The notes under the pieces were generated by a model, which did not search any database, was not told the DNA's origin, and was given only the letters and a program-made list of their open reading frames with translations. This document shows positions 1 through 64,000 of a stretch of DNA of 64,000 nt, piece after piece. Numbering within the stretch: position 1 is the first letter of the stretch; every line of letters begins with the position of its first letter. The DNA comes from Escherichia phage 348Ecol098PP. Both the position numbers and the translations under genes were made by a program. The DNA lies in sequence record OR062947.1; one strand, 5' to 3'.

Positions 1-1
1 T

Positions 2-532
2 ATGATTACTATTGGTGAAATCCTTCGTGTATCTCCTGCTTCTCGTTCTAAAGCTGCAGGTCGTCTGGTTGAAGTAGCAGGGCTTCGTACTAACGGCATG
101 GGACGTGTTAAAGAAGTTAAAGTTCGAATCATCCCCAGTTTTGGCGGACAAGATGCCCAGTATGCTTACGTAAGTCCTAAATTCCTGGAAAAACATATAC
201 GAGTCCAATTTGCTTCAAGCGAAGAAGTTGCACCTGCACACTTTGCTTCTGTTGAAGAAGTTGAATCACGTGATGGATACGTATGTGAATCCACTGAGCC
301 TAATGTACAGTTCAAATGGGCCCTTTGCAAAGGCGTTGAATTTATAACCGATAAAGAATTTGATTACATCGACGAATACGGTTATCCAAGCAAAACTGAT
401 ACTATGTGCGGCTTCATCAGCGACCAATGGGTTGAAGATGGTAAAAAGCTATACAATATTGTATTCTTAGGTGACTTCCGAGTTGTTGAAGAATCTGAAA
501 TCACTCGCTATGTGTCTCCACGTAAAGCTTAA
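2..532 (+). CDS. hypothetical early protein, tandem paralog A
   Basis: 176-aa ORF, ATG at 2; shares SxASRSKxAGxLVEV and GFISDQWVEDGxKLYNIVFxGxF motifs with the adjacent ORF 542-961; its promoter would lie upstream of the window. Confidence 0.5.
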   Translation: MITIGEILRVSPASRSKAAGRLVEVAGLRTNGMGRVKEVKVRIIPSFGGQDAQYAYVSPKFLEKHIRVQFASSEEVAPAHFASVEEVESRDGYVCESTEPNVQFKWALCKGVEFITDKEFDYIDEYGYPSKTDTMCGFISDQWVEDGKKLYNIVFLGDFRVVEESEITRYVSPRKA

Positions 533-541
533 GGAATTATT

Positions 542-961
542 ATGAATATTGCAAATCTCTCTATTGGTGATTATGTACACGTATCGGATGCTTCTCGCTC
601 TAAAGTTGCTGGTAAGTTGGTCGAAGTTCTTTCTGTGAGTGATCCGGTTTTTGGACGTAACGAAGTTAAAGTTAGTGACGCCGATGGTAACATTGGTTAC
701 GTTAAAAGCCAGTTCATCGAGCCAGAAGAACGCGCGTTCAAATGGAAACTGGGCAGATCAGTTTTAGTTGTAAAAGACTACGAGTTCACCATTGCCGCTG
801 CGACAGATGGAACACCGTGGACAACGAATCAAGTTGCTGGTTTTATTTCGGACCAATGGGTAGAAGATGGTGTTAAGCTTTATAACATCGTTTTCGCTGG
901 ACAGTTCATGGTAGTTCCTGAGTTCCAAATCAAAAAATATTGTCCAGCATCTTTTGCATAA
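542..961 (+). CDS. hypothetical early protein, tandem paralog B
   Basis: 139-aa ORF, RBS aagga upstream; clear paralog of ORF 2-532. Confidence 0.55.
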   Translation: MNIANLSIGDYVHVSDASRSKVAGKLVEVLSVSDPVFGRNEVKVSDADGNIGYVKSQFIEPEERAFKWKLGRSVLVVKDYEFTIAAATDGTPWTTNQVAGFISDQWVEDGVKLYNIVFAGQFMVVPEFQIKKYCPASFA

Positions 962-965
962 AGTT

Positions 966-1013
966 GTTTACTTCTCCTCTGGATTTGGTATTATATCCAT
1001 ATCAACCAGAGGA
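966..1013 (+). promoter_or_regulatory. T4-type early promoter inside a stem-loop
   Basis: GTTTAC at 966-971, 17-nt spacer, tattat at 989-994; 9-bp inverted repeat ctcctctgg (974-982) / ccagaggag (1005-1013) brackets the -10. Confidence 0.5.
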
Positions 1014-1020
1014 GAATAAT

Positions 1021-1545
1021 ATGTTAGTTTACCGCGTAGAACGTAGTTTTTGTACTCAACGTGAATCATTACCAGGAATTGCTATCAAAGACGGTAAAGC
1101 CGTCAGAATTTGGGAAACCTCTTGGAATAAAGAACCTCGTTCGCCATACGGTTGGTCGGGCACCGACAACTCTGAAGAAACATGGGAGTTCCTTGATAAG
1201 CATGGAATACTCTCAGGTAACTTCTACCATCATGGCGACAACTATAATGTCCCTAATCGTCCTACAGTAAATGAAGACAAACTCCTTGAACAAAATATCT
1301 TAAGATACTATAGAATTGATCACTCATTTGAATTGAGTGAAGATTGGGCCCAAGGGTTCTATTTTGGATTTGAAAGTGTTGACGCGGTTTATGCATGGTT
1401 TGATGACCAGGTGGATGTTGAACTCTTGAAAGCTAAAGGATACTACATCGCGGTCTATGAAGCGCCTGATTTCATCCTCGGAAGTTGTCAATTAATGTTC
1501 AGACGTTCATTGGCAGAACAAGTTGATTTTATTTTGCTAAAATGA
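1021..1545 (+). CDS. hypothetical early protein
   Basis: ATG at 1021 preceded by gaggag RBS; the track ORF 940-1545 begins with a non-ATG codon inside the promoter, so the start is trimmed to 1021. Confidence 0.55.
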   Translation: MLVYRVERSFCTQRESLPGIAIKDGKAVRIWETSWNKEPRSPYGWSGTDNSEETWEFLDKHGILSGNFYHHGDNYNVPNRPTVNEDKLLEQNILRYYRIDHSFELSEDWAQGFYFGFESVDAVYAWFDDQVDVELLKAKGYYIAVYEAPDFILGSCQLMFRRSLAEQVDFILLK

Positions 1546-1582
1546 TGTACAACAACTATGGTCTATGATACTATAGACCTAT
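1545..1582 (+). promoter_or_regulatory. early-promoter-like element with inverted repeat
   Basis: ATGTAC -35-like at 1545-1550, tatgatactatag -10 region; inverted repeat ggtctat/atagacc at 1557-1581. Confidence 0.35.
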
Positions 1583-1602
1583 CAAAACAAGAGGAGAATA
1601 TT

Positions 1603-1830
1603 ATGAAACGTCAAATCATTAAAAACGTAACTACTGATTCAAACATCGATGAGTTTGAAGATGTTCTGTTTAATCCTGATTTAGTTGTTGTACAGAAAAA
1701 CTGGACTGAATTTTTATGCTACACTGAAGTGGTTTACGTTTACGAAAAACTAGGCGATGAAATGCCTATCTATGGTATCTTCCGTGAAATCACTGAAAAT
1801 GGTACAACTTATTGGAAGGAAACTTACTAA
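1603..1830 (+). CDS. hypothetical early protein
   Basis: ATG at 1603 after gaggag RBS; the upstream part of track ORF 1558 overlaps the promoter. Confidence 0.55.
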
Positions 1831-2243
1831 TGGCTAATAAATTCCGCGTTAACTCATGGTACCAATTTATAGATAAACGTGCCCAAGAAGAGTTTATTAA
1901 AGACCACACTGATAATGGGATTTATGCACGACGTCTTGGCATGGAACCATTTAAAGTATTAGATGTTGACCATCTCGGACGTCCTACTAAAATTTTAACA
2001 TCTACTGGCACGGTTGGATACGCAACAGGCGGTGATATCCTTGATGAAAACTTTATCTGGCTCTCCACGAATGAAGCAGAGTTCTTTGACGAAGTTGAAA
2101 ATCCATATCAAGCGTCCGAAGAGCAAGATTCTAGTGAACTTGACGAATTGTCTGAATTTCCGGTGATGACGATTACTATCGAAAATAACGACCAGGCATG
2201 GTCTTTGTATCAAATGTTGAAAGCCCACTTTAAGGAACAATAA
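1830..2243 (+). CDS. hypothetical acidic early protein
   Basis: ATG at 1830 overlaps the previous stop (TAATG); acidic C-terminus. Confidence 0.5.
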
Positions 2244-2422
2244 TGCCGTTATACGACTATAAATGTCAATCTGAAGATTGTGGTCATGAATATGAAAAAA
2301 TTAAAAGGATTTCTGAACGAGAAAACGATGTTTGCCCTGAATGTCATCGTCTGTCTACTCGTCGGGTTTCTGCTCCTAAACATGTGAACGGTGGTTTTTA
2401 CGACTTACTTAAGAAGGGTTAA
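2243..2422 (+). CDS. small zinc-ribbon protein (CxxC...CxxC)
   Basis: 59-aa [40 protein letters not shown]..., start overlaps the upstream stop (TAATG); below the ORF-track size cutoff. Confidence 0.45.
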   Translation: MPLYDYKCQSEDCGHEYEKIKRISERENDVCPECHRLSTRRVSAPKHVNGGFYDLLKKG

Positions 2423-2424
2423 TT

Positions 2425-2850
2425 ATGGCTTTTAAAGGTTTTGAAGTTGGTAAGAAATATCGTATTATCAAAGGACAGGAAGATAATTTCTTGAGAATTC
2501 TTAATACGACTGGTAAGCGTCTTAATACTAATCTGCATACTACTTTATTGTCCAAAGATTTTATTGTGGAAGAGATGATTGGTTACGGCGTTTCGGTTAT
2601 TGCTGTAGAAGCCGTAGGCGATTATGGCCGAACTATTCATAGTATGCAAGGTGATATTCTGCTTTATGGTGCAGAATTTAAATTCTTTGAAGAAGTTCCG
2701 GAACCAGATACAGCTGTCGATTTCAAAAAAGGCTCTATAGAATTTGTTGATGGTTCGGTGATCGTATCAGGCGATGTGGTCATTACAGTTAAAAGTGAAC
2801 AAGGGCGTTTAGCTGCAATTGATGCACTTCAGAAAATTAAATTTAAATAA
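2425..2850 (+). CDS. hypothetical early protein
   Basis: 141-aa ORF followed directly by a terminator hairpin. Confidence 0.55.
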   Translation: MAFKGFEVGKKYRIIKGQEDNFLRILNTTGKRLNTNLHTTLLSKDFIVEEMIGYGVSVIAVEAVGDYGRTIHSMQGDILLYGAEFKFFEEVPEPDTAVDFKKGSIEFVDGSVIVSGDVVITVKSEQGRLAAIDALQKIKFK

Positions 2851-2868
2851 GGGCTTCGGCCCTTTTTG
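2851..2868 (+). terminator. rho-independent terminator (UUCG tetraloop)
   Basis: gggcTTCGgccc followed by ttttt. Confidence 0.6.
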
Positions 2869-2891
2869 CTTTAGATTTCGGATGATAGAAT
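2867..2891 (+). promoter_or_regulatory. putative MotA-dependent middle promoter for gene 39
   Basis: MotA-box-like tgcttta at 2867-2873, 12-nt spacer, tagaat at 2886-2891, 22 nt before the gene 39 ATG. Confidence 0.35.
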
Positions 2892-2913
2892 ACCTTCATA
2901 ACGAGGAGACAAC

Positions 2914-4731
2914 ATGATTAAAAATGAAATTAAGGTATTGTCAGATGTAGAACATATTAAGAAACGTAGTGGTATGTATATTGGTTCTTCTGCTAAAGAA
3001 GCACATGAGCGTTTTTTGTTTGGTAAATATCAACAAGTTGAATATGTTCCTGGTCTGGTTAAATTAATCGATGAGATTATTGACAACTCGGTTGATGAAG
3101 CTATTCGTACATCATTTAAGTTTGCAAATAAAATTGATGTGCAAATTAAAAATAATCAAGTTTCGGTGGAAGATAACGGACGTGGTATTCCTCAAGGTTT
3201 AGTTACCGACCAAACAGGTGAACAAATTCCTGGGCCTGTAGCAGCCTGGACTATTCCAAAGGCCGGTGGTAACTTTGGTGATGACTCTGAACGCAAGACT
3301 GGTGGTATGAACGGCGTCGGGAGTAGTTTAACTAATATCTTCTCTACGTTGTTTACAGGCATCACGTCAGATGGCGAAAATGAAATCACTGTTAACTGTT
3401 CAAACGGAATGGAAAACAAATCATGGTCTTCTAAGAAATCTAAAGGTAAAGGCACTAAAGTAATCTTCACTCCTGATTTCACTTCATTTGAAGAGCATAA
3501 TTTATCTCAAATTTATTTAGATATTACTTTAGACCGACTTCAAACATTGGCAGTCGTTTATCCTGATATCAAGTTCACATTTAATGGTAAAAAGGTTGAT
3601 GGTAATTTTAAACGATTTGCTAAACAATTTGGTGAAGATAACATCATTCAAGAAAATGATAAAGTCTCTATAGCATTCACAACATCACCAGATGGCTTCC
3701 GTCATTTAACTTATGTGAATAACATCCATACTAAAAATGGTGGCCATCATGTTGAATGTGTAATGGATGATATCTGCGAACATCTTTTGCCCGGTATTAA
3801 AAAGAAATATAAGGGTATTGAAGTCACTAAAGCTCGTGTTAAAGAATGCCTCACAATGTTGATGTTTATTAGAGACATGAGCAACATGCGTTTTGATTCT
3901 CAGACTAAAGAACGTTTAACGTCAACGTATGGTGATATTCGTAATCATATCCAATTAGATGCTAAGAAAATTGCTCAGGCACTTCTTAAAAACGAAGCCT
4001 TGATTATGCCTATTGTTGAAGCCGCATTAGCTCGTAAATTGGCGGCAGAAAAGGCTGCAGAAACTAAAGCAGCTAAAAAGGCAACTAAAGCTAAGGTTCA
4101 TAAACATATTAAAGCTAACCAATGTGGTAAAGATGCAGATACGACATTGTTCTTAACAGAAGGTGATTCTGCAATTGGTTATCTCATTGATGTTCGTGAC
4201 CGTGAACTACACGGCGGATTCCCATTACGTGGTAAGGTGATGAATAGCTGGGGTATGTCATATGCTGATATGATGAAGAACAAAGAGCTCTTTGATATCT
4301 GTGCTATCACGGGTCTTATTCTTGGTGAAAAGGCAGAGAATACGAACTATCGTAATATTGCAATTATGACCGATGCCGATCATGACGGTCTTGGAAGTAT
4401 CTATCCGGCTTTGCTTGCTTTCTTTAGTAATTGGCCTGAATTGTTTGAACAAGGACGTATTCGCTTTGTTAAAACACCTGTAATTATTGCACAAATTGGC
4501 AAAGCTCAAAAATGGTTTTATACTGTAGCTGAGTATGAAGAAGTTAAAGATACACTGCCTAAGCATAGTATTCGATACATCAAGGGATTAGGCTCCCTTG
4601 AAAAGTCAGAATATCGTGAAATGATTCAGAACCCTGTGTACGACGTAGTTAAACTTCCTGAAAATTGGAAAGAACTCTTTGAAATGTTGATGGGTGATGA
4701 TTCAGAACTTCGTAAAGAATGGATGTCCTAA
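2914..4731 (+). CDS. 39: DNA topoisomerase II large subunit, uninterrupted (T4 gp39 plus gp60 equivalent)
   Basis: 605-aa ORF with GHKL ATPase and Toprim motifs (NGRGIP, DADHDG); single ORF as recalled for T2-type phages, not split as in T4. Confidence 0.9.
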   Translation: MIKNEIKVLSDVEHIKKRSGMYIGSSAKEAHERFLFGKYQQVEYVPGLVKLIDEIIDNSVDEAIRTSFKFANKIDVQIKNNQVSVEDNGRGIPQGLVTDQTGEQIPGPVAAWTIPKAGGNFGDDSERKTGGMNGVGSSLTNIFSTLFTGITSDGENEITVNCSNGMENKSWSSKKSKGKGTKVIFTPDFTSFEEHNLSQIYLDITLDRLQTLAVVYPDIKFTFNGKKVDGNFKRFAKQFGEDNIIQENDKVSIAFTTSPDGFRHLTYVNNIHTKNGGHHVECVMDDICEHLLPGIKKKYKGIEVTKARVKECLTMLMFIRDMSNMRFDSQTKERLTSTYGDIRNHIQLDAKKIAQALLKNEALIMPIVEAALARKLAAEKAAETKAAKKATKAKVHKHIKANQCGKDADTTLFLTEGDSAIGYLIDVRDRELHGGFPLRGKVMNSWGMSYADMMKNKELFDICAITGLILGEKAENTNYRNIAIMTDADHDGLGSIYPALLAFFSNWPELFEQGRIRFVKTPVIIAQIGKAQKWFYTVAEYEEVKDTLPKHSIRYIKGLGSLEKSEYREMIQNPVYDVVKLPENWKELFEMLMGDDSELRKEWMS

Positions 4732-4756
4732 GCTCCTTCGGGAGCTTCATTTTAAT
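4731..4756 (+). terminator. rho-independent terminator
   Basis: agctccTTCGggagct followed by a T-rich tract. Confidence 0.55.
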
Positions 4757-4773
4757 TTTAATAAGGCTTAATT

Positions 4774-5874
4774 ATGAAAGTTATGTTTATCCCATCTCGT
4801 GCAGTCCCATTTAACCCAGAACGTGTACAAGGTGGTCTTGAAGCAGTACATTTAAATGTGTTGAAATATCTTGTGTCCATCGGTGCTGATATTGATTATA
4901 TCGGCTTTGATAATGACACATTTGGTGATTGGAAGGTTAATCATCATCCTGTTGGTCATCTGACTAAATTCAGTCTAGGTATGAGTTATACTATGGCTCG
5001 TAAGATTGTTGAACTGGCCGGCATCCATGAATACGATTTTGTTGTTACTATGGAACCGACTAAACTAACCGTTCAGGCAATTAAAGACGCAGGTCTCTCT
5101 AAAGTTCATAAGAATTTTATGGCAACACCATTTGAACCTGTATCTCGTGGCATTGTTCAAATTTGGGACCAGACTATTCAAATTCATAAGAATGGCGGTA
5201 AGAGTTATGCTCCTACTAAAGCCTTCCGTGAATTTGAACGCAAATATTGTTATATGACTTCAGGTCTGACTGACAAAATCGATTATGATTATTGGCGAGC
5301 AAATCCGTTGTTTGAAGCCGAAGATTATCCGGTTATTTGTTTGAATGAGAAACCTGAAGTTCTTCCGGCGACGGATCTGATTATTAGTGCACAACGTTAT
5401 GACACTAAAATGCGTCGTACTGATGTTGCTCTTGAAGCGATTAAAGCACTAGGCGAAAATGGTGCAGGATACTGTCCAAGCAAATGGGCGCCACCAGCTA
5501 AATATCCTGTTATTATCGATGCTCCACACAGTGAAATCATGGAACGTCTTAAAACAGCTAAAGCACTTATTAATACGTGTCCTGACACAGGTACGGTAGA
5601 GAATAGTTCTATTGAAGCCATCTCTAAAGGTGTCCCTGTAATCCAGTTAGTTTTTAAGGATTATCCTCATGCGACATTCGAATACGACCCAGATACTGTG
5701 CGTGTAGAAATTGATTCCTCTACTCCTAAGAAAGAAGTAGTTGCGCTTTACACAAAAGCTGTATTAGAATTCACTGACACATACGAAGCTCGAGTTAAAC
5801 GTGCTGAAGCAGTATGGAAGAAGTATAACCGAGATGCAGTTGTTGCGATGTGGGATAAAATCTTCACAGCGTAA
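4774..5874 (+). CDS. putative GT-B fold glycosyltransferase (family 1/4-like)
   Basis: 366-aa ORF; N-terminal MFIPSRAVPFNPERVQGGLEAVHLNVLKYL resembles the GT4 GG-x-E start, C-terminal TGTVENSSIEAISKGVPVI resembles the EA-x-G-PVI nucleotide-sugar motif; function inferred. Confidence 0.5.
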   Translation: MKVMFIPSRAVPFNPERVQGGLEAVHLNVLKYLVSIGADIDYIGFDNDTFGDWKVNHHPVGHLTKFSLGMSYTMARKIVELAGIHEYDFVVTMEPTKLTVQAIKDAGLSKVHKNFMATPFEPVSRGIVQIWDQTIQIHKNGGKSYAPTKAFREFERKYCYMTSGLTDKIDYDYWRANPLFEAEDYPVICLNEKPEVLPATDLIISAQRYDTKMRRTDVALEAIKALGENGAGYCPSKWAPPAKYPVIIDAPHSEIMERLKTAKALINTCPDTGTVENSSIEAISKGVPVIQLVFKDYPHATFEYDPDTVRVEIDSSTPKKEVVALYTKAVLEFTDTYEARVKRAEAVWKKYNRDAVVAMWDKIFTA

Positions 5875-5966
5875 ATCCTGAATAGCCTGAGGCACTATTA
5901 CACATAAGATGATAGATTATATGGTCTTTAGTAATAGTGCCCTAGGAATCTACTGAAGAGAATATT

Positions 5967-6167
5967 ATGAGAACATATAACGTGGACTTGGAACTTTTTG
6001 ATAAAGCGGTGCTCCGGGAATTCCGGCTTATCCAAAGATTTTTTGATATCGAATCAGCAGAGTCCTTTAAAGAACGCTTTAAAGAAATTCGATATAAAAT
6101 ACAAACCGATACAGCTACTAAAGAAGAACTTCTCGAAGTAGCAGAAATTTTTAAACGTAACTTGTGA
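5967..6167 (+). CDS. small protein upstream of rIIA (rIIA.1-like by position)
   Basis: 66-aa ORF with gaagag RBS, immediately upstream of rIIA. Confidence 0.5.
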   Translation: MRTYNVDLELFDKAVLREFRLIQRFFDIESAESFKERFKEIRYKIQTDTATKEELLEVAEIFKRNL

Positions 6168-6179
6168 TGAGAGAAAAAT

Positions 6180-8393
6180 ATGATTATTGAAACGGCTAAA
6201 GAAACGATTATTGGTTCAGGCGGTAAGAGCACAGCATTCACTATTCAAGGCAATAGCAAAGTTTATAAGATTTTGTCTAATGACCTTTATACAAACAAAG
6301 AATTGGCTTGTGTACGTGAATTAATCACAAACTGTATCGATGGACAAATTCTTAACGGTTGCACTGATAAGTTTATTGTTCAGGCTCCAGGTCGTTTAGA
6401 CCCACGTTTTGTAGTTCGAGACTTTGGTCCTGGTATGAGTGATTTCACCATTCGAGGTAATGACGAAGAGCCAGGAATCTATAACTCATATTTTGCTTCA
6501 ACTAAAACATCGAGTAATGATTTCATTGGTGGATTCGGACTCGGCTCTAAAGCTCCACTAGCATATACCGATACGTTTAACCTTACGTCTTATCACAACG
6601 GTGAAGTTCGTGGTTACGTAATCTACCAAGATGACACAGGTCCACAAATTAAGCCAACCTTTGTAGATAAGATGGGTCCTGATGACCGTACGGGTGTAGA
6701 AGTAGTTGTACCGGTTAACCCAGAAGATTTTGAAAAGTTCGCATCTGAAATTGCATATGTTATGCGTCCTCTAGGTGATATTGCAGAAGTTCGCGGTGTT
6801 AAAGATATTAAATACTTTCCTGAATTTGACGATGTATATTTGGCCAAGGAAGCTCCATGGGGTGAACGTGGTAATATCATGGCCGTTTATGGTGGTATTG
6901 TATATCCAATCGGAAGTGTTATTAAAGAACAAACATGGATGATGACACGATGCACTACAGCTTATATTAAATTCCCAATGGGTGAACTAGATGTTGCTCC
7001 GTCTCGCGAAGCATTGTCATTTGATAAACGTACAGTAGCAAATATCCATAAACGCGTTGCAGAAATCGATGCTAAATTGTTCGCTGAAGATTCTAAGAAA
7101 TGGATTGATTGTAAATACCCACGACATGTGTTCCGCGAAATTGATTCTCTTGGCTATACCGCTCGTAAATACATGGAAAAGGCCGGGTCTAATATTGAAT
7201 CACTGAAATACTCTAAAGAACAACTAACTTATTCTGAGTTGTACAAACGTTTTAAAATGGGACCTGAGTGGTGTAATCTTGGTGTCGTATACGATATCGT
7301 TGAATCCCCTCGTCTTCGTCGTATTCGTGAAAGTGGTAGCTCATCATCAACCATTTCAATTAACAGCCTGATTGGCATTAACATTAAAAACGTTGAAATT
7401 GTTATTGACGATGTTAAGGGACGCGTTCCATTAATGCGAGCTCTTAATTCAATTGAAATGTCTAAAGACGAGGTTAAATTATCCGGTAAAGTTCCACGCG
7501 GTTTTGGTAAAAGCGTACTATTCGTTGACCCTACAGACGAAGATGCAATGAAACTTCTGGAACGCCTTAAAGTTATCTTTGATGGCGACAACATTAACAT
7601 ATACAAGACTTCAGAGCTTTTACAAATCGTTAAGCCATGGATTGAAGTCAGGAAACGGACTAATGAGCCTCGTCCTAAATCCCCGAGTGCTCATCGATTC
7701 TTTAAGAATGAAAACGATGTTTGGGTATCAGAAGACCTCTTTATTCCGGCAAGTGAAGCAGATGAAATCCAAGGTTATGCTATAGTTCGTAATCGTTCTA
7801 ATGCTGAATGTCTTGACGCAGATAAAGGTTGGTTGAACTATGACTCCAATTTCTTGACCCGTATTGCTGATTTGTCAGGTATTAAAGAGTTCACTGTAGT
7901 TCGTCCACAGATTGCTAAGAAAGTTCGTAAACTTGGTGAAGTAGAATGCTTGTTCGAAAAATCAATTAATGACTATATTACGCTAATTGATAAAGTGGAT
8001 TATGATGAGTATGTATCACCAAGTCGTAGAGCACAGCCTTATTTGAATCATATTACTCGTAACGAAGAGCTTAACTTCCTTAGTAAGTATTTTAGCTCTA
8101 AGAACAAAGAAATCAGTAAAGACTTTGCAAAACTCTCAACAGTAAATAATCGTTGGGGATGGAATCGATTCGCAGGTGCTACTAATACAGACCTGAATAA
8201 GAAGTTAGAATTGTGTGCTAAAATTTTCGATAAGCTTAAAGATAATGCTTACGATAATGATGATAAAATGGTTATTGAATTCGAAACCAATTATCATATT
8301 GTGTCAGAATACATGGGACGACGTGGTACTCTTTCCAAAGAACAGGTCGCTCAAATCGTTAAATTCGTGAAGGCCGTGGAAGCGGCCAAATAA
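6180..8393 (+). CDS. rIIA: rIIA membrane-associated protector protein
   Basis: 737-aa ORF; N-terminus MIIETAKETIIGSGGKS...LYTNK...RELITNCIDG matches the recalled T4 rIIA start with its GHKL-like ATPase motif. Confidence 0.85.
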   Translation: MIIETAKETIIGSGGKSTAFTIQGNSKVYKILSNDLYTNKELACVRELITNCIDGQILNGCTDKFIVQAPGRLDPRFVVRDFGPGMSDFTIRGNDEEPGIYNSYFASTKTSSNDFIGGFGLGSKAPLAYTDTFNLTSYHNGEVRGYVIYQDDTGPQIKPTFVDKMGPDDRTGVEVVVPVNPEDFEKFASEIAYVMRPLGDIAEVRGVKDIKYFPEFDDVYLAKEAPWGERGNIMAVYGGIVYPIGSVIKEQTWMMTRCTTAYIKFPMGELDVAPSREALSFDKRTVANIHKRVAEIDAKLFAEDSKKWIDCKYPRHVFREIDSLGYTARKYMEKAGSNIESLKYSKEQLTYSELYKRFKMGPEWCNLGVVYDIVESPRLRRIRESGSSSSTISINSLIGINIKNVEIVIDDVKGRVPLMRALNSIEMSKDEVKLSGKVPRGFGKSVLFVDPTDEDAMKLLERLKVIFDGDNINIYKTSELLQIVKPWIEVRKRTNEPRPKSPSAHRFFKNENDVWVSEDLFIPASEADEIQGYAIVRNRSNAECLDADKGWLNYDSNFLTRIADLSGIKEFTVVRPQIAKKVRKLGEVECLFEKSINDYITLIDKVDYDEYVSPSRRAQPYLNHITRNEELNFLSKYFSSKNKEISKDFAKLSTVNNRWGWNRFAGATNTDLNKKLELCAKIFDKLKDNAYDNDDKMVIEFETNYHIVSEYMGRRGTLSKEQVAQIVKFVKAVEAAK

Positions 8394-8402
8394 GGAAACA
8401 TT

Positions 8403-9350
8403 ATGTACAATATTAAATGCTTGTCCCAAGAAGAACAGTTAGAAGCTTATGGCCTGGTTGAATCAGGCAAATGGACTCGTAAAGAAATTGCCGATTACTT
8501 CGACATTTCAACAGATACTCTTCGTAAGATTGTTAAGAATTTTAAAGCAGAAGGCGTTGTCCCTGAAGCAAACGATGCCTCTTATGTAATCGAAGAAGTT
8601 CCAGAAAATGATGAACCTATTATCGGCGGACATCGTCCTGAAATCGTATGGAACGCGTCATCTAAATTTATTTCAATTATTGAAGGACGCGTAGCATACA
8701 ATGCGACTCCATCAAGTCATGCAAATTTTGAAGAAATTAAAGCTAATCTGGTCGCAGGAAACCTTAATAAAGCTGTCGAACTTATTAACATCAAGAAAGC
8801 TATTAGTAAGTTTGTTGACGGTAATGTTGTTATTGAAGGTGGTAGTTTATTTTATCAAGGTATAGAGATTCGTTCTGGTCTGGTTAATCGTATTATTGAT
8901 TCTATGGAAAAAGGCGAAGACTTTAAATTCTATCTACCGTTCCTTGAAAACCTGTTAGAAAACCCAAGCGAAAAAGCTGTACAACGTTTATTCGACTTCT
9001 TGGTTGCAAATGATATTGAAATCACTGAAGATGGGCATTTCTACGCGTGGAAAGTAGTTCGTAAAGATTATTTAGATTGCTATAGCGGTACATTTGATAA
9101 CTCACCAGGTAAAGTTGTTTCAATGCCTCGTACTCGTGTTAACGATGATGATACACAAACCTGCTCCCGTGGTCTACATGTTTGCGCTAAATCTTATATT
9201 CGCCACTTTGGTTCAAGCTCAGATAAAGTTGTGAAAGTTAAAGTTCATCCACGTGATGTTGTATCCATCCCGGTTGACTATGGTGATGCTAAGATGCGCA
9301 CATGTCGTTATGAAGTAATTTCAGACGTTACTGAATTGTTTGCAGAATAA
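8403..9350 (+). CDS. rIIB: rIIB protein
   Basis: 315-aa ORF directly downstream of rIIA; size and position match T4 rIIB (312 aa). Confidence 0.8.
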   Translation: MYNIKCLSQEEQLEAYGLVESGKWTRKEIADYFDISTDTLRKIVKNFKAEGVVPEANDASYVIEEVPENDEPIIGGHRPEIVWNASSKFISIIEGRVAYNATPSSHANFEEIKANLVAGNLNKAVELINIKKAISKFVDGNVVIEGGSLFYQGIEIRSGLVNRIIDSMEKGEDFKFYLPFLENLLENPSEKAVQRLFDFLVANDIEITEDGHFYAWKVVRKDYLDCYSGTFDNSPGKVVSMPRTRVNDDDTQTCSRGLHVCAKSYIRHFGSSSDKVVKVKVHPRDVVSIPVDYGDAKMRTCRYEVISDVTELFAE

Positions 9351-9355
9351 TAATT

Positions 9356-9377
9356 GGGGACTTCGGTCCCCTTTTTT
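9356..9377 (+). terminator. rho-independent terminator
   Basis: ggggacTTCGgtcccc followed by tttttt. Confidence 0.65.
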
Positions 9378-9391
9378 CTTTAGGGGTAATT

Positions 9392-9679
9392 ATGATTCAT
9401 CCATTTGACGTATCAGAATCCAAAATTGCTAATCTTCGTGGTCATCATAAGTGTAAATCAGTTTATTGTGCTAAATTGGTAAAACATCCTGGCGATGCAC
9501 ACTACGGCTGGTTAGAATGCGACGAAGTTGTTATTGAAATTCCGCCTGTAGATGCAGAATATCTTGAAGAAGGTGACCGCATTTATTTTGGCGAACTACA
9601 CATCAGAGGTATCTATGGTAAAGACGAACTTGGGGCTGTTGAGGCTGAAGAATCTTCCGACATTTATCCTGTCGAATGA
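9392..9679 (+). CDS. hypothetical early protein
   Basis: 95-aa ORF with ggggtaatt RBS-like sequence; lies in the denB/ndd region. Confidence 0.45.
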   Translation: MIHPFDVSESKIANLRGHHKCKSVYCAKLVKHPGDAHYGWLECDEVVIEIPPVDAEYLEEGDRIYFGELHIRGIYGKDELGAVEAEESSDIYPVE

Positions 9680-9695
9680 GTTTTTGACTAGTGAA

Positions 9696-10172
9696 ATGAA
9701 GGTGAAGATTGCTGACACTGCTCGGTATTCCCTGAGCCAAAATCCTGGCCAAAACAAAGAAGATGTAGTTCGACGTTGTAAGGTTGCGGTCTTTGCAGAG
9801 TATGTAGTAGCAAATTGGCTAGACGGATATGTTAATAAAGGTATTGAAGATGTAGAAGACCCGTACACGTATGCATGGGACGTGTTAGCTCATCCTAAAT
9901 ACTGCGGGTTGCGTGTAGAAGTCAAGACACACCAGATAGATTCTAAATGGATTTCGGTTACCACAGGATACAGCGGTGATTATCCAGGTGGTAATGGAAT
10001 CAATATAGGGCCCTTCTTGAACCATCGAGTCGCAGATTGCATTATTATATTAGATGTCAAAGAAACCTCACCTGACGTCTTCTCTTATTCTATAAAGTTC
10101 GTGGGAGACCATGAAGACCTAAAGAAAATCGTCCGCAAGAGCAACTACAACGGGTGGTATCTTCAACTTTAA
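9696..10172 (+). CDS. hypothetical early protein (positional denB candidate, unverified)
   Basis: ATG at 9696 right after the upstream stop; track ORF 9552-10172 would overlap the upstream ORF by 128 nt, so the shorter start is preferred. Confidence 0.4.
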   Translation: MKVKIADTARYSLSQNPGQNKEDVVRRCKVAVFAEYVVANWLDGYVNKGIEDVEDPYTYAWDVLAHPKYCGLRVEVKTHQIDSKWISVTTGYSGDYPGGNGINIGPFLNHRVADCIIILDVKETSPDVFSYSIKFVGDHEDLKKIVRKSNYNGWYLQL

Positions 10173-10184
10173 TTTCATAAAAGT

Positions 10185-10215
10185 GTTTACAACTAAGTAG
10201 GACTATGATATAGTA
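10185..10215 (+). promoter_or_regulatory. T4-type early promoter inside a stem-loop
   Basis: GTTTAC at 10185-10190; inverted repeat gtaggacta/tagtcctat flanks the tatgatatag -10 region. Confidence 0.5.
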
Positions 10216-10240
10216 GTCCTATCTAAAAGAGGATAACATC

Positions 10241-10504
10241 ATGAAATTTAAATTTTTCTACGCAAAACATAAAGTAACAGGCGAATTTGTTTCAATGTAC
10301 AACACTGCAGATGACGAAGGGATGATTTATACCCATTTGGGTCTATCTCATTGGGACTCAGACGTGCCTTATATGTCATCTGAAGCCGAAATAACTCGTC
10401 TGGTTAATGGACATATGAACGACCATTTTAGTGTTATTCTTTCTAAAGACCTTAAAGAGGTTATCAACAAAGGATATATGGAACTCGCGGAAGTTGAGAT
10501 ATGA
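10241..10504 (+). CDS. hypothetical early protein
   Basis: 87-aa ORF with gagga RBS downstream of an early promoter. Confidence 0.55.
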   Translation: MKFKFFYAKHKVTGEFVSMYNTADDEGMIYTHLGLSHWDSDVPYMSSEAEITRLVNGHMNDHFSVILSKDLKEVINKGYMELAEVEI

Positions 10505-10587
10505 GCTCTAAAATGTGGATCGGAATATGGTTGCTTAGTATCCCTATGATTTGTATAGTATTTTCAATTGTATTGAGGTACTTATGA
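10501..10587 (+). CDS. small hydrophobic peptide (28 aa)
   Basis: MSSKMWIGIWLLSIPMICIVFSIVLRYL; start overlaps the upstream stop (ATGA); not in the ORF track. Confidence 0.3.
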   Translation: MSSKMWIGIWLLSIPMICIVFSIVLRYL

Positions 10588-10694
10588 AAAATGCACTTAT
10601 TATTGTACTAAGAACAATTTGTGATACGGGTTTTTACATCGCATGTTCGTTCACTGGATCATGGTTGGCTTTAACATATTTTAATGTAATTTAA
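10584..10694 (+). CDS. small hydrophobic peptide (36 aa)
   Basis: MKNALIIVLRTICDTGFYIACSFTGSWLALTYFNVI; ATGA overlap with the previous small ORF. Confidence 0.3.
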   Translation: MKNALIIVLRTICDTGFYIACSFTGSWLALTYFNVI

Positions 10695-10696
10695 TT

Positions 10697-10733
10697 GTTT
10701 ACAACAAGGTAGGATTATGGTATAGTAGTCCTA
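10697..10733 (+). promoter_or_regulatory. T4-type early promoter inside a stem-loop
   Basis: GTTTAC at 10697-10702; imperfect inverted repeat gtaggatta/tagtcctac around ttatggtatag. Confidence 0.5.
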
Positions 10734-10754
10734 CTGAAACATGAGGAACACAAA

Positions 10755-10955
10755 ATGGCTAAGCTTTTTAAAGATGTTGAAATTGGTGAAAAATTTGTCC
10801 TGAATAATGGTCAGCAGCTTATTCGTGTAGCTTCTATCGCCGGACAAACTCATAACTGTATCGCCCCAACGTGTTGGACTCGATTCTTTATTGAAGATGA
10901 CACTGAATGTTTAACTGTTGAAGAGCTTTTTGAACGTTCTGATATAGCCGAATAA
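10755..10955 (+). CDS. hypothetical early protein
   Basis: 66-aa ORF with gagga RBS. Confidence 0.5.
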   Translation: MAKLFKDVEIGEKFVLNNGQQLIRVASIAGQTHNCIAPTCWTRFFIEDDTECLTVEELFERSDIAE

Positions 10956-10957
10956 AA

Positions 10958-10994
10958 TTGTACAAACTCTTGAGAGCAGAGTATAATGCTCTCA
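10958..10994 (+). promoter_or_regulatory. early promoter inside a stem-loop
   Basis: TTGTAC -35-like, tataat at 10982-10987 flanked by gagagca/tgctctc. Confidence 0.45.
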
Positions 10995-11031
10995 TGGATT
11001 ACAAAAACATTAATCAATTGAGGAAATTAGC

Positions 11032-11478
11032 ATGTCCAAATATTTAACTCGTAAAGACCTTCTGGCAGTTGGCGGTGAAGTTGTTGCAGTAGTTCGTAAT
11101 GGCGAATACGGTTCTGAAGTTTCTAAAGAGTTTCGTTCTCGTGAAGGTTTTTACTTCTTTGTTAAAGGTTCATCTGACTGGCGTCAAGTTGCAGCACGAT
11201 TCTTTGTAGGACGTCAACGTTCTAAACAAGGGTTGGATGCAATTCTTTCTCACATTCGTCAAGGCCGTTCGCAACTAGCCCGTACTATGGGCACTAACAA
11301 TATTGAATATGATGTAATCTTTGTTGCAGCTAAGAACATGAAACCCCTGACTACTGGTTATGGTAAAGGACAATTGGCTCTGGCATTCACTCGCAATCAT
11401 ACATCAGAATATCAAACACTCACTGAAATGAACCGTCTTCTGGCAGATAATTTCAAATTCGTTCTGCAGAGTTACTAA
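11032..11478 (+). CDS. ndd: nucleoid disruption protein Ndd
   Basis: 148-aa ORF; FYFxVKG...[11 protein letters not shown]...[14 protein letters not shown]...[21 protein letters not shown]...NFKFVLQSY matches recalled T4 Ndd. Confidence 0.75.
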
Positions 11479-11486
11479 TTTATACG

Positions 11487-11518
11487 GGCCTATTAAGTTA
11501 GGCCTTTAATTTATTTTT
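11487..11518 (+). terminator. rho-independent terminator
   Basis: ggccta-ttaagt-taggcc hairpin followed by tttaatttattttt. Confidence 0.5.
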
Positions 11519-11530
11519 GAGGTAATTAAA

Positions 11531-11680
11531 ATGGTAGCATGGATTATTGCATTGCTGTGTTGGTCGTTTTTATTCGTTAACACTTTAGTTACAGGCGAAA
11601 CAACAGTATTTCAACAGGCTGTGTCACAAGGTACCTTAGCGGTCTTAGCTCTTCTTAACGTATTAAAAGGCGAGCAATGA
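11531..11680 (+). CDS. small membrane peptide (49 aa)
   Basis: MVAWIIALLCWSFLFVNTLVTGE...; hydrophobic; not in the ORF track. Confidence 0.35.
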   Translation: MVAWIIALLCWSFLFVNTLVTGETTVFQQAVSQGTLAVLALLNVLKGEQ

Positions 11681-11817
11681 TTAAGAAAATCTTAGCAGGA
11701 GCCTTCGGGCTCTTGTTTTTGCTTACGGTTCTGTACTACGGTGTGATGTTTGGGCTAATCCAAGTAGTGCTTTTCATTTCAGATGTTATAATGGTTATTC
11801 GTTCATTAATATGGTGA
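11677..11817 (+). CDS. small membrane peptide (46 aa)
   Basis: MIKKILAGAFGLLFLLTVLYYGVMFGLIQVV...; ATGA overlap with the previous ORF. Confidence 0.35.
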   Translation: MIKKILAGAFGLLFLLTVLYYGVMFGLIQVVLFISDVIMVIRSLIW

Positions 11818-11821
11818 AAAT

Positions 11822-13147
11822 ATGCAATTGAATTCTCGTAATCTAAAAAGTATTATTGATAACGAAGCCTTAGCATATGCGATGTACACCGTTGAAAACC
11901 GTGCAATCCCAAACATGATTGATGGATTTAAGCCGGTTCAACGTTTTGTGGTTCATCGTGCGTTAGATTTGGCTCGTGGTAATAAAGAAAAATTTCATAA
12001 ACTTGCGTCAATTGCAGGAGGTGTTGCAGATTTAGGTTATCATCATGGCGAATCTTCTGCACAAGATGCAGGTGCATTGATGGCTAACACATGGAACAAC
12101 AACTATCCGTTGTTAGATGGCCAAGGCAACTTTGGTTCTAGAACAGTCCAAAAAGCTGCAGCATCTCGTTATATTTTTGCTCGTGTAAGTAAAAATTTCT
12201 ATAACGTATATAAAGATACTGAATATGCTCCAGCTCATGAAGATAAAGAACACATTCCACCAAAATTCTATCTTCCTATTATTCCGACAGTTCTTTTGAA
12301 TGGTGTCTCTGGTATTGCAACCGGTTACGCAACAAATATTCTGCCTCATAGTTTTAAATCAGTCAAAAAGGCTGTATTACAAGCTCTTCAAGGTAAAAAT
12401 GTCACTAAGCCAAAAGTTGAATTCCCGGAATTCCGTGGTGAAGTACATGAAGTTGATGGGCGTTATGAGATTCACGGAACATATAAGTTCACATCTCGCA
12501 CTCAAATGCAGATAACTGAAATCCCATATAAATTCGACCGTGAAACGTATGTGAGTAAGGTTCTTGACCCGTTGGAAGACAAAGGTCTAATCTCATGGGA
12601 AGATGATTGTGGTGAACACGGCTTTGGGTTTAAGGTGAAGTTCCGTAAAGAGTACTCGCTTCCTGATGATGAAGAGCTACGTCATGAAAAAATCATGAAA
12701 GATTTTAGTCTCATCGAACGTCGTTCACAAAACATCACAGTGATTAATGAAAAGGGTAAATTAGCAGTCTATGATAACGTAGTGGACTTAATCAAAGATT
12801 TTGTTGAAGTCCGTAAGACTTACGTTCAGAAACGTATTGACAACAAAATCCTTGAATCTGAAAAAGCATTTAAACTGGCTTTTGCTAAGGCACACTTCAT
12901 CAAAAAAGTTATTACAGGTGAAATTGTGATTCAGGGCAAGACCCGTAAAGCTTTGACTGAAGAGCTAACACAAATCGAAATGTATAAAGAACATGTCGAT
13001 AAACTGGTAGGTCTTAACATCTTCCATATCACTTCCGACGAAGCACGTAAACTAGCAGAAGAAGCTAAAGCTAAGAAAGAAGAAAATGAGTATTGGAAGT
13101 CTACTGATGTGGTAACTGAGTATGTTAAAGATTTGGAGGCTCTATGA
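11822..13147 (+). CDS. 52: DNA topoisomerase II medium subunit (GyrA-like)
   Basis: 441-aa ORF; size and position match T4 gp52 (442 aa) and sequence matches recalled gp52. Confidence 0.85.
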   Translation: MQLNSRNLKSIIDNEALAYAMYTVENRAIPNMIDGFKPVQRFVVHRALDLARGNKEKFHKLASIAGGVADLGYHHGESSAQDAGALMANTWNNNYPLLDGQGNFGSRTVQKAAASRYIFARVSKNFYNVYKDTEYAPAHEDKEHIPPKFYLPIIPTVLLNGVSGIATGYATNILPHSFKSVKKAVLQALQGKNVTKPKVEFPEFRGEVHEVDGRYEIHGTYKFTSRTQMQITEIPYKFDRETYVSKVLDPLEDKGLISWEDDCGEHGFGFKVKFRKEYSLPDDEELRHEKIMKDFSLIERRSQNITVINEKGKLAVYDNVVDLIKDFVEVRKTYVQKRIDNKILESEKAFKLAFAKAHFIKKVITGEIVIQGKTRKALTEELTQIEMYKEHVDKLVGLNIFHITSDEARKLAEEAKAKKEENEYWKSTDVVTEYVKDLEAL

Positions 13148-13248
13148 GCCTTGGAGTCGAGTTCTTGTTACTATGTATCTTTGCTGTTATTCTAGGCCTG
13201 GCGACAGGCTTAGCTATAGGTTTAATAGCAGCCCACTTTAAAAAGTAA
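13144..13248 (+). CDS. small membrane peptide (34 aa)
   Basis: MSLGVEFLLLCIFAVILGLATGLAIGLIAAHFKK; ATGA overlap with the gene 52 stop, followed by a terminator. Confidence 0.35.
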   Translation: MSLGVEFLLLCIFAVILGLATGLAIGLIAAHFKK

Positions 13249-13269
13249 GGAACCTTCGGGTTCCTTTTT
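13249..13269 (+). terminator. rho-independent terminator
   Basis: ggaaccTTCGggttcc followed by ttttt. Confidence 0.65.
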
Positions 13270-13290
13270 GTGCATTTTTCTCACAAAACA

Positions 13291-13319
13291 GTTTACATGT
13301 GCTTCAAACATGATATTAT
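13291..13319 (+). promoter_or_regulatory. T4-type early promoter (motA)
   Basis: GTTTAC at 13291-13296, 17-nt spacer, tattat at 13314-13319. Confidence 0.55.
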
Positions 13320-13358
13320 AGACCTATCAAAACAAAACAACCGAATTGGAGAAATAAA

Positions 13359-13991
13359 ATGTCTAAAGTTGCTTACATCATCAAAGCTTCCGAAAACGCT
13401 CTTAATGAAAAAACTGCTGCAATAATGGTTTACATCATTAAGAACAACTTCACCACTGCTGCCAATGTCCGTGAAGCTCTGGAAGCGGAATACAATGCAT
13501 CGGTTGTTAACTCTAACATTGGTGTATTGATTAAGAAAGGTTTAGTCGAAAAATCTGGTGATGGACTTATAGCAACAGGCGAAGCAATGGATATTATCCA
13601 AAAAGCTGCAGACCTCTTTGCCCAAGAAAATGCTCCAGAACTTCTTCAGAAACGTAACACTAGAAAAGCACGTGGAGTTACTCCTGAAATGCATGAATTA
13701 GCAAACTTTGTTTTTGAAAATATTAAAGATAAAGTTGAAGTTAAAGAAATCGGTGAAAACCGTAGTAACTTGGAAGTTCGATTTGCAAAACGAGTTCTAG
13801 GTATTCGTCAGATCGAAATTCGTCGAGATGGTTCTCTTAGAATCTTTGCATACAACATGTCAGAAACTGAATCAAAGCTGTTTACTTCTCTTGAAAATGA
13901 TGTTAAGATTAAGATCGGTGGTAAATATACTTACATTGACTTCCCTAATGTGTCCAAAGAAATCATTACCCTTGTAACTAACGTACTGTGA
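13359..13991 (+). CDS. motA: middle-transcription activator MotA
   Basis: 210-aa ORF; MSKVAYIIKAS...VVNSNIGVLIKKGLVEKSGDGLI.TGEA...AQENAPELL.KR.TRKAR matches recalled T4 MotA. Confidence 0.85.
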   Translation: MSKVAYIIKASENALNEKTAAIMVYIIKNNFTTAANVREALEAEYNASVVNSNIGVLIKKGLVEKSGDGLIATGEAMDIIQKAADLFAQENAPELLQKRNTRKARGVTPEMHELANFVFENIKDKVEVKEIGENRSNLEVRFAKRVLGIRQIEIRRDGSLRIFAYNMSETESKLFTSLENDVKIKIGGKYTYIDFPNVSKEIITLVTNVL

Positions 13992-14001
13992 GGAATACAT
14001 A

Positions 14002-14331
14002 ATGAATAAGCTGAATATTATTAACGAACTTCGTAAATGTGCAGAACCTACTCAGGAAGGATGGGATATTTGGTACCACGGGGCTTATTTAGGGACAATT
14101 GTAAAGATTAAAGCAGGCCAATATATGGTTATTCGTGAAAATAATGACGCACCATTTGGCCTTCGTAAAAACTACATGGCAGCGATCAGTTCATTTGTTG
14201 ATGCCGCTTACGAAATCTATAAAGAAGATTATAAAGAATATCAGCAGTCACAACCGGTTATTCGTTCGATCGGTGTAAATAAACAAGCACAAAAATCTAT
14301 TTGGCAACGTATTAAGGAATGGTTTAAATGA
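14002..14331 (+). CDS. hypothetical protein
   Basis: 109-aa ORF with gagga RBS. Confidence 0.55.
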
Positions 14332-14789
14332 AATCATTTAAAGAACGTTTAGAGCTATTAGATTTGGCCTTGTCTCGTGAGACTCCTGAAAGTCTAGCAG
14401 AAAAATTCCAGTCCTACGGTTATAATTATTCTGCTGATGATGTAATGAATGAAGTTCCTGAAATCTGTTGGCAAACGTGCTATTGGAATAATGACCAAAA
14501 AGTTCAACGTGTTATAGTATGTGCAGCTAATAGGTTTAAATTGAAGAGTGGTGGAACTCTGGTTATTCCTGGAGTTCGTCATTACTCTAAAGATATGGCT
14601 GAAGTACTTGATATAGTTGGTCCTCAATTAGTCTCGCAACAAGTTTGTGGCGACGACCAAGGCTTTATTGACCAATACTCTAATTACTGGACTCGTGAAG
14701 AAGCAATGATTATTGCAACGTATGCTGGACAGGTACGTATTGAACGTGGCGGAAGCGAGAAAGAACTTTATTCAGAGGACCTTTATTAA
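14328..14789 (+). CDS. hypothetical Cys-rich protein
   Basis: 153-aa ORF, ATGA overlap with the upstream stop. Confidence 0.55.
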
Positions 14790-15070
14790 TGAATATTAAA
14801 CAACTCCAGAAAGATGCTATTGAATCACGTATCCAAGATATCAAACGTCTTAATCATATGATGGAAGAAAACTATGGTATGTATGCTAATCAGCCTGGTT
14901 GGGACGCTTTAGACCATCCTTATTTGGTTAATTTATGTAAAGGTGATACGTTAGCAATTATTCGTGATGGGTTAAAACCTTTCTTGCGTGACATGTATAT
15001 TAAAATGAACGAAGAAATTATTAGCTCGTTGCAATATCAATTAAGGAAATTAGATGATGAGAATAATTGA
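14789..15070 (+). CDS. hypothetical protein (size and position compatible with arn, unverified)
   Basis: 93-aa ORF, TAATG overlap with the upstream stop. Confidence 0.45.
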   Translation: MNIKQLQKDAIESRIQDIKRLNHMMEENYGMYANQPGWDALDHPYLVNLCKGDTLAIIRDGLKPFLRDMYIKMNEEIISSLQYQLRKLDDENN

Positions 15071-15272
15071 TTCTAAAGTAGATTATTTTAATTCTGTTAA
15101 TGATAAGAATAAAGCTTTAATTCGCCACTTTATTACTGAGATGGGATATACAGACTCTAAAGATTTGAAAGAGCACATTATCGAATGTTCTGTGGCTAAA
15201 AAGTTTTCTTTTACCGATAAATGTTTAAATGAGGTTATAAATCATTATGAACAATCTTGTAGCAAAACATGA
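15054..15272 (+). CDS. hypothetical protein
   Basis: 72-aa ORF. Confidence 0.45.
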   Translation: MMRIIDSKVDYFNSVNDKNKALIRHFITEMGYTDSKDLKEHIIECSVAKKFSFTDKCLNEVINHYEQSCSKT

Positions 15273-15355
15273 TTTCAATAAGGCTTCTGTTCATAAGGAC
15301 AAGAAGAAATCAGAACTTCAATCTAAACGTAAACAAAAACATAAGGGTAAAGACT

Positions 15356-15655
15356 ATGCTTACTAAAATCAAAGAAAATCCTGCAACTGAACTTGTTATT
15401 CGATGCGAAGAACTTGCAGAGCTTTATCAGGTTAACCGAGAAGTATATCGTAGTGTTGTTGCAGATATGGCAGACGAAGTATGTTCTCGTATTCCTTTTA
15501 GTGTTGATTTCAATCAAATGAAGCCTGGTGAAATCACTATCGTCTTTGGTTCTGACTATACTGAAGAACGGGCTCTTAATGTCCTAGAATATGAAATGTC
15601 ATTCTTTGACATACAGGATTACATTGATAGTTATAAGGAACGATATGAGTCATAA
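15356..15655 (+). CDS. hypothetical protein
   Basis: ATG at 15356 after aaggg RBS; the track ORF starts at 15269 but has no RBS there. Confidence 0.45.
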   Translation: MLTKIKENPATELVIRCEELAELYQVNREVYRSVVADMADEVCSRIPFSVDFNQMKPGEITIVFGSDYTEERALNVLEYEMSFFDIQDYIDSYKERYES

Positions 15656-15806
15656 TCTTCAGAACGTAGTAGAGGCCGAACGTGAGCGTGAGGCTTTAGT
15701 CTATAATGAACTATTAGTTCCGTTCTTGGCCTTACACTCGTACGAACAGGAAGACTATACCAATTACGTTAAAAGCGTAGAAAAAGCCGTTTACAATCAA
15801 CACTGA
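15645..15806 (+). CDS. hypothetical small protein
   Basis: 53-aa ORF, ATG at 15645 overlapping the upstream gene end. Confidence 0.35.
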   Translation: MSHNLQNVVEAEREREALVYNELLVPFLALHSYEQEDYTNYVKSVEKAVYNQH

Positions 15807-15852
15807 TAATGGTACTATACTCATATCAATTAAGTGGAATGAATAAAACGTT

Positions 15853-16125
15853 ATGAATAAAGACATTGAAATCGTACGTGAAATTATTACTATTGCTTCT
15901 ATTTTGATTAAATTCTCTAGGGAAGATATTGTTGAAGACCGAGCAAGTTTCATCGGATTCTTGAATGAGATTGGAATTAAAAAAGATGGTCGGCAGCTAA
16001 ATCAGAATTCTTTTAGAAAACTAATTACAAATTTAACTGCCGAAGAAAAGAAAACACTGATTAGTGAATTCAATGAAGGTTTTGAAAATATTTATCGTCA
16101 TTTAGCGATGTATTCTAACAACTAA
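15853..16125 (+). CDS. asiA: anti-sigma-70 factor AsiA
   Basis: 90-aa ORF; REIIT.ASILIKFSREDIVE.RA.FI.FLNEIG...KLNQNSFRK matches recalled T4 AsiA. Confidence 0.85.
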   Translation: MNKDIEIVREIITIASILIKFSREDIVEDRASFIGFLNEIGIKKDGRQLNQNSFRKLITNLTAEEKKTLISEFNEGFENIYRHLAMYSNN

Positions 16126-16785
16126 TTATTTAGCCCTTCCTAGTATTCGGACCGCTTGGTTGCATATAGCCGCTAAGCGATCTTCCTCAAGTATATTATT
16201 CCCCTTATACCAATACATCGTCACAGTTCCAGCATAGATGTTATCCAAATTAAAGTATGGACAACTATACATATAAGAAAGTTCGGCAGTTTTAGATTTT
16301 GTAGGCAAAAATGCAAATTCTGATTTAGACGAGAAATGACGGCCACTTAAATGAATTATATATTCATTGGCCGTTTTATCCACCGGGAACCCCCCAAGGG
16401 ACTTTTCAGAAATTGTGCTAGGCAGTTTGCCTTCATAAGCTATAAGGTCGACGAAATAATTTAAGTTTTTAGGTCTGAAAGAATACACAGCACTAAAATC
16501 TGCACCAGATGAGATATGAACTATTTGCAGTTGTTCTAGAGCCGCAGATTCAAAACGTAAAGCTCGTTCTTTTTGGATTATTTCAGTATAAGTATCATAC
16601 TTAGATCTTACATAATAATCCAGCAAAATACTTCCTTTGTACCATATTAGTGCCATTAGGAACAAAAGAATAATTACCGCTACTCGGGACATTAAAACCT
16701 TTCCAGTAGCGTTATCTTTGAAAATACGATCTAGCAACCCAAATAGAATATCACTAGGCGAAAATGACACTTTTGGTGTTGCCAT
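16126..16785 (-). CDS. t: holin T
   Basis: 219-aa ORF; ISFSPSDILFG.LDR.FKDNATGKVL.SRVAV...SCPYFNLDNIYAGT.TMYWY...RILGRAK matches recalled T4 holin. Confidence 0.9.
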   Translation of the reverse strand: MATPKVSFSPSDILFGLLDRIFKDNATGKVLMSRVAVIILLFLMALIWYKGSILLDYYVRSKYDTYTEIIQKERALRFESAALEQLQIVHISSGADFSAVYSFRPKNLNYFVDLIAYEGKLPSTISEKSLGGFPVDKTANEYIIHLSGRHFSSKSEFAFLPTKSKTAELSYMYSCPYFNLDNIYAGTVTMYWYKGNNILEEDRLAAICNQAVRILGRAK

Positions 16786-16794
16786 AATACCTCC

Positions 16795-17346
16795 TTACTT
16801 AAAGATATTTATAATTCGTTTAACAAGTGATTTGCTTTCAAGGTCAGGGAATTTAGGGAATTCGCCGCCAAGATGTTCATGTTTTTCTAAAAGGGCAAAG
16901 AATTTTTTGAGCTCTTTAAATTTTCGTTTTTCTTCTCTATTAGCAACCTCTGCATCAATAAGAGAACTTAAAACGCTGAATAATTTATAGAGTTCATGAA
17001 TTTTCTTATCACGTTGAACTACGCGTTTATATGCTTCATCTTCCTTCCACCCGTCGTCGGTCCAAATGTCAAATTCGCCAGGTTCTTCTGTAGTAACATT
17101 TTGAAGAGCACCTGGAGTGTCAATAACAATTTTTTGCTTATCATAAGTCCATACTGTTTTTCCACGATGGTCTTCAACGTATACCCATTCTTGTTCGCGT
17201 TCATCAAATACAACAGCATAGCCTTCTTTAGGGTCTAAAGGTTTTTTTGGTGTCGAATGAGCCGGAAATCCTACGCCTTTTAATGGTTTATAATTTTCTT
17301 CTTTGTAAAATTCTTTTGTATCGAAATAAAAGTGATAAATTTTCAT
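16795..17346 (-). CDS. 38: long tail fibre assembly chaperone gp38 (T4-type)
   Basis: 183-aa ORF; MKIYH.YFDTKEFYKEENYKP...EPGEFDIWTDDGWKEDE...FALLEKHEHLGGEFP matches recalled T4 gp38. Confidence 0.85.
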   Translation of the reverse strand: MKIYHFYFDTKEFYKEENYKPLKGVGFPAHSTPKKPLDPKEGYAVVFDEREQEWVYVEDHRGKTVWTYDKQKIVIDTPGALQNVTTEEPGEFDIWTDDGWKEDEAYKRVVQRDKKIHELYKLFSVLSSLIDAEVANREEKRKFKELKKFFALLEKHEHLGGEFPKFPDLESKSLVKRIINIFK

Positions 17347-17373
17347 ATTCAGAAGGGGCCGAAGCCCCTCTCC

Positions 17374-20300
17374 TTATGCTAAACGAACGATATAGTTAAA
17401 AGCAATGTTTTTAACTGTGTTTTCTGTATTACCTGTACTATTTACAGTGATAGTATGACCGTGCGAACCAATTGCTACCGAGTGGGTATGAGCACCAATA
17501 CCTACAGTATGTGTATGGGCACCAATACCTACAGTATGCGCGTGGTTACCTGTGGTATTTGTAGTTCCAGACCAAGAGTGCGTATGGTTACCTTCTGTCG
17601 ATGACTTTGCAATATATTGGCCTATACCAGGCACGATTTTGTCGCTCGTGGCAAAAGAAAGAACCTGGGTTCCGCTAATTGCAGTAGCTCCATTAGGATA
17701 TATTCCTGTTGGTTGATTATTAGGACCCCTTGGACCGGTCTGTGAGTGTTGGTGGTTCCCTGCTGCGCCAGTAGTACCACTAACGCTATGGTTATGGTTA
17801 CCTGTTGTGTTGCTGGTTTTAGTACCATAATCGAATGATGAGGTGGTTTTAGTACCATAATCGAATGATGAGGTGGTTTTAGTACCCAAATCTGTGCTTG
17901 ATGCACTTGCACTATGGCTATGAGACTTAATACCATCAGCTTCTGTACTTAATACAGCACGCCCGGATGGTTTACCCTTGATAGTTTGACCACGCATATC
18001 AGGCAGAGCGCCGGAAGGATACACCGCAGCTAACTTAGGATACAAGTCAGTATCAAACGTCTGGCCTTCCATGATGGCATAACCTTCAGGAGGTGTATCA
18101 GTAGGCCAAGGAATCGGAGCACCAATTGGGTAACTCGAGACAATATCCGTCTTAAGGTTATTTATTGTGGTATTCAAGTTAGCAAAATTACCAGTGCCGC
18201 CAGTGATGTTACCATCAGTACCGAATTGAGCATTACCAACTTTTAATGGTTTTGAAAAAAGAACATCGTCGGTTCTAAATGCAACCCCATGACCTAATGC
18301 ATTATTATATAAGTTAAGTTCATCTGAACTACCACTCCCATTACCAACGTACCATTTAACCGTATTAGCTTTTTTACCCTGAATATAAACAGCGTTGGTC
18401 AATGAAGCCGAGTTAATAATAAGCGCGGCGTTATTAGCGTTAATTGTGATAGCTTGCCCTGATGTTGTTCCACTAGTTTCTACTTTAAATCTTCCACCAC
18501 CGATATCAACATCATGATCCATGGAAACTTTACCAGTACTTAATGTAATATAGAACGGACGTAAATTAGAAATACCACCTGATTCACCAGCATTCTGCGG
18601 GGTTGGAATAATATAAAGCTTATCTTCAGAACGACGGAAAATAGCACCGTATTCGGCATTCCAAATTCTTAATGCATCAGCAGTTCCGCCAATTTTAACT
18701 TGTCCAGTAATAGAAGAACCACCTTGGACAAACAAACCATTAGACATGGTAACATTACCACCAAAAGAACCTGTACCAGAGGCACTTATATTTCCGAGCC
18801 CGACAATATGTCCAGTTTCTACAGTACCATTAAATTTAAAGTTAACCGGACCTACTGTTTGACCTGATGCAGGAGCAGTGCGTTGTGCATAAAAATAATA
18901 TCCATGCCCGTCAGCTAATTCAAAAACTGTTTCACGAGTACGAGCGCCAGATGCGTTAAATGAATTACCCCACGCTTTAATAGATACATAACTTTTATTC
19001 TGACCTGCACGAGTACCACCAGCCCACAGTATAGTTTTAGTACCATCTACTGCTGTAGGAGCGTCAAGTTGAATACCATCGGGTCTAGCGCCAGTAAGAA
19101 CTAATCCGTTATCAAATTTAATTCTTTGTATTGAAGATACTGTTCCGTCCGCTCTAATAGCAACGCTATTGGAACCGGTTTTAATATCTAAAATTCCTGG
19201 GTCAACAATAAGCCCTTCGGCCATACTAACGGACATACGACCTGTACCACGGAAATAGTGATACATTTTAGAATTACTGTTATAACCGATATGAGTTTGT
19301 CCATCACCGTTATTATTTCCATCAACATCAGTACGCGCAGTAAACATTGCTTGGTTGTTATTTGGGTAATCCCAAGTAGTACCAGAATTGCGGCTATAAC
19401 CGACCATCAATTTCTTAGTGCTGTTAATACCGTTATTCAAAATGGTAGCGGATGAAATACCGTTAGCCATGAAATCAATAACACCGTCGCGGACCCATTT
19501 AATACCTGTATCGTTATCACCAATGGCAATACCAATAGAAATAGCTGAATCCAAAGGATAACGTCCATTTGTACCATTATCAGGAAGACCTACTGAAATA
19601 GATTTACCTGCAGTAATACGCCCACTAGTATCAAACGCCCATTGGAAAGATTCCGGACCTATACCAGTCCACCAAGAAATTTCTTGTGGCTTTCCTGAAC
19701 GACAATCAGCTATTTCATGGAAAATACTAGAAGTATTCGAAGCCCGCATCTTACGGAGGTAGTTAAGACCATTTGTATTACGGTCAGAGCCATCTGCCGG
19801 TGGATTATAAATCCACATAGGTAAAGAAACCCAATCGTATCCAATGTTAGCATTAGCTACAAATGTTTTTGTACTAAAATTAATATTTTTAGTAACAATT
19901 TCAGGACCGGTGATAATACCATTAGCAGAGTTTATATTGCCTGAAGCAGAAATATTACCGGTACGAACTTCAATACTACCAGAATCTACGATGAAATTAC
20001 CATTTCGATTAAAAGTCCAATATTTCGAATCACCAGCTTCATTAATATAGTGAAATTTAAAACTACCTTCGTTTACTAATGTACCAGCAGAAAAAGTACC
20101 GTCTTTATAACGCTGCTTAATCAGAGGATGGTATTCTGATACTGAGGTAGCAGAGCTCAAATCCGTAAAGATAGGAGCTTTATTTAGGTGTTGATTTGCC
20201 CACGCGCCATTTCCAGCAGTTTTTGGCAAGAATTCAATATACTTTCCTGCATAAACAAACTGGTTTCCATTAAGATTATATGTACCGTTTTGTAAATAAT

Positions 20301-20499
20301 CACCATTTTGAGTTACATTACCGTTAATATCCCCGCCCTTAGCAAAGCCTAGGCTAATAATATTACCGAGGTCATCTTTAGTAAAAAGAGTTCGATCTTT
20401 TAAGTTTATCGCTAATTCGCCTTCGGCTAATTGTGCTGCAGTAGGATTAACTCCTGCCACTTTGCTTCTTTTAAATTGTATCTGTTTTAATGTAGCCAT
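17374..20499 (-). CDS. 37: long tail fibre distal subunit gp37 (receptor-binding, His-box type)
   Basis: 1041-aa ORF; C-terminal GNHxH His-box repeats ([25 protein letters not shown]); position between genes 36 and 38. Confidence 0.9.
17487..17540. repeat. tandem 27-bp direct repeat (two copies, 3 mismatches) inside gene 37
   Basis: tatgagcaccaatacctacagtatgtg / tatgggcaccaatacctacagtatgcg; encodes the duplicated His-box segment. Confidence 0.7.
17821..17880. repeat. perfect tandem 30-bp duplication inside gene 37
   Basis: agtaccataatcgaatgatgaggtggtttt twice; encodes [10 protein letters not shown] twice. Confidence 0.85.
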
Positions 20500-20507
20500 A
20501 AGTCCTC

Positions 20508-21173
20508 TTAATAATAGCCGAAATCTTGAACAGAATCCTTAATTACGATTTGGTCGAAACGAGGAACATGATTAGCCTCAGACGCCGGATTCTGTGAGAA
20601 AAAGTTTGGTGCTGTTAAAGTACCAGTCATGGTATCGCCAGAACGCAATACACGGGAATTTGCGTTATCCGTAACAATATTTATTCGTCCATCAACATAA
20701 TCTTTTCTTGTGAGATCATTTGCTGCAACTGGAGCAGTCATATCGCTTCTTACTTGTCCTGAAGCAGATACAACGCCTTTTGTATTAATATCACCATTAC
20801 GTGTATTGATTACTACAGTTCTACCCGCTGTTCCTTGTGATGATTTAAAACCAATACCATACCATGAAACAATATCAATATTTGCTGTAACAAAAGTAGC
20901 TGCATCACCGTTACCAGGAAAAATACCGCTTTGGTTTGTATTGTTTATAGCATATGGTATTTGCACGCCACTGTTAAATGTTACCTTTGAAGCGTAAGTA
21001 CCACCATTAGCTTTAGAAACGAAATCATTATCAGCAGCTTGCGGTTTATTATATTCTGAATAGAGTTTAAACGTTTTATACAGGACGTCATCACCTGCTG
21101 GCATTAAAGGGAAATTACCTTGATGCCATATAACAGCACCGCCAGTTGTACTACCAGCTTTTAAATCGGCCAT
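20508..21173 (-). CDS. 36: long tail fibre distal connector gp36
   Basis: 221-aa ORF between genes 35 and 37; size matches T4 gp36. Confidence 0.85.
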
Positions 21174-21197
21174 AGTTGTCTCCTTATATGTATACCA

Positions 21198-21205
21198 TAT
21201 TTATA
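21198..21205 (-). promoter_or_regulatory. late promoter TATAAATA for gene 36
   Basis: Plus-strand tatttata at 21198-21205 is TATAAATA on the minus strand, about 25 nt before the gene 36 start. Confidence 0.6.
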
Positions 21206-21212
21206 CAAAAAT

Positions 21213-21230
21213 GGGAGACCGAAGTCTCCC
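21213..21230 (-). terminator. terminator hairpin after gene 35
   Basis: Minus-strand gggagacTTCGgtctccc followed by attttt. Confidence 0.5.
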
Positions 21231-21235
21231 TAAAT

Positions 21236-22363
21236 TTATTCTGATGCTTCTTTAAATTCTTGTCCAAATACCTTACCAGTATCAGTTGAAGATTGAGTAG
21301 GTAATGTCATTATGTCTGGGGCACTTAAAGACTCTGAAACATAATTTACACGAATACCATTTATACCAAACTCGGCAGGTTTTGAAACGCTTCCATTACA
21401 TGATACTTCAGTGAATATAACGTTTCTTAATCCACCTTGCCCGACTGGAGCTGTACGATAACAATAAATCGTGAACCCGTCGGCATCAGCAGGAATTTCT
21501 ATGTAGTCTTCATATATCTTCCATTCACCTGCAGTCCCATCAAAGTTTATATCCTTAAATGAAATAGGTGAAGTAGAAGGAGATTTAAAGAAACGAATAG
21601 AAAGTCGTGTCGTCCCTTGTGCTAACAAATCGGCATTGGCCATTAGTTGGAATTTCATATAAAGGAAATCTCCAGGCTTCAATTTATACCCAGCGAGAGG
21701 TGTAATAATGGATGTTGTAGGCATCCTTTTAATTTCATTATTAGTACCTCCAATGGCAGATAAAAATGTGTCTGACGATTCATACGTACGACTAGGGAAG
21801 CCGGTAGCACCAATATCATCGATCGTGTCGTACACAACATCAAGTGGTGTACTATAGTCGGTTGAAGTTTTCTTATTACTATACTTAATATGTTCTAGTG
21901 CTATAGCATTCTTACCAGAAATATAAAATGCCGAATAAGAAATGTCCACTATATTTAAAACTTGTTGAGCTAATGGAATAGCAGAACTCCCAGCTTTAGT
22001 AAACCATGCGAGAACTTCAGGAGGAAAGTTTGTTTTAGCGTTAGTAACAAGAGCAAATATAAAATTTGAAGCATATGTGTCCATGAAAGTAACAAATGCA
22101 CTTGACGTGGCGTCGTTTTCAGTAGAGAAATTATATGACTTAGATTCAACTACTGCACCTGTTGTAGGATTTATTACACGAACGTTTAATCCAACGGAAA
22201 AAACCTGGGACCCAAGTGGATTATCTTGGAACTTAATATAAGTAGGAGATGTTGATAGCGGACAAGATCCCGCTATACTTAATTTAAATCGTACTGAATT
22301 GCTTTCCGATAAAAATGGCGTTTGGACGTATCCTTGTCCAAACTTAGCCATAAATTTTTCCAT
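21236..22363 (-). CDS. 35: long tail fibre hinge connector gp35
   Basis: 375-aa ORF between genes 34 and 36; size matches T4 gp35 (372 aa). Confidence 0.85.
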   Translation of the reverse strand: MEKFMAKFGQGYVQTPFLSESNSVRFKLSIAGSCPLSTSPTYIKFQDNPLGSQVFSVGLNVRVINPTTGAVVESKSYNFSTENDATSSAFVTFMDTYASNFIFALVTNAKTNFPPEVLAWFTKAGSSAIPLAQQVLNIVDISYSAFYISGKNAIALEHIKYSNKKTSTDYSTPLDVVYDTIDDIGATGFPSRTYESSDTFLSAIGGTNNEIKRMPTTSIITPLAGYKLKPGDFLYMKFQLMANADLLAQGTTRLSIRFFKSPSTSPISFKDINFDGTAGEWKIYEDYIEIPADADGFTIYCYRTAPVGQGGLRNVIFTEVSCNGSVSKPAEFGINGIRVNYVSESLSAPDIMTLPTQSSTDTGKVFGQEFKEASE

Positions 22364-22371
22364 AATACCTC

Positions 22372-25300
22372 TTATTCAATCCACTCGAATTTAACAGATT
22401 TATTCACAGGGTCTGGAATAATGCGGACATTACCAATCCTTAAGAAATCCCTTATTGTCAAGTTTCCGATTGTTGCATTATCAGAAGGTAAAGCACCAAT
22501 ATCAGAAGGTTGAGGAGGGTTTCCACCATCAAATACCTGAACAAAACTTGACCAAGAATTTTTAGTTTTCTGCCATGTACGTGTCCAACGGGTTGTACGT
22601 GCTTCTGGAGTTGTTGGATAAGTAATCCAATCTTGGTAAAGTGAATCAAGTGTATTACCAAACTGAGTCAATGTACCAGGAGATTTAACTTCTTCGCCAC
22701 GTTCTAAGTATGGAAGCCCGGTCACTTCATTAGTTTTTTCAACCATTTTAAAATAACCTGGGAACTGGTTATAAGTAGCTGAATCGTTAATATCGATTGA
22801 CCAGAATCCTACAGTATCAGATGTTGGCGCACGAGTATATAAATCAGATGTTTTAATACCCTGAGAACGAATTCTCGAGTTAACTGTTAAACCACCTGAA
22901 TTTATAGTAGCACCTTTGGCAATGATTAAGCCTTCAGCAATCGTTACTTGGCCAGATACATTATTAATAGCTAAAGGACGTAATCCACTAAATCCACCAG
23001 TCTGGCCTCCTGGATGGGTTAGCAAAAAATAGGTATTAGTGCCATCATTGCGAATAAGGAATCCGTAATCACCACTAATTGCTCTGAAAGCATTTGCAGA
23101 CTTGCTAATGAATTCACCATTGGCTGTAACTGAACTACCAAATGTTGCAACGCCATTCGCATTTAAAGAACCTGAAGCGTTAACATTTATCGGCATCACA
23201 GTACCGTTAACGCTAAACGTTATATTCCCAGCTTTATTACGTTGAGAATAAAAGTGATTAGACGTTTCATCGCCAACTTCAAATATCGTAGAACGACTTG
23301 TATCAGAACCACCAGCGAATTGGTTACCCCATACTCTGATATTCATAGTTTGAAACGGGTTATTTCCAGTTTGTGGTCCTTTTTCAAATATCAAACGAGT
23401 TGAAGCACCTGTATTACGAATAGTAAATGTGCTATTAGCAGCTAAAGAACCACCAAATTCACCAGTACTAGATGATACAAGAGGGGCACTCAGATTCGTT
23501 TGTTGGGTTAAGGTTAGTGAACCATTAACTGTCTGGGCGATGTCCCTACGAATGAACTGAGATGAATCTAGACCATCCAATAAATTACTATCTACAGCTT
23601 TTGCTTTTAATGGCAGATAATTTGCTAATACACGGTTTAATTCATATGGTGATACTGCATAGCTATTTTTCTCATATGATTCTAATGGCTGTGTTGAACC
23701 TACCGTATCATTACCAATGAACGTAATTGAACCAGATGAAGTTTTAACAAAACCTCTTATCGCAGTAGTAGCAGCCCATGTTGGTTCGTTCTGGACAATC
23801 CATTTTAAATTCTTAGGAGATACAGCAGTATTAGCAGAAGTTCCTGTTATAGTTTCAGCCTGAGTAGCAACCTTAATTACGCCTTCAGACGTTTCAGTGG
23901 ACTTAGTCCCTAAAAGCTTTTTAGGAGTAATAAGAACATCATCTAAAGTTCCTGCATTAGATTCTGCCTGGGTCGCTACGCGAAGTGTACCACGTTGTGT
24001 TTCATTTGCTTTAGAAATATCAAGAGTATAATGGTTCCACAAGGTTCCTTCTTCAATAAGTCCGGAATCAGAATTAACACTGGTACGGTCAGAAGAATCA
24101 AAATGAGTTTTAATTTTCAGTGGAGTCGAGATACGAGTATCATCAGTTCCAGTATCAAATTCAACTTGCGTAGCAAGTTCGGCTATGCCGGATAATCCTT
24201 CCGTAGCTTTCCTATCATTTAACGTCTTAGGCGTTACTGCACGTGTATAATCAGTCCCAGCATTAGTTTCTGCTTGCGTAGCAATTTCAATTAAACCAAT
24301 ACGTCCATCAGTAGAAGTTTTCTTATGTAGTGTTTCAGGAGTTACTACAGCGTGAGAATAACCTGCTTGTGATTGGCCAGCAATTACTTCACTATCGACA
24401 GCTAAAATTACTGCACCTTGTTGAGCATAAGTTGCTTTATATTGGTCAAGGGCTTTAGGAGAAATAGTTAAATTATTTACGGTTTTATTATAAACGTTAG
24501 TGCCTGCAGCCCCACGAGTTTCAGCAGGAGTGGCAGAAGTAGTTGATACATATTTAACTATACCCGATAGTGTTTCGGAACCCTGACGTGCCTGTAATTT
24601 CTTAGGTGTAATAATCGTTGTGTCATCAAGACCAGCATCGGTTTCAGCCTGAGTAGCAATTTCAGCAAGACCGCGACGAGTTTCAGTTGCTGTACGCTCA
24701 TTTAGTTTTTTAGGCGTAACAATAGTATCGTCCACAAATGCTGCTGTGGAATTCTGGTTAACTTGTGCTGTTGTAGCAATTTTAGCGATACCACGTCGAG
24801 CTTCAGTTGCTGTACGATTTGCCAACGTTTCAGGAGTAATAGCCACTTCTTTAGCTGGAGTATTCTCTAAATCAACATTTGCTTGCGCTTGAGTAGCAAG
24901 AGCAATAACACCTAAACGAGCTCGTGTAGCATCAGTTCCAGCATCAACACGTTCTACCGTAGGGACATTCTGTTGCACAACCCAATAACGTGTACCAGCA
25001 ACGGTGTCTTCGATATACGCTAATTCTAATACAGGAACATATGAAGTAGTGCCATTGAATTCTAGTTCAGTAACAGAGACCCATTGAGCATCAGGTGGAT
25101 ATTCAGAACGTTTAGGGAACTGAAGCAATGCAACAGAAGAAGCAATTGTATCACCTTCGGCAGCTTTAATTTTTACTGTTTGGCCTTTACGCATGTAGTT
25201 CATTGAAATTTTAACAGTGTCACCACTCAAAATTCCGGAAGGCAGCGTAAGATTAATAGTTCCGGCTGTAGCGTTATTTGTGCCAAAAATAAGAACTTCT

Positions 25301-26247
25301 TCATTTGGACGAATATTTGAATCCGCACGGATAATACGAAGACGCGATTTCTGGTCGCCTTCCCATATACGCCATAAACTATTTGCAGCATCAAAAACAA
25401 AAAACGCGTCAGAGTCATTTCTGCCTTCGGCAATATGAGTCCCGACTTCACCAATAGACGTTGTATCATCAAATGTTTTAACAATTGTATGATACAGTGG
25501 GTTTAATTTATCTAAATCAACTAGGTGGATTATATCACCATTGTTAGCATTACGTGGAAGTGTAATGTTGATTGGCGCTGCACTAGTAAAACGACGAACG
25601 ATAAAATCATTTGCTTGTGCTTGATATGGTGCCGCAGGTGTAACAGTGATTGATTCTTTACCATAATCTATAATATACATCTGCCACAAACGATTACTAA
25701 ACACAAACAATAGTTGTGAACGCGGACGCGTCATTAAAACTGTACGAACCTGTTCACCTCTAAAGTTTAAAATACTCTGCACAGACGCGTTAATCTGTAC
25801 TTTAACTGTCCCGGTTCTTCCACCAATATCAGCCAAAACAATAGTGTCACCATCAACCGGCGCATTTGGCAACGTGAAAACCATATCATTGCCGGCACCA
25901 GTGTTAACCGAAATAGATTCACCTGAAGAAAGTTGATAAGTCCCAGAAGCGACAGTTATCCATTGTGCATCAGTACGAACTGCACGCCATTGTAAAAGGT
26001 TAAATGCCCCGGAAGGAGACACGATATCATTTATTGCTTGATATAAACGGTTGTCATAAAGAACAACAAATCCTTTGTTATATCCACGCGTAGAATCATA
26101 TACTTGAACGGTGTTTTCTTGTACCAGGAAGTCAACGTTTACGCCATCAGTACCTACTGTACGGTCGGCTAATGCTACGTTAACAATCTTGTCGCCACCG
26201 GCGTCCAGACCGTCTTCGGCTCTGAACTTACGTTTGATGTCGGCCAT
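22372..26247 (-). CDS. 34: long tail fibre proximal subunit gp34
   Basis: 1291-aa ORF (T4 gp34 is 1289 aa); repeated ...IATQAE.NAGTDDT...TPKKL segments. Confidence 0.9.
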   Translation of the reverse strand: MADIKRKFRAEDGLDAGGDKIVNVALADRTVGTDGVNVDFLVQENTVQVYDSTRGYNKGFVVLYDNRLYQAINDIVSPSGAFNLLQWRAVRTDAQWITVASGTYQLSSGESISVNTGAGNDMVFTLPNAPVDGDTIVLADIGGRTGTVKVQINASVQSILNFRGEQVRTVLMTRPRSQLLFVFSNRLWQMYIIDYGKESITVTPAAPYQAQANDFIVRRFTSAAPINITLPRNANNGDIIHLVDLDKLNPLYHTIVKTFDDTTSIGEVGTHIAEGRNDSDAFFVFDAANSLWRIWEGDQKSRLRIIRADSNIRPNEEVLIFGTNNATAGTINLTLPSGILSGDTVKISMNYMRKGQTVKIKAAEGDTIASSVALLQFPKRSEYPPDAQWVSVTELEFNGTTSYVPVLELAYIEDTVAGTRYWVVQQNVPTVERVDAGTDATRARLGVIALATQAQANVDLENTPAKEVAITPETLANRTATEARRGIAKIATTAQVNQNSTAAFVDDTIVTPKKLNERTATETRRGLAEIATQAETDAGLDDTTIITPKKLQARQGSETLSGIVKYVSTTSATPAETRGAAGTNVYNKTVNNLTISPKALDQYKATYAQQGAVILAVDSEVIAGQSQAGYSHAVVTPETLHKKTSTDGRIGLIEIATQAETNAGTDYTRAVTPKTLNDRKATEGLSGIAELATQVEFDTGTDDTRISTPLKIKTHFDSSDRTSVNSDSGLIEEGTLWNHYTLDISKANETQRGTLRVATQAESNAGTLDDVLITPKKLLGTKSTETSEGVIKVATQAETITGTSANTAVSPKNLKWIVQNEPTWAATTAIRGFVKTSSGSITFIGNDTVGSTQPLESYEKNSYAVSPYELNRVLANYLPLKAKAVDSNLLDGLDSSQFIRRDIAQTVNGSLTLTQQTNLSAPLVSSSTGEFGGSLAANSTFTIRNTGASTRLIFEKGPQTGNNPFQTMNIRVWGNQFAGGSDTSRSTIFEVGDETSNHFYSQRNKAGNITFSVNGTVMPINVNASGSLNANGVATFGSSVTANGEFISKSANAFRAISGDYGFLIRNDGTNTYFLLTHPGGQTGGFSGLRPLAINNVSGQVTIAEGLIIAKGATINSGGLTVNSRIRSQGIKTSDLYTRAPTSDTVGFWSIDINDSATYNQFPGYFKMVEKTNEVTGLPYLERGEEVKSPGTLTQFGNTLDSLYQDWITYPTTPEARTTRWTRTWQKTKNSWSSFVQVFDGGNPPQPSDIGALPSDNATIGNLTIRDFLRIGNVRIIPDPVNKSVKFEWIE

Positions 26248-26277
26248 TCGTTTTTCCTTTATTGTTTCAATAATACT

Positions 26278-26285
26278 TATTTATA
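26278..26285 (-). promoter_or_regulatory. late promoter TATAAATA for gene 34
   Basis: Reverse complement of plus-strand tatttata, about 30 nt before the gene 34 start. Confidence 0.6.
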
Positions 26286-26288
26286 CCA

Positions 26289-26318
26289 GTTTACGCTTTC
26301 AAATGAGTGTGTTACTAT
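26289..26318 (+). promoter_or_regulatory. T4-type early promoter (rnh)
   Basis: GTTTAC at 26289-26294, gtgttactatag -10 region; divergent from the gene 34 late promoter. Confidence 0.5.
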
Positions 26319-26350
26319 AGTCAAGTTGACTAACTGAACAAGAGGTTCAT

Positions 26351-27268
26351 ATGGATTTAGAAATGATGTTGGATGAAGATTACAAAGAAGGTATTGCACT
26401 TGCTGACTTTAGTAACATTGCATTAGCAGCCGCGTTAAACAACTTTGAAGACGGTGATAAAATTACTGTTCCAATGGTTCGACATGTAATCTTGAATTCA
26501 ATTCGTAAAAACGTAGTGATGTTCCGTAAGCAAGGCTATACAAAATTTGTATTGTGTATGGATAATGCTACTTCAGGTTATTGGCGTCGTGACTTTGCTT
26601 ACTATTACAAGAAAAATCGTAAAACCGATCGTGAAGCTTCAAAGTGGGATTGGGAAGGATATTTTACTGCACTCCATCAAGTTGTTGATGAGATTAAGAA
26701 ATACATGCCATACGTTGTAATGGATATTGACAAGTATGAAGCGGATGACCATATTGGTGTATTAACTAAATATTTGTCATTAGCTGGTCATAAGGTATGT
26801 ATTGTTGCATCAGATGGTGACTTTACACAATTACACAAATATCCTAACGTTAAACAGTGGTCGCCACCACAGAAAAAATGGGTTAAAATTAAGAACGGTT
26901 CTGCTGAAATTGATTGCATGACTAAAATTCTTAAAGGTGACCGTAAGGATGGTGTCGCATCGGTTCGAGTTCGTGGCGACTTCTGGTTTACCAGAGTTGA
27001 AGGTGAACGAACTCCAAGCATGAAAACATCAATTATTGAAGCAATTGCTAACGACCGTTCTCAAGCTGAAGTATTATTAAGTGCAGAAGAATATAAACGG
27101 TATCAAGAAAATTTGGTTCTCATTGATTTTGATTATATCCCTGATAATATTGCTTCAACCATTATAGAGTATTATAACTCATATAAACCACAACCTAAAG
27201 GCAAGATTTATTCATACTTTGTAAAATCTGGTCTTTCTAAATTAACAAGTGTAATTAATGAATTCTGA
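26351..27268 (+). CDS. rnh: RNase H (5'-3' exonuclease, FEN family)
   Basis: 305-aa ORF, same length as T4 RNase H; FEN-like acidic motifs; position after the tail-fibre module. Confidence 0.85.
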   Translation: MDLEMMLDEDYKEGIALADFSNIALAAALNNFEDGDKITVPMVRHVILNSIRKNVVMFRKQGYTKFVLCMDNATSGYWRRDFAYYYKKNRKTDREASKWDWEGYFTALHQVVDEIKKYMPYVVMDIDKYEADDHIGVLTKYLSLAGHKVCIVASDGDFTQLHKYPNVKQWSPPQKKWVKIKNGSAEIDCMTKILKGDRKDGVASVRVRGDFWFTRVEGERTPSMKTSIIEAIANDRSQAEVLLSAEEYKRYQENLVLIDFDYIPDNIASTIIEYYNSYKPQPKGKIYSYFVKSGLSKLTSVINEF

Positions 27269-27275
27269 GGTAAAC

Positions 27276-27545
27276 ATGGCTAAGAAAGAAGCAGTTGAAT
27301 TTAATCAAGATGTGCATGGTGAAGAACTGGCTAAACTAGTCAAGGAAGCTTCCGATAACAAACTTAAAATTTCTGGTTATAATGAACTGATTAAAGACAT
27401 TCGTACTCGTGCTAAAGAAGAGCTTGGTGTCGATGGAAAAATGTTTAATCGTTTGTTAGCTCTTTATCATAAAGACGCTCGTGACCAATTTGAAGCTGAA
27501 AATGAAGAGGTAGTCGAGCTTTATGACACAGTTTTCACTAAGTGA
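27276..27545 (+). CDS. dsbA: double-stranded DNA binding protein DsbA
   Basis: 89 aa from the ATG at 27276 (gagg RBS), matching T4 DsbA length; the track ORF starts earlier. Confidence 0.7.
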   Translation: MAKKEAVEFNQDVHGEELAKLVKEASDNKLKISGYNELIKDIRTRAKEELGVDGKMFNRLLALYHKDARDQFEAENEEVVELYDTVFTK

Positions 27546-27861
27546 TATTAAACCGGTTGATGAGGCCGGTTTATCTGAACAAGAATTAGCAGTAAAACAC
27601 GATAAAGATGATATCGCTAAATTGCTTGACCGACAAGAAAACGGATTCATTATAGAATCCATGGTTGAACAATTTGGTATGTCTTATTTAGAAGCAACAA
27701 CTGCGTTCTTGGAAGAAAATTCTATTCCAGAAACACAATTTGCTAAATTTATTCCTACAGGAATTGTTGAAAAAATTACAAGCGAAGCAATTGACGAAAA
27801 CATGCTTCGCCCGTCAGTTGCTCGTGGTGAAAAAACTAATACGTTAGATTTCTTATTATGA
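27523..27861 (+). CDS. 33: late transcription co-activator gp33
   Basis: 112-aa ORF; LLDRQENGFIIE.MVE.FGMSYLEATTAFLEENSIPETQFAKFIP matches recalled T4 gp33. Confidence 0.85.
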   Translation: MTQFSLSDIKPVDEAGLSEQELAVKHDKDDIAKLLDRQENGFIIESMVEQFGMSYLEATTAFLEENSIPETQFAKFIPTGIVEKITSEAIDENMLRPSVARGEKTNTLDFLL

Positions 27862-28541
27862 AATACGTTGTGTATAAAACTACCAATAAAATAAATGGTA
27901 AAATTTATATAGGCGTACACAAAAAACATAAAGAGAAAGATTGGTATATTGGATCAGGCCGCGCTATATTAGCGGCCAAAGCTAAATATGGACTAAAAAA
28001 TTTTTATACCGAAATTCTTTATGAATATGATAATGACAAGGACGCCTATAAAAAAGAAGCAGAATTGGTTAATGAAGATTTTGTTTTGCGAACTGATACT
28101 TATAACTTAGTTCCCGGTGGTAAAGGTGGCCCTGGTAAAAAACAAAGTGATGAAGCTAAAAGGGCTATTTCACTTTCTAAATTAGGTAAACCTAGATCTG
28201 AAGAGACTAAGGCTAAAGTATCTAAAACCAGATTAGAAAGAAAAATACCATCCCCTAATAAGGGTAAGAAACTATCTGAAGCTCATAAATTAGCTTTGAG
28301 TAAAGTCCGAAAAGGGCGAAAAACGAATAAGCCGATGCCTGATTCAACCAAAGAAGCTCTTAGAATAGCAAATTCAAAGCCGCATTCTAAAGAAAGAACT
28401 ATTAAAAAACAAAAACCTATAATTATTGATGGTATAAAATACTCATCATGCACAGAAGTTTCGGATGTTTTTAATATTTCTGCATCTCTAGTTACGTATA
28501 GACTTAAATCTTCAAAATGGCCTGGATGGAACTATGATTAA
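27858..28541 (+). CDS. free-standing GIY-YIG homing endonuclease (Seg-like)
   Basis: 227-aa ORF; N-terminal VYKTTNKINGKIYIGVH (GIY-YIG class), NUMOD3-like repeats (GKK.SEAHK), C-terminus IIIDGIKYSSCTEVSDVFNISASLVTYRLKS resembles the I-TevI DNA-binding tail. Confidence 0.75.
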   Translation: MKYVVYKTTNKINGKIYIGVHKKHKEKDWYIGSGRAILAAKAKYGLKNFYTEILYEYDNDKDAYKKEAELVNEDFVLRTDTYNLVPGGKGGPGKKQSDEAKRAISLSKLGKPRSEETKAKVSKTRLERKIPSPNKGKKLSEAHKLALSKVRKGRKTNKPMPDSTKEALRIANSKPHSKERTIKKQKPIIIDGIKYSSCTEVSDVFNISASLVTYRLKSSKWPGWNYD

Positions 28542-29187
28542 AATACGCATGCCTCCTGACGGAGAACGTTATATTAACGGTAAATCAGTATATAAACTAT
28601 ACTTGATGTGCAAAAACCACTTTGGTGGTCGGTATGACGTAATCAAATATAACTGGTGCATGCGTGTTTCGGATAATGCGTATCAAAAACGTCGAGATAA
28701 ATATTTCTTTGAAAAACTAGCAGAGAAATATAAATTGAAGGAACTCACCTTGATATTCATAAGCAACTTAGTTGCTAACCAAGACGCATGGATTGGTGAG
28801 ATATCAGACGCTGATGCATTAGTTTTCTATAGGGAATATATTGGACGACTAAAACAAGCTAAAGAGACGTTTGCTGAAGACGTACGTAACATCTACTATT
28901 TCAGTAAGAAAGTTGAAGTTAGTGCGCTTCAAGAGATATTTGATTATAATAATAAAGTTCAGTCGAGCTACATATTTAAATTGCTACAAAGCAATATAAT
29001 TTCATTTGAAACTTTCTTATTGTTGGACTCGTTTTTGAATATTATAGATAAGCACGACGAACTCACCGATAACTTAGTCTGGCAAAATTATTCTACCAAA
29101 TTAAAGGCATATCGAAAAATACTTCAAATCGATAGAAATGCTGCTAAGAAATTGTTCATAGAAACAATCAAATCATGTAAGTATTAA
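28534..29187 (+). CDS. 59: helicase loader gp59
   Basis: 217-aa ORF, same length as T4 gp59; directly upstream of gene 32. Confidence 0.8.
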   Translation: MIKIRMPPDGERYINGKSVYKLYLMCKNHFGGRYDVIKYNWCMRVSDNAYQKRRDKYFFEKLAEKYKLKELTLIFISNLVANQDAWIGEISDADALVFYREYIGRLKQAKETFAEDVRNIYYFSKKVEVSALQEIFDYNNKVQSSYIFKLLQSNIISFETFLLLDSFLNIIDKHDELTDNLVWQNYSTKLKAYRKILQIDRNAAKKLFIETIKSCKY

Positions 29188-29303
29188 GCTTTATTTCTTG
29201 TGTGTTAAAATTACTTTATAAATAAAACATACCAGCTACGAGGTATAAGTGTCGTAGCAACCAACTGTAAATAAATTAAATAATCTAAATAAAGGTAAAT
29301 ATA
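29188..29303 (+). promoter_or_regulatory. gene 32 leader: late promoter TATAAATA (29217-29224), candidate pseudoknot stem and AU-rich translational operator
   Basis: tataaata at 29217-29224; stem gctacg (29235-29240) / cgtagc (29253-29258); UAAAUAAAUUAAAUAAUCUAAAUAAA tract before the ATG. Confidence 0.55.
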
Positions 29304-30206
29304 ATGTTTAAACGTAAATCTACTGCTGACCTCGCTGCTCAAATGGCTAAACTGAATGGTAACAAAGGTTTCTCTTCAGAAGATAAAGGCGAATGGAAGC
29401 TGAAGCTAGATGCATCCGGTAATGGTCAAGCGGTAATTCGTTTCTTGCCAGCAAAAACTGATGATGCACTACCATTTGCAATTCTTGTTAACCACGGTTT
29501 CAAGAAAAATGGTAAATGGTATATTGAAAATTGCTCTTCTACACACGGTGATTATGACTCTTGTCCTGTATGTCAGTACATTAGTAAAAATGACCTGTAC
29601 AATACTAACAAAAATGAATATTCTCAACTGAAACGTAAAACTTCTTATTGGGCTAATATTCTGGTTGTTAAAGACCCTCAAGCTCCAGATAACGAAGGTA
29701 AAGTATTTAAATATCGTTTCGGTAAAAAGATTTGGGACAAAATCAATGCAATGATTGCTGTTGATACCGAAATGGGTGAAACTCCAGTTGATGTTACTTG
29801 TCCGTTTGAAGGTGCCAACTTCGTTCTGAAAGCTAAGCAGGTTTCTGGTTTTAGCAACTATGACGAATCTAAATTCTTGGGTCAATCTGAAATTCCTCGT
29901 ATTAATGACGAAGCATTCCAGAAAGAACTATATGACCAGATGGTAGATCTTACTACTTTGACGGCTAAAGACCAGTTCAAATCCTTTGAAAAATTAAATG
30001 AATCTTTCGCTAAGGTTCTTGGTACTGCCGCTCTTGGTGGTGCAGCAGCCGCAGCAGCTTCTGTTGCAGATAAAGTTGCTTCTGACCTTGACGATTTTGA
30101 TAAAGACATGGAAGCCTTTAGTTCTGCAAAAACTGAAGATGACTTCATGAGCTCTACCTCATCCTCTGATGATGGTGACCTCGATGACCTGTTAGCTGGT
30201 CTATAA
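29304..30206 (+). CDS. 32: single-stranded DNA binding protein gp32
   Basis: 300-aa ORF; [36 protein letters not shown]...RFLP, zinc site C-x-H...C...C, acidic C-terminal tail. Confidence 0.9.
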
Positions 30207-30212
30207 TAAATT

Positions 30213-30234
30213 GGGAGACTTCGGTCTCCCTTTT
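30213..30234 (+). terminator. rho-independent terminator
   Basis: gggagacTTCGgtctccc followed by tttt. Confidence 0.65.
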
Positions 30235-30261
30235 GAGTATCTGTAAATTGCCGAAAAAGTT

Positions 30262-30290
30262 GTTTACTTCTTCCCTGGATGTGTTAGTAT
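30262..30290 (+). promoter_or_regulatory. T4-type early promoter
   Basis: GTTTAC at 30262-30267, 17-nt spacer, tagtat at 30285-30290. Confidence 0.5.
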
Positions 30291-30319
30291 AGACCTATCA
30301 ACAACATGAGGAAATCAAA

Positions 30320-30724
30320 ATGGAAATCGGAAAATCTTATATCATTAACCCTTTATTTAAAGATGACTTTGTTCAAGAAGCACCACACAATAACGCTAAG
30401 ATGTTAAAATTGATTGAACTCCACGGGCCTAGTTTTGTTGTAAACGGAATGGAACCTGATTATGATAGCGATACGTCAAACGTAGTAAGTGTAACTATGG
30501 AAGATGGTACTGTATGTTCTGCCGGTGGTGAAATTGAAACTTATTTTGAGATTTATCCTGACGAGTTCAAATACTTTATTGAGTACTTTACTGAGGTAAC
30601 TTTAGAAAAGCCTCAACCTACTAACGAAGGTATAACTTTAGGTGTAACAAAAATCCATTGTATCGTAGATGAAACCAACGTCGACGAAATCATCAAACTT
30701 TTGCAAAAAACTTTTAAAAAGTAG
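30320..30724 (+). CDS. hypothetical protein (frd.3 position)
   Basis: 134-aa ORF with gagga RBS. Confidence 0.55.
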   Translation: MEIGKSYIINPLFKDDFVQEAPHNNAKMLKLIELHGPSFVVNGMEPDYDSDTSNVVSVTMEDGTVCSAGGEIETYFEIYPDEFKYFIEYFTEVTLEKPQPTNEGITLGVTKIHCIVDETNVDEIIKLLQKTFKK

Positions 30725-30762
30725 TGTACAATCAGATAGGGTTATGTTATAGTAGCCCTATC
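30724..30762 (+). promoter_or_regulatory. early promoter-like element inside a stem-loop
   Basis: GTGTAC -35-like; inverted repeat gataggg/ccctatc around ttatgttatag. Confidence 0.4.
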
Positions 30763-30788
30763 AAATCAAAAGTGAAGCGGAGAATAAA

Positions 30789-31037
30789 ATGAGATTGCAA
30801 CGCCAGAGCATCAAAGATTCGGAAGTTAGAGGTAAATGGTACTTCAACATCGTCGGTAAAGACGCTGAACTCCTTGAACAAGCTGAAGAAGCTTTACGAG
30901 AAATGGGTTGGAACGAAGAATGTGATGGATGTCCACTCTACGAAGATGGTGAAAGTGCAGGATTCTGGATTTATCATTCTGACGTCGATCAGTTTAAAGC
31001 TGATTGGAAAGTTGTTAAGAAAAATCTGAGGAAATAA
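30789..31037 (+). CDS. hypothetical protein (frd.2 position)
   Basis: 82-aa ORF with RBS. Confidence 0.5.
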   Translation: MRLQRQSIKDSEVRGKWYFNIVGKDAELLEQAEEALREMGWNEECDGCPLYEDGESAGFWIYHSDVDQFKADWKVVKKNLRK

Positions 31038-31039
31038 TT

Positions 31040-31288
31040 ATGAATGTTGTTGTTGAATACTCTCAAGGCGCTGATGTCGGATATGAAGTTTATACTTCAG
31101 TTAATTTAGACCATCCGGATTTGGCCGAATTCATTGGCGACGCATTTGATTTGTCTGGGCGATACACAACAAAACCTCGCGTTTGTGTTATAACATTTGA
31201 CCCGACCGACGGCTGTCAAATCCAGACTGATTTGGTTTCTTCTAAATCACAAATCCAAAAAGTTATTAAAGGACTTAAAAATGCTTAA
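31040..31288 (+). CDS. hypothetical protein (frd.1 position)
   Basis: 82-aa ORF with gagga RBS. Confidence 0.5.
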   Translation: MNVVVEYSQGADVGYEVYTSVNLDHPDLAEFIGDAFDLSGRYTTKPRVCVITFDPTDGCQIQTDLVSSKSQIQKVIKGLKNA

Positions 31289-31868
31289 ATTAGTATTCGC
31301 ATGTGCTCCGACTAAAACAGTTGATGATAAGCTGGAATATGCTTTTGGATTAGGTGATGGACTTCCATGGAAGCATATCAAACAAGATATGAGTAACTTT
31401 GTTGCTCGCACTAAAAACACTGTAATGGTTATGGGTGCTAAGACTTTTGCATCATTACCTCGTCTACTCCAAGACCGTACTCATGTGGTTGTCACTGATA
31501 TGGCCAGAAAACTGCCTAGGACTAAAACCAACGAACTTGCACGGTTCTATATCACCCAATCTGAATTTATTACCTTGGTAACAGGTGGTGAAATTAACCT
31601 GTTTAGCCCTGCAACTGATGTACCGTTTAAACTTTCTACTGAACATGTTGATGTATCTGTTATCGGCGGTCCTGCTTTATTAAAACAAGCACTGCCTTAT
31701 GCCGATGAAATCGTGATGACTAAAATCATTAAGAAATGTCGTGTTAATTCCGATGTTCAACTTGATAAAGATTTCGTCCAAGATATTATGCTTCAACGTT
31801 CTATGGTAGAATCTCATTACTACAGAATCGATGAACTCACCGAAATTACTGAGAGCGTGTATAAATGA
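31281..31868 (+). CDS. frd: dihydrofolate reductase
   Basis: 195 aa from the ATG at 31281; MLKLVFACAPTK...FGLGDGLPWKHIKQDM resembles the DHFR N-terminus; immediately upstream of td. Confidence 0.8.
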   Translation: MLKLVFACAPTKTVDDKLEYAFGLGDGLPWKHIKQDMSNFVARTKNTVMVMGAKTFASLPRLLQDRTHVVVTDMARKLPRTKTNELARFYITQSEFITLVTGGEINLFSPATDVPFKLSTEHVDVSVIGGPALLKQALPYADEIVMTKIIKKCRVNSDVQLDKDFVQDIMLQRSMVESHYYRIDELTEITESVYK

Positions 31869-32413
31869 AACAATACCAATACCTGATTAATGATATCCTA
31901 GAAAATGGTTATGAAACAGACGACCGTACAGGTACCGGCACTATTGCCCTGTTCGGAACTAAATTGCGATGGGATCTGACTAAAGGATTCCCTGCGGTAA
32001 CAACTAAGAAATTAGCATGGAAAGCTTGTATTGCCGAGCTATTATGGTTCATGTCTGGTTCTACCAATGTTAATGATTTGCGTATTCGTACTCATGGTAG
32101 TCTTATTCAAGGTAAAACTATTTGGGACGACAACTATGAAAATCAGGCAAAAGACCTTGGATATCATAGCGGCGAACTTGGTCCTATTTATGGTAAGCAA
32201 TGGCGTGATTTCGGCGGTGTAGACCAATTGGTCAAAACTATCGACCGTATTAAAGCTCTTCCTAATGATCGTCGTCAAATAGTTTCTGCATGGAACCCGG
32301 CCGAAATTGACCAAATGGCTCTTCCTCCTTGTCATATGTTCTATCAATTTAATGTGCGTAATGGTCATCTTGATTTACAATGGTACCAACGAAGTGTTGA
32401 TGTTTTCTTAGGT
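31865..32413 (+). CDS. td: thymidylate synthase, exon 1 (codons 1-183)
   Basis: TS motifs (RTGTGT, PPCH.FYQF); the ORF ends at a UAA that is the first triplet of the intron. Confidence 0.85.
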
Positions 32414-33429
32414 TAATTTAGGCCTAGGTATAAGGCGACTTATACTTGTAATCTATCTAAACGGGGAACCTCTCTAGTAGACAATCCCGTGCTAAATTGT
32501 AGGACTACCCTTTAATAAATACTTCTATATAAAAAGAGGTGTTTATGAAAAGCGGAATTTATCAGATTAAAAACACTTTAAACGGTAAAGTGTATGTTGG
32601 AAGTGCTAAAGATTTTGAGAAAAGATGGAAGAGACATTTTAAAGACCTTGAAAACGGTGTTCACTCTTCTATAAAATTTCAAAGGTCTTTTAATAAACAT
32701 GGTAATGTTTTTGAATGCTCTGTACTGGAAGAAATTCCATATGAGAAAGATTTGATTATTGAACGAGAAAATTTTTGGATTAAAGAGCTAAATTCTAAAA
32801 TTAATGGATATAATATTGCTGATGCGTCTTTTGGCGATGTGCTTTCAAATCATCCATTAAAAGAAGAAATTGCTAAGAAACGAGCTGAAACTGTTAAAGC
32901 TAAGATGCTTAAGCTTGGTCCTGATGGTCGGAAAGCTCTTTATGGTAAACACGGAAGTAAAAATGGCCGATGGAATCCAGAAAACCACAAGTTTTGTAAA
33001 TGCGGTGTTCGCATACCATCTTCGGCCGATACTTGTGGAAAGTGCCGAAAACGTTCAGGTGAAAATAACCCGTTCTTTAATCACAAACATTCAGAAAAAA
33101 CTAAAACTAAACTATCTGAAAAGATGAAAGGCAAAAAGCCAGCTAACATCAAAAAGATTTCATGCGATGGGATTATTTTTGAATGTGCAGCCGATGCGGC
33201 TAGACATTTTGAAATTTCATCAGGATTAGTTACTTACCGTGTAAAATCTGATAAGTGGAATTGGTTCTACATAAATGCCTAACGACTATCCCTTTAGGGA
33301 GTAGGGTCAAGTGACTCGAAACGATAGACAACTTGCTTTAACAAGTTGGAGATATAGTCTGCTCTGCATGGTGACATGCAGCTGGATATAATTCCGGGAT
33401 AAGATTAACGACCTTATCTGAACATAATG
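32414..33429 (+). mobile_element. group I self-splicing intron in td (1016 nt)
   Basis: Begins uaauu.aggccu..guauaaggugacuuauacuuguaaucuaucuaaacgggga and ends ...cuuaucugaacauaauG before exon 2 cuaccguu, as recalled for the T4 td intron; length is exactly 1016. Confidence 0.85.
32545..33282 (+). CDS. I-TevI: intron-encoded GIY-YIG homing endonuclease I-TevI
   Basis: 245 aa; MKSGIYQIKNTLNGKVYVGSAKDFEKRWKRH, zinc finger CKCG...CGKC, C-terminal VTYRVKSDKWNWFYINA, near-identical to recalled T4 I-TevI. Confidence 0.85.
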   Translation: MKSGIYQIKNTLNGKVYVGSAKDFEKRWKRHFKDLENGVHSSIKFQRSFNKHGNVFECSVLEEIPYEKDLIIERENFWIKELNSKINGYNIADASFGDVLSNHPLKEEIAKKRAETVKAKMLKLGPDGRKALYGKHGSKNGRWNPENHKFCKCGVRIPSSADTCGKCRKRSGENNPFFNHKHSEKTKTKLSEKMKGKKPANIKKISCDGIIFECAADAARHFEISSGLVTYRVKSDKWNWFYINA

Positions 33430-33741
33430 CTACCGTTCAACATTGCCTCGTACGCTGCCTTGACGCATATTGTAGCGAAGATGTGTAACCTTATCCCAGG
33501 TGATTTAGTGTTCTCAGGCGGCAACACGCATATCTACAGCAATCATGTAGAACAATGCAAAGAAGTTCTTCGTCGTGAACCTAAAGAGTTATGTTCTCTT
33601 GAAATTAATTGGCCTAGTAATTTTGAGAATTGGCCTACAAAAATCCAAATGGACTGGGTTACTGGAACGATGACATATTCTGATTTCGTTCTTAAAAATT
33701 ACGAATCACATCCAGCTATCAAAGCTAAAATGGCGGTATAA
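33430..33741 (+). CDS. td: thymidylate synthase, exon 2 (codons 184-286)
   Basis: Continues in frame as LPFNIASYA...; exon 1 plus exon 2 gives 286 aa, the T4 TS length. Confidence 0.85.
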   Translation, partial: LPFNIASYAALTHIVAKMCNLIPGDLVFSGGNTHIYSNHVEQCKEVLRREPKELCSLEINWPSNFENWPTKIQMDWVTGTMTYSDFVLKNYESHPAIKAKMAV

Positions 33742-33742
33742 A

Positions 33743-33997
33743 ATGATTTTACGTTTTATTAATTCATATGGCACCACAATTTTTGAAATGAAAAATCCTA
33801 CCGAACTAGATATCCCTTCACCGAATAGTGAAATCACAGTCAAAGGTGAACGATTCATTTGCTATTCACATGAACGAATTTATGAATATCGTGAATTTTG
33901 TGGTGGTTACGGTATGGAAAAAGAACCATTGGTTTATTTCGATATCACGGTCTTGACACCTAAAGAATACGAAGAAATTATTGCTGAGGATAATTAA
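33743..33997 (+). CDS. hypothetical protein
   Basis: 84-aa ORF between td and nrdA. Confidence 0.45.
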   Translation: MILRFINSYGTTIFEMKNPTELDIPSPNSEITVKGERFICYSHERIYEYREFCGGYGMEKEPLVYFDITVLTPKEYEEIIAEDN

Positions 33998-34084
33998 CGC
34001 TTCAGTTTAAAAGTGTATAATAAATTAACGGGATAAATACTATCCCGTTTGGAGTAATGTCTATCAACCTATACTGAGGACTAT

Positions 34085-36340
34085 ATGCAAGTAACTAAGA
34101 GCAGTGGTGTATCCCAAAATTTTGATGCACAGAAAATTATTCAAGTCTTAACTTGGCAATGTGAAGGAACACAAATTGACCCATATGAATTGTACGAAGA
34201 AATTAAGACCCATCTTGTTGACGGGATGAGCACCAAAGATATCCAGAAGATTTGTATTAAAGTTGCAGCTAACTCGATTTCTGTCGAAGAACCTGATTAT
34301 CAGTATGTCGCCGCCAAAGGGCTAATGTTTGCACTTCGTAAAGATGTATATGGGCAGTTTGAACCGCCTGCTTTTATCGACCATATTTCTTATTGTGTTA
34401 ATGAAGGCAAATATGACCCTGAGCTGTTGTCTCAATATTCAGCAGAAGAAATCATTTATCTCGATTCACAGATTAAACATGAGCGAGATTTTGACCTGAC
34501 TTATGCTGGTGCTATGCAGCTTAAAGAAAAATACCTGGTTAAAGATAAAACAACTGGGAAGATTTATGAAACTCCCCAGTTTGCTATCATGGCCATTGGC
34601 ATGGCCTTACACCAAGACGAAACTCATGACCGTTTGAAACATATTATTCGTTTTTATGATGCCGTTTCTACTCATCAAGTTTCATTGCCTACCCCAATTA
34701 TGGCAGGTGCTCGTACTCCAACTCGCCAGTTCTCTAGTTGTGTAGTTATTGAAGCAGGTGATTCGTTAAAATCTATTAACAAAACTTCAGCATCAATTAT
34801 TGAATATATTTCTAAACGAGCTGGTATCGGTATCAACGTTGGTATGCTTCGTGCAGAAGGTTCTAAGATCGGTATGGGTGAAGTTCGACATACAGGTGTT
34901 ATTCCATTCTGGAAACATTTCCAAACTGCAGTAAAATCTTGTTCTCAAGGTGGTATTCGTGGTGGTGCTGCTACAGCGTATTATCCGATGTGGCACTTAG
35001 AAGTAGAGAACCTATTAGTTCTGAAAAATAACAAAGGCGTGGATGAAAACCGTATTCGTCATATGGACTACGGAATTCAGATTAATGACCTTATGATGGA
35101 ACGCCTTGGTAAAAATGATTATATTACTTTATTTAGCCCTCACGAAATGTCAGGCGAACTATACTACTCGTTCTTTGAAGATCAAGATAAATTCCGTGAG
35201 CTTTATGAGAAAGCTGAAAAAGACCCGTCAATCAGAAAGAAAAGAATCAAAGCACTAGAACTCTTTGAATTGTTCATGACTGAACGTTCTGGCACTGCTC
35301 GAATTTATCCACAGTTTGTTGATAACACGAATAACTACACTCCATTTATTCGTGAAAAAGCTCCAATTCGTCAGAGTAACTTATGTTGTGAAATCGCTAT
35401 TCCAACTAATGATGTGAATGGTCCTGATGCTGAAATTGGTTTATGCACATTATCTGCTTTTGTATTAGATAAATTTGATTGGCAAGACCAAGATAAAATT
35501 AATGAACTTGCTGAAGTACAAGTACGTGCACTTGATAACCTGTTAGACTATCAAGATTATCCGGTTCCAGAAGCTTTAAAAGCTAAAAAGCGTCGAAACC
35601 TCGGTGTTGGTGTTACGAACTATGCCGCATGGTTAGCTTCCAACTTTGCTTCATATGAAGACGCTAACGATTTGACTCATGAATTGTTTGAGAGATTGCA
35701 ATATGGCCTTATCAAAGCATCAATCAAACTCGCCAAAGAAAAAGGATGTTGCGAGTATTATTCAGACACTAAATGGTCTAGAGGCGAATTACCTATCGAC
35801 TGGTACAATAAAAAGATTGACCAAATCGCAGCCCCGAACTACGTCTGTGACTGGGAAGAACTTCGAGCTGAACTCAAAGAACATGGAATTCGTAACTCAA
35901 CGTTGTCTGCACTCATGCCTTGTGAGTCAAGCAGTCAAGTATCGAACTCTACAAATGGGATTGAGCCACCACGCGGTCCAGTAAGTATTAAAGAATCTAA
36001 AGAAGGCAACTTCCGACAGGTTGTTCCTAATATCGAACATAACATGAGTCTTTACGACTATGCGTGGAAACTTGCTAAGAAAGGTAATAAACCTTATTTG
36101 ACCCAAGTTGCTATCATGTTGAAATGGGTGTGCCAATCTGCTTCTGCTAATACTTACTATGACCCTGCAGTATTTGAGAAAGGTAAAGTGCCAATGTCAG
36201 TAATGCTTGACGATCTGCTTTACTTCTGGTACTTTGGCGGAAAAAACCTCTACTATCATAACACTCGTGATGGGTCTGGTACAGACGACTATGAATTAGA
36301 AACACCTAAAGCAGAAGATTGTTCTGCTTGTAAGCTTTAA
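34085..36340 (+). CDS. nrdA: ribonucleoside-diphosphate reductase alpha subunit
   Basis: 751-aa ORF with class I RNR motifs (ATP-cone N-terminus, catalytic NLCCEI, C-terminal CSACKL). Confidence 0.9.
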   Translation: MQVTKSSGVSQNFDAQKIIQVLTWQCEGTQIDPYELYEEIKTHLVDGMSTKDIQKICIKVAANSISVEEPDYQYVAAKGLMFALRKDVYGQFEPPAFIDHISYCVNEGKYDPELLSQYSAEEIIYLDSQIKHERDFDLTYAGAMQLKEKYLVKDKTTGKIYETPQFAIMAIGMALHQDETHDRLKHIIRFYDAVSTHQVSLPTPIMAGARTPTRQFSSCVVIEAGDSLKSINKTSASIIEYISKRAGIGINVGMLRAEGSKIGMGEVRHTGVIPFWKHFQTAVKSCSQGGIRGGAATAYYPMWHLEVENLLVLKNNKGVDENRIRHMDYGIQINDLMMERLGKNDYITLFSPHEMSGELYYSFFEDQDKFRELYEKAEKDPSIRKKRIKALELFELFMTERSGTARIYPQFVDNTNNYTPFIREKAPIRQSNLCCEIAIPTNDVNGPDAEIGLCTLSAFVLDKFDWQDQDKINELAEVQVRALDNLLDYQDYPVPEALKAKKRRNLGVGVTNYAAWLASNFASYEDANDLTHELFERLQYGLIKASIKLAKEKGCCEYYSDTKWSRGELPIDWYNKKIDQIAAPNYVCDWEELRAELKEHGIRNSTLSALMPCESSSQVSNSTNGIEPPRGPVSIKESKEGNFRQVVPNIEHNMSLYDYAWKLAKKGNKPYLTQVAIMLKWVCQSASANTYYDPAVFEKGKVPMSVMLDDLLYFWYFGGKNLYYHNTRDGSGTDDYELETPKAEDCSACKL

Positions 36341-36394
36341 GACTTTTTATTATAATTTACTCATGGATGAGTTAATAACTAAGTGAGAAATATA

Positions 36395-37070
36395 ATGAGT
36401 ACAGTTTTTAACACACAACAAGTCGATGTTTTGAATGAACCGATGTTCTTTGGTTCTGGTCTTGGCCTTGCACGTTACGATATTCAACGACATAAAGTTT
36501 TTGAAGAGCTTATCGAAAAGCAGCTCTCGTTCTTTTGGCGTCCCGAGGAAGTAAACTTGATGTTGGATTCGGCCCAGTTTAATAAGCTTCCACAGTTCCA
36601 ACAGGACATCTTTACCAACAACCTTAAGTATCAATCATTATTAGATTCTATCCAAGGTAGAGCACCATCTGCGGTACTTATGTCATTGCTTTCAGACCCT
36701 TCATTAGATACATGGGTTGCTACATGGACTTTCAGTGAAACTATTCACTCTCGTTCATATACTCATATTATGCGAAATCTTTATACAGATCCATCGAAGG
36801 TGTTTGATGAGATTGTATTAGATGAAGCTATTATGAAGCGTGCCGAATCTATCGGACGATATTATGATGATGTTCTGGTTAAAGCTCGTTATTGGGAAAA
36901 CGCTAAAGCTGATATCGAATACCAAAAAGAAATTAATGCAGACGAAGACGTTATTGAAGATGCTATTGAGCATGAGACATATTGGAAGCGTGAGCTAATG
37001 AAATCTCTTTACCTTTGCCTCCATGTAATCAACGCATTGGAAGCTATTCGTTTTTATGTATCTTTTGCGT
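36395..37070 (+). CDS. nrdB: ribonucleotide reductase beta subunit, exon 1
   Basis: ATG at 36395; matches recalled T4 NrdB through ...LEAIRFYVSFA; the last exon nucleotide T37070 starts the split Cys codon. Confidence 0.8.
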
Positions 37071-38161
37071 AAAATGCGCCTTTAAACGGTAACGTTTATC
37101 GAAAACTCCTTTAATTGCTGGAAAGTCCTTTATAGGAAAACTAGCAGCCAAGGTTTTGCTTGCACCTTTAATTAGTATAATATAAATATGATTATACTTT
37201 TAAGAGGATGCACAATTGAACTATAGAAAAATTTGGATAGATGCTAACGGACCTATACCTAAAGATTCTGATGGAAGAACATACGAAATCCATCATAAAG
37301 ACGGTAACCGTGAAAATAATGATTTAGATAATTTGATGTGCCTTTCTATACAGGAACATTATGATATACATTTAGCTCAAAAAGATTACCAGGCTTGTCA
37401 TGCTATAAAGCTTAGAATGAAATATTCTCCTGAAGAAATTTCTGAATTAGCTTCTAAAGCCGCAAAATCTAGAGAAATCCAGATTTTTAATATCCCTGAA
37501 GTACGAGCTAAAAATATTGCCTCTATTAAATCTAAGATAGAAAATGGTACATTTCATCTTTTAGGTGGTGAAATACAACGTAAATCTAATTTAAATAGAG
37601 TTGCATTAGGTATACATAATTTTCAACAAGCTGAGCATGTTGCAAAAGTCAAAGAACGTAATATTGCAGCTATAAAAGAAGGTACTCATGTATTTTGCGG
37701 TGGTAAAATGCAGTCAGAAACTCAATCAAAACGGGTAAATGACGGTTCACATCATTTCTTATCAGAAGACCATAAGAAAAGAACATCAGCAAAAACATTA
37801 GAAATGGTTAAGAACGGGACCCATCCTGCACAAAAAGAAATCACATGTGATTTCTGCGGTCACATTGGTAAAGGTCCTGGATTTTATCTAAAACATAATG
37901 ACAGATGTAAATTAAATCCAAATAGAATTCAATTGAATTGTCCATATTGTGATAAGAAAGATTTATCACCATCAACATATAAACGATGGCACGGCGACAA
38001 TTGCAAAGCAAGGTTCAACGACTAGTCTTCGGACGTAGGGTCAAGCGACTCGAAATGGGGAGAATCCCTCTGGGATTGTGATATAGTCTGGTCTGCATAG
38101 TAATATGTAGCAGTTCATAAGAGAACGGGTTGAGAATTAGCGAGCTCAATCGAACATAACG
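37071..38161 (+). mobile_element. group I intron in nrdB (about 1091 nt) carrying an HNH endonuclease ORF
   Basis: Interrupts NrdB between ...YVSFA and C-TFNFHKNMEIMEG; ends in G before exon 2 gtaccttt; boundaries inferred from the protein junction, so plus or minus a few nt. Confidence 0.75.
37216..38025 (+). CDS. I-TevIII: intron-encoded HNH homing endonuclease (full-length I-TevIII-like)
   Basis: 269-aa ORF with HNH motif EIHHKDGNRENNDLDNL and C-terminal Cys clusters; apparent TTG start at 37216 after aagagg RBS. Confidence 0.7.
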   Translation: MNYRKIWIDANGPIPKDSDGRTYEIHHKDGNRENNDLDNLMCLSIQEHYDIHLAQKDYQACHAIKLRMKYSPEEISELASKAAKSREIQIFNIPEVRAKNIASIKSKIENGTFHLLGGEIQRKSNLNRVALGIHNFQQAEHVAKVKERNIAAIKEGTHVFCGGKMQSETQSKRVNDGSHHFLSEDHKKRTSAKTLEMVKNGTHPAQKEITCDFCGHIGKGPGFYLKHNDRCKLNPNRIQLNCPYCDKKDLSPSTYKRWHGDNCKARFND

Positions 38162-38664
38162 GTACCTTTAACTTCCATAAGAACATGGAAATCATGGAAG
38201 GTAATGCCAAGATTATGAAGTTCATTGCTCGTGATGAACAGCTCCACCTCAAGGGCACTCAATATATTATTCGTGCTTTACAAGATGGCGAAGACGGTGA
38301 TGAATGGGTCAAAATTGCTCAAGAGTGTGAACAAGAAGCAGTTGATATTTTCATGGAAGTTAACGCTCAAGAAAAAGAATGGGCTGAACACTTGTTTAAA
38401 GATGGTGCTCTTCCAGGTCTAAATGTTAAAATCCTAAGTGAATTTGTGGATTATCTTACCGTGTCTCGTATGCGTAGTTGTGGTCTGCCATGTCCTCTTA
38501 AAGACGTATCAACTCGTCATCCTATTCCATGGATTCGTGAGTATTTGAACTCTGATTTGGTTCAAGCAGCTCCTCAGGAAGTTGAAATCAGTTCTTATCT
38601 TGTCGCACAAATTGATAATGATGTAGACCAAAATGTAATCAATTCATACAAAAAATATTTCTAA
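38162..38664 (+). CDS. nrdB: ribonucleotide reductase beta subunit, exon 2
   Basis: In-frame continuation (C)TFNFHKNMEIMEGNAKIMKFIARDEQLHLKGTQYIIR; combined protein about 392 aa. Confidence 0.8.
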
Positions 38665-38668
38665 GGAC

Positions 38669-38690
38669 GGGACTTCGGTCCCACTTTATT
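38669..38690 (+). terminator. UUCG-tetraloop hairpin, weak terminator or RNA stability element
   Basis: gggacTTCGgtccc followed by actttatt, directly before the denA ATG. Confidence 0.4.
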
Positions 38691-39101
38691 ATGAAAGATA
38701 TTGCCGCCGAATATTCCTTTATTAAATATACAGAATTGGAGCTATTAGAAGATGCAACAATTAAAACAGTTGATGTCCCTAATAAGAAAAATGTCATATA
38801 CGCTATTGCTATAGATGACGAACTTGTGTATATTGGTAAAACCAAGAATTTAAAGAAACGCATTAACTATTATCGAACAGCCATAAATCGAAAAGACCAG
38901 ACTTCAGATTCAAGAAAATCACTTATGATTTTGGATGCCTTAATGCAAGGCAAAAAGGTTGAATTCTGGGCCCGCCAATGTTTTGACCTTTCAGTCACCA
39001 ACGAACTTGGTTCAATGACCATCGCAACAATGGACCTTGAAGAACCGCTTTTTATCAAAAAGTTCAACCCGCCTTGGAATATCCAACATAAGAAAAAGTA
39101 G
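38691..39101 (+). CDS. denA: endonuclease II
   Basis: 136-aa ORF, same length as T4 DenA; GIY-YIG-like VIYAIAIDDELVYIGKT; position between nrdB and rnlA. Confidence 0.75.
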   Translation: MKDIAAEYSFIKYTELELLEDATIKTVDVPNKKNVIYAIAIDDELVYIGKTKNLKKRINYYRTAINRKDQTSDSRKSLMILDALMQGKKVEFWARQCFDLSVTNELGSMTIATMDLEEPLFIKKFNPPWNIQHKKK

Positions 39102-39130
39102 TTTACATACCACAAGGATTGTGGTACAAT
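39101..39130 (+). promoter_or_regulatory. T4-type early promoter inside a palindrome
   Basis: GTTTAC at 39101-39106; palindrome taccacaa-gga-ttgtggta; tacaat at 39125-39130. Confidence 0.5.
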
Positions 39131-39148
39131 TTAAAAAAAACTAACTGA

Positions 39149-40282
<1,134 letters not shown>

Positions 40283-40344
40283 TGGTTTACAAACACCAAG
40301 GAAGGTGTTACTATGGCTTTTATCAACAACACGAGGAGAAAATT

Positions 40345-40845
40345 ATGAATATGCAATTGATTACTAACGATATGGTCGTAACCGCTTTTGGAGACACAAC
40401 TGACGGAATCCGGGTCTTTAAGAAAGGACGTCCAGTTGGTTATCTTACGGACCTACGTGTTACACTAGCGAAAAATGCTAAAAAGAAGTTAAAGCAAAAG
40501 GAATATTCAACACGTTACACCGAAGAGAAACGTGAAGCGATGCCGGAAGCAGTTAATGCCATGGTAGAATTTCTTCAAAACAATTTGACTAAATATGACG
40601 CTAATGTGTTCATTAATATTAGTCAACCAAACGTACATATCGCAGGTATAAAATTCTACATTATTTGCGACCCTCTTACCGACAAATTCAACCGTCTCGG
40701 AATCTCAAGTCCATATCATACAGCAGAAGAGTTGTGTGTATTGTTTGAATCGTACAAAATCCAGTGTGATGGTTTGAAAACCGTTCTTATCAATGGATTG
40801 TCCCGAGATGAAATCATTGAGATTATTAAAACATGCTTAAAGTAA
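40345..40845 (+). CDS. alc: Alc, inhibitor of host transcription
   Basis: 166 aa from the ATG at 40345 (aggag RBS); size and position match T4 alc; sequence identity not verified from memory. Confidence 0.55.
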   Translation: MNMQLITNDMVVTAFGDTTDGIRVFKKGRPVGYLTDLRVTLAKNAKKKLKQKEYSTRYTEEKREAMPEAVNAMVEFLQNNLTKYDANVFINISQPNVHIAGIKFYIICDPLTDKFNRLGISSPYHTAEELCVLFESYKIQCDGLKTVLINGLSRDEIIEIIKTCLK

Positions 40846-41189
40846 ATCCTATTTACGCTATAGTAGCAGCTTTTGCTCTAGTTTCTACGGTAACAATAGT
40901 TGTCTTAAACAACAAAGTTGATTCGTTGAATACTGAATTAGCTTCTGTCAAAGAGACCGCTAAAAACAATGCTAAAGTATTAGACGACTTCAAGGTTCAA
41001 TATCAGTCAATCGAAGAAATGACTTATAAGAACCGTGTTTTAGTTGACCAACTTAAGGCCGAAAATGAAAAGCTCCGTAAGGATTCGAAGAAGAAGAACG
41101 TGGTGGCAAGTAAACCAGGATTGGTCGAAAAACAAATCAACAGGTCCTTCGATTCCTTTGCAGAAGACCTCAGGAAGCTCTCAGAATGA
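40833..41189 (+). CDS. pseT.3: i-spanin (Rz-like): N-terminal TM helix plus coiled coil
   Basis: 118 aa; hydrophobic N-terminus IYAIVAAFALVSTVTIVVL then charged coiled-coil-like region; lies between alc and pseT where T4 encodes its spanins. Confidence 0.55.
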   Translation: MLKVNPIYAIVAAFALVSTVTIVVLNNKVDSLNTELASVKETAKNNAKVLDDFKVQYQSIEEMTYKNRVLVDQLKAENEKLRKDSKKKNVVASKPGLVEKQINRSFDSFAEDLRKLSE

Positions 41190-41476
41190 TTAAATTAACC
41201 GCAGTTGTATTATCTATTGGCATTTTGGCTGGATGTGCCCAGGATGTGCCCTTAAGCCCTAAAGAAACTTTACATCCGCCATGGCCAGAATCTATTGTTG
41301 AATATAACCAGAAATGGCAAGTAAAGGTTATTGATGGTAATCCGTGGGTTGGAATGCCATTTGAAGACTCTCAAGAATTTCGTATCTGGTTAAACGACGT
41401 AAAAAGATATGTACATGACCAGAAGACTATGTTATGTTATTATCGTAGTGGTTTAAAAGAGGAAAAATGTCAATGA
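41186..41476 (+). CDS. pseT.2: o-spanin (Rz1-like outer-membrane lipoprotein)
   Basis: 96 aa; signal peptide with lipobox LAGC (MIKLTAVVLSIGILAGCAQ); ATGA overlap with the i-spanin. Confidence 0.55.
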   Translation: MIKLTAVVLSIGILAGCAQDVPLSPKETLHPPWPESIVEYNQKWQVKVIDGNPWVGMPFEDSQEFRIWLNDVKRYVHDQKTMLCYYRSGLKEEKCQ

Positions 41477-41691
41477 CTAAAGAACAGCATGAATACATTA
41501 AAGGGCTTATCTATGAATCTGAAATGGCGGCTATGATTTATGGACGCCAGATTCAACGATTAGAATCTTTGCCTCCGACTAATGACCGCTTGTTAGTTCA
41601 GTCTCGTGCTAATCTGAAAAATGAATATCAGAATAAGTGGGCAGTAGCGACTAAAGCTCTTCATGAGTATATTGAATCTTTAGTAAAATAG
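41467..41691 (+). CDS. hypothetical protein
   Basis: 74-aa ORF. Confidence 0.45.
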   Translation: MSMTKEQHEYIKGLIYESEMAAMIYGRQIQRLESLPPTNDRLLVQSRANLKNEYQNKWAVATKALHEYIESLVK

Positions 41692-41720
41692 TTTACAAAC
41701 TCTCGGGAGCAGAGTATAAT
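41691..41720 (+). promoter_or_regulatory. T4-type early promoter inside a stem-loop
   Basis: GTTTAC at 41691-41696; tataat at 41715-41720 flanked by ggagca/tgctcc. Confidence 0.5.
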
Positions 41721-41748
41721 GCTCCTATGGATAATTGAGGAAATCTAA

Positions 41749-42047
41749 ATGAAAACATTACTAGAGAATTACATCAAACGGTCTGATGAGTATATTGATA
41801 TCTGCCGTGGAATGTCACTTGTCGATTATGACAAAGATGCAGCAAAGGCACTAGATGAAGCAGGTAAAGCTCTTCGTAAAGCTGCTAAAGAAAAAGGGTT
41901 GGATTTGCAACAACTCAAAAGTCATATGATTAAATTTATTTCTTCAAACGTTAGAAGTACGTCAATTAATAAAAACGTTGCTGAAATTAATAAAGACCGG
42001 CGCGAGCATAACATTCGTATTCTTGAAACTTTCTTAGGAATAAAATA

Positions 42048-42048
<1 letters not shown>
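41749..42048 (+). CDS. hypothetical protein
   Basis: 99-aa ORF with gagga RBS. Confidence 0.5.
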
Positions 42049-43134
<1,086 letters not shown>

Positions 43135-43135
<1 letters not shown>

Positions 43136-43326
43136 TGAAACGATTATATGAAGTGATTGAGGCCATCGAACGGCATAAAGAATATTTGTTTGTAGCCTGG
43201 CCTTTAGTAAATGGACAGTTCGGTATTGATGTGCTGGACTATGAGCATGAAGAACGTTTGGACGGTGGTATATTTGATAACGTCGACCAGGCAATTGAAT
43301 GGTTAAATGAAAACTATGTACGATAA
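43135..43326 (+). CDS. hypothetical protein
   Basis: 63-aa ORF, TAATG overlap with the pseT stop. Confidence 0.45.
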
Positions 43327-43531
43327 ACATCATGAAATCGAAGATGAAGCATACAAAATGCTTCGTAAACTAGTGGGACTTAATATGAGTCCTACATTAA
43401 TCAACAAACTCGCAGGAATTCGTAATGATCTGAATACTCGTTACAAAGGCGAATATCATGTAGAGTTTGTTCCTGTAGGTGAACCGACCGAGCGATTTGT
43501 TGTTCGAGTTAAAGTAAATACTGTACACTGA
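43307..43531 (+). CDS. hypothetical protein
   Basis: 74-aa ORF. Confidence 0.45.
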   Translation: MKTMYDKHHEIEDEAYKMLRKLVGLNMSPTLINKLAGIRNDLNTRYKGEYHVEFVPVGEPTERFVVRVKVNTVH

Positions 43532-43538
43532 GGTAATT

Positions 43539-43814
43539 ATGTTCCCAACTTATTCTGAAATTGTAAAGGTAGTCTTCAGTCAGATTATTGCTAATAATAT
43601 GTTTGAAGTGCTTGATAATGCAGCCGAACTCAGAGTTCATGCTCAACTAACTCATGTACTCAATGCTTTGCTCCCAGACCAAGTAGATTCTATTGCTATT
43701 ACTCTTCTCCCTGGGTCTGCACACGTCATAGTGGTATTTGATCTTGACGGCGATTTAGTTATCCAATGTGATATCAATTTCGGTACACAAAAAATTGAAT
43801 GCAAAGCAATTTAA
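43539..43814 (+). CDS. hypothetical protein
   Basis: 91-aa ORF. Confidence 0.45.
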   Translation: MFPTYSEIVKVVFSQIIANNMFEVLDNAAELRVHAQLTHVLNALLPDQVDSIAITLLPGSAHVIVVFDLDGDLVIQCDINFGTQKIECKAI

Positions 43815-43816
43815 TG

Positions 43817-43850
43817 GTTTACAACATGGTGGAGTTGTGATACTATAACT
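43817..43850 (+). promoter_or_regulatory. T4-type early promoter inside a stem-loop
   Basis: GTTTAC at 43817-43822; imperfect inverted repeat ggtggagtt/aactctacc around gtgatactata. Confidence 0.45.
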
Positions 43851-43874
43851 CTACCAACAAATGAGGAAATAGAA

Positions 43875-44111
43875 ATGCTAAGTGAAAACCCAATTACAGT
43901 ACACGAATTTCAGATTAAAGTAAAAGAATTTGCTCAAGCACTCATCAATAAAGTGTCTGAACGTTTCCAAGATGCAACATTACGAGTTATTCAAGAATCT
44001 CCACGTTCTTTTCTCATAATCGTTAATCCTAAAGATGGTGACCAAATTACTAATCTTAAATTAGGCAGTGATGGTCTTGTTGAAGCAACTCGAGTATATG
44101 GAACACTATAA
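43875..44111 (+). CDS. hypothetical protein
   Basis: 78-aa ORF with gagga RBS. Confidence 0.5.
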   Translation: MLSENPITVHEFQIKVKEFAQALINKVSERFQDATLRVIQESPRSFLIIVNPKDGDQITNLKLGSDGLVEATRVYGTL

Positions 44112-44231
44112 TGAGAGCTATCTCATTACTATCGAGAATGGTCATAAATCTGAGCACTACCAACTTAGCCTGTCTAATCCGGTTAAAGGTATTGTTGAAT
44201 CAGAATCTGTTTATATCTCCTAAGGATTGTT

Positions 44232-45224
44232 ATGTTACCTGTCGTCAGAAAACTTATTTCTCCAAAAGAACTGGCTGAGATTATTCCTTTGTCGGAAGCT
44301 TACGCATCACAAGTGGCTTCTCATCGTGAACAAGTTAATTCGATTATGAACGGTGAAGACCCACGCAAACTTATTGTTGTAGGTCCTTGTTCAATTCATG
44401 ACCCTATTGCTGCTGTTGAATACGGCAAACGTCTGGCTGAACTTCAAACTCGTCTTCCTAATGTTCTGTTAGTGATGCGCGTTTATTTTGAAAAGCCTCG
44501 AACTACCGTAGGTTGGAAAGGTCTTGTAAATGATCCATATCTTGACGGAAGTTTTGATATGAACCACGGTCTTATAGTTGCACGAACATTGTGTCGTAAA
44601 CTTCTACGTATGGGACTTCCATTAGCAACTGAAGTATTAGACCCATTCACGATTAAGTATCTTTCTGGTATTTTCTCATGGGTTGCTATTGGCGCCCGTA
44701 CGACTGAAAGTCAGACACATCGTGAAATTGCTTCAGGTCTACCGATGTGCGTAGGCTTCAAGAACGCAACCAGTGGTTCTATTAAAGTAGCTACAGACGC
44801 GATGTATAGTGCCGCCTGGCCTCATCGGTATATGGGTATGGACGTCGATGGTACTGTAGGCATTGTTGAAGCTGAAGGTAATCAGAATACGCATATCATA
44901 TTGCGTGGCGGGACCAACGGCCCGAACTATCATTCTTCTGATATTCAAGAAGCTTCTAACAAAGCAAGTGCAGTAGGTCTGAATCATTATGTAATGGTTG
45001 ACTGTAGCCATGCAAACGCTGCTGGGCATTATAGCAATCAAATTGGTATTGGTAAAAATTTAGCAGCTAATGATTTGGTCAAAGGAATTATGATAGAATC
45101 ATTCCTACATGAAGGAAATCAAAAAATTTCTGATAATATGTCCTATGGCGTTTCCATTACCGATGCGTGCATCAGTTGGGAACAAACTAAAGAGCTGTTA
45201 ACTTATATTAATAAGGTTCAATAA
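44232..45224 (+). CDS. 3-deoxy-7-phosphoheptulonate (DAHP) synthase, class I (AroG/AroF/AroH-like)
   Basis: 330-aa ORF; GPCSIHD, FEKPRTTVGWKGL, GARTTESQTHRE, VDCSHANA, ESFLHEGNQ, SITDACISWE match recalled E. coli AroG signature and metal/PEP-binding positions; stop overlaps the cd start. Confidence 0.8.
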   Translation: MLPVVRKLISPKELAEIIPLSEAYASQVASHREQVNSIMNGEDPRKLIVVGPCSIHDPIAAVEYGKRLAELQTRLPNVLLVMRVYFEKPRTTVGWKGLVNDPYLDGSFDMNHGLIVARTLCRKLLRMGLPLATEVLDPFTIKYLSGIFSWVAIGARTTESQTHREIASGLPMCVGFKNATSGSIKVATDAMYSAAWPHRYMGMDVDGTVGIVEAEGNQNTHIILRGGTNGPNYHSSDIQEASNKASAVGLNHYVMVDCSHANAAGHYSNQIGIGKNLAANDLVKGIMIESFLHEGNQKISDNMSYGVSITDACISWEQTKELLTYINKVQ

Positions 45225-45805
45225 TGAAAGCTAGCACATATCTTCAAATTGCTTATTTGATTTCTCAAGAATCAAAATGTTGTTCATGGAAAGTTGGTGC
45301 CGTCATTGAAAAAGATGGACGCATTATTTCTACAGGTTATAATGGCTCTCCTTCAGGTGGTACAAACTGTTGCGAACATGCGTCCGAAAACGGCTGGTTG
45401 AAGAATAAACCAAGCCCGGTCATCGTTGCTGGGCATAAAGAAGGCACTACAGCATTTGGACGGGCAGATAATTTTGTTTTGGCTAAAGAACATCGGGCTG
45501 CTCATAGTGCATGGTCTGCTAATAACGAAATCCATGCAGAATTGAATGCAATTTTGTTCGCAGCTCGTAAAGGTAATTCTATTGAAGGTGCTACGTTATA
45601 TACTACGCTTTCTCCGTGTCCTGATTGCACTAAAGCTATCACACAATCAGGCATTAAAAAGGTCGTATATGCAGAATTATATGACCGGTCTCCTGAAAAT
45701 TGGGCAGACATTCTAAAACAAGCTGGTATTGAAGTAATTCAGTACTCTCGTAATAATCTTCGTTCTCTGAATTGGGAACAAATCCGAAACTTTTGTGGTG
45801 AATAA
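45224..45805 (+). CDS. cd: dCMP deaminase
   Basis: 193-aa ORF, same length as T4 Cd; zinc-binding HAE...PCxxC deaminase motifs. Confidence 0.85.
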   Translation: MKASTYLQIAYLISQESKCCSWKVGAVIEKDGRIISTGYNGSPSGGTNCCEHASENGWLKNKPSPVIVAGHKEGTTAFGRADNFVLAKEHRAAHSAWSANNEIHAELNAILFAARKGNSIEGATLYTTLSPCPDCTKAITQSGIKKVVYAELYDRSPENWADILKQAGIEVIQYSRNNLRSLNWEQIRNFCGE

Positions 45806-45806
45806 T

Positions 45807-46103
45807 ATGATTTTAACTGAACAAGAAACTATGGTTCTTCGTGAACGTATTAAAACTATTCTGTCTGTAGGCGTTCATCGTGTTGTATTTGAAAAGGCTA
45901 ATGGTGATGTTCGTACGATGTTTGCTTCTCGTGATGAACTTGAAGTCAAATATGAAAATAGAAATCCAGCAACAGAAGTTCGTTCTGAACCTCGTGAATC
46001 AGTTCGAGCATTCGATACCGAGTTAGGTCAGTGGCGTTCTTTCCGCCTTGATAAAGTAATTTCGGTTGATGGTACTCCGGTAGAACGTTTGCTTCTTATG
46101 TAA
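45807..46103 (+). CDS. hypothetical protein
   Basis: 98 aa from the ATG at 45807, just after the cd stop. Confidence 0.5.
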   Translation: MILTEQETMVLRERIKTILSVGVHRVVFEKANGDVRTMFASRDELEVKYENRNPATEVRSEPRESVRAFDTELGQWRSFRLDKVISVDGTPVERLLLM

Positions 46104-46160
46104 TATGCTTTACGAATAGTATGGTATTATTAATCTATCGTCAAACAACAAGGAAATAAG

Positions 46161-46493
46161 ATGTCTGAAGTACAACTCCCAATTCGTGCTGTTGGTGAAT
46201 ATGTCATTCTGGTTTCTGAACCCGCTCAAGCAGGTGATGAAGAAGTTACCGAATCAGGACTTGTGATTGGTAAACGTGTTCAAGGTGAAGTTCCTGAACT
46301 ATGTGTAGTTCATTCTGTAGGTCCTGATGTTCCTGAAGGTTTTGTTGAAGTTGGTGATTTGACTCCACTACCAGTTGGACAAATTCGAAATGTTCCACAT
46401 CCATTTGTGGCTTTGGGACTTAAACAACCTAAAGAAATTAAACAGAAATTCGTAACATGCCACTATAAAGCTATTCCGTGTCTTTATAAGTGA
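46161..46493 (+). CDS. 31: co-chaperonin gp31 (GroES-like)
   Basis: 110-aa ORF near-identical to recalled T4 gp31 ([29 protein letters not shown]...[15 protein letters not shown]). Confidence 0.9.
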
Positions 46494-46501
46494 TATAAAT
46501 A
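46494..46501 (+). promoter_or_regulatory. late promoter TATAAATA upstream of rIII
   Basis: Exact tataaata, about 115 nt upstream of the rIII ATG. Confidence 0.5.
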
Positions 46502-46617
46502 ACTATATGAAGAGAACACTCTTCTAAGCGGTAGCCTACAACTGAGAGACTTGTCGAAAGAAGGTGAAATTCAGACGAACGTGGCTACTAAATATTATCT
46601 CGAATTGAGAATTTAAA

Positions 46618-46866
46618 ATGATTAAACAATTACAACACGCTCTTGAACTGCAACGAAACGCATGGAATAATGGTCATGAAAACTACGGCGCATCTATTGA
46701 TGTTGAAGCCGAAGCTCTTGAAATCCTTCGTTATTTCAAACATCTGAACCCGGTCCAGGCAGCTTTGGCTTCTGAACTTGAAGCAAAAGATGAACTGAAA
46801 TATGCTAAGCCTTTGGCTTCTGCAGCTCGTAAAGCAGTACGTCATTTTGTTATTACCCTGAAATAA
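46618..46866 (+). CDS. rIII: rIII lysis-inhibition accessory protein
   Basis: 82-aa ORF near-identical to recalled T4 RIII (MIKQLQHALELQRNAWNNGHENYGASIDVEAEALEILRYFKHLNP...). Confidence 0.9.
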   Translation: MIKQLQHALELQRNAWNNGHENYGASIDVEAEALEILRYFKHLNPVQAALASELEAKDELKYAKPLASAARKAVRHFVITLK

Positions 46867-47060
46867 GTGTTAGGTGAGTCACTACCTTAGTGCGAAGTTA
46901 AAATCGAGGAGCCGTCGAACTATGTTTTACGGTGTACCTCTTGAATGTTGACGAGGTTTATGGTTATCCTGTCGTTAAATATCCAAAACCTATGTTCCCT
47001 TCGAGGGCTTGCGCAGGCAATGTCAATAAGTCCTGCATTTTCATTTAAAGAGAATTTATA

Positions 47061-47240
47061 ATGGCAAAACAAGCTAAAGCAAAGAAAGCAGTTGAAAAGA
47101 AAGTTGATGGTACCTCTAAACGCGCTGGATACAAGCGTGGGTCGAACTATCGTATTAATCAAACAGTTGAGAAGATCATGCGCAGAGCACGTGCAGTTCT
47201 TCGAGATGATGCTTCTCGTTTTGGAAAGGTTATTGCATAA
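47061..47240 (+). CDS. small highly basic protein (59 aa)
   Basis: MAKQAKAKKAVEKKVDGTSKRAGYKRGSNYRINQTVEKIMRRARAVLRDDASRFGKVIA; followed by a strong terminator; not in the ORF track. Confidence 0.45.
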   Translation: MAKQAKAKKAVEKKVDGTSKRAGYKRGSNYRINQTVEKIMRRARAVLRDDASRFGKVIA

Positions 47241-47245
47241 TTTTA

Positions 47246-47267
47246 GGGAGACTTCGGTCTCCCTTTT
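47246..47267 (+). terminator. rho-independent terminator
   Basis: gggagacTTCGgtctccc followed by tttt; identical hairpin to the one at 30213. Confidence 0.65.
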
Positions 47268-47299
47268 GTGCGTTTAGGGCAGAAAAAGTTTAAAAAGAT

Positions 47300-47328
47300 G
47301 TTTACTCTCCTGTAGGATGTGTTACTAT
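47300..47328 (+). promoter_or_regulatory. T4-type early promoter
   Basis: GTTTAC at 47300-47305, gtgttactatag -10 region. Confidence 0.5.
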
Positions 47329-47370
47329 AGACTTGTACCACCTAATCGATAAAACAAACCGGAGAACAAA

Positions 47371-47739
47371 ATGAAAATCAATCTGAACTCATACATCAAA
47401 TGTAAAGACCACGACGGTTATAAAGCTATCGAAATTAAAGAATTCCAGTGGATGTTATACAAAGAGCAATTTGAGTTCGTAGGTTGTATGACCCCTGAAG
47501 GACCTTCAGATGATTTCTCTTGGAAAATTGTGTTAGCAAACTTTTTCACAGGTGACACATACGAATTAAAAACTATTATTACCGGTAAAATTCGTTCAGA
47601 AACATATGTTGACGAAGAAACTGGTTACTCTGAAGATGTTACATGGTATCAAAATGGACGCATTACAGCAGATAACCTGATCGAAAAAATGAAAGCCAAA
47701 GGTGTTTTAAATTTAGACAATTGGATTAAAGTTGCATAA
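47371..47739 (+). CDS. hypothetical protein
   Basis: 122-aa ORF with ggaga RBS. Confidence 0.55.
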   Translation: MKINLNSYIKCKDHDGYKAIEIKEFQWMLYKEQFEFVGCMTPEGPSDDFSWKIVLANFFTGDTYELKTIITGKIRSETYVDEETGYSEDVTWYQNGRITADNLIEKMKAKGVLNLDNWIKVA

Positions 47740-47743
47740 AACA

Positions 47744-47772
47744 GTTTACTTTGGTACAGGTTATGTTATTAT
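47744..47772 (+). promoter_or_regulatory. T4-type early promoter inside a stem-loop
   Basis: GTTTAC at 47744-47749, tattat at 47767-47772; inverted repeat ggtacagg (47753-47760) / cctgtacc (47776-47783). Confidence 0.5.
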
Positions 47773-47813
47773 AGACCTGTACCAACAAACAACTTAAACA
47801 TCTGGAGAATAAA

Positions 47814-48179
47814 ATGAACTACATCAACTTCGAACGTAAATATGTTTCTAACGGTATCGCTGGTTCTTCTGAAGTTATTTGCTTATGGAAACACGAAAAC
47901 GGTACAGTTTGTGAAATCGAACAGTGCATGACTCCTAATTACGTTTATATGCGATTTGAAAACGGCATCACGGTTTCAATCACGATGGAAGGTTCAAATT
48001 TTAAAATTGCATTAGATGATGATTTCCGTCAGCGTGATTTAGGTACTCATCCTTGCTGGAACGGTGTTAATCGTAAACTTCTGGTTAAAACTTGGATTCG
48101 TCATATCCTGAGTAACCGAGCTAAACCTGAACATCTCGAAGCAATCTTTGATGTAGTTCTTAATGAATTCGATATCTAA
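47814..48179 (+). CDS. hypothetical protein
   Basis: 121-aa ORF with ggaga RBS. Confidence 0.55.
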   Translation: MNYINFERKYVSNGIAGSSEVICLWKHENGTVCEIEQCMTPNYVYMRFENGITVSITMEGSNFKIALDDDFRQRDLGTHPCWNGVNRKLLVKTWIRHILSNRAKPEHLEAIFDVVLNEFDI

Positions 48180-48214
48180 TTTAACTGGGAGCCGAAGCTC
48201 CCACTGAGGAAATT

Positions 48215-48829
48215 ATGTTTAAAGTTAATACTTTTTATAAAATGAATTTTAAAAATGGGGATATTACTCCACGCCTTAAAAACATGTTCTCATATGACCT
48301 TATCGAGCCTTTTGAAGTTTTAGAAGTTACTGATGCCGGCTCGGTTTGTGAAATTAGAACTTCTGAAGGTAAAATTTATCAGGCAGGTGTTGGTAAATTC
48401 AGTAATTGTTTTTCTTTAATATTCTCGACCGATTTAGATGAGCATTTTATTGAATGTCCTAACCCTAAGGTCTATGAAGTTCCACAACAAGAAACTAAGA
48501 AAAATGGTCCGCACGAATATACGAAGGTTGAAACTCCTCATGGCGTGATGTGGCGTCATAACTCTCCTTTTGGAAGTAAAGGAACATTTGCTCAACCGTC
48601 TAAACCGTATGACGATGAAAAATACGTCGTCGTCTTTTTATCTGAACAGGGCACTCAAGACCGTGGATGCCAACGAAGTGGTTTACTAAGTGAACTTGAA
48701 GCTCATAACCAAGCACGTGAATTCGTTGAGAAAAATCCTGGTTCTGAAGCTCTAGTCATGAAAGCAATTACTCAATATATCACTGCTCAACCTGTTGTTC
48801 ATCCGGTAGAAATTAATTTCGTTAAGTAG
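48215..48829 (+). CDS. hypothetical protein
   Basis: 204-aa ORF with gagga RBS. Confidence 0.55.
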   Translation: MFKVNTFYKMNFKNGDITPRLKNMFSYDLIEPFEVLEVTDAGSVCEIRTSEGKIYQAGVGKFSNCFSLIFSTDLDEHFIECPNPKVYEVPQQETKKNGPHEYTKVETPHGVMWRHNSPFGSKGTFAQPSKPYDDEKYVVVFLSEQGTQDRGCQRSGLLSELEAHNQAREFVEKNPGSEALVMKAITQYITAQPVVHPVEINFVK

Positions 48830-48859
48830 TTTACATCCAAGGACGGATTAGAGTATAAT
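48829..48859 (+). promoter_or_regulatory. T4-type early promoter
   Basis: GTTTAC at 48829-48834, tataat at 48854-48859. Confidence 0.45.
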
Positions 48860-48883
48860 GATTTCTTTAGTAAGTGGAAAAAT

Positions 48884-49081
48884 ATGAAATTTTTAATAGC
48901 ACAAACGGTCCAATTAAAAGGTGTTGGAATCCCTGGGATGATTTTTAAAGTTCTCCATGAATTTAAAACCGCCGCTGTAATTATCAATGAAGCGTATGCT
49001 GTTCAATGGGTTGATGGGACTTCTGACATACGTATGGGTAAAGAGTTATCTCCTATTAAAGGGTTGAAACATGTTGAATAA
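48884..49081 (+). CDS. hypothetical protein
   Basis: 65-aa ORF. Confidence 0.45.
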   Translation: MKFLIAQTVQLKGVGIPGMIFKVLHEFKTAAVIINEAYAVQWVDGTSDIRMGKELSPIKGLKHVE

Positions 49082-49283
49082 ATTAATCCAGAAATTGTTA
49101 GGCACGGAAATGGTCGAAGTTACTTATCGTGTGACTGACTGCTCGCCTATTCATCCACAGGATGAACCGTATATCAAGACAATTAAAATGCTTAAAAATG
49201 ACGGTGGTTTATCCATTGAAGACCGTCTGCCTAGTTACGGTCATTGGGCAGATGTTGAAATTATAAGTGTTAAAGATGCCTGA
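49071..49283 (+). CDS. hypothetical protein
   Basis: 70-aa ORF. Confidence 0.45.
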   Translation: MLNKLIQKLLGTEMVEVTYRVTDCSPIHPQDEPYIKTIKMLKNDGGLSIEDRLPSYGHWADVEIISVKDA

Positions 49284-49734
49284 ATTAGAAATAAGAAGTA
49301 ATTTCAAGTGGCCGTCATGCGCATTAAGTAACTTTGCTCAATGGCCTTTTGTTATGGATGGTATTCAATTCGGAGGTCTTGAAGGATTTCTCCAAGGATG
49401 TAAGGTGAAAAATGTTGAACAACAAAGACGTATATTTGGGTTGTCTGGATTGGCTGCACAGCAAGCTGGAAGGTCTTATGCAAGAGCTCAGGACCGTGGG
49501 ACCCTCTTCTGGTTAGGAGTTCCATTTTCAAGATACTCTGAAGCGTGGAAAGAATTATACACAAATGCATATTTTGAAGCCGCGATCCAAAACAAGGGGT
49601 TTCGTGATGCCTTACAAGCCTCTAAAGGAAAAATTTTGAAGCACAGCATGGCCAGCCACCTAACAAAAGATGATACAATACTAACCGAAGCTGAATTTAT
49701 TGATGTGTTAAACCTATTAAGAGACTCTTTATGA
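49276..49734 (+). CDS. hypothetical protein
   Basis: 152 aa from the ATG at 49276. Confidence 0.5.
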   Translation: MPELEIRSNFKWPSCALSNFAQWPFVMDGIQFGGLEGFLQGCKVKNVEQQRRIFGLSGLAAQQAGRSYARAQDRGTLFWLGVPFSRYSEAWKELYTNAYFEAAIQNKGFRDALQASKGKILKHSMASHLTKDDTILTEAEFIDVLNLLRDSL

Positions 49735-50555
49735 AGCCTACTATTTTGACTGATATTGATGGTGTATGTTTAAGCTGGCAATCTGGACTTCCTTATTTTG
49801 CCCAAAAATATAATCTTCCATTAGAACATATTTTAAAAATGATTCAGGACGAAAAATTTATTTCTCCTGGTAAACTATTCAATACCGACGATAACCTTGG
49901 TAAACAATTAATAGAAAAATATAATCGCTCTGATTTTATTCGTTACTTAGCGCCTTATTCGGATGCTCTTCGAGTTATCAATAAACTAAAAGAAGACTAT
50001 AATTTTGTAGCCGTGACGGCGCTAGGTGATTCAATTGATGCTCGATTGAATAGACAATTTAACTTGAATGCTTTGTTCCCAGGCGCTTTCTCTGAAGTAA
50101 TGATGTGTGGTCATGATTCTTCAAAGGAACAATTATTTGAACTAGCTAAAACAAAATATAACGTGATTTGTTACGTTGACGATTTAGCTCATCATTGTGA
50201 CCATGCGGCAGAAATTCTTAATGTACCGATTTATTGGTTGGCTCGTGGTGAACGTGATGCCATTCCTCGTACTGCACAACGTGTACACACGTGGGATGAT
50301 ATTGAATCTCGTTTGGTTCCACCTGAGCATAATTCAGATTCAGATCGTGAAGACCTTTTAAAACGATTGGCGGATTTGCTTAAAGAATCTGGTGCAACAA
50401 GTCCAGGCGCATGGCCTAATCAAATTGGTGGCCCCTCGACAACACGTACTCCATATACCTGGCGAACCCCAGGACCAACCGATATGCAGCCATGGTGGAC
50501 GATTCAAAACTTTCCTTTAGATTCGTCCAAATGGACTTGGTCTACAAATTGTTAA
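49731..50555 (+). CDS. HAD-superfamily hydrolase-like protein with unusual W/P/T-rich C-terminal tail
   Basis: 274-aa ORF; N-terminal LTDIDGVCL is a HAD motif I (DxDG[VT]); last 60 aa ...GAWPNQIGGPSTTRTPYTWRTPGPTDMQPWWTIQNFPLDSSKWTWSTNC are compositionally atypical. Confidence 0.5.
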   Translation: MKPTILTDIDGVCLSWQSGLPYFAQKYNLPLEHILKMIQDEKFISPGKLFNTDDNLGKQLIEKYNRSDFIRYLAPYSDALRVINKLKEDYNFVAVTALGDSIDARLNRQFNLNALFPGAFSEVMMCGHDSSKEQLFELAKTKYNVICYVDDLAHHCDHAAEILNVPIYWLARGERDAIPRTAQRVHTWDDIESRLVPPEHNSDSDREDLLKRLADLLKESGATSPGAWPNQIGGPSTTRTPYTWRTPGPTDMQPWWTIQNFPLDSSKWTWSTNC

Positions 50556-50564
50556 GGGTTAATT

Positions 50565-50834
50565 ATGTTTGTAGTTCATGATATTACAGATGGCAAAAAC
50601 ACAACGCGTGACTACGGTCACGTTAACATGTTCTTTCGAGACTGGCCAATGTTTCGTTCAGTAAAAGACGCAGAAATATTTAAAGAGTGTGTTGAACAAG
50701 GGTTCATCTACATTTCAGAATATTATGTTGAAGGTCTCGGTAAATGGATTACCACTTATCAGAAAACGCTGAAATCGCTTCTAGATGAAGTGGCTTATAA
50801 TAGAACCGTAACCAAAATCGAGGACATCAAATGA
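50565..50834 (+). CDS. hypothetical protein
   Basis: 89-aa ORF. Confidence 0.5.
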   Translation: MFVVHDITDGKNTTRDYGHVNMFFRDWPMFRSVKDAEIFKECVEQGFIYISEYYVEGLGKWITTYQKTLKSLLDEVAYNRTVTKIEDIK

Positions 50835-52324
50835 TTTTAGATATTTTAAACCAAATAGCTGCGATCGGTTCTACTAAAACAAAACAAGAAATCCTTAAGA
50901 AAAATAAGGACAACAAATTACTTGAACGTGTGTATCGTTTAACATATGCACGTGGTATCCAGTATTATATTAAGAAATGGCCAGGACCGGGTGAAAGGTC
51001 TCAAGCATATGGTCTTCTTGAATTAGATGACATGTTGGATTTTATTGAGTTCACATTAGCCACTCGTAAACTCACCGGTAATGCTGCAATTAAAGAGCTC
51101 ATGGGTTATATCGCTGATGGTAAACCTGATGATGTAGAAGTCCTTCGTCGTGTAATGATGCGCGACCTTGAAGTAGGTGCTTCAGTGTCTATCGCGAATA
51201 AGGTGTGGCCTGGACTTATTCAATTGCAACCACAGATGTTAGCATCTGCATATGATGAGAAATTGATTACTAAAAATATTAAATGGCCCGCATTTGCCCA
51301 ATTAAAAGCAGATGGTGCTCGTTGTTTCGCTGAAGTTCGCGATGATGGTGTTCAATTCTTTTCTCGTGCTGGTAACGAATACCATGGTCTTACTCTATTA
51401 GCGGATGAACTAATGGAAATGACTAAAGAAGCTCGTGAAAGACACCCTAATGGGGTTTTAATCGACGGTGAATTAGTTTATCATTCATTCGATATTAAAA
51501 AGGCTGTGAGCTCAGGAAATGACCTGTCGTTCTTATTTGGTGATAATGAAGAATCCGAAGAAGTACAAGTTGCAGACCGTAGCACTTCAAATGGTTTAGC
51601 AAATAAATCTCTTCAAGGGACTATTTCTCCTAAAGAAGCGGAAGGTATGGTTCTTCAAGCCTGGGACTATGTTCCTTTAGATGAAGTCTATTCTGACGGC
51701 AAAATTAAAGGTCAGAAATACGATGTTCGTTTTGCTGCTCTTGAAAATATGGCTGAAGGCTTTAAGCGAATTGAGCCAATTGAAAATCAGTTAGTTCGTA
51801 ATCTTGACGAAGCTAAAGTAGTTTATAAAAAATATGTTGACCAAGGTCTTGAAGGTATTATCCTTAAAAACCGTGATTCATATTGGGAAAACAAACGCTC
51901 TAAGAACCTAATTAAATTTAAAGAAGTTATTGATATCGCTTTAGAAGTTGTAGGATACTATGAACACTCTAAAGACCCTAACAAATTAGGTGGTGTCGAA
52001 CTCGTATCACGTTGTCGTCGTATTACAACCGATTGTGGTTCAGGGTTTAAAGATACAACTCATAAAACAGTTGACGGTGTAAAGGTTCTTATTCCTTTAG
52101 ACGAGCGTCATGATTTAGACCGTGAACGATTAATGACCGAAGCTCGTGAAGGTAAATTAATTGGACGTATCGCTGATTGTGAATGTAATGGTTGGGTTCA
52201 TTCTAAAGGCCGTGAAGGTACTGTAGGTATTTTCCTTCCAATTATTAAAGGGTTCCGTTTTGATAAAACAGAAGCGGATTCGTTTGAAGACGTATTTGGA
52301 CCGTGGTCCCAGACAGGTTTATAA
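50831..52324 (+). CDS. 30: ATP-dependent DNA ligase
   Basis: 497-aa ORF; MILDILNQIAAIGSTK..., adenylation motif KADGARCF, matches recalled T4 DNA ligase. Confidence 0.9.
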   Translation: MILDILNQIAAIGSTKTKQEILKKNKDNKLLERVYRLTYARGIQYYIKKWPGPGERSQAYGLLELDDMLDFIEFTLATRKLTGNAAIKELMGYIADGKPDDVEVLRRVMMRDLEVGASVSIANKVWPGLIQLQPQMLASAYDEKLITKNIKWPAFAQLKADGARCFAEVRDDGVQFFSRAGNEYHGLTLLADELMEMTKEARERHPNGVLIDGELVYHSFDIKKAVSSGNDLSFLFGDNEESEEVQVADRSTSNGLANKSLQGTISPKEAEGMVLQAWDYVPLDEVYSDGKIKGQKYDVRFAALENMAEGFKRIEPIENQLVRNLDEAKVVYKKYVDQGLEGIILKNRDSYWENKRSKNLIKFKEVIDIALEVVGYYEHSKDPNKLGGVELVSRCRRITTDCGSGFKDTTHKTVDGVKVLIPLDERHDLDRERLMTEAREGKLIGRIADCECNGWVHSKGREGTVGIFLPIIKGFRFDKTEADSFEDVFGPWSQTGL

Positions 52325-52512
52325 TGAAAGCTTATTTAGAAACAGTTATTGTAGCTAAGAAGGATGGTGGAGATGTTTCCACCTCTTGCTCTCAGATTAT
52401 ATTAGATTTTCCTAATAACGATTCCTATCATATTTTTATGGACAATTTCGATAAGTACGAAAAAGGCTCTAATTTTGAAGTTTATCGTACTTTGCTTCCG
52501 ATTGTGGATTAA
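52324..52512 (+). CDS. hypothetical small protein
   Basis: 62 aa, ATG overlaps the ligase stop (TAATG); followed by a terminator. Confidence 0.45.
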   Translation: MKAYLETVIVAKKDGGDVSTSCSQIILDFPNNDSYHIFMDNFDKYEKGSNFEVYRTLLPIVD

Positions 52513-52532
52513 GAGCCTTCGGGCTCTTTTTG
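52512..52532 (+). terminator. rho-independent terminator
   Basis: gagccTTCGggctc followed by ttttt. Confidence 0.6.
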
Positions 52533-52567
52533 GCATAAATATAAATTATTACTAAAAGGAAAACACT

Positions 52568-54655
52568 ATGTCTGAACAATTAAATGAAGTGTTTGAATCT
52601 GAAGGCAGTCTTCCTGTCGTCAATTTGAACCCTAAAGCTAAAGTTCCACAAGTCTGGAAAATTGGTGATATCGATACAAATATTGTAGTTCGTTTATTCT
52701 CTTACCTTTCCGAAGGCGACGCTGTAAAACAAGTTAAACTTGGCGACAAATACGCTCATGTTGTTATTATGAGTCTGTCTGAAAAGGGTAATCTCGCTGA
52801 ATTGAAAAATGGCCTTGGTCCTGCTCCTATTGATGCAATCAACACCATTTTCAATACAGTATATGAACAAGTTAAAGCTCTTCGTATGGATGCAGTTCTG
52901 TTCCGATTCCCTACCAAGAAATTGAAAGGACGTGGACAACAGCTTCAAACTCTTCTTGCTCGTTTAGTTTCTACTAAAACCGGTGGTCGTTTTAAAGTAT
53001 TGTCGGCAATGTATCAATTCACAGGTAAACACACCTATGTGATGATGGTTCGTAAAAATGCCAACATTGAAGATATTAAAGGCGTCCCTAACATTAATAC
53101 AGAGTTATACACGAAAGTAGATTCTGATGTTGGCGAAGTTTATGTGAGTAAAAAGACCGGCGAAACGGTCACCAAAGAAACGGCTATCGCCGGTTCTATT
53201 GCTGCTGTAGAAGAAAAACGTAAAGATAAGCCTGTTATTGCTCGTACTAAAATTTCTCGTCGTGCTATTGCAGCAAGTCAATCTTTAGAAGCTGACCGCC
53301 AAGAAGGTGAGTTATTCCAGAAATACGAAAATTCTGCTAAAGAAGTTAGTGGCCCAGCTACAGCCGAATTACTTCCTGAAGCATATGAAATCGTACTAGC
53401 CCAAGCATCATCCACAGCAAAAGGCACTTTAGTTGCTGATATCGAAAATAAGATTTATAATCGTATTGATGAATCCTTTAGATTTGCTGATGAAGTTTCT
53501 TATGGTAGTGTTATTAAGCCAACTTTAGAAAAGTTTGCTAAGAAAATTAAAACTGAAAAAACAACATCTGTTAAAGCATTAGCTGCTTTTGTTGAAGCTG
53601 CAAACGAAATTGCGGACTCTATTAAAGACGAATGGTTTGAAGATTTTAGACGTGATAATTTCCAACTGGCCGACGATGTTTTAGCTGAAGTATCTGAAAA
53701 AACTTGGAAACAACGTAAATCAGCGTTCTTGTCTAATGTGATGTATACTTATGCACGAGAATCGGCTAGAGGCACCTTTAATATAACAATGAATCGGGAC
53801 CCTAAACAATACTCTGTTGCTGAAAAACGAGCTATTCGTGAATATGCCTCTTCTGCGTATACCGATATCAATAATATGTTGTTAGGTCGTTATAAACCAG
53901 ATTTTTACGATGTTGCGGATGAAGATGAAGTTAAACGCGCTATTGATGGTCTTGATTCGGCGTTTTTAAATGGAGACCGTTTACCTGAAGGACTAACGTT
54001 ATATAGAGCTCAGTCTATCAGAATGCCTATTTACGAAGCAATGGTTAAAAATAAGGTATTCTACTTCAGAAACTATGTTTCCACTTCACTAGCTCCTATT
54101 ATTTTCGGCGGGTTTAAAGAGAACGTTGCCCTTGGACTTGCTCCTGAAGAAGTTCGCAAAGAGCTTAACATTGATAATAATGACGAAGGTGTTACTATTT
54201 CTCCTAGTCAAGTAAGAACAGCTATGCATGCACCAGACCAAATCCGTGTTAACGTTGGATGGGCTATTGATGGCGCCCATAAAGTTAACGTGATTTATCC
54301 AGGACAGTTGAGTAATCACCCTAATGAGCAAGAAATTATTTTGCCTAGAGGCATTCTCTTGCAGATAAATAAAATTACAGATGCGTCATCTGACACTGGT
54401 GCAGGTTTAGAATCCAACCTTAAATTTATTCAAGCTGAAGTCATGTCCTCGGACCAGTTGGACGAAGCTGTCATTTACGATGGTGATGTTCTCATGGAAA
54501 CAGGCGAGGTGGTTGCTATGACGGGTGAAATCGAATCAGATGAGCCGGTATCGTTCGCCTCATTTGTAGAAAAAACTAGTGCTCCTAAAGGATTGAAATT
54601 GTTAGCATCTTTAATGGATTTAGAATCAGTTCCGTTTAAATTTGTCCAAGGATAG
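52568..54655 (+). CDS. alt: ADP-ribosyltransferase Alt
   Basis: 695-aa ORF adjacent to the ligase as in T4; R-S-E ADP-ribosyltransferase triad (TLYRAQ, YVSTSL, EQEIILPRG); late-promoter-like tataaatt at 52540-52547. Confidence 0.7.
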   Translation: MSEQLNEVFESEGSLPVVNLNPKAKVPQVWKIGDIDTNIVVRLFSYLSEGDAVKQVKLGDKYAHVVIMSLSEKGNLAELKNGLGPAPIDAINTIFNTVYEQVKALRMDAVLFRFPTKKLKGRGQQLQTLLARLVSTKTGGRFKVLSAMYQFTGKHTYVMMVRKNANIEDIKGVPNINTELYTKVDSDVGEVYVSKKTGETVTKETAIAGSIAAVEEKRKDKPVIARTKISRRAIAASQSLEADRQEGELFQKYENSAKEVSGPATAELLPEAYEIVLAQASSTAKGTLVADIENKIYNRIDESFRFADEVSYGSVIKPTLEKFAKKIKTEKTTSVKALAAFVEAANEIADSIKDEWFEDFRRDNFQLADDVLAEVSEKTWKQRKSAFLSNVMYTYARESARGTFNITMNRDPKQYSVAEKRAIREYASSAYTDINNMLLGRYKPDFYDVADEDEVKRAIDGLDSAFLNGDRLPEGLTLYRAQSIRMPIYEAMVKNKVFYFRNYVSTSLAPIIFGGFKENVALGLAPEEVRKELNIDNNDEGVTISPSQVRTAMHAPDQIRVNVGWAIDGAHKVNVIYPGQLSNHPNEQEIILPRGILLQINKITDASSDTGAGLESNLKFIQAEVMSSDQLDEAVIYDGDVLMETGEVVAMTGEIESDEPVSFASFVEKTSAPKGLKLLASLMDLESVPFKFVQG

Positions 54656-54684
54656 TTTACAAACACATGGATGTGTGATACTAT
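54655..54684 (+). promoter_or_regulatory. T4-type early promoter
   Basis: GTTTAC at 54655-54660, gtgtgatactat -10 region. Confidence 0.45.
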
Positions 54685-54713
54685 CATCCCATCAACAACA
54701 TGAGGAAAACGTT

Positions 54714-55007
54714 ATGAAATCTATGCTTCGCTTTAATGGTCAAGAACTAGTAGTTGAAGATGCTATCCCAGCGGATGATGTTTTTAACGAAGCTGTGATT
54801 GACGAATTGAATCGAGTATTCCCAGGTGCATTCCATATTGCTATGGAACCTCTTAAAAACTTTCGTGACCCTGAGCACACTGATCAAATTTTTATCGGTG
54901 TAGTGACAGGTCATTTAGAAACAGAGGTACCAATGGTCGTATTAGTTAAATACTCTAAAGATGATACTCCATTCCGAGCACCAGCATTCCTTTCATTCCG
55001 TAAATAA
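54714..55007 (+). CDS. hypothetical protein
   Basis: 97 aa from the ATG at 54714 (gagga RBS). Confidence 0.5.
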   Translation: MKSMLRFNGQELVVEDAIPADDVFNEAVIDELNRVFPGAFHIAMEPLKNFRDPEHTDQIFIGVVTGHLETEVPMVVLVKYSKDDTPFRAPAFLSFRK

Positions 55008-55021
55008 ACCCCTAAAGGGAG

Positions 55022-55044
55022 ACGTTGTCTCCCTTTTTCTTATA
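55022..55044. terminator. hairpin terminator between convergent transcription units
   Basis: gggagac-gtt-gtctccc followed by tttttc; lies between the plus-strand ORF end and the gene 54 end. Confidence 0.55.
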
Positions 55045-56002
55045 GTCCTAAAACTCTTGACGCAGAATTCACCACACCTGTCAATGTGTTTATATTAGAC
55101 ACACCTCCAGCGGTCCCACCTAATCTAGAAAGTCTTGATACTGCACTTCCTAGACCAGAATCATTCTGATTATTTCCAAACATTCCTGAAACACTACTAA
55201 TAAGTCCTGATTCCAACCATTCTAAAGCAGCCTGTCTATTTACAGCACCTGATTGCATAACGCGATAAGCAAATGTTACATCAAAAACTGTTATCTGATT
55301 ATCACCATCATACGTTAACTCAGGAGAAGAGACACTAACAGGAATACATCCGGTGAACATGACAGCGGTATGTGGTAAACCATTTCGCGCATGTAAATTA
55401 ACCTGAATATCTGCTTCGACGTCTTGTGGTAAAGCGCGAAGACCTGTTACAGGGTCTTGGACCGAGTTTACCCAGTCTTGCATTGCTCTAAAGTTAGATG
55501 CTTCGGAATCCATTCTAAAGCTTATTACTAATGGGTCCATTTCTCGGCCGGTAATTCGGATGTTCGGTGAGTTATAGTTGAAATCCGTTTCATAAGATAA
55601 TCGGTTCTCAGGCATTTTTACAGAATAAATCATTAAACCTGTATTATTATATGCCATATTGAAGAAGTCTATCAGATAAGATCCTACTGTGAACTCACCT
55701 AACAAGCTTTGTACCGTACGTTGACTCATTGCTCCAATCAGATATTTACTTATACCTGATTTTCGAATTAATTTCTGTGTTCCTGCTGTAATCAGGGTTG
55801 TTACGCCCTGATTGATATCACCTTGAGTCAATCCTAGCCAATCGGAATCCAACCCTAAGTTATTATAAGCAAAACTACCAATTGACGAAATTAGCGAAGA
55901 CGATTTGGTTGATGGTGTAGTAGCAAATACACAACTAAACATATTGTTTCGTTGGAAATCTGCATTTATAGCTTGGTTATTAAATTCTTCTAAAGAGTAC
56001 AT
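55040..56002 (-). CDS. 54: baseplate tail-tube initiator gp54
   Basis: 320-aa ORF, same length as T4 gp54; last gene of the 51-27-28-29-48-54 order. Confidence 0.8.
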   Translation of the reverse strand: MYSLEEFNNQAINADFQRNNMFSCVFATTPSTKSSSLISSIGSFAYNNLGLDSDWLGLTQGDINQGVTTLITAGTQKLIRKSGISKYLIGAMSQRTVQSLLGEFTVGSYLIDFFNMAYNNTGLMIYSVKMPENRLSYETDFNYNSPNIRITGREMDPLVISFRMDSEASNFRAMQDWVNSVQDPVTGLRALPQDVEADIQVNLHARNGLPHTAVMFTGCIPVSVSSPELTYDGDNQITVFDVTFAYRVMQSGAVNRQAALEWLESGLISSVSGMFGNNQNDSGLGSAVSRLSRLGGTAGGVSNINTLTGVVNSASRVLGL

Positions 56003-57111
56003 TAGAAAGTCCCCGCATAAAGTGAAGAACGGTTTAATGTAATAATTTCTCGCATTGTTATCTCTAACGTAAATGTTGATGGTAAGTTAGGAGCAACAGC
56101 GAGACCATTAAATTGTCCATTTGGAGTTTTATCAAAACGTACGCTTTGAATTTGACATGGGCCAAATACATCAGTTAACCCGTCAAATTTAGACGTGTGT
56201 CCAAAGTTTTTAACCATCCAAATTGTAGGGTTGCTTACAACTAATACATTTGTTAATGACGCAGTAATCTTTTCAAACAATGTCTTATTTTTTACTGCAT
56301 CATCTGGTGTCATAGGCTCAATAAACGTTGAACGGTACCATTCGTCTAAATAACTTTTAATCTCTTGGGCGTACTGTGATTTACCGGTCTCACCATATGA
56401 GAAATAGTTAAAATACTGGTAAATGTTTATAATAGCCATAAGGTCTTCAGTTGAACGCGGAGTTAAATCCCATGTAAAGACTTTGGTACGGTTCTCAGCA
56501 CCACCGTACATACTACGAGAAGTCGTATAAATCTGTTCGTTATTATCAGCCATAAGCCCTTGAGTAATAGAATCTAATGCACCAAAAACTGCAGTAGAAG
56601 CAATGTTACTTAAAACACCCGTAGCAGTACCTCCACCTTTAGTAATAAGGCTATCACCGATATCATTAAAACGATGTGAAGTTGTATCAACGTCAGATTT
56701 GGAACGTGGCAAAAGTATATTAGCAACAGGAGTTTTATTTATAGTAGATTTATTAGCTCCGGCAGGAAGCAACCCATTAGAGAATTTAGTCACTGCATCT
56801 TTCACATTATCAGTTAAATCTGATATGATACCATTAGATGAAGTCCCGGCGTATGCCGGACGTAAATTCCTGAGGGATCCTGAATCGCGTGCAGACATAT
56901 TGTACGCGGTAAATAATAATCCATTCTTATAAAGGTCTGTTACCTGGAAGTCTCCTGTGGAGTCATTTCCGGCTGCTCTTCCTGTAGGAAATTGAGCAAC
57001 ATAAGTTTTAGTAGTTGTTTCGGTTTTAGTGCTTTGCCCAGCACTTTCTGAGACTGGGATTGCTTTATTTAAATCCTTTGCATCTACTACTATTTCTTTT
57101 ACACTAATCAT
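56002..57111 (-). CDS. 48: baseplate tail-tube cap gp48
   Basis: 369-aa ORF (T4 gp48 is 364 aa), between genes 29 and 54. Confidence 0.8.
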   Translation of the reverse strand: MISVKEIVVDAKDLNKAIPVSESAGQSTKTETTTKTYVAQFPTGRAAGNDSTGDFQVTDLYKNGLLFTAYNMSARDSGSLRNLRPAYAGTSSNGIISDLTDNVKDAVTKFSNGLLPAGANKSTINKTPVANILLPRSKSDVDTTSHRFNDIGDSLITKGGGTATGVLSNIASTAVFGALDSITQGLMADNNEQIYTTSRSMYGGAENRTKVFTWDLTPRSTEDLMAIINIYQYFNYFSYGETGKSQYAQEIKSYLDEWYRSTFIEPMTPDDAVKNKTLFEKITASLTNVLVVSNPTIWMVKNFGHTSKFDGLTDVFGPCQIQSVRFDKTPNGQFNGLAVAPNLPSTFTLEITMREIITLNRSSLYAGTF

Positions 57112-57119
57112 AATAATCC

Positions 57120-58892
57120 TTAATTAACACCGGTGGCATGGAAAATTCCAGGAGCCGTTGTACTTGTTACAGGGGTCATATTCTGGACTACGGTATTCTT
57201 TTTGACGACATTATTTGTGTTACTAATCGCCGCTACCGGTTGCTGTTGTTTAGATTCAGAAGCACGTCCTTTCTCTATTGACTGAACTTGTTTTGCTTCC
57301 GGAGATTTAGACGAAGATTCAGGCTTAACTGTTGTCTGAGCCTTTTTGGCTTCAGCCATTTTATTATTTAGCTTTTCAAATCTAGCATCTAATTCCTTTT
57401 TAACAACAGGAGTTTTATTAAGTTCAGGGTCTTTAATAAGTTTACTTAAATCGGCATAAGACTTCTCGACGTTTTTAGCATTTTCTGGATTAGTCATATC
57501 GATTTTATCGATATAATCCTCAAATCTAACCAGTGCCGCACGAGTTTCATTAGCTTTTATATACGCCTCTTTACGCTCCTCTTCAGGTAACTCTTTTAAT
57601 TTTGCCGATTCCGCAGCACGCTCATCGCTTGTACTAAACTCTTCTTTATTGTCATTACCACGAACCCAGTTAGTAACGAATGTTTTGCCGCGTTGTAACA
57701 TATCAAGACCTTTAGAAACGGTTCCTAATTCCCCATCGTCACGTTTCATTTGATATTTAGCGACTTTCTCTTGGTCTTCTTTCTTTAATTTGTTCCCAGT
57801 AGTTTCTTGGAATCCTTCCAAAGCACGTCCTTCTATTTCGTCCGCTGTATCGCCAAAACCTATAGCACGCAATATAGAAGCAGAGAGTTTAGCCATTCCT
57901 AATTGAATTAGTTCACCTAAGTTCATTAATGCTGTTCCTACACCTTTGACAATAGCAACGGTTAAACCACCCCAGTCTCCAGCTTCCCACAATTGTTTTA
58001 TAGAGTCAATAGAAGTGAATATATCACTTAAGAATTTACCCCACTCTTTAGCTTCATCGGAGAATTTAGTAAAGTTTTCATCAAATAAATCCCAGGCAGA
58101 AGTGAACTTGTCTGTCCAATATTTGAAATGGACTATCAATAAATCAATACCGATAACAATACCAAGAATAAGTGCGGCCATTTTTGCTGCTTCAATAGCA
58201 GCCGTTATAGTGTATTTGAAAAGCATTCCAGCAATTCTGTCTGAAATTGATATTGATTTATTAAACCCGGTTTGAACTGTTTTGGTGAGCATTGCAATTT
58301 TATCGCTCAATTTAAAGCTAATTCCGCCTTTAGAATCGGAAGTAGAATTAGCACTTTCTTGAACCGGGGCTGGGAAGAAATCTTCGTCTGGCTTATTATC
58401 AATCTTTTCAGGTGTAGGGAATGCTTTAAACAACTCGTCAGAAGTTTCATTCTCAACCACTTTAACAGGTATTGCGTTCTCAATTACTTCAAGAGAGGTG
58501 CCTCCTGTATTTTGAATAGCGGTAGATGTTTGTAATTTTTGCTCTAATAATGTAGCTAATCGGTCTAACTTAGAGCTTATTGCACTAGAAACTTCGTTTA
58601 TACTTTTAGTGACTTCAGTTTGTTTTTCAATAACTTCTGCGATAAGCTCTGTGCCTTCAGCAGTATTATCTGTCGAATTCTTTAAGTCTCCAATTGATTC
58701 AATAATTCCATTGCCTTTATCTTCCACACTTTGTGATGTGAGTTCAGACGCGGCTTGGACATCGTCTAGTTTTGATGAAATGTCATTCAATGCTTCTAAT
58801 GAATCGGTAGCTGCTGTTGCAGCTACTTTTTGTGGTTTATTATCGGCAATGACCTTATTTCTACGCATGGATTTCATTTCTTCAGGTTTCAT
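57120..58892 (-). CDS. 29: tail tape measure/baseplate hub protein gp29
   Basis: 590-aa ORF, same length as T4 gp29; coiled-coil-rich. Confidence 0.8.
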   Translation of the reverse strand: MKPEEMKSMRRNKVIADNKPQKVAATAATDSLEALNDISSKLDDVQAASELTSQSVEDKGNGIIESIGDLKNSTDNTAEGTELIAEVIEKQTEVTKSINEVSSAISSKLDRLATLLEQKLQTSTAIQNTGGTSLEVIENAIPVKVVENETSDELFKAFPTPEKIDNKPDEDFFPAPVQESANSTSDSKGGISFKLSDKIAMLTKTVQTGFNKSISISDRIAGMLFKYTITAAIEAAKMAALILGIVIGIDLLIVHFKYWTDKFTSAWDLFDENFTKFSDEAKEWGKFLSDIFTSIDSIKQLWEAGDWGGLTVAIVKGVGTALMNLGELIQLGMAKLSASILRAIGFGDTADEIEGRALEGFQETTGNKLKKEDQEKVAKYQMKRDDGELGTVSKGLDMLQRGKTFVTNWVRGNDNKEEFSTSDERAAESAKLKELPEEERKEAYIKANETRAALVRFEDYIDKIDMTNPENAKNVEKSYADLSKLIKDPELNKTPVVKKELDARFEKLNNKMAEAKKAQTTVKPESSSKSPEAKQVQSIEKGRASESKQQQPVAAISNTNNVVKKNTVVQNMTPVTSTTAPGIFHATGVN

Positions 58893-59422
58893 TCAAGCAA
58901 TCCAATAATTTCTGCTATACCCTTAATAGGACCATTAGGGCCTGGAATAGCAATAGTTGTCGAAAGGTCTTCTGCCCATTTGATTACAAAAGCAGGCATC
59001 TCAAGGAAAGAAATTTCTTTCTCTTCGTCATTAACTTTTATTAAGCAATTTGATAGCATTTCACTGATTGTAGCGAATTGTTCAAATTTGCCTGGAGGTC
59101 TAAAATAAAAAGTATTACCTTGAAATTGGAATTCTGTTCGTTGGCATACATAGACGTCATCTAGTTTATATGTGAATCCATCTTTTTCAACTTCAGACTT
59201 AAGTTTGTTATTAAATTCCAATATGTGTAGACATGCAAAATCAAAATCTGCGGGACTCATATTTTTACAAATAGAATCAGCTAAGATTTTCATGTTTTCA
59301 TCAGGACCTTTAACGTCCTTTAAAAGATTATAATGTTTGAGCCCTAATTTAGGAATCATTACCTTTTTATTAGACTGTGGTAGAATTATTTTCTTTAGAG
59401 GTAGAATCAGATTTAAGTTCAT
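58889..59422 (-). CDS. 28: baseplate hub distal subunit gp28
   Basis: 177-aa ORF, same length as T4 gp28; overlaps the gene 27 end. Confidence 0.75.
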
Positions 59423-60542
59423 TTTTAACCTTAACTGGGTTAACAGGTTCTAACACCATTGAGTTGGTAAACATGTACAGATGAGTTTGTGAGTTGTTAT
59501 TTGATAACTCATGAATAACTTCATCTACGTAAAATTCGGATTTGAATTGGTTCTTTTGGTCAACAAATATAATTTTAGTAGCAGGAGTTATGTTAAAATT
59601 ACCTGTAGTAGTGCATTTAGCATATCCGTCATATTGAGCCATTGTCTGAAGACGACTTGCTTCTTCAAATCCATTACGATAGGTCATTTCCGAATATCCA
59701 CCGGATCTTGACACAAGAATAGCATTATCACCATCGCCTGTAACAATAACCGGAATAGATGTATCTAAAAATGAATGAGCGAATATCGTGGCGTTTTTAA
59801 TAGGGTCTCTTGTAAATTGGTTAGCTTTAGTCATCCAGGTGAAATCCCATACTAATGGATACTCAAGCTCTTGAATATACTGACCTACGGTATTTGGCTC
59901 ACCTACAATCATCTTAATGCCTTCCTGACCAATAAGAGTATCGTAGTCAATCATGTTTACGCCTAAAATATCTTGCCATACGAATACGAACTTATCACTC
60001 GCTGTAGCAAGTCCTAATTCTCTGACATATGCCAAATAATCATCAAATGTGCTTGTCCAAGGAATATCAGGAACATAAGCATTAATAGTGTTTATTGGCG
60101 GAGTAATTAACGTACGGTCTTTATATATGACACCTAACATTTCACGTATAGATTCTCCTGCGTCTGGGAAGAATGGTCGCCCAAATTTAAGGTTCTCTAT
60201 AGAATGTATTGTTCCAAGCTCAATTGCAATAATATTGTCACCTTTTGAGTCCACAGACACAGAATAATGTCTACATCCGTAAATTCGAGTTCTAACTTGG
60301 AGAGGTGTGTTTGAATTTGAAACAGAGATTTGGACTATCTGTCTACCATCCATTTTAGTGTGGATGTTTTTAGTGTCATAAAATTGAAGAATCCCTTCAT
60401 TTCTTCCATATAGCGAATCTCGCATGGTTAAAGTTGTTATTGTTGCCGCGAGTTCAACGTATCTATTTTCTTGCCAAGCCGAATAATCTTGATATAATTT
60501 AACGCTTAAGTTAGGATATCCTGGACGTTGGAATACTGTCAT
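59370..60542 (-). CDS. 27: baseplate hub subunit gp27
   Basis: 390-aa ORF; [12 protein letters not shown]...[29 protein letters not shown] matches recalled T4 gp27. Confidence 0.9.
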
Positions 60543-61291
60543 TTTTTATGGTCCTTTTCTACTAATGTTAAAGCAATACCACGTTCAACAGGAATCATTT
60601 GCATAATAGAATCCAATGTGTATTGACTCTTTACTAGTGAATGGTTTATCTGATAGAATGTAAAAATCTCATCAGGGTTAACTAACAATTTAAAAACCTC
60701 TAAGATATCAGTATATGTTTTAACATGACGTTCACAACAACCTAATCTAAGGGTCAAATTAATAGGGTTCATAGAAGCAATAACCTTCTCGAGCGAGTCA
60801 ATGTCTATTGCTTCTATTACTTGGATTTGGTTCTCTTCAGTCAAATCATTCCATGGATACCATTCATCATTATAATATATTTCTTTTATGTTTTCACTTA
60901 TCATTAATGCTTTGTTGTCATAAAACTTTTCAGGGAAAGAAAAACGTATTTTTATACCAGCAACATCAAGTTCAGGTTCGACTAGTTCTTTTTGATATAT
61001 CTCAAATGGAGCAGTTTTTTCTTTAGAGCATTTAGGGCAAGTGAAAATAACGGGAACTTTTGTTTTGCCTATAGAGCCTGCAAAAACTTGCAGGAATATA
61101 AATGGTTGCCATGTTTTAGGGTACTCGCCAAAATAATCATCAATCAGATCGGCAATTATTTCTTTTTGTTCTTGCGGCGAACGATGTTCGATATCATTTC
61201 TAACTAGTAAAAAGTCTCTATAATCCGCCACAGTGAACGGCTTAAAACGATGAACACCATCCGGTAATTTACAACGAATTATATTAGCCAT
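60539..61291 (-). CDS. 51: baseplate hub assembly catalyst gp51
   Basis: 250-aa ORF (T4 gp51 is 249 aa), divergent from gene 26. Confidence 0.75.
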
Positions 61292-61308
61292 AATTACTCC
61301 TTTTCTAT

Positions 61309-61320
61309 TATTTATAAATA
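61309..61320. promoter_or_regulatory. divergent overlapping late promoters (TATTTATAAATA)
   Basis: Plus-strand tataaata at 61313-61320 serves gene 26; its reverse complement at 61309-61316 serves gene 51. Confidence 0.6.
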
Positions 61321-61338
61321 CACAATAAAGGAGTTAAC

Positions 61339-61965
61339 ATGTTCAAATATACGTTTACCGTACGTTTAGGCGATAAAGAAGTGAATTGTAGAGCCTTTAC
61401 TTTAAAAGAATATTTAGGACTCATAGGTGCGCGGGCTACCGGTACTATTGAATCAGCAGTGAACAATATTATCACTAATTGCTCTAACGCTAAAAACTTG
61501 ACTAAACAAGAAGCCGAGTTATTGTTGGTAAATCTGTGGGCACATTCATTAGGTGAAGTGAATCAAGAACACACCTGGAATTGTTCCTGTGGGCATTCAT
61601 TTCAAGTCTATATGAATTTATTGCACACTCAATTAGATGAACAGGCCGATCCCTGGTATTCGTTCAGTGGCATTAAAATTAAGTTCCGTCAACCTAAATT
61701 ATTTGATGATAAAAATATCGCATTAATGATTGCTTCATGTATTGAGGCCGTTTTTGTCAACGGAGAGTCCATCCCTGTTGAAGATTTAACTGAAGCAGAA
61801 ATAAACGACCTTTACGGCCTTATAACAGAAGATGACATGATCAATATTAAAAATCTTTTGGTATCGCCATCAATTTATCTGGCAACCCCTATCAAATGTC
61901 CCAAATGTGGGACGTCACACGTTCACACAATACGAGGCCTCAAAGAATTCTTTGAGTTACTATAA
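61339..61965 (+). CDS. 26: baseplate hub subunit gp26
   Basis: 208-aa ORF, same length as T4 gp26; aagga RBS. Confidence 0.75.
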   Translation: MFKYTFTVRLGDKEVNCRAFTLKEYLGLIGARATGTIESAVNNIITNCSNAKNLTKQEAELLLVNLWAHSLGEVNQEHTWNCSCGHSFQVYMNLLHTQLDEQADPWYSFSGIKIKFRQPKLFDDKNIALMIASCIEAVFVNGESIPVEDLTEAEINDLYGLITEDDMINIKNLLVSPSIYLATPIKCPKCGTSHVHTIRGLKEFFELL

Positions 61966-62363
61966 TGTCTAATATCAATAAACTTTATTCAGATATCGAC
62001 CCAGAAATGCGTATGGATTGGAACAAGGACGTTGCTCGTTCTGTAGGACTTCGTTCTATTAAAAATAGTCTTCTTGGCATAGTGACAACTAGAAAAGGCT
62101 CACGCCCCTTCGACCCTGAATTTGGATGCGATTTGGTCGACGAACTTTTCGAGAACATGACACCGCTTACAGCCGATACGATTGAGCGTAATATCCAGGC
62201 AGCCGTCCGCAACTATGAGCCGCGCATCGACAAACTTTCTGTAAGTGTAACGCCAGTATATGATGACTATACAGTTATAGTAGAGATTAGATTTTCGGTC
62301 GTAGATAACCCTGATGATATCGAACAAATCAAACTTCAGTTAGCATCAAGCAATAGAGTGTAA
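61965..62363 (+). CDS. 25: baseplate wedge/sheath initiator gp25
   Basis: 132-aa ORF, same length as T4 gp25; TAATG overlap with gene 26. Confidence 0.8.
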   Translation: MSNINKLYSDIDPEMRMDWNKDVARSVGLRSIKNSLLGIVTTRKGSRPFDPEFGCDLVDELFENMTPLTADTIERNIQAAVRNYEPRIDKLSVSVTPVYDDYTVIVEIRFSVVDNPDDIEQIKLQLASSNRV

Positions 62364-62388
62364 TGCTTCAGGGCAACCTATGTATAAT
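62364..62388 (+). promoter_or_regulatory. MotA-dependent middle promoter for uvsY
   Basis: MotA box tgcttca at 62364-62370, 12-nt spacer, tataat at 62383-62388. Confidence 0.55.
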
Positions 62389-62443
62389 GGTTTTAGGTCC
62401 TTCCGATACAGCCGGGAGATTATTAGTTAAAAGAGAGAATATT

Positions 62444-62857
62444 ATGAAGCTGGAAGATTTACAGGAAGAGTTAGACGCAGACTTAGCTATTGATACGACA
62501 AAGTTGCAATACGAGACGGCGAATAATGTTAAGTTATACAGCAAATGGCTACGTAAGCACTCATTTATTCGTAAAGAAATGTTGCGTATAGAGACTCAGA
62601 AGAAAACTGCTCTAAAAGCGAGATTAGACTACTACTCGGGACGAGGTGACGGTGATGAATTCAGTATGGACCGATACGAGAAATCTGAAATGAAAACTGT
62701 CCTGGCTGCAGATAAAGATGTGCTTAAAATAGAGACTACTTTACAATACTGGGGAATTTTACTTGAGTTCTGTAGTGGTGCACTTGACGCAGTTAAGTCT
62801 CGTAGTTTTGCACTTAAACATATCCAGGATATGCGAGAATTTGAAGCGGGGCAATAA
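62444..62857 (+). CDS. uvsY: recombination mediator UvsY
   Basis: 137 aa from the ATG at 62444; LEDLQEEL...KLQYE.ANNV.LYSKWL.KHS.I.KEMLRIE.QKK.ALKARLDYYSGRGDGDEFSMDRYEKSEMKTVL matches recalled T4 UvsY. Confidence 0.9.
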   Translation: MKLEDLQEELDADLAIDTTKLQYETANNVKLYSKWLRKHSFIRKEMLRIETQKKTALKARLDYYSGRGDGDEFSMDRYEKSEMKTVLAADKDVLKIETTLQYWGILLEFCSGALDAVKSRSFALKHIQDMREFEAGQ

Positions 62858-63081
62858 TGCGTTATTCAATTGAAGATGCCTTTAATAATGATGAAGAATT
62901 TGAAACTGAAATTAAATTCTTAATGGAAAAGTATCGTCTACGTCGTCAGGATATTCGTATCCTGGCAGACCACCCTTGTGGCGAAGACGTCCTTTATATT
63001 AAAGGGAAGTTTGCCGGGTACATCGACGAGTATTTTTATACAAAAGATATGGGTATCGATATGTGCATGCGAGTGGTATAA
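62857..63081 (+). CDS. hypothetical protein
   Basis: 74-aa ORF, TAATG overlap with the uvsY stop. Confidence 0.5.
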   Translation: MRYSIEDAFNNDEEFETEIKFLMEKYRLRRQDIRILADHPCGEDVLYIKGKFAGYIDEYFYTKDMGIDMCMRVV

Positions 63082-63123
63082 ATAGATATGTAATTTCAAC
63101 TTAGGAGGCAATCATGTCAGATA

Positions 63124-63291
63124 AGATTTGTGTTGTCTGTAAAACTCCAATCGATTCTGCATTGGTTGTTGAAACAGACAAAGGTCCAGCACATCCTGGT
63201 CCTTGTTATAATTATGTCCAACAATTACCGGTTTCTGAAAGTTCAGAAGAGCAATTGAACGAAACCCAACTTTTACTATAGTGTTACCTTT
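63124..63291 (+). CDS. small Cys-containing protein (55 aa)
   Basis: MSDKICVVCKTPIDSALVVETDKGPAHPGPCYNYV... preceded by strong RBS aggagg; preferred over the antisense track ORF 63112-63318. Confidence 0.45.
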
Positions 63292-63307
63292 TTTGCCTAT
63301 GGTTTTT

Positions 63308-63337
63308 GGCCCTTCCAAAAAGGTCGGGCCTTTTTTT
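63308..63337. terminator. hairpin terminator between convergent genes
   Basis: ggccc...gggcc stem followed by ttttttt. Confidence 0.5.
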
Positions 63338-63339
63338 AA

Positions 63340-63573
63340 TTAGAAGTCTTCTTCCTCATCCTCATCATCGTCGCCTTCAAGTTCGGCACGCTTACCTGCT
63401 AAGGCATCCCTGACAGAAATATCATCTGTATCTTTTAATTCCGTTTCTTTTATACGTTTCTTATAATAAGCTTCCAATTCTTCAAGCCCTTCTAAGGTAT
63501 GACAACTAGCAATTTTACCCATGAATTCGTCAATAGATGCTTCGTATAAAAATTGTTTAAATTCAAGTACCAT
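63340..63573 (-). CDS. uvsW.1: UvsW.1, small acidic partner of UvsW helicase
   Basis: 77-aa ORF with acidic tail DDDEDEEEDF; size matches T4 UvsW.1 (76 aa); directly downstream of uvsW. Confidence 0.75.
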   Translation of the reverse strand: MVLEFKQFLYEASIDEFMGKIASCHTLEGLEELEAYYKKRIKETELKDTDDISVRDALAGKRAELEGDDDEDEEEDF

Positions 63574-63598
63574 TTTTATCTCCTAAGGGCCGAAGCCC

Positions 63599-64000
63599 TT
63601 ATAAATTAATTGTTTTCATTACATAGTTAAATTTCTCATCAGCGTAACGTTGGATACGATCAATACCGTGTTTTAACAAGTAATTAAGATGAGTATACTT
63701 CTTTTTAGTATTTAATGATTTAGGTTTTACACCTGCGTCATCGATGAGATCCCAAACTGTAGCAACAGCTTTAGAACCATGCTTACGAAGCACGCGACCT
63801 ACGGTTTGAAGTACGATAATTTTTGATTTAACACCATGGGCAAAAATAACATGATGAAGATTCTTGACTGAAATACCAGTAGAGAATACTCCATATGATG
63901 CGACAATAATAATGCCTTTACCATTTTCTGCCATGACTTTAAGCGCGTTACGTGTTTCAGTATCAACTTCACCTGATACGTAATAAACTTTTTCGTATCC
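63599..64000 (-). CDS. uvsW: UvsW helicase, C-terminal part only (gene start lies beyond the window end)
   Basis: Frame stays open to position 64000; helicase motif VI QTVGRVLR; C-terminal ...LNYLLKHGIDRIQRYADEKFNY.MKT.NL matches recalled T4 UvsW. Confidence 0.8.
   Translation of the reverse strand, partial: GYEKVYYVSGEVDTETRNALKVMAENGKGIIIVASYGVFSTGISVKNLHHVIFAHGVKSKIIVLQTVGRVLRKHGSKAVATVWDLIDDAGVKPKSLNTKKKYTHLNYLLKHGIDRIQRYADEKFNYVMKTINL

Follow-up and report, generated by a model that had tools for sequence, protein, structure and literature searches.

Introduction

At positions 966 to 1,013 of the sequence shown above, a predicted early promoter holds its -10 hexamer between two complementary arms, which raises the question of whether such stem-loops are a selected component of phage early promoters and, if they are, whether they act as DNA or as RNA. 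We addressed this question in the window, i.e., the whole 64,000-nt stretch of Escherichia phage 348Ecol098PP (OR062947.1) that was analysed. A sequence-only reading of this DNA had likened the locus to promoter early stem-loop (PeSL) cassettes, which are known from the phages phi1/RB49 (Arbiol et al., 2010; PMC2839356) and from PST/T4 and nt-1/KVP40 (Comeau et al., 2014; PMC4122927). The PeSL papers assign the stem-loop the role of a terminator (PMC2839356, PMC4122927), and the single PeSL stem-loop examined by experiment, PeSL211/210 of RB49, proved a strong terminator (PMC2839356). The explanation to which we lean, by a modest preference, is that the window carries PeSL-type cassettes, composites of promoter and stem-loop, in which the stem would serve as a terminator-substitute RNA hairpin on read-through RNA.

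The window and its early promoters

Over its first 6 kb, the window is 97-98% identical to Mosigvirus (RB69-like Tevenvirinae) genomes, e.g., those of phages S143_2, G53, NBG1 and ST0. The annotation of the syntenic 64 kb of phage ST0 lists motB, cef, 39, rIIA, rIIB, denB, ndd, 52, motA and asiA in order, a late tail-fibre block on the opposite strand after asiA and, past the late block, rnh, 59, 32, frd, td, nrdA/B, denA, rnlA, alc, pseT, cd, 31, rIII, 30 and alt. Identity and gene content assign the window to the early region of a Mosigvirus (RB69-like) genome, and the gene order derived from ST0 therefore makes its + strand the early-gene strand.

A regex scan followed by a position-weight scan of both strands identified 18 strong early promoters in the window, all of them on the + strand; the position-weight scan returned none on the - strand. 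The 18 sites share the form A-rich upstream / GTTTAC / 17-19 bp / (TGn)TAnnnT, and the start region downstream of the -10 is conserved in early promoters as nCCTAyCAAC. As sequence motifs, in duplex DNA, they agree with the sigma70 consensus of the host. Each is followed at 26-44 nt by a Shine-Dalgarno (SD) sequence and an ATG, and most begin a few nucleotides from the stop codon of the upstream gene. Applied to T4, the same matrix predicted a start at 133295, the very position for which the T4 record gives the early promoter Pe133295; this agreement validates the scan. PeSL cassettes are described as favouring hyperplastic regions, beside small ORFs without a known function. In the window, the genes downstream of the cassettes encode proteins of 66-174 aa that have no match in Pfam or match DUF families only. 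The promoter at 26289 is the first one after the divergent late genes.

Stems embedded in the promoters

Nine of the 18 promoters contain an embedded stem of 9-13 bp that pairs the spacer with the -6..+6 region and leaves the -10 hexamer as its loop. We folded the spacer, the -10 and 18 nt downstream as RNA and compared the result with 200 dinucleotide shuffles. The nine strong stems had dG values of -9.5 to about -22 kcal/mol and z-scores of -2.9 to -6.3 (966, -5.7; 1545, -3.2; 10185, -3.1; 10697, -4.0; 10958, -4.0; 30724, -6.3; 41691, -2.9; 43817, -5.6; 47744, -4.9). All nine have a stop codon -1 to 12 nt from the -35 and an ATG 26-44 nt after the -10. A tenth element, at 39101, forms a smaller and marginal hairpin in the spacer (z -2.3), the promoter at 40285 scored -1.5, and seven others (13291, 15789, 26289, 30262, 47300, 48829 and 54655) showed no excess of stem over their dinucleotide shuffles, with z about 0. 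The features with embedded hairpins are the following:

966..1023, + strand: cassette 966, upstream of the 174-aa ORF 1021-1545; -35 GTTTAC 966-971; -10 TATTAT 989-994
973-1015, + strand: hairpin of cassette 966, outer arms TCTCCTCTGG / CCAGAGGAGA; dG -21.8, z -5.66
1545..1579, + strand: promoter of cef; -35 ATGTAC 1545-1550; -10 TACTAT 1569-1574
1560-1579, + strand: hairpin at the cef promoter, GGTCTATG / TATAGACC; dG -9.5, z -3.18
10185..10222, + strand: promoter 10185; -10 TATAGT 10209-10214; 8-bp arms TAGGACTA / TAGTCCTA that extend to a 10-bp hairpin 10197-10222; dG -13.2, z -3.05
10697..10735, + strand: promoter 10697; -10 10721-10726; 11-bp hairpin 10708-10735 with one U.G pair; dG -13.6, z -4.01
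10958..10998, + strand: promoter of ndd; -35 TTGTAC 10958-10963; -10 TATAAT 10982-10987
10968-10998, + strand: hairpin at the ndd promoter, core GAGAGCA / TGCTCTC; dG -13.9, z -3.99
30724..30762, + strand: promoter of frd.1 (DUF5417); -10 30748-30753; 11-bp hairpin 30735-30762; dG -16.3, z -6.31
39101..39130, + strand: promoter of rnlA; 8-bp spacer hairpin 39108-39126, marginal; -10 39125-39130; dG -8.3, z -2.32
41691..41731, + strand: promoter 41691; -10 TATAAT 41715-41720; hairpin 41701-41731, core GGGAGCA / UGCUCCU; dG -12.2, z -2.92
43817..43856, + strand: promoter of a cd.3-like ORF (DUF7320); -10 43841-43846; 13-bp hairpin 43827-43856 with a G.U pair; dG -16.9, z -5.64
47744..47785, + strand: promoter of the gene 30.7 homolog; -10 47767-47772; dG -17.9, z -4.88
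47751-47785, + strand: hairpin at 47744, GGTACAGG / CCTGTACC plus inner pairs

The cassettes at 41691 and 10958 are alike and differ by one compensatory pair change. The sequence-only reading had noted an inverted repeat at at least ten of about sixteen promoters, a count borne out by the nine strong and one marginal elements among 18, two of which (10697 and 43817) it had missed. The arms that it quoted are all present within 1-3 nt of where it placed them, but the pair given at 10197 is no exact reverse complement, the real arms there being those listed above. That the repeats bracket the -10 is correct for the strong elements and not for the rnlA promoter, where the spacer hairpin overlaps the first 2 nt of the -10 only. 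The comparison with dinucleotide-shuffled controls that it had proposed came out in favour of the nine stems (z <= -2.9). At the gathering score, Rfam 15 gave no matches in the whole window.

Because both arms overlap weakly conserved promoter positions, we also used a stricter null of chimeras, which join the spacer of one promoter to the -10 and downstream part of another and keep the consensus. Native promoters of the window had a mean minimum free energy (MFE) of -9.98 kcal/mol versus -5.92 +/- 0.59 kcal/mol for the chimeras (z = -6.9), and 0/5000 permutations were as low. Furthermore, the fold energies were bimodal: nine promoters ranged from -9.5 to -18 kcal/mol, and the others were close to the chimeras. 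The complementarity of the arms is far beyond what the promoter consensus supplies. These results bear on a non-adaptive origin of the stems, as by-products of consensus self-complementarity (spacer ..AGG.. / start ..CCT..) perfected by quasipalindrome-templated mutation. The overlap of both arms with weakly conserved consensus positions is consistent with such an origin, as is the residual folding of the chimeras to about -6 kcal/mol; native stems that are far stronger than the chimeras, fall into a separate energy class and follow the context rule described below argue against it.

Conservation of pairing across T-even phages

IMG/VR loci around rIIB, gene 32 and pseT provided 92 distinct promoter cores from non-Mosigvirus T-even genomes; as in the window, the promoters lay only on the early strand. 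Few Mosigvirus orthologs were found in IMG/VR, and the sequences served mostly as a cross-genus panel. In the chimera test the 92 T-even promoters had a native mean MFE of -8.74 versus -4.93 +/- 0.25 kcal/mol (z = -15.5). The T4 region at 120-169 kb, with 11 matrix hits, yielded a chimera z of -4.2, and stems at the predicted starts ~146107, 133295 and ~129883 folded to -15.2, -16.3 and -16.1 kcal/mol, respectively. The ortholog of T4 Pe133295 in the window is promoter 43817.

The register of the stem relative to the -10 ranges from -2.5 to +7.5. This variation made column-wise covariation over all promoters impossible, so we aligned only the largest register class (27 promoters, with rows pre-selected for folding) and relied on the chimera test. 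Changes on both sides were present in 10 of the 13 pairs of this alignment, and the covariation score was 0.528 versus 0.269 in shuffled alignments (0/500 as high) and ~0.12-0.20 with the partner slid. Since the 27 rows had been chosen for folding, the fraction of paired positions is biased; the variety of pair types is unaffected by this choice.

Selection on the stems is seen most cleanly at the promoter site preceding frd.1 (DUF5417). There, 21 of 22 distinct T-even lineages, whose frd.1 proteins are 44-100% identical, have a promoter with an embedded stem of -14 to -21 kcal/mol. Arms and registers differ among the lineages, from GATAGGG/CCCTATC to AGGGCTAT/ATAGCCCT, GTTGATAGGGT/ACCCTATCAAC and GGTGTAGAGG/ACTTCTACACC. 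Selection on the stems acts on pairing and not on arm sequence. The retention of a stem in 21/22 lineages despite a complete turnover of arms and register also speaks against the by-product origin, which we consider the least probable of the explanations weighed here.

Genomic context and the missing U-tract

If the stems are selected, the surroundings in which they occur may indicate what they do. For the context test, promoters were clustered at 80% identity into 50 clusters, 20 with a strong stem and 30 others. The stop codon of an upstream ORF lay within 25 nt of the -35 in 20/20 strong-stem clusters versus 17/30 of the others (p = 5.5e-4), and a canonical U-tract terminator was present within 90 nt upstream in 0/20 strong-stem versus 10/30 other clusters (p = 0.0034). 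Both associations are significant only in the cross-genome set, whose promoters retain some dependence even after clustering; in the window alone, they were non-significant (stop, p = 0.47; terminator, p = 0.21). As 17 of the 30 weak-stem clusters abut an ORF too, an abutting upstream ORF is necessary, not sufficient, for the stem. Three stem-less promoters of the window (13291, 30262 and 47300) each lie 25-45 nt downstream of a UUCG-tetraloop terminator, in the following cassettes:

13247..13319, + strand: motA cassette with a separate hairpin; UUCG-tetraloop U-tract terminator 13247-13266; -35 13291-13296; -10 13314-13319; no embedded stem in the early promoter (z +0.25)
30213..30290, + strand: cassette with a separate hairpin; gene 32 terminator GGGAGACTTCGGTCTCCC + TTTT 30213-30230; -35 30262-30267; -10 30285-30290; no embedded stem (z +0.71)
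47246..47328, + strand: cassette with a separate hairpin; 18-nt terminator 47246-47263, identical over its 18 nt to the 30213 terminator; -35 47300-47305; -10 47323-47328; no embedded stem (z +0.18)

The original PeSL claim would make the embedded stems efficient intrinsic terminators and each small gene its own transcription unit. Its experimental basis is the lacZ assay in which one RB49 stem-loop was a strong terminator (PMC2839356), and the mutual exclusion of embedded stems and separate canonical terminators is as expected if one replaces the other. The sequence that follows the stems points the other way. No U-tract was found after them, the next 8 nt containing 0-3 T in 20 cluster representatives and nine window elements, and a consensus terminator scanner did not call the embedded stems on the + strand. 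The true terminators of the window are, in contrast, GC-rich UUCG stems followed by TTTT, and the embedded stems are AU-rich near the loop. Without a U-tract, the embedded stems fail the defining feature of intrinsic terminators. A termination role retains some weight despite this because RB49 PeSL211/210 terminated strongly (PMC2839356); as a general account of the window stems, we regard efficient intrinsic termination as unlikely. An antisense (- strand) terminator was rejected as well: the scanner flagged two - strand stems, but the - strand folds are weaker and the tail GTTGTAAAC is not a U-tract.

Differences between the strands indicate on which molecule the stems might act. The + strand folded 2.3 kcal/mol better than the - strand (49 vs 13 elements, p = 1.7e-5), an asymmetry that includes G.U pairs forced by the TGn/-10 consensus. 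When quasi-pairs of the outer stem were scored symmetrically, G.T outnumbered A.C by 17 to 8, compared with about 1:1 in the chimeras; this imbalance is suggestive of sense-strand RNA. Altogether, the strand asymmetry favours a stem that acts in the sense-strand RNA.

The same observations bear on a structure formed at the DNA level around the -10, such as a cruciform or the target of a structure-specific factor, that would confer supercoiling sensitivity or shut off the early promoters. The repeat is centred on the AT-rich -10, and the shut-off of early promoters is described as not understood. A sequence-specific operator for a dimeric repressor was rejected because the arms differ completely between promoters; this variability is compatible with recognition of structure. 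With DNA parameters, however, the hairpins have little stability (-3 to -10 kcal/mol, loops of 8-14 nt) and even less on the - strand, they are present at only about half of the early promoters, and the sense strand admits G.T wobbles more readily than A.C. Moreover, the stems need an abutting ORF and are excluded by upstream terminators, neither of which would be expected of a promoter-intrinsic DNA device. Inverted repeats at promoters have precedents: phage N4 has a dedicated virion RNA polymerase that reads promoters as extruded hairpins, and cruciform-regulated promoters have been engineered. The window promoters share the inverted repeat with these systems and differ in that they match sigma70 as duplex DNA and in that the evidence points to a role at the RNA level. 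We judge a DNA-level function highly improbable. Equally speculative is a bolder version in which the -10 inverted repeat would act as a DNA-level or co-transcriptional switch, with a cruciform or displaced-strand hairpin formed during read-through silencing the embedded promoter and adding to early shut-off; in a milder version, every T-even early promoter would, as a general rule, be hairpin-insulated, the hairpin being written into the promoter when space is lacking.

Our preferred explanation, a terminator-substitute hairpin on read-through RNA, separates the two parts of the cassette. The promoter part is, by its sequence, an ordinary strong sigma70-type T-even early promoter. The stem-loop would act in the sense-strand transcript reading in from the upstream gene, where it may replace a separate terminator hairpin, blocking exonucleases at the 3' end, weakly attenuating or insulating transcription, or both. 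If the preceding gene ends too close to the promoter for such a hairpin, the spacer could supply the 5' arm and the -6..+6 region the 3' arm. RNA started at the promoter itself should be unstructured there because it lacks the 5' arm. We infer this RNA-level function, together with the positions of transcription starts, read-through and 3' ends, from the DNA; a literature search found no usable genome-wide 5'/3' end maps of T4. Rho-independent terminators and the intercistronic C(UUCG)G hairpins of T4 mRNAs resemble the embedded stems in following the coding region directly and on the sense strand, and the two kinds of hairpin replace each other before early promoters. Embedded stems differ from them in having neither a U-tract nor a UUCG tetraloop, their loop being the -10 hexamer.

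Predicted sequestration of the Shine-Dalgarno sequence at 966

The element at 966 represents a second subclass. Its stem pairs the spacer sequence UCUCCUCUGG with the SD of the ORF at 1021, CCAGAGGAGA, so that the 3' arm includes the GAGGAG of the downstream gene. The predicted probability that this SD is unpaired was 0.00 in the read-through RNA versus 0.54 in the promoter's own transcript. The arrangement that characterizes RBS-sequestering hairpins, with the 5' arm upstream of the start site of an internal promoter and the SD in the 3' arm, was found only here. None of the remaining eight strong stems reaches the SD: a gap of ~15-25 nt follows the 3' arm, and the stem hardly alters how accessible the SD is. 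SD sequestration as a general function was rejected, as it was convincing for 966 only and the values for 10185, 13291 and 40285 were model-dependent. Anti-SD arms co-vary in other T-evens (CTCCTCTGG/CCAGAGGAG, CTCCATTAG/CTAATGGAG and CTCCTCATG/CATGAGGAG), and in the latter two pairs the 966 design is accompanied by co-varying linker bases.

RBS-sequestering hairpins with an internal promoter are known from the T4 genes e, soc, 49 and I-TevI (PMC3014915). At 966, as in these genes, the 5' arm precedes the start site and the SD lies in the 3' arm; the long read-through RNA is predicted to be untranslatable, and the promoter-proximal RNA translatable. The T4 examples use late (or middle) promoters and thereby split early from late expression, whereas 966 has an early promoter and its upstream transcript is early too. 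In this subclass, read-through RNA would be silent for the downstream gene, which would be translated from the promoter's own transcript only. Just one of the 18 window cassettes is clearly of this e/soc-like type.

Dispersed repeats, indels and recombination

The sequence-only reading had also proposed that the cassettes share a dispersed repeat, a plausible substrate for recombination that shuffles early gene modules. Over 84 aligned columns, the 18 cassettes had a mean pairwise identity of 46% and a maximum of 65%; column-shuffled consensus sequences gave essentially the same mean, with a 99.9th percentile of 61%. The string TATAGACCTATCAA(A/C)AC that was said to recur downstream of several promoters is exact at 1572 and 13317 and has one mismatch at 30288 (3 matches vs 0.01 expected). 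The shared string TATAGACCTATCAAMAC consists of the -10 plus the nCCTAyCAAC start region and is common to other T-even genera. A separate dispersed repeat was rejected because cassette identity is at the level of the column-shuffled consensus and the shared 17-mer is the -10 and start region. Judged by these alignments, the "dispersed repeat" is mainly an extended promoter consensus. With identity only at consensus level, the cassettes within this genome offer little for homologous recombination to act on, except after a recent duplication of the kind found in ST0.

Comparison of module boundaries between relatives did reveal indels bounded by cassettes in two phages, ST0 and L048, and to this extent shuffling is supported. 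In ST0, an additional 71-aa ORF separates gene 52 from motA, at a site corresponding to ~13282-13367 of the window. On either side of this ORF lies a ~80-bp copy of the motA promoter-SD-ATGTCTAAA cassette, the two being direct repeats and nearly identical; the window has one copy. In L048 the 30320-30724 gene is accompanied by a tandem paralog, and a cassette separates the two. Other differences between the window and ST0 are homing-endonuclease insertions away from the cassettes. Freshly duplicated cassettes can recombine. These indels, together with one RB49 mini-circle junction mapped to the loop (Arbiol et al., 2010; PMC2839356), could be taken to mean that the stem-loop serves recombination, as the point at which PeSL mini-circles cross over or are excised, with any RNA role secondary. 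The ST0 flanks are, however, of the stem-less motA type, and their repeat runs through the SD and the first three codons, so that plain homology explains the event; cassettes within the window are identical at consensus level only. Since hardly any intergenic DNA lies outside the cassettes, every indel of gene size between relatives must end in one, and their association with indels is by itself no proof that cassettes drive exchange. A primary role in recombination appears improbable to us, and the terminator-substitute hairpin remains our preferred explanation for the stems.

Relation to known PeSLs and implications

By structure, the window elements can be classed as PeSLs. The match proposed by the sequence-only reading is sound: an early promoter of the sigma70 type, preceded by A-rich DNA, is combined with a stem-loop and placed between the upstream stop codon and the SD/ATG of small accessory ORFs. 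A stem-loop accompanies the nine promoters with embedded stems (z <= -2.9) and three more with a UUCG terminator 25-45 nt upstream. The position of the stem agrees with the commonest one in phi1/RB49, between the -35 and -10 or overlapping the -10, and indels between close relatives are a further likeness. The differences are several. The lineage is Mosigvirus (RB69-like), outside those treated in PMC2839356 and PMC4122927, and RB69 is not mentioned in PMC2839356. PeSL arms are G-tract/C-tract, whereas the window arms are variable and derive partly from the conserved start region. PST/T4 PeSLs are described with the stem-loop just upstream of the promoter; in our analysis both the window and T4 show both forms, many bracketing the -10. 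Cassette identity within the window genome is only at consensus level, and the absence of a U-tract makes the terminator function assigned to PeSLs doubtful for the window stems.

The main gain is quantitative support and a context rule for the PeSL concept, not a new category of element. The results extend the PeSL architecture to RB69-like phages and, in its -10-bracketing form, to T4. As a rule, an early promoter would have either an upstream U-tract terminator or, if a gene abuts it, a U-tract-less hairpin made from its own spacer and start region. Such an overlapping promoter/RNA-structure code matters for the annotation of T-even genomes. It also matters for engineering, as an edited promoter spacer would be an edited RNA hairpin of the upstream message. 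More broadly, it bears on how densely packed early genes may stay semi-independent.

Relative to the window, the genome of ST0, a syntenic Mosigvirus relative, carries between gene 52 and motA an extra 71-aa ORF (L002, an ST0 sequence, 13334-13549) with an approximately 80-bp cassette (motA promoter, SD and ATGTCTAAA) on either side. The two cassettes are direct copies, whereas the window holds only one:

Window 13282-13367: motA promoter/SD/ATGTCTAAA cassette, single copy
ST0 (L002) 13257-13342: first copy
ST0 (L002) 13578-13663: second copy

Further, homology to the window ends at approximately position 13368 in several other Mosigvirus records.

Within the motA early promoter, the spacer also contains TGCTTCA (13300-13306), a heptamer that fits the MotA-box core TGCTT(t/c)A; in other T-evens, the orthologous motA promoters carry TGCTTTA at the equivalent position. 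Only 7 nt separate the MotA-box-like heptamer from the -10 element. This putative box is too near the -10 for middle-promoter geometry and so might be an autoregulatory MotA site.

Three insertions of the window relative to ST0 each contain one homing-endonuclease ORF:

27861-28533: between genes 33 and 59; GIY-YIG/I-TevI-like seg-type ORF 27858-28541
32413-33430: inside td; I-TevI-like ORF 32539-33282
37068-38162: inside nrdB; HNH ORF 37216-38025

Those in td and nrdB probably represent group I introns, although an Rfam scan of the whole window, both of them included, returned no match at the gathering score.

A probable annotation error and a recorded correction

The ST0 alc gene (L003, an ST0 sequence, 5204-5767; window 40282-40845) is annotated as a 187-aa protein whose start lies at the rnlA stop codon, an assignment that would place early promoter 40285 within the coding region. 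Starting instead at the ATG at window 40345, which is preceded by an SD, gives a product of 166 aa, and the T4 record lists an Alc of 167 aa. The 187-aa annotation is probably wrong. The T4 record (NC_000866) itself marks 14 nt (133300-133313) as the 'inverted complement of previously reported sequence', a revision that corrects early promoter Pe133295. The revised segment falls inside the hairpin region of this promoter, and the hairpin may have led early sequencing to mis-orient it.

Recurring terminators and promoter cores

The 18-nt UUCG-tetraloop terminator GGGAGACTTCGGTCTCCC is present in the window as two identical copies 17 kb apart (30213-30230 and 47246-47263), both followed by TTTTG and, some 30-35 nt further on, by an early promoter. 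This arrangement represents the cassette in its terminator-plus-promoter form. The ndd promoter (10958-11030) and the promoter of a 99-aa ORF (41691-41750), 30.7 kb apart, have in common the unusual core AAACTCTnGnGAGCAGAGTATAATGCTCnnATGGAT, also found in a T4-like contig (L108, 9159); the two window cores are set apart by a single compensatory replacement in the stem, A-U to G-C, and a single G-C to G.U substitution. Early promoters 11740 and 12429 of a T-even contig (L035) lie only about 690 bp apart and have nearly identical hairpin-bearing cores, with no differences between the beginning of the spacer and the end of the start region. Such near-identity suggests that a module of promoter plus gene was recently duplicated in tandem.

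Follow-up and report, generated by a model that had tools for sequence, protein, structure and literature searches.

The window analyzed here, a 64,000-nucleotide stretch of DNA from Escherichia phage 348Ecol098PP (OR062947.1), shares 95–97% identity over its first 3 kb with many Mosigvirus genomes (the RB69/JS09/ST0 group of T-even phages). Annotation of ST0 and RB69, together with Pfam and PHROGs, gives the plus-strand order motB-like, motB-like, motB.2, cef, goF, 39.2, 39.1, and topoisomerase gene 39. These genes make up the early region, whose transcription in T4 runs counter-clockwise. The genes and cassettes on which our analysis bears are the following:

2–532, plus strand: motB-like gene (ST0/RB69 comparison, Pfam, PHROGs)
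542–961, plus strand: second MotB-like paralogue, the upstream neighbour of motB.2 (open reading frame list; Pfam motB PF17613, 7.8e-25; phrog_1671)
1021–1545, plus strand: motB.2, 174 aa, function unknown (phrog_1106, 1.9e-45; RB69 annotation motB.2)
1548–1605, plus strand: next early promoter cassette, ahead of cef (sequence, promoter scan)
1603–1830, plus strand: cef (ST0/RB69 comparison, Pfam, PHROGs)

The second motB-like gene ends with the stop codon TAA at 959–961. The product of motB.2 is 34% identical to T4 motB.2 (tblastn); searches for its function returned no match in Pfam, no match in a PDB sequence search, and in PHROGs only phrog_1106, a family of unknown function, and a single-sequence AlphaFold model (pLDDT 41) was too poor for a structure search. 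The cassette ahead of cef contains an 8-bp hairpin around its −10 and has the same Shine–Dalgarno (SD) context as motB.2, GAGGAGAATATTATG.

Between the second motB-like gene and motB.2 lie an early promoter and an inverted repeat that are interleaved with each other and with the SD sequence of motB.2:

966–971, plus strand: −35 hexamer GTTTAC of a T4-type early (sigma-70) promoter (sequence; promoter scan; published consensus)
972–982, plus strand: 5′ arm (anti-SD), TTCTCCTCTGG (perfect inverted repeat; RNA fold; covariation)
985–991, plus strand: 5′ half of the inner stem, TTGGTAT, overlapping the TGn and the first −10 bases (RNA fold)
986–994, plus strand: extended −10, TGgTATTAT, with the hexamer at 989–994 (sequence; promoter scan)
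999–1005, plus strand: 3′ half of the inner stem, ATATCAA (RNA fold)
~1001, plus strand: predicted transcription start, an A seven nt past the −10 (promoter geometry only)
1006–1016, plus strand: 3′ arm, CCAGAGGAGAA, which includes the SD GAGGAG at 1009–1014 (inverted repeat; RNA fold)
1011–1021, plus strand: GGAGAAUAAUA, near-consensus RegB/S1 target (10/11 match to GGAGRAYARAA)

The promoter has a 17-nt spacer between −35 and −10, scores 9/12 plus the extended −10 in a generic scan, and is also picked up by an in-window scan for GTTTAC-N16-18-TATAAT-like sites; it fits the T4/PST early promoter consensus TTTACW-N17-TAYWAT (PMC4122927). The two arms of the repeat are perfectly complementary over 11 nt and lie 23 nt apart. 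Perfect inverted repeats of at least 11 nt with a loop of 3–40 nt occur four times in the 64-kb window, compared with 0.82 ± 0.86 times in shuffles. A sequence-only reading of this DNA had described the repeat as ctcctctgg pairing with ccagaggag, the latter holding the gaggag ribosome-binding site of the downstream gene. Both arms and the SD are as that reading described, with ctcctctgg at 974–982 and the ATG of motB.2 at 1021, and the SD falls wholly inside the 3′ arm; the coordinates given for the 3′ arm were off by one (ccagaggag occupies 1006–1014, not 1005–1013), and the repeat is longer than was noted.

As RNA, the 7-bp inner stem stacks on the 11-bp stem to give a helix of 18 bp in total. 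The segment 966–1023 folds with −22.5 kcal/mol, compared with −9.07 ± 2.66 in 200 dinucleotide shuffles (z = −5.05), none of which is as stable, and the same hairpin dominates the fold of a 111-nt context. A search of 700–1800 with Rfam covariance models returned only two sub-threshold chance matches (E = 0.54 and 0.99). An 18-bp helix is also, in principle, a possible RNase III site.

The 5′ arm lies entirely between −35 and −10, upstream of every start available to the motB.2 promoter, in keeping with the earlier suggestion that it precedes the expected start. Because the arm sits inside the promoter spacer, a transcript that begins at the predicted start near 1001 would lack it and would carry a 20-nt leader, AUCAACCAGAGGAGAAUAAU. 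The RNA from 1001 to 1080 is not significantly structured (−8.6 kcal/mol, z = +0.99), and the cost of opening the region from SD to AUG is 3.1 kcal/mol in the short leader, compared with 16.5 kcal/mol in a 155-nt read-through context in which the SD is paired with a probability of ~1. Two further expectations of the sequence-only reading, that the promoter's own transcript leaves the ribosome-binding site free and that read-through RNA could sequester it, are thus borne out by computation.

For each of the 65 SD-bearing gene starts in the window we computed how likely its SD is to pair with sequence lying over 20 nt upstream; motB.2 ranks first, with a probability of 1.0 (median 0.32). As a control we used the start of cef, which lies 580 nt further downstream and shares the SD; opening it costs 1.7 kcal/mol in the long and 0.8 kcal/mol in the short transcript. 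In some 8–10 other early-promoter stem-loops of the window only the −10 is enclosed, and the SD stays free. The difference between long and short transcripts recurs at the motB.2 genes of other phages, with opening costs (long/short, in kcal/mol) of 18.6/3.1 in RB69, 13.6/5.8 in T4, 19.4/3.0 in IME08, 13.0/3.4 in CkP1, 15.1/3.3 in PEi20, 17.6/4.0 in IME523, and 17.2/5.8 in PM2.

Homologues of motB.2 are present in about 700 phage records. A single-protein scan of viral contigs yielded only three near-identical loci, and the diversity came from an alignment-based scan and a phage collection, from which we took leaders representing six lineages: Mosigvirus, Tequatrovirus (T4), Dhakavirus, Karamvirus CkP1, Kanagawavirus, and Pectobacterium phage PM2. 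A hairpin that includes the SD is significant in all six (z from −3.0 to −6.2), with these arms (5′ / 3′):

Mosigvirus: UUCUCCUCUGG / CCAGAGGAGAA
T4: UCCUCGGU / ACUGAGGA
Dhakavirus: UUCUCCUCAUG / CAUGAGGAGAA
CkP1: AUCUCCGUUUGG / CCAAACGGAGAU
Kanagawavirus: GACCUCC / GGAGGUC
PM2: AUGCCUUCCUA / UAGGAGGGUAU

Pair changes on both sides flank an invariant GGA, for example CUGG/CCAG (Mosigvirus), CGGU/ACUG (T4), CAUG/CAUG (Dhakavirus), GUUUGG/CCAAAC (CkP1), and the Kanagawavirus arms listed above. The helix contains G·U pairs in T4, L015, Entb45, and PM2, which indicates that the plus-strand RNA rather than the DNA is the form that pairs. Since plain MAFFT placed the 5′ arms of T4 and CkP1 out of register, we tabulated the pairs from independent folds and used a covariance-model alignment for a formal covariation count on 13 distinct leaders with 500 shuffles. 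In this alignment 94.6% of the cells are paired (77.8% in shuffles), 10 of the 18 pairs are changed on both sides (6.5 in shuffles), and the covariation score is 0.434 (0.175 in shuffles); for each of the three measures, 0 of the 500 shuffles reach the observed value. Sliding the 3′ partners by 1–3 columns lowers the covariation score to 0.01–0.07, and within the inner helix four of the seven pairs have two-sided changes. A covariance-model alignment is fitted to the structure and favours pairing, and for this reason the table of independent folds is the safer evidence.

The location of the helix within the promoter is not fixed. The anti-SD arm lies in the −35/−10 spacer in four lineages; in Kanagawavirus and PM2 it is located past the −10 and ahead of the predicted +1. 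In all six lineages the 5′ arm is upstream of the predicted +1, which leaves RNA from the gene's own promoter unable to form the helix. A helix whose place and sequence vary, always with the SD in it and always with its 5′ arm outside the promoter's own transcript, is what selection for promoter-dependent translation, and not for a mere terminator, would predict. Covariation of this kind proves that the helix is conserved and not what the helix is for. The arrangement is absent from more distant homologues: that of Serratia SP1 has the promoter and no hairpin (z = +0.57), and those of Pseudotevenvirus are motB.2 genes without a promoter of their own.

The gene also differs in its location, following dexA in T4, Dhakavirus, and Kanagawavirus and having motB and cef on either side in Mosigvirus and CkP1, and the comparison of loci indicates that promoter, hairpin, and motB.2 have relocated together. 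In phage F2 motB.2 is missing, and the promoter there is a chimera whose 5′ half comes from the motB.2 promoter and whose 3′ half comes from that of cef. The recombination partner of the motB.2 cassette in F2 is the cef cassette, with the crossover in the shared −10 region.

A hairpin that hides the SD only in RNA initiated upstream requires such RNA. The ST0 genome extends 1.5 kb past the left edge of the window, and two early promoters precede the motB-like genes there; no plus-strand terminator-like site was found between these promoters and motB.2 in ST0, and a terminator scan of the window found none between the 542–961 gene and 1021. Judging from this absence of a terminator, read-through RNA over motB.2 is plausible in the window phage. 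In T4, the middle promoters mapped in the region lie only upstream of dexA, at 10058 and 11138, with none between 5349 and 10058 (PMC2988021), and middle-period RNA over motB.2 and motB.1 must therefore originate upstream of dexA. An early promoter "P8.1" is mentioned in the same paper (PMC2988021) and may, judged from its map position, be the T4 motB.2 promoter.

Published protein time courses for T4 provide a view of the output of this locus (label-free quantification, LFQ; Wolfram-Schauerte et al., PMC9697503, Table S3). The LFQ values (×1e6) of MotB.2 are ~46 at 3 min, ~45 at 5 min, and ~50 at 30 min, whereas those of MotB.1, whose cistron begins 10 nt after motB.2, go from 20 at 3 min to 300 later, those of MotB from 207 at 3 min to 1750 later, and those of GoF from 149 at 3 min to about 1000 later (PMC9697503). 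MotB.1 accumulates until 12 min and no nearer middle promoter is known, so transcription must cross the motB.2 hairpin; the flat MotB.2 curve then means that synthesis of MotB.2 ends before 3 min even though later RNA traverses its gene. T4 motB has its own early promoter and a classic RegB site, with no hairpin reported. RegB together with early-promoter shut-off yields no flat curve for MotB, and the MotB.2 pattern fits a block on read-through RNA. The flat curve could also result from detection limits or protein turnover, as the LFQ values of MotB.2 are low and some are zero.

The SD of motB.2 has a second property that distinguishes the two transcript classes. RegB with S1 requires 11 nt of single-stranded RNA (consensus GGAGRAYARAA), and secondary structure blocks it (PMC1702504); structured GGAG sites in T4 resist RegB (PMC1702504, PMC3014915). 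The near-consensus site that overlaps the SD at 1011–1021 is unpaired in the fold of the short leader and paired in that of the long transcript. Just two GGAU sites are cut by RegB in vivo, and the SD of T4 motB.2 (GGAU with an A-rich stretch after it) is one of the two (Durand et al., PMC1702504); phages of the RB69 group have RegB activity (PMC1702504).

Taken together, these observations lead us to favour, as the probable interpretation, a translational gate in which the anti-SD of motB.2 is built into its own early promoter as part of a PeSL-type cassette. RNA polymerase would start near 1001 and produce a 20-nt unstructured leader with the GAGGAG free, and this RNA would be translated into MotB.2 right after infection. 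The free SD would also be a near-consensus RegB/S1 target, so that the short messages would soon be inactivated, and the early promoters would be off within a few minutes. RNAs from upstream promoters would carry 972–1016, and their 18-bp hairpin would bury both the SD and the RegB site; on these long RNAs motB.2 would be silent and the downstream cistrons would still be translated. The net effect would be to bind MotB.2 synthesis to its own promoter and to limit it to a short immediate-early pulse. We infer the start site near 1001, the read-through RNA in the window phage, and the translational block itself; promoter-dependent translation of motB.2 is supported by the sequence, comparative, and published T4 data but not proven. 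Should the hairpin or Rho stop the majority of RNAs arriving from upstream, a block on translation would be of little consequence.

More tentatively, and with a good deal of doubt, we suggest that the promoter-embedded anti-SD is a conserved T-even device for a one-shot immediate-early pulse, in which the gene's own promoter would give the only translatable mRNA, RegB would destroy that same SD, and later read-through RNA would be untranslatable and, at that site, RegB-resistant. The hairpin would in addition insulate a mobile cassette from transcription at its landing site, like the hairpins of IS elements, because promoter, anti-SD, SD, and gene travel together.

The main alternative is that the hairpin chiefly terminates or attenuates transcription of the upstream operon and that its overlap with the SD is incidental because the 60-nt intergenic space offers no other room. 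The stem is long and stable, the PeSL papers report cassettes of promoter and stem-loop of which one from RB49 reduced downstream lacZ expression like rrnB T1 (PMC2839356), and in OL960576, the GenBank entry of a close relative, this very hairpin is annotated as a rho-independent terminator on the basis of TransTermHP/WebGeSTer. An intrinsic terminator consists of a G+C-rich stem followed directly by a U run, and the U tract is absent here: the tail in the window, UAAUAUGU, has U at four of eight positions with none adjoining the G–C part of the stem, the tails in other lineages are A-rich (UAAUAAAA in T4, CAAAAUGA in IME08, and AUAUGCGU in PEi20), and our terminator scan of 1–6000 did not call the hairpin. 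What is conserved is the inclusion of the SD and not the tail, as is evident in Kanagawavirus and PM2, where the helix has moved and yet has kept the SD, and the other early-promoter hairpins of the window, which wrap the −10, do without it. The continued rise of T4 MotB.1 downstream of the hairpin also speaks against efficient termination, and we consider this explanation unlikely. We think it rather improbable, too, that the hairpin serves to protect long polycistronic RNAs, either by hiding the GGAG from RegB or by blocking 3′ exonucleases and thereby stabilising the upstream message, such that cleavage-triggered decay of the downstream cef-goF-39 messages would be prevented and the silencing of motB.2 would be a side effect. 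The 10/11 match of GGAGAAUAAUA and the resistance of structured GGAG sites in T4 are in its favour; but cef here and motB in T4, which belong to the same transcription unit, have exposed RegB-type SDs without a protecting hairpin, and protection is therefore not a general need. Neither termination nor protection is mutually exclusive with the translational gate.

Other explanations have far less to recommend them. The upstream stop (959–961) and the foot of the stem are separated by just 10 nt, and ribosomes ending the upstream gene might melt the stem and hand over to motB.2, with long transcripts then translated in step with that gene; the Pseudotevenvirus gene, which lacks a promoter and is preceded by a small stem that extends over the end of its upstream neighbour, could be read in the same way. 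Such translational coupling is very unlikely, as a ribosome at a stop codon covers roughly 12–15 nt downstream and would here reach ~971, the base of the stem and not its inside, the stem of PEi20 begins 27 nt past the dexA stop, and in T4 the proteins of the DexA region rise while MotB.2 stays flat. The repeat might instead act on the DNA, as a recombination hotspot, a cruciform, or a site for a dimeric protein that controls the promoter, and the loss of motB.2 from F2 with a chimeric promoter left behind is the product expected of PeSL-mediated recombination (PMC2839356). The crossover in F2 occurred in the shared −10 region, where the repeat is not needed, the arm sequences differ wholly between lineages with pairing kept, unlike a protein site, and several G·U positions pair only in the plus-strand RNA (their counterpart would be C·A on the opposite strand, or a mismatch at the DNA level), and a function as a DNA palindrome is accordingly highly improbable. 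Two other early promoters of the window (at 47300 and 30256) have CT-rich spacers with weak complementarity to their own SDs, as might be expected if pyrimidine-rich spacers matched purine-rich SDs by chance. For motB.2, a fold with z = −5 that 0 of 200 shuffles equal in stability, the first rank among 65 starts, and independent covarying versions in six lineages leave next to no probability to chance complementarity, which the comparative data refute.

In comparing the proposed gate with known systems we consider three points that the sequence-only reading did not contain: the classic precedents for the mechanism, found in IS elements and at late promoters of T4, the nature of the element as a PeSL-type cassette, and the coincidence of the SD with a near-consensus RegB site. 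T4 has proven cases of an SD-sequestering hairpin combined with an internal promoter in e and I-TevI, as well as accepted ones in soc and 49, and the promoter is a late one in each of them (PMC3014915). As in these genes, the SD and/or AUG of motB.2 is predicted to be buried in upstream-derived transcripts, and its own promoter lies in the DNA of the 5′ strand and would give a transcript that is translated; the hairpin is of similar size, and the phages belong to the same group. The T4 genes have a late promoter (TATAAATA) and delayed expression, whereas the motB.2 promoter, GTTTAC-N17-TGgTATTAT, is of the immediate-early sigma-70 type, and expression is predicted only at the start of infection. 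Two further differences are the placement of the anti-SD in the −35/−10 spacer and the double role of the SD as a RegB site. A true late-promoter example of an SD-hiding hairpin is present elsewhere in the window, at ~61286–61335. Should the proposed gate hold, the textbook T4 mechanism of hairpin and internal promoter would extend from late to immediate-early promoters, and there would be a concrete reason for the synthesis of T4 MotB.2 being confined to the first three minutes when the flanking genes stay expressed.

PeSL stem-loops have been described as terminators or attenuators, with the SD drawn as a separate downstream module (PMC2839356, PMC4122927), and we found no mention of the ribosome in the text of PMC2839356. 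By sequence the motB.2 cassette fits the definition of a PeSL: it has an A/T-rich upstream region GCATAAAGTT, followed by the early promoter GTTTAC...TATTAT, GAGGAG, and ATG, and its stem-loop occupies the place usual for PeSLs (within the −35/−10 interval or overlapping the −10), the motB.2 arms flanking the −10. It also flanks a variable gene, as PeSLs do: F2 lost motB.2 by recombination between two flanking cassettes, and motB.2 with its cassette occupies different loci in different lineages, in line with the gene gain, loss, and relocation ascribed to PeSLs. The stem of motB.2 is longer, by 11 bp, than that of a PeSL, and its 3′ arm is the SD itself. Some stem-loops that are automatically annotated as terminators, or called PeSL terminators, are thus more likely translational gates, which bears on genome annotation and on how RNA-seq and proteome time courses of phages are interpreted. 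If the promoter-embedded anti-SD is general, part of the PeSL "terminator" stem-loops would be translational insulators. Like the RegB/S1 sites in early T4 mRNAs, the window site has GGAG followed by an A-rich stretch in an early SD, and the T4 motB.2 orthologue is cut in vivo (PMC1702504); unlike those sites, it is predicted to be masked by structure in one transcript class.

The literature that we searched contains no description of an early-promoter version of the mechanism or of the motB.2 hairpin, and an older mention is possible. With comparative and proteomic support, the motB.2 hairpin is a good small experimental target, and it offers a compact natural part of about 50 bp that would make expression of a gene independent of upstream transcription. 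The closest parallels outside phages are bacterial. In IS10 and IS50 the promoter starts inside an inverted repeat, such that read-through RNA from outside folds and hides the ribosome-binding site, the native transcript cannot do so, and transposase is kept low. This fold-back inhibition shields the elements from external promoters (Davis, Simons & Kleckner 1985, as cited in PMC13181058), and the same read-through hairpin logic has been reported for B. subtilis sigG (PMC5942855). The motB.2 element shares with these systems a sigma-70-type or own-sigma promoter that starts within an inverted repeat and a ribosome-binding site that would be hidden only in read-through RNA, and with the IS elements it further shares that promoter, hairpin, and gene appear to move as a unit. 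IS10, IS50, and sigG are non-phage genes, in which a transposase is kept low or a sigma factor is timed, and they have no nuclease site on the SD. Based on these comparisons of sequence and arrangement, we propose that the motB.2 element is an early-promoter form of the known SD-hiding hairpin mechanism.

The gate proposed for motB.2, in which the Shine-Dalgarno sequence (SD) is buried in read-through RNA and free in RNA from the gene's own promoter, has a counterpart at the far end of the window. The inverted repeats considered here, and one neighboring reading frame, are as follows.

61286-61335: palindromic element between divergent genes 60539-61291 (-) and 61339-61965 (+)
47744-47790: perfect 11-nt inverted repeat, TTGGTACAGGT / ACCTGTACCAA, around an early-promoter -10 (TATTAT)
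5891-5941: inverted repeat GGCACTATTAC / GTAATAGTGCC, perfect over 11 nt; loop of 29 nt
60771-60817: inverted repeat ATAGAAGCAAT / ATTGCTTCTAT, perfect over 11 nt; loop of 25 nt
4774-5874: 366-aa open reading frame (ORF), next after topoisomerase gene 39

The two divergent genes have one palindrome in common, ACTCCTTT ... TATTTATAAATA ... AAAGGAGT, the loop of which carries the late-promoter motif TATAAATA, readable on either strand. The SDs of the two genes are mutually complementary, with computed pairing probabilities of 0.82 and 0.78, and RNA begun outside the late promoter is therefore predicted to bury the SD. This element is a predicted classic late-promoter form of the motB.2-type gate, doubled.

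An anti-SD hairpin is also found at cef, the gene downstream of motB.2, in phage F2 (NC_054913), from which motB.2 is absent. Comparison of F2 positions 801-869 with window positions 960-1026 and 1539-1608 reveals a chimeric cef promoter: its 5' half, with the anti-SD arm, comes from the motB.2 promoter, its 3' half corresponds to that of the cef promoter, and the junction falls in the -10 region. Because motB.2 and cef have the SD context AGAGGAGAA in common, F2 cef gained an anti-SD hairpin through this fusion; the hairpin has 9 bp and a folding energy of -14.1 kcal/mol (z = -2.7 against shuffled sequences), and the cost of opening the SD-to-AUG region is 10.2 kcal/mol in the read-through leader versus 0.8 kcal/mol in the promoter-proximal leader.

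A covariance model of the motB.2 leader matches two more early-promoter regions in the window, 30256-30325 (E = 1.7e-6) and 47294-47376 (E = 0.004). Their spacers are CT-rich (TTCTTCCCTGG and TCTCCTGTAGG) and complementarity between spacer and SD is weak at both; possibly these are cassettes akin to that of motB.2 whose anti-SD decayed or never formed. The repeat at 47744-47790, which leaves the SD outside, is of the ordinary promoter-early stem-loop (PeSL) type. The repeat at 5891-5941 is intergenic, between the end of the 366-aa ORF and an ORF beginning at 5967, and that at 60771-60817 lies within gene 60539-61291 (-).

In the record of phage SA79RD (OL960576), an annotation based on TransTermHP/WebGeSTer lists the motB.2 hairpin (657-701, approximately window 977-1021) as a rho-independent terminator; the annotated hairpin lacks a U tract and its 3' end falls at the start codon.

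Topoisomerase gene 39 (2914-4731) is one uninterrupted 605-aa ORF in the window; in T4 the gene is divided into 39 and 60, separated by an insertion. The window carries two MotB-like genes in tandem (2-532 and 542-961), compared with one in T4. In the window and in CkP1, motB.2 is flanked by motB and cef, whereas in T4, Dhakavirus, and Kanagawavirus it immediately follows dexA; the gene has therefore moved along with its promoter and hairpin.

Follow-up and report, generated by a model that had tools for sequence, protein, structure and literature searches.

The window analysed here, 64,000 nt of Escherichia phage 348Ecol098PP (OR062947.1), contains an open reading frame on its + strand at 4774-5874 (ATG start; the end coordinate includes the stop codon) which encodes a protein of 366 aa, annotated below as a glycosyltransferase. 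A Shine-Dalgarno-like AAGG (4764-4767, + strand) can be read directly from the sequence 6 nt 5′ of the ATG. The 5′ neighbour is an uninterrupted gene for the large subunit of topoisomerase II (gene 39; 605 aa, 2914-4731); the 3′ neighbours are a 66-aa rIIA.1-like ORF (5967-6167), rIIA (6180-8393) and rIIB-like genes. The order gene 39, transferase, rIIA.1, rIIA matches that of RB69 and HY126 and is the conserved Mosigvirus arrangement; an AEM 2026 paper gives the identical location for the Mosigvirus transferase gene. In T4, the gap between gene 39 and rIIA is occupied by genes 60, 60.1 and mobA. A preliminary description of this DNA had reported a 366-aa ORF between an uninterrupted topoisomerase gene and a rIIA.1-like ORF, and had placed T4 gene 60 and mobA in the corresponding gap; its coordinates, strand and gene order, as well as the T4 comparison, all proved correct. 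In its first 20 kb, the window is closest at the DNA level to HY126 (96.3%), with no identical phage record in the collection; on sequence similarity it is assigned to the RB69-like Mosigvirus lineage, apparently as a separate isolate or a mosaic. Neither tRNA genes nor Rfam families at the gathering threshold were found across the whole window (1-64000).

Mobile endonucleases appear to have landed repeatedly at the junction of gene 39 and the transferase gene. In the close relative NRG-P0074, a homing endonuclease gene is inserted between the two genes (L001 5161-5958); in the window, the gap at this insertion point is only 42 nt (4732-4773), and T4 carries mobA and a split gene 60 at the same junction. 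Further along, downstream of rIIB, two overlapping + strand ORFs are present (9392-9679, 95 aa; 9552-10172, 206 aa), and HY126 carries an annotated ‘endonuclease’ at the place corresponding to window 9392-10172.

Two hairpins flank the transferase gene. The upstream element (4730-4747, + strand), recognised by a scan for terminator-like structures and by sequence reading, is a UUCG-tetraloop hairpin, AAGCUCC-UUCG-GGAGCUU, followed by CAUUUUAAUUUU; it lies immediately 3′ of the gene 39 stop codon and 26 nt 5′ of the transferase ATG. This element looks like a terminator, an attenuator or an mRNA-stabilising hairpin, and its terminator- or attenuator-like appearance suggests that the transferase may be expressed at a level unlike that of gene 39. 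The downstream element (5889-5942, + strand) is a strong hairpin in the 92-nt spacer (5875-5966) between the transferase gene and rIIA.1, with an 11-bp perfect stem, a loop of approximately 28 nt and no U-tract. Its RNA minimum free energy is −28.6 kcal/mol (z = −4.76), with equally good folds in 0 of 200 shuffled sequences. Its conservation in RB69, HY126 and NRG-P0074 is 99%, and the stem contains only two differences, both in one base pair, which is A-U in the window, A·C in RB69 and G·U in HY126. This hairpin may not be part of the transferase gene. Rfam searches of both flanking hairpins gave no match. A sigma-70 promoter scan around the transferase gene returned 10 sites against a shuffled mean of 13.4; as the sites are not in excess of those in shuffled sequence, we make no claim for a promoter of this gene.

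The transferase ORF is a real gene and not a chance reading frame, since full-length homologues are present in 211 phage records, PHROG 8302 matches it end to end and a crystal structure is available for a protein that is 98% identical. The encoded protein is equal in length to RB69p003 (ORF003c/gp3, NP_861693.1), which also lies between gene 39 and rIIA.1, and is identical to it at 364 of 366 positions (99%); the only two substitutions are conservative (E16D, T327I) and neither is in an invariant column of the family. The match to PHROG 8302 (‘unknown function’) covers residues 1-366 of 366 (E = 9e-223). A PDB sequence search identified 9iqz and 9ir0, each 98% identical to the window protein, which a fold search names as ‘phage HY126 glycosyltransferase’ (apo) and the same protein ‘with UDP’, respectively (release 2025-07-16). 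The six substitutions relative to the HY126 protein (positions 16, 56, 160, 163, 230 and 315) are all outside invariant columns, and UDP binding by the window protein is, by virtue of this sequence identity, indirectly supported by the 9ir0 complex. The HY126 Afh genes are reportedly the subject of work by He et al. in Nat Chem Biol (2026), which is probably the source of 9iqz and 9ir0, and a deletion of Aat in phage Bas46 is said to have been described by Mahler et al. in Cell Host Microbe (2025).

The 211 records noted above came out of a tblastn comparison of the window protein with 50,697 phage records. Of these 211, 155 are Escherichia or Shigella Mosigvirus phages with identities of at least 95%; the other 56 are mostly Acinetobacter T4-like phages, with approximately 43% identity and two copies each. 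The exact protein sequence can already be found in the public records of vB_Eco_mar005P1, FP43 and G53, labelled ‘hypothetical protein’, and the protein of Mosigvirus NP is in the same 90% cluster. An exhaustive HMM search of 1.84 billion proteins yielded 12 representatives at 50% identity, and a word search of a 5.8-billion-protein set yielded 5 clusters only; the family is genuinely small. The Pfam and NCBIfam libraries miss it, the window protein matching no Pfam family at E ≤ 10 and no NCBIfam model. The gene is already known rather than novel, near-identical proteins being covered by the literature of 2018-2026 and by the HY126 structure.

The first AF2 model, made with only 6 close sequences, was poor (pLDDT 61). 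With a 12-sequence alignment, to which distant members from the exhaustive HMM search had been added, AF2 gave a model with a pLDDT of 91.7 and a pTM of 0.88 which superposes on the HY126 glycosyltransferase structure at TM 0.97. The next structural neighbours are GT4 enzymes, those closest outside phages being LPS, glycolipid and small-molecule enzymes (WaaG, WaaB, PimA and BshA). The GT-B arrangement of two Rossmann-like domains with C-terminal helices returning to the N-terminal domain is recognisable in the model. The N-terminal Rossmann-like domain (approximately residues 1-190; 4774-5343, + strand), delimited from AF2 secondary structure and family invariants, contains the invariant G20-G21-L22 loop (nt 4831-4839), E94, T118-P119 and R125; from general knowledge of GT-B enzymes, it is presumed to form the acceptor (DNA-sugar) side. 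The C-terminal Rossmann-like domain (approximately residues 196-335; 5359-5778, + strand), delimited in the same way, is the putative nucleotide-sugar binding side; Q207-R208-x-D210...R214 (nt 5392-5415) is invariant here, and the TGTVENSSIEAISKGVPVIQL motif is located at nt 5587-5649. This domain is followed by the C-terminal helices (residues 337-365; 5779-5871, + strand), which AF2 places at 337-351 and 353-365. In GT-B enzymes such helices cross back to the N-terminal domain, and by analogy those of the window protein likely do the same.

In 11 members of the family, with identities down to 35%, the residues G20, G21, L22, G273, T274, E276, S279, E281, A282, I283, G286, P288 and V289 are invariant. 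The two motif-like peptide segments on which the preliminary description relied are present at residues 12-33 and 272-292, and no other part of the family is as well conserved. G20, R208, R214, E281, A282, G286 and P288 remain invariant after the addition of two distant proteins to the alignment, one of which (P0015) scores above the Pfam Glyco_transf_4 cut-off (31.9 bits), and the other of which has sub-threshold Glycos_transf_1 matches. An hhalign comparison of the family profile with P0015 gave a probability of 98.3% (E = 2.5e-14) over 341 columns. The window protein itself has no significant match to a Pfam GT4 model, and other family members reach GT4-conflict only below threshold. The GT4 C-terminal domain is defined by an EX7E motif; this canonical motif is not present in the window protein, where E276-N-S-S-I-E281-A has EX4E spacing, with the first Glu displaced, and the second (E281) and the following A-x-x-x-G-x-P-V are invariant. 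Given the model, the HY126 structure, the profile match and the invariant residues, the window protein is a GT-B enzyme distantly related to GT4, with an atypical EX4E spacing, and both profile and structure comparison indicate remote homology to GT4. The earlier assignment to a GT-B, GT4-type glycosyltransferase, made from short motifs, thus agrees with the fold search on the predicted structure, which returned a GT fold, with the HY126 enzyme ahead of the GT4 enzymes. Identity to bacterial GT4 enzymes (sucrose-phosphate synthase 6kih, BshA, tll1591, PimA, MshA, WaaG) is only 10-14%; they have EX7E in place of EX4E, the window protein being without a Pfam match, and GT4 is known as a retaining family, whereas the proposed acceptor of the window enzyme is a sugar on DNA and its proposed product linkage is β.

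Comparisons with the T-even glucosyltransferases revealed no detectable homology, in line with what the preliminary description had said of the known T-even enzymes. T4 a-gt (GT72; PDB 1y6f) gave a BLASTP E > 7 and an hhalign probability of 0.3%, and ranks 35th among the structural neighbours of the window protein; it is also encoded at another genome position and transfers glucose to hmC, as the first sugar. T4 b-gt (GT63) has neither sequence nor close structural homology to the window protein, and the T2/T6 β-glucosyl-HMC-α-glucosyltransferase gave an hhalign probability of 1.8% over 17 columns. The T6 second-glucose transferase is a functional analogue of the role proposed below, since its substrate is likewise a base that already bears one sugar, to which it adds a second. 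Direct comparison with the Mosigvirus first transferase also gave no sequence homology. The preliminary description assumed that the known α- and β-glucosyltransferases map elsewhere; according to the accessible part of the published record, RB69-type phages lack the T4 glucosyltransferases, and inspection of the pol-uvsX region showed no b-gt there.

The modification of RB69-type DNA is of a different kind. Thomas et al. 2018 (PMC6024577) detected arabinose in the DNA of RB69 and, using HMM and HHpred, proposed that ORF003c, the only glycosyltransferase candidate of this phage, is its arabinosyltransferase. Lee et al. 2026 (NAR, PMC13326640) corrected the base to 5-hydroxycytosine, not hmC, with 5-hydroxy-dCMP made by a flavin-dependent thymidylate-synthase homologue, and reported that RB69 DNA is mono- and di-arabinosylated, the disaccharide β-D-Araf-(1-3)-α-D-Araf being carried on O5. 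The hydroxymethylcytosine and the T-even glucose invoked as context in the preliminary description are accordingly to be replaced by 5-hydroxycytosine and D-arabinofuranose in this lineage (PMC13326640). In the same work, RB69 gp46:47 is the first transferase and gp3 is listed as ‘β-arabinosyltransferase 2’ (putative), which a footnote to Table 1 places outside the experimentally confirmed proteins; the accessible literature contains no assay of a gp3-type enzyme itself. The earlier suggestion of a second-sugar or alternative-sugar step on DNA fits this literature well, the 99%-identical RB69 orthologue being the putative second arabinosyltransferase. Mono- and di-arabinosyl-dC have also been measured in Mosigvirus NP (PMC13390438, 2026), and no sugars other than arabinofuranoses have been found in RB69 or NP DNA.

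In Acinetobacter phages, the homologues are flanked on one side by the nucleotide kinase belonging to the arabinosylation cluster and on the other by gene 40/41. In Lazarus (L003 9001-11296), two tandem transferase paralogues are located inside this cluster, in the order arabinose-5-phosphate isomerase, bifunctional pyrophosphorylase, phosphatase, synthase, first transferase, kinase and two transferases. DLP3 gp76 and gp77 (Lazarus_072/073-type), which belong to the same family, are DNA-directed UDP-Araf transferases that extend existing arabinose; jointly they use UDP-Araf to extend the modification of RB69 DNA by a third Araf, the single transferases being inactive alone (PMC13326640). The tandem copies are thus both needed for the third, β-1,5 sugar, and both extension sugars of DLP3 DNA are β-linked (PMC13326640). 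The Mosigvirus gene, by comparison, is single-copy and has moved to the gap between gene 39 and rIIA. Between the two Acinetobacter paralogue types identity is 54-57%; with the window protein it is 41-43%, over the full length. Because of these identities and the tree, the gp76/gp77 duplication is placed within the Acinetobacter-phage lineage, later than the split from the Mosigvirus gene, and the window protein is co-orthologous to both. The specific orthology to DLP3 gp77 implied by the NAR paper was rejected on the same grounds. The Acinetobacter paralogues are annotated as ‘putative DNA alpha-glucosyltransferase’, which probably names the wrong sugar.

We consider it likely that the window enzyme is a second DNA arabinofuranosyltransferase, which uses UDP-D-Araf to place a β-1,3-linked Araf on α-Araf-5-hydroxycytosine. 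Cytosine in RB69-type (Mosigvirus) phages is replaced by 5-hydroxycytosine, made as 5-hydroxy-dCMP by the thymidylate-synthase homologue, and in the proposed mechanism the first transferase (RB69 gp46:47 family) would put α-D-arabinofuranose on the 5-oxygen. The window enzyme, presumably a soluble GT-B (GT4-like) protein acting on phage DNA after replication, would bind UDP-D-arabinofuranose in its C-terminal domain and add a second, β-D-arabinofuranose at O3 of the first sugar. The product would be β-D-Araf-(1-3)-α-D-Araf-5-hydroxy-dC, and this larger modification is predicted to protect the DNA against more restriction and CRISPR-type defences. We infer both that the (1-3) step is carried out by this enzyme and that it acts alone; by analogy, since only DLP3 gp76 and gp77 together were active, the lone enzyme may need a partner.

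A base-proximal role, in which the enzyme would be the first transferase and attach arabinose directly to the modified cytosine, corresponds to the 2018 proposal of ORF003c as sole arabinosyltransferase. It follows from ORF003c being the only RB69 candidate in the accessible part of Thomas et al. 2018, and the accessible literature holds no direct assay excluding it, but we regard it as quite unlikely. A distinct 299-aa family (RB69 gp46:47; HY126 XAN60474) adjoins the 5-hydroxy-dCMP synthase, the two genes being directly adjacent in HY126 and Lazarus, and among the matches listed the first-transferase match often overlaps or abuts an annotated thymidylate-synthase gene. In genus-level counts of records per gene family, this first transferase, searched for with its 299-aa HY126 version, accompanies the synthase in every genus (342 against 345 phage records) with the same spread (Escherichia 176, Acinetobacter 57, Klebsiella 26, Shigella 15, Enterobacter 9, Serratia 9, Proteus 7 and Yersinia 6), its set additionally containing the mono-arabinosylated Shewanella phage Thanatos. 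The family of the window protein (211 records) occurs only in Mosigvirus phages of Escherichia/Shigella and in Acinetobacter phages and is missing from synthase-bearing Shewanella, Serratia, Klebsiella, Yersinia and Proteus phages. Among phages with measured DNA, its copy number tracks the count of extra sugars: Thanatos has no copy and one arabinose on the base, RB69 and NP have one copy and up to two arabinoses, and DLP3/Maestro-type phages have two copies and three arabinoses. This pattern agrees with the role of a second arabinosyltransferase and argues against the base-proximal role, as does the finding that the Acinetobacter paralogues extend arabinosylated DNA but are inactive on bare 5hoC DNA.

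The same paralogues bear on an alternative in which the substrate would be LPS or glycolipid of the host envelope, or else a protein, for example in superinfection exclusion; a host-envelope modifier had also been named as a possibility in the preliminary description. WaaG, WaaB, PimA and BshA, as the nearest non-phage structures, would be in keeping with such an activity, which nevertheless seems very improbable, because the Acinetobacter paralogues are situated within the DNA-arabinosylation cluster, between its kinase and gene 40/41, and act on DNA in vitro. The family is moreover confined to phages with the 5hoC-arabinose pathway, and its very small size, 12 representatives in 1.84 billion proteins, also speaks against an envelope function. 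It is unlikely, too, that the enzyme is a DNA sugar transferase with another donor or linkage, or one active only in complex with the first transferase. The joint requirement for gp76 and gp77, the replacement of EX7E by E276-x4-E281, and a donor whose anomeric configuration is unstated in the accessible literature could each be accommodated by such a scheme; set against these are the exclusive presence of arabinofuranoses in RB69 and NP DNA, the crystallisation of the near-identical HY126 protein with UDP, and the UDP-D-arabinose pathway encoded by the phage relatives (HY126). A search of the 64-kb window for the rest of the arabinosylation pathway found none, the transferase being its sole pathway gene; the pathway context is therefore taken from the 96%-identical relatives, and the main cluster in RB69 and HY126 lies between DNA polymerase and uvsX, approximately 20 kb past the left edge of the window.

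The proposed second-arabinosyltransferase role has a stereochemical consequence. The sugars of RB69-type DNA are of opposite anomeric configuration, α for the first and β for the second (PMC13326640), and both presumably derive from a single UDP-D-Araf donor; if so, the α and β linkages require one inverting and one retaining transferase. Should the donor be a conventional α-D nucleotide sugar, the window enzyme would be inverting on a GT4-like scaffold whose structural neighbours are all retaining, a possibility that we put forward tentatively and consider somewhat doubtful. Such an inverting course could be tied to the atypical EX4E motif and to the invariant Glu94 of the N-terminal domain; an inverting GT4-like enzyme would, if confirmed, be unusual for the clan.

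The transferase belongs to a recently worked-out disguise of T4-like phage DNA, in which 5-hydroxycytosine carries one to three arabinofuranose units and, once arabinosylated, blocks many restriction and CRISPR defences. How many sugars are attached is presumed to depend on the copies of this transferase family in each phage, and the gene is for that reason a practical marker from which the DNA chemistry of therapeutic Mosigvirus phages can be predicted, along with their restriction resistance and their behaviour in sequencing. Its value is as a correction to annotation and as a marker of di-arabinosylated DNA, rather than as anything scientifically new, almost all public records, including those with the exact protein sequence, still reading ‘hypothetical protein’.

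Annotation of the remaining pathway genes is also uneven. In the RB69 reference (NC_004928; L004 4598-5498 and 8095-9781), the first transferase (p046/p047) and the bifunctional kinase/pyrophosphorylase (p052/p053) are each represented by two ORFs, splits that have been ascribed to sequencing errors (PMC13326640); their HY126 counterparts are single intact ORFs of 299 and 562 aa, respectively.

Follow-up and report, generated by a model that had tools for sequence, protein, structure and literature searches.

The interval between motA and asiA in the window (the whole stretch of 64,000 nt from Escherichia phage 348Ecol098PP, OR062947.1, that was analysed) is probably the Mosigvirus (RB69-type) form of the conserved T-even arn operon, in which the 99-aa open reading frame (ORF) occupying the arn slot encodes a divergent Arn and predicted DNA mimic. 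The source phage belongs to the RB69 group of T-even phages (Mosigvirus), the DNA of the window being 99.7% identical to that of Escherichia phage HY126 and 96% to 98% identical to many Mosigvirus genomes. The locus itself is ordinary and already known, and the gain is its re-annotation.

Gene content and context of the motA–asiA interval

Six same-strand ORFs of 109, 153, 93, 72, 99, and 53 aa lie between motA (13359-13991) and asiA (15853-16125), together with a seventh, in a third reading frame, that begins before arn.1 stops and runs into the first codons of the Arn-like gene. The features of the region are as follows:

13292..13319, plus strand: sigma-70-like promoter candidate upstream of motA (TTTACA-16-TATTAT with TG; consensus scan, 10/12)
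13359..13991, plus strand: motA, activator of middle transcription, left flank (Pfam MotA_activ, 5e-39; MotCF, 2e-8)
14002..14331, plus strand: arn.4 orthologue, full-length form (109 aa, basic, pI 9.2; phrog_1594, 1e-52)
14328..14789, plus strand: arn.3 orthologue, ORF2 (153 aa; phrog_839, 3e-70; 76% identical to T4 Arn.3)
14789..15070, plus strand: arn.2 orthologue (93 aa; phrog_1844, 1e-40; 41% identical to T4 Arn.2, E 1e-20)
15054..15272, plus strand: arn.1 orthologue, long form (72 aa; phrog_4452, 1e-39, full length)
15247..15366, plus strand: DUF7230 peptide, missed earlier (39 aa, lysine-rich; Pfam DUF7230, PF23876)
15356..15655, plus strand: ORF5, predicted divergent Arn homologue of the RB69ORF259c family, in the arn slot (99 aa, pI 4.3, net charge -11)
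15645..15806, plus strand: ORF6, asiA.1 orthologue (53 aa, acidic; phrog_5245, 1e-30)
15790-15818: promoter-like site near asiA (TTTACA-17-TACTAT; consensus scan)
15853..16125, plus strand: asiA, anti-sigma-70 factor, right flank (Pfam AsiA, 2e-32; 73% identical to T4 AsiA)

All six ORFs are genuine genes, conserved among relatives and coupled in translation. Consistent with the original prediction of six small, tightly packed genes, their starts and stops overlap by 1-17 nt, each is preceded by a Shine-Dalgarno-like sequence, all 6 match PHROG families (E about 1e-30 to 3e-70), and all 6 are under purifying selection, both against T4 and against close relatives. The ratio omega was 0.09-0.18 against T4 (for the conserved genes and the N-terminal extensions of Arn.4 and Arn.1) and 0-0.26 across the cluster within Mosigvirus. 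The count of six overlooked the conserved 39-aa ORF, which scored 49.3 bits (E about 5e-13) against a DUF7230 gathering threshold of 27 bits, the T4 copy scoring 44.9 bits, and which matched phrog_1359 (4e-22). By tblastn, the peptide was matched in 45/45 T4-like loci with the motA–asiA context, 38 of which carry a full-length, ATG-initiated ORF (23 distinct peptides), the other 7 comprising six loci without an in-frame ATG and one with a 17-aa fragment; matching phage records number 1267. Its omega against T4 was 0.10-0.12, and comparison with close relatives revealed 0 nonsynonymous and 2-4 synonymous changes. The lysine-rich tail raised the idea of a peptide that binds or rescues ribosomes in the manner of ArfA, which was rejected following searches that returned no PDB match at E ≤ 10 and no Pfam family besides DUF7230; structures of ArfA exist. 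Searches of Rfam, repeats, minus-strand ORFs, and ORFs in other frames yielded no further supported feature in the region, and the weak PADLOC and Pfam matches to REase_II (31 aa, E 0.002), Hp1, KapB, DUF4276, and DUF2145 were all far under thresholds.

The gene order is arn.4, arn.3, arn.2, arn.1, the DUF7230 gene, the divergent arn, and asiA.1. The co-oriented arrangement arn.4-arn.3-arn.2-arn.1-arn(-asiA.1) between motA and asiA, by which the arn operon is recognized, is present in the window and recurs in the same order in 45 T4-like loci. The arn genes of T2 form an operon (bioRxiv 10.64898/2026.06.19.733364), and by analogy the seven tightly packed genes would be co-transcribed in the source phage. 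The promoter candidate upstream of motA could be an early promoter with read-through into the cluster, and it constitutes weak evidence because the region has fewer promoter-like sites than shuffled sequence. MotA of the window is 51% identical to T4 MotA, and a search of the cluster for MotA boxes yielded none at the correct spacing from a -10 element.

The flanks, two middle-transcription factors, also fit a reading compatible with the arn-operon assignment, in which the cluster would serve mainly to take over the host or remodel transcription, its products acting on the host nucleoid, RNA polymerase, or RNA metabolism; the Arn-like protein would then act through H-NS, to which T4 Arn binds (review PMC12707154). 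The core formed by arn.4, arn.3, and the DUF7230 gene is present in every T4-like locus with the motA–asiA context, as befits such a module, anti-defence cargo being typically patchy, and strong basicity is a feature of Arn.4 as well as of the DUF7230 peptide. However, Pfam and profile searches detected no DNA-, RNA-, or RNAP-binding domain in any gene of the cluster, and the Arn.3 core is also found within proteins carrying the "large polyvalent protein associated domain." Large polyvalent proteins are reportedly active in conflict with host defences. We consider this reading possible and, on balance, rather unlikely.

The product of the arn slot

The assignment of ORF5 as a divergent Arn follows from a profile match, a profile–profile alignment, a bridging protein, the superposition of a structural model, and acidity. 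Direct identity between ORF5 and T4 Arn is 18%. A profile of the ORF5 family alone, without Arn sequences, was searched against 177,635 PDB sequences and placed T4 Arn (3WX4_A) first, with an E of 6.7e-4 and an alignment of profile positions 13-91 to chain positions 11-92, and hhalign paired the same profile with the T4 Arn family at 90.3% (E 1.5e-6, 81 columns). Among 1.84 billion proteins, we found a bridging metagenomic protein, P0128, which shares 30% identity with ORF5 (E 1.9e-6) and, in a pairwise comparison, 33% with T4 Arn (E 7e-11), and which matches both phrog_8202 and the Arn family phrog_3151; phrog_8202 is, in turn, the second-best family of T4 Arn. The AF2 model of ORF5 (pLDDT 92.7) adopts the Arn fold of 3WX4, which was the first and only significant Foldseek match in the PDB (E 4e-4, probability 1.00, TM 0.79/0.80, rmsd 2.4 Å, 97 columns; next TM 0.49), a match that is not fully independent because the model alignment contained T4-type Arn sequences and AlphaFold is PDB-trained. 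A plain phmmer search of ORF5 against the PDB missed 3WX4 and returned the PP7 coat-protein tandem dimer at the top (E 2e-4); this match was judged to be due to chance because the chain is a duplicated one, with the score made up of two segments of 11 bits each, and the family profile gave 3WX4 instead.

ORF5 is strongly acidic and shares acidic columns with T4 Arn (8 co-aligned versus 3.4 expected, p 0.006). Net charge was -6 to -18 in all members of the ORF5 family, and hydrophobic positions of ORF5 and T4 Arn also co-align (p <1e-4). From these properties we infer that ORF5 is an Arn-type DNA mimic with anti-defence activity: the Arn alpha/beta fold, combined with a dense negative surface, would allow the protein to fill the site at which a host defence protein or nucleoid protein binds DNA. 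ORF5 and ORF6 have the highest pN of the cluster and gave no signal of positive selection within Mosigvirus, since their omega was only 0.1-0.24.

From the DUF7230 gene to asiA lies a variable slot of ~250 to 1100 nt, the ORF families of which differ from one T4-like genus to another. Its last gene, asiA.1, is 26% to 30% identical to T4 AsiA.1, with the MSHNL start common to both, and begins with the conserved sequence MSHNLxxV before continuing into a variable tail; across 32 loci, this N-terminal motif recurs in the family, with tails of 50-124 aa. The variability of the slot would be expected if ORF5 were unrelated cargo that had replaced arn, its likeness to Arn reflecting convergence of small acidic alpha/beta proteins, and the low direct identity points the same way, as does the result with Pfam DM_Arn (PF22134), which ORF5 did not match at E ≤ 10. 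That model is based on near-identical Tequatrovirus sequences (485 records, all at least 88% identical); it scored the T4 Arn control at 186.7 bits and P0128 at 16 bits, against a gathering threshold of 26. Unrelated cargo is nevertheless very unlikely, considering that ORF5 and T4 Arn align collinearly from end to end, interrupted by nothing more than small gaps, that both proteins end in a common C-terminal (D/E)(Y/F)x(I/L)xDY(I/F) motif, that P0128 is an intermediate significantly similar to both families, and that the Arn-free profile selected 3WX4 out of the entire set of PDB sequences.

Arn.3 and the other conserved genes

Profile and structure searches led from the ORF5 family to 3WX4 and gave no credible PDB match for Arn.1, Arn.2, Arn.3, or Arn.4. 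Arn.3 consists of a variable helical N-terminal module (approximately residues 1-40) and a conserved alpha/beta core. Its 130 homologues carry precomputed PF26092 assignments, and ORF2 was placed in PF26092 by homology (the 97%-identical protein P0007 carries PF26092), not by HMM score. The original prediction described the 153-aa protein as Cys-rich and devoid of recognizable motifs; it contains 4 Cys (2.6%), with no invariant Cys column, and the motifs are clear, residues R84, H85, Q111, G112, F113, D115, R123, and Q135 being invariant in the family. ORF2 has all the Arn.3 motifs (AANR, RH, QGFxD, R..EA, GQ, and L.SE.LY), the columns of which are invariant or at least 90% conserved among 59 sequences. 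The AF2 model (pLDDT 89.7, pTM 0.81) had no fold match in the PDB (best E 0.29, TM 0.22), and in BFVD its matches were limited to uncharacterised proteins of phages and to domains of polyvalent proteins. Arn.3 resembles an enzyme or a ligand-binding protein, with a fold that the PDB does not contain.

Residues 1-30 of Arn.3 match positions 1-30 of the 77 in the PADLOC profile PD-T4-9_B (E 1.8e-7), and 11 of the 59 homologues show the same match (best 1.2e-9). The PD-T4-9 operon has three genes, and PD-T4-9_B, as the second of them, is presumably CmdA (WP_053886482.1), the antitoxin of CmdTAC, an abortive-infection system that targets T4. A CmdA antitoxin should match PD-T4-9_B over its full length and share an operon with genes for CmdT and a SecB-like chaperone; Arn.3 gave no full-length match, and there is no toxin or chaperone gene nearby. 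In follow-up searches, no DNA similarity was found across 5,426 E. coli genomes, a motif scan of genome contigs returned two chance matches only, and tblastn against plasmids gave none below E 7. We regard it as doubtful that Arn.3 is a two-part counter-defence protein, with the N-terminal module acting as an antitoxin mimic or decoy alongside an enzyme-like core, and that the DUF7230 peptide, conserved throughout yet seldom annotated, is a further effector of the operon.

The remaining genes are known mainly through their conservation. The C-terminal 68 aa of Arn.4 are 75% identical to T4 Arn.4, and its N-terminal 41 codons are kept in T4 "intergenic" DNA (85% aa identity, pN 0.10 versus pS 0.78); no Pfam or PDB match was obtained for Arn.4. 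Similarly, the C-terminal 42 aa of Arn.1 are 74% identical to T4 Arn.1, the N-terminal 29 codons are kept in the 70-nt arn.2-arn.1 "intergenic region" of T4 (omega 0.18), and six diverse homologues share 26 invariant columns. The window contains intact, ATG-initiated long forms of both genes, whereas T4 RefSeq has truncated genes and "intergenic" DNA, which suggests that two "intergenic regions" of the T4/T2 reference are coding, specifying the N-termini of Arn.4 and Arn.1. In T4, the long form of Arn.1 has TTG as its candidate start codon. Family profiles of Arn.4, Arn.2, and Arn.1 retrieved Pumilio (E 0.005; sub-threshold helical segments) and polyhedrin (E 4) from the PDB, neither of which is credible, and a helix-turn-helix-like character of Arn.1, judged by eye, was unsupported.

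The long forms of Arn.1 and Arn.4, together with the 39-aa gene, affect the reading of a recently described ArcZ/RNase E control region. The T2 arn operon has an ArcZ pairing site at the 3′ end of arn.2 and an RNase E motif (GcAUU) that precedes the annotated ATG of arn.1 by 11 nt, and T4 has CCAGGGAAAT as the ArcZ pairing site and GCATT at the RNase E motif. In the window, no ArcZ site was found within 2 mismatches between 13991 and 15860, and the RNase E position reads CCACT. The identity of the ArcZ sequence was verified with Rfam, and the absence of the site rests on the exact-site test because a duplex-energy scan, in which the real sequence scored no better than shuffles, was uninformative.

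Comparison with known arn operons and DNA mimics

The arn operon of RB69 (AY303349) shows no difference of substance from that of the window: arn.4, arn.3, arn.2, arn.1, RB69ORF259c, RB69ORF258c, and asiA occupy matching positions and encode proteins 94% to 100% identical to those described here, with ORF259c and ORF258c annotated as hypothetical and the 39-aa ORF unannotated. T4 RefSeq lists six annotated genes in the motA–asiA interval, arn.4, arn.3, arn.2, arn.1, arn, and asiA.1, which pair one-to-one with those of the window by BLASTP in the same order. The T4/T2 operon and that of the window agree in flanks, gene order, and number of slots, and the unannotated DUF7230 ORF occurs in each of the two. 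Arn.4, Arn.3, and Arn.1 are 74% to 76% identical to their T4 counterparts and Arn.2 is 41% identical, whereas identity falls to 18% in the arn slot and to 26-30% in the asiA.1 slot. The original prediction, of a cluster expanded relative to T4 in which the 93-aa ORF at 14789-15070 is arn among novel anti-defence genes, fits the size (93 versus 92 aa) and neighbourhood of arn but is refuted, as the annotated genes of the interval number six in T4 too, the layout in RB69 is identical, and the 93-aa product is the Arn.2 orthologue with no similarity to Arn by BLASTP; the "anti-restriction nuclease" labels borne by arn.1 to arn.4 homologues in some GenBank records lend it no support because they were propagated from the gene names. 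What survives of the proposed anti-defence islet is the general notion of small early or middle genes with an anti-restriction function among them, represented by an Arn-family gene in the interval, as part of the T-even arn operon; the gene had been sought in the wrong ORF, two genes upstream of ORF5.

These assignments bear on annotation more widely. The ORF5-type Arn homologue is labelled "hypothetical protein" in all Mosigvirus records listed (178 records matched), the homologues of arn.1 to arn.4, still listed without an assigned function in a June 2026 preprint (bioRxiv 10.64898/2026.06.19.733364), are often called "anti-restriction nuclease" from gene names alone, and screens that count anti-defence genes inherit both labelling errors. 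The T4 reference annotation, in addition, lacks the core 39-aa gene. Arn is a fast-evolving positional family across the Tevenvirinae, with types found in Tequatrovirus, Mosigvirus, and Gaprivervirus and weaker members in other genera.

T4 Arn, the closest characterized relative, agrees with ORF5 in slot, length (92 versus 99 aa), predicted fold (TM 0.79), C-terminal DY motif, and acidity (pI 4.55 and net charge -9 for T4 Arn). A trait by which DM_Arn is recognized is a dimer with surface charges that mimic the DNA phosphate backbone, and the documented targets of T4 Arn are McrBC, whose restriction of non-glucosylated hmC DNA it inhibits, H-NS, and PUA-Cal-HAD (PMC12707154, PMC12871103). Residue N70 of T4 Arn, which aligns with T69 of ORF5, is required for inhibition of PUA-Cal-HAD, an activity by which T4 Arn and T2 Arn are set apart by a single substitution (PMC12871103). 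Given that one substitution separates the activities of T4 and T2 Arn, function is not transferable from T4 Arn at 18% identity, and at that identity the target range of ORF5 probably differs from that of T4 Arn; because a single change can alter which defence is inhibited, the divergent Arn alleles provide a ready panel for identifying targets of DNA mimics. DNA-mimic families arose independently (review PMC12707154). T7 Ocr, ArdA, and lambda Gam are, like ORF5 as we predict it, small and strongly acidic proteins that are expressed early and inhibit host proteins that bind DNA, but they are not homologous to ORF5, and none was among its sequence or fold search matches.

Composition of the motA–asiA cluster

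The interval between motA and asiA contains six small ORFs over the span of the original prediction, and these are genuine genes rather than chance ORFs. Each matches a PHROG family (E = 1e-31 to 3e-70) and is preceded by a Shine-Dalgarno-like sequence, overlaps between adjacent ORFs measure 1–17 nt, and all six are under purifying selection (omega of ~0.1 against T4 for the alignable orthologues and 0–0.26 within Mosigvirus). The starts of ORF5 and ORF6 were corrected with the support of PHROG alignments and homologue N-termini. ORFs on the opposite strand or in other frames of the cluster had no family support. The local gene order is listed below, with identities from BLASTP against T4.

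11822–13147: gp52, first in the local order
between gp52 and motA: 34-aa membrane peptide
13359–13991: motA, left flank of the cluster
14002–14331, + strand: ORF1, 109 aa, arn.4 match (75%)
14328–14789, + strand: ORF2, 153 aa, arn.3 match (76%)
14789–15070, + strand: ORF3, 93 aa, arn.2 match (41%)
15054–15272, + strand: ORF4, 72 aa, arn.1 match (74%)
15247–15366, + strand: DUF7230 ORF, 39 codons, third reading frame, between arn.1 and ORF5
15356–15655, + strand: ORF5, 99 aa, occupying the arn slot
15645–15806, + strand: ORF6, 53 aa, asiA.1 match (30%, MSHNL start in common)
15853–16125: asiA, right flank of the cluster
beyond asiA, opposite strand: holin t, gp38, and gp37

The cluster had been proposed to be expanded relative to T4, but it is not: the T4 RefSeq record also has six genes between motA and asiA (arn.4, arn.3, arn.2, arn.1, arn, and asiA.1), which pair one to one with the window ORFs by BLASTP and in the same order. 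RB69 was deposited with an identical layout, its final two genes being RB69ORF259c and RB69ORF258c, and the motA-to-asiA distance is 1865 nt in the window, 1866 nt in RB69, and 1835 nt in T4. Region 13300–16200 shares 99.7% identity with Escherichia phage HY126 and 96–98% with many Mosigvirus (RB69-group) genomes, ATK47 and RB69 among them; the cluster is a real but ordinary, long-annotated locus. ORF3, previously put forward as arn, corresponds to arn.2, and the arn slot holds ORF5. The anti-defence content envisaged for the whole cluster found support for one gene, ORF5, an Arn homologue. A June 2026 preprint (bioRxiv 10.64898/2026.06.19.733364) regards arn.4 to arn of T2 as one middle transcript and gives no known function for any of the genes arn.1 to arn.4.

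At 13247–13266, past the gp52 operon and ahead of the promoter-like site of motA, there is a perfect palindromic hairpin rich in GC, AAGGAACC-CGAA-GGTTCCTT, with a T-run after it; a rho-independent terminator is annotated at the equivalent place in ATK47. No Rfam family and no meaningful repeat was found in the cluster region.

Mosaicism was observed among the collected T4-like loci. Locus L006 (IMGVR_UViG_2974739009_000001, 2017–4750) combines Mosigvirus-type motA and arn.3 (99%) with T4-type arn.2, arn, and asiA.1 (93–98%), a composition indicating a recombination breakpoint within the operon, between arn.3 and arn.2; in L008, the arn.4/arn.3 segment is divergent (81–88%) and the rest of the locus is 98–100% identical. 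The sole clearly variable portion of the cluster in loci L009–L059 is the slot between the DUF7230 ORF and asiA, which ranges from ~250 nt (an asiA.1-like ORF only) to ~1,100 nt (three ORFs) and, in T4-like genera, contains several unrelated small ORF families besides the Arn-like ones.

A seventh gene and the N-termini of Arn.4 and Arn.1

The product of the DUF7230 ORF, the lysine-rich peptide MNNLVAKHDFNKASVHKDKKKSELQSKRKQKHKGKDYAY, scores 49.3 bits against a Pfam threshold of 27 and also matches phrog_1359. A tblastn match was obtained in 45 of 45 T4-like loci with motA–asiA context, persisting where arn.1, an Arn-like gene, or asiA.1 is missing, and the peptide occurs in 1,267 phage records. 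A crude parse recovered the full-length ORF with an ATG start in 38 of the 45 loci; in six others (L013, L014, L018, L019, L038, and L044), the frame was found with no in-frame ATG, for which an alternative start or a fusion with the preceding ORF could account. The T4 copy (NC_000866, 161580–161699; 2081–2200 on the minus strand of L001, the T4 locus) is 79% identical and differs from that of the window at 4, 3, and 11 sites by codon position, mainly the third (omega 0.12); only synonymous changes separate the window ORF from close relatives. An N-terminally extended ORF5, considered as an alternative frame over the same stretch, is contradicted by the substitution pattern and by homologue N-termini. 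T4 RefSeq leaves an 83-nt stretch intergenic at this ORF and RB69 is likewise without annotation, while the HY126 annotation includes the 39-aa ORF and omits arn.1. No paper mentioning DUF7230 was found in our literature search, and the universally conserved micro-gene is new here, as a computational result.

Two further T4 gaps have coding counterparts in the window: the 133-nt motA–arn.4 gap corresponds to the N-terminal 41 codons of Arn.4, and the 70-nt arn.2–arn.1 gap to the N-terminal 29 codons of Arn.1.

14002–14124 (L001 reverse complement 2545–2667): Arn.4 N-terminal extension
15054–15140 (L001 reverse complement 3609–3695): Arn.1 N-terminal extension

Between the window and T4, the Arn.4 extension retains 85% amino acid identity (pN 0.10, pS 0.78) and the Arn.1 extension 69% (omega 0.18). 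The arn.4 ATG of the window and of the Tequatrovirus contig L017 is ATA in T4; for the long Arn.1, T4 offers an in-frame TTG with a good Shine-Dalgarno sequence (AAGGTG) ahead, and we infer from sequence that this TTG is the putative start. The T4 annotations of Arn.4 and Arn.1 are probably truncated, with mis-annotated N-termini, a computational finding also new here.

In T2, positions +285 to +294 of arn.2 have been described as an ArcZ pairing site, with an RNase E motif, GcAUU, 11 nt 5' of the annotated arn.1 ATG (bioRxiv 10.64898/2026.06.19.733364). Their T4 counterparts are CCAGGGAAAT and GCATT. The former is complementary to ATTTCCCTGG in ArcZ, a segment verified with Rfam in E. coli, and overlaps the region of the candidate TTG start for long Arn.1. 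In the window, where the corresponding stretch is 15040–15141, CCAGGGAAAT is absent from the whole cluster at ≤2 mismatches, and the RNase E position reads CCACT, via synonymous changes in Arg-His codons. Since both elements are missing, this phage is predicted not to use ArcZ/RNase E control.

Arn.3 and the remaining small proteins

Arn.3 (ORF2) begins with a variable helical module, and its core recurs in about 1,600 phage records; among these are Pseudomonas and Serratia jumbo phages as well as phages infecting Salmonella, Klebsiella, Aeromonas, and Acinetobacter. Across 59 diverse sequences, 10 columns are invariant (A66, A67, R84, H85, Q111, G112, F113, D115, R123, and Q135) and a C-terminal L-x-S-E-x-L-Y is near-invariant, the invariant pattern being suggestive of a catalytic or ligand-binding site. 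The protein had been described as Cys-rich, a term that does not apply to it, as it has 4 cysteines and none is invariant. Its model, although confident (pLDDT 89.7, pTM 0.81), resembled nothing in the PDB (best E = 0.29); in BFVD, all matches were to uncharacterised proteins of phages or, less strongly, to a domain within "large polyvalent protein associated domain" proteins.

Residues 1–30 of Arn.3 (14328–14417) match positions 1–30 of the PADLOC profile PD-T4-9_B, which is 77 positions long (E = 1.8e-7). The profile is also matched by 11 of the 59 homologues, each of which has a T-even-type N-terminus (best E = 1.2e-9). PD-T4-9 is CmdTAC, a toxin-antitoxin-chaperone system aborting T4 infection, and its component B, encoded by the second gene of the operon, is listed as "unknown protein" (PMC9519451); it is presumably the CmdA antitoxin. 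Follow-up of the match in the DNA of 5,426 E. coli genomes, by a motif scan of genome contigs, and by tblastn against plasmids found nothing.

Arn.4, Arn.2, Arn.1, and AsiA.1 have no relative in Pfam, NCBIfam, or the PDB. The AsiA.1 family conserves an MSHNLxxV N-terminus, followed by tails of 50–124 aa. GenBank pipelines assign homologues of arn.1 to arn.4 the label "anti-restriction nuclease," which was apparently taken from what the genes are called, and among the GenBank records listed, the ORF5 Arn homologue is a "hypothetical protein"; this apparent mis-propagation of labels to the wrong genes is reported here for the first time, from computational comparison.

Relationship of ORF5 to T4 Arn

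At first sight, ORF5 seems to have no relationship to T4 Arn: it is 18% identical, does not match PF22134 (DM_Arn), and belongs to a different PHROG (8202 versus 3151). By tblastn, the two populations do not overlap: 485 records carry T4-type Arn, always at ≥88% identity, and 178 carry the ORF5 type (Mosigvirus ≥80% identical, Gaprivervirus about 32%). Among 1.84 billion representative proteins, ORF5 matched just four, including the metagenomic protein P0128 (91 aa, E = 1.9e-6); P0128 aligns with T4 Arn at 33% identity across 90 residues (E = 7e-11) and matches both PHROGs. With a profile built from ORF5-type sequences, excluding P0128 and Arn, the T4 Arn crystal-structure chain 3WX4_A ranked first of 177,635 PDB sequences (E = 6.7e-4, nearly full length), and hhalign aligned the ORF5-type profile with the T4 Arn family over 81 columns (90.3% probability, E = 1.5e-6). 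The AlphaFold model of ORF5 (pLDDT 92.7) has 3WX4 as its only significant PDB neighbour (TM 0.79/0.80, rmsd 2.4 Å, 97 columns; next TM 0.49), a match not independent of the sequence result because the modelling alignment included T4-type Arn sequences. The P0128 bridge, the family-profile and hhalign matches, and the fold together establish ORF5 and T4 Arn as homologous. Both are similarly acidic (net charge −11 and pI 4.3 for ORF5, −9 and 4.55 for T4 Arn), their acidic and hydrophobic columns co-align above permutation (p = 0.006 and p < 1e-4, respectively), and they have a C-terminal (D/E)(Y/F)x(I/L)xDY(I/F) motif in common. These sequence and model comparisons support placing RB69ORF259c and its family in the Arn superfamily, a computational assignment made here for the first time.

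A combined-family HMM detected still weaker Arn members occupying this slot in further T4-like genera (E = 8e-10 to 3e-5), indicating that Arn, rather than being a Tequatrovirus speciality, is a positional family that diverges rapidly throughout Tevenvirinae. Within Mosigvirus, ORF5 and ORF6 are the richest of the cluster in amino acid changes (91–96% identity, versus 98–100% for their neighbours), and their omega of 0.1–0.24 gives no sign of positive selection.

According to a review (PMC12707154), T4 Arn mimics DNA, inhibiting McrBC and binding H-NS. It also blocks the PUA-Cal-HAD system, and one substitution, N70S, corresponding to the residue in T2, is enough to abolish this block (2026 preprint, PMC12871103). 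The residue of ORF5 aligned with N70 is T69, which, with the overall identity of 18%, limits how far this mechanism carries over. Within these bounds, homology, fold, and charge point to an Arn-like protein that would work as T4 Arn does, serving as an acidic decoy to some host protein that binds DNA.
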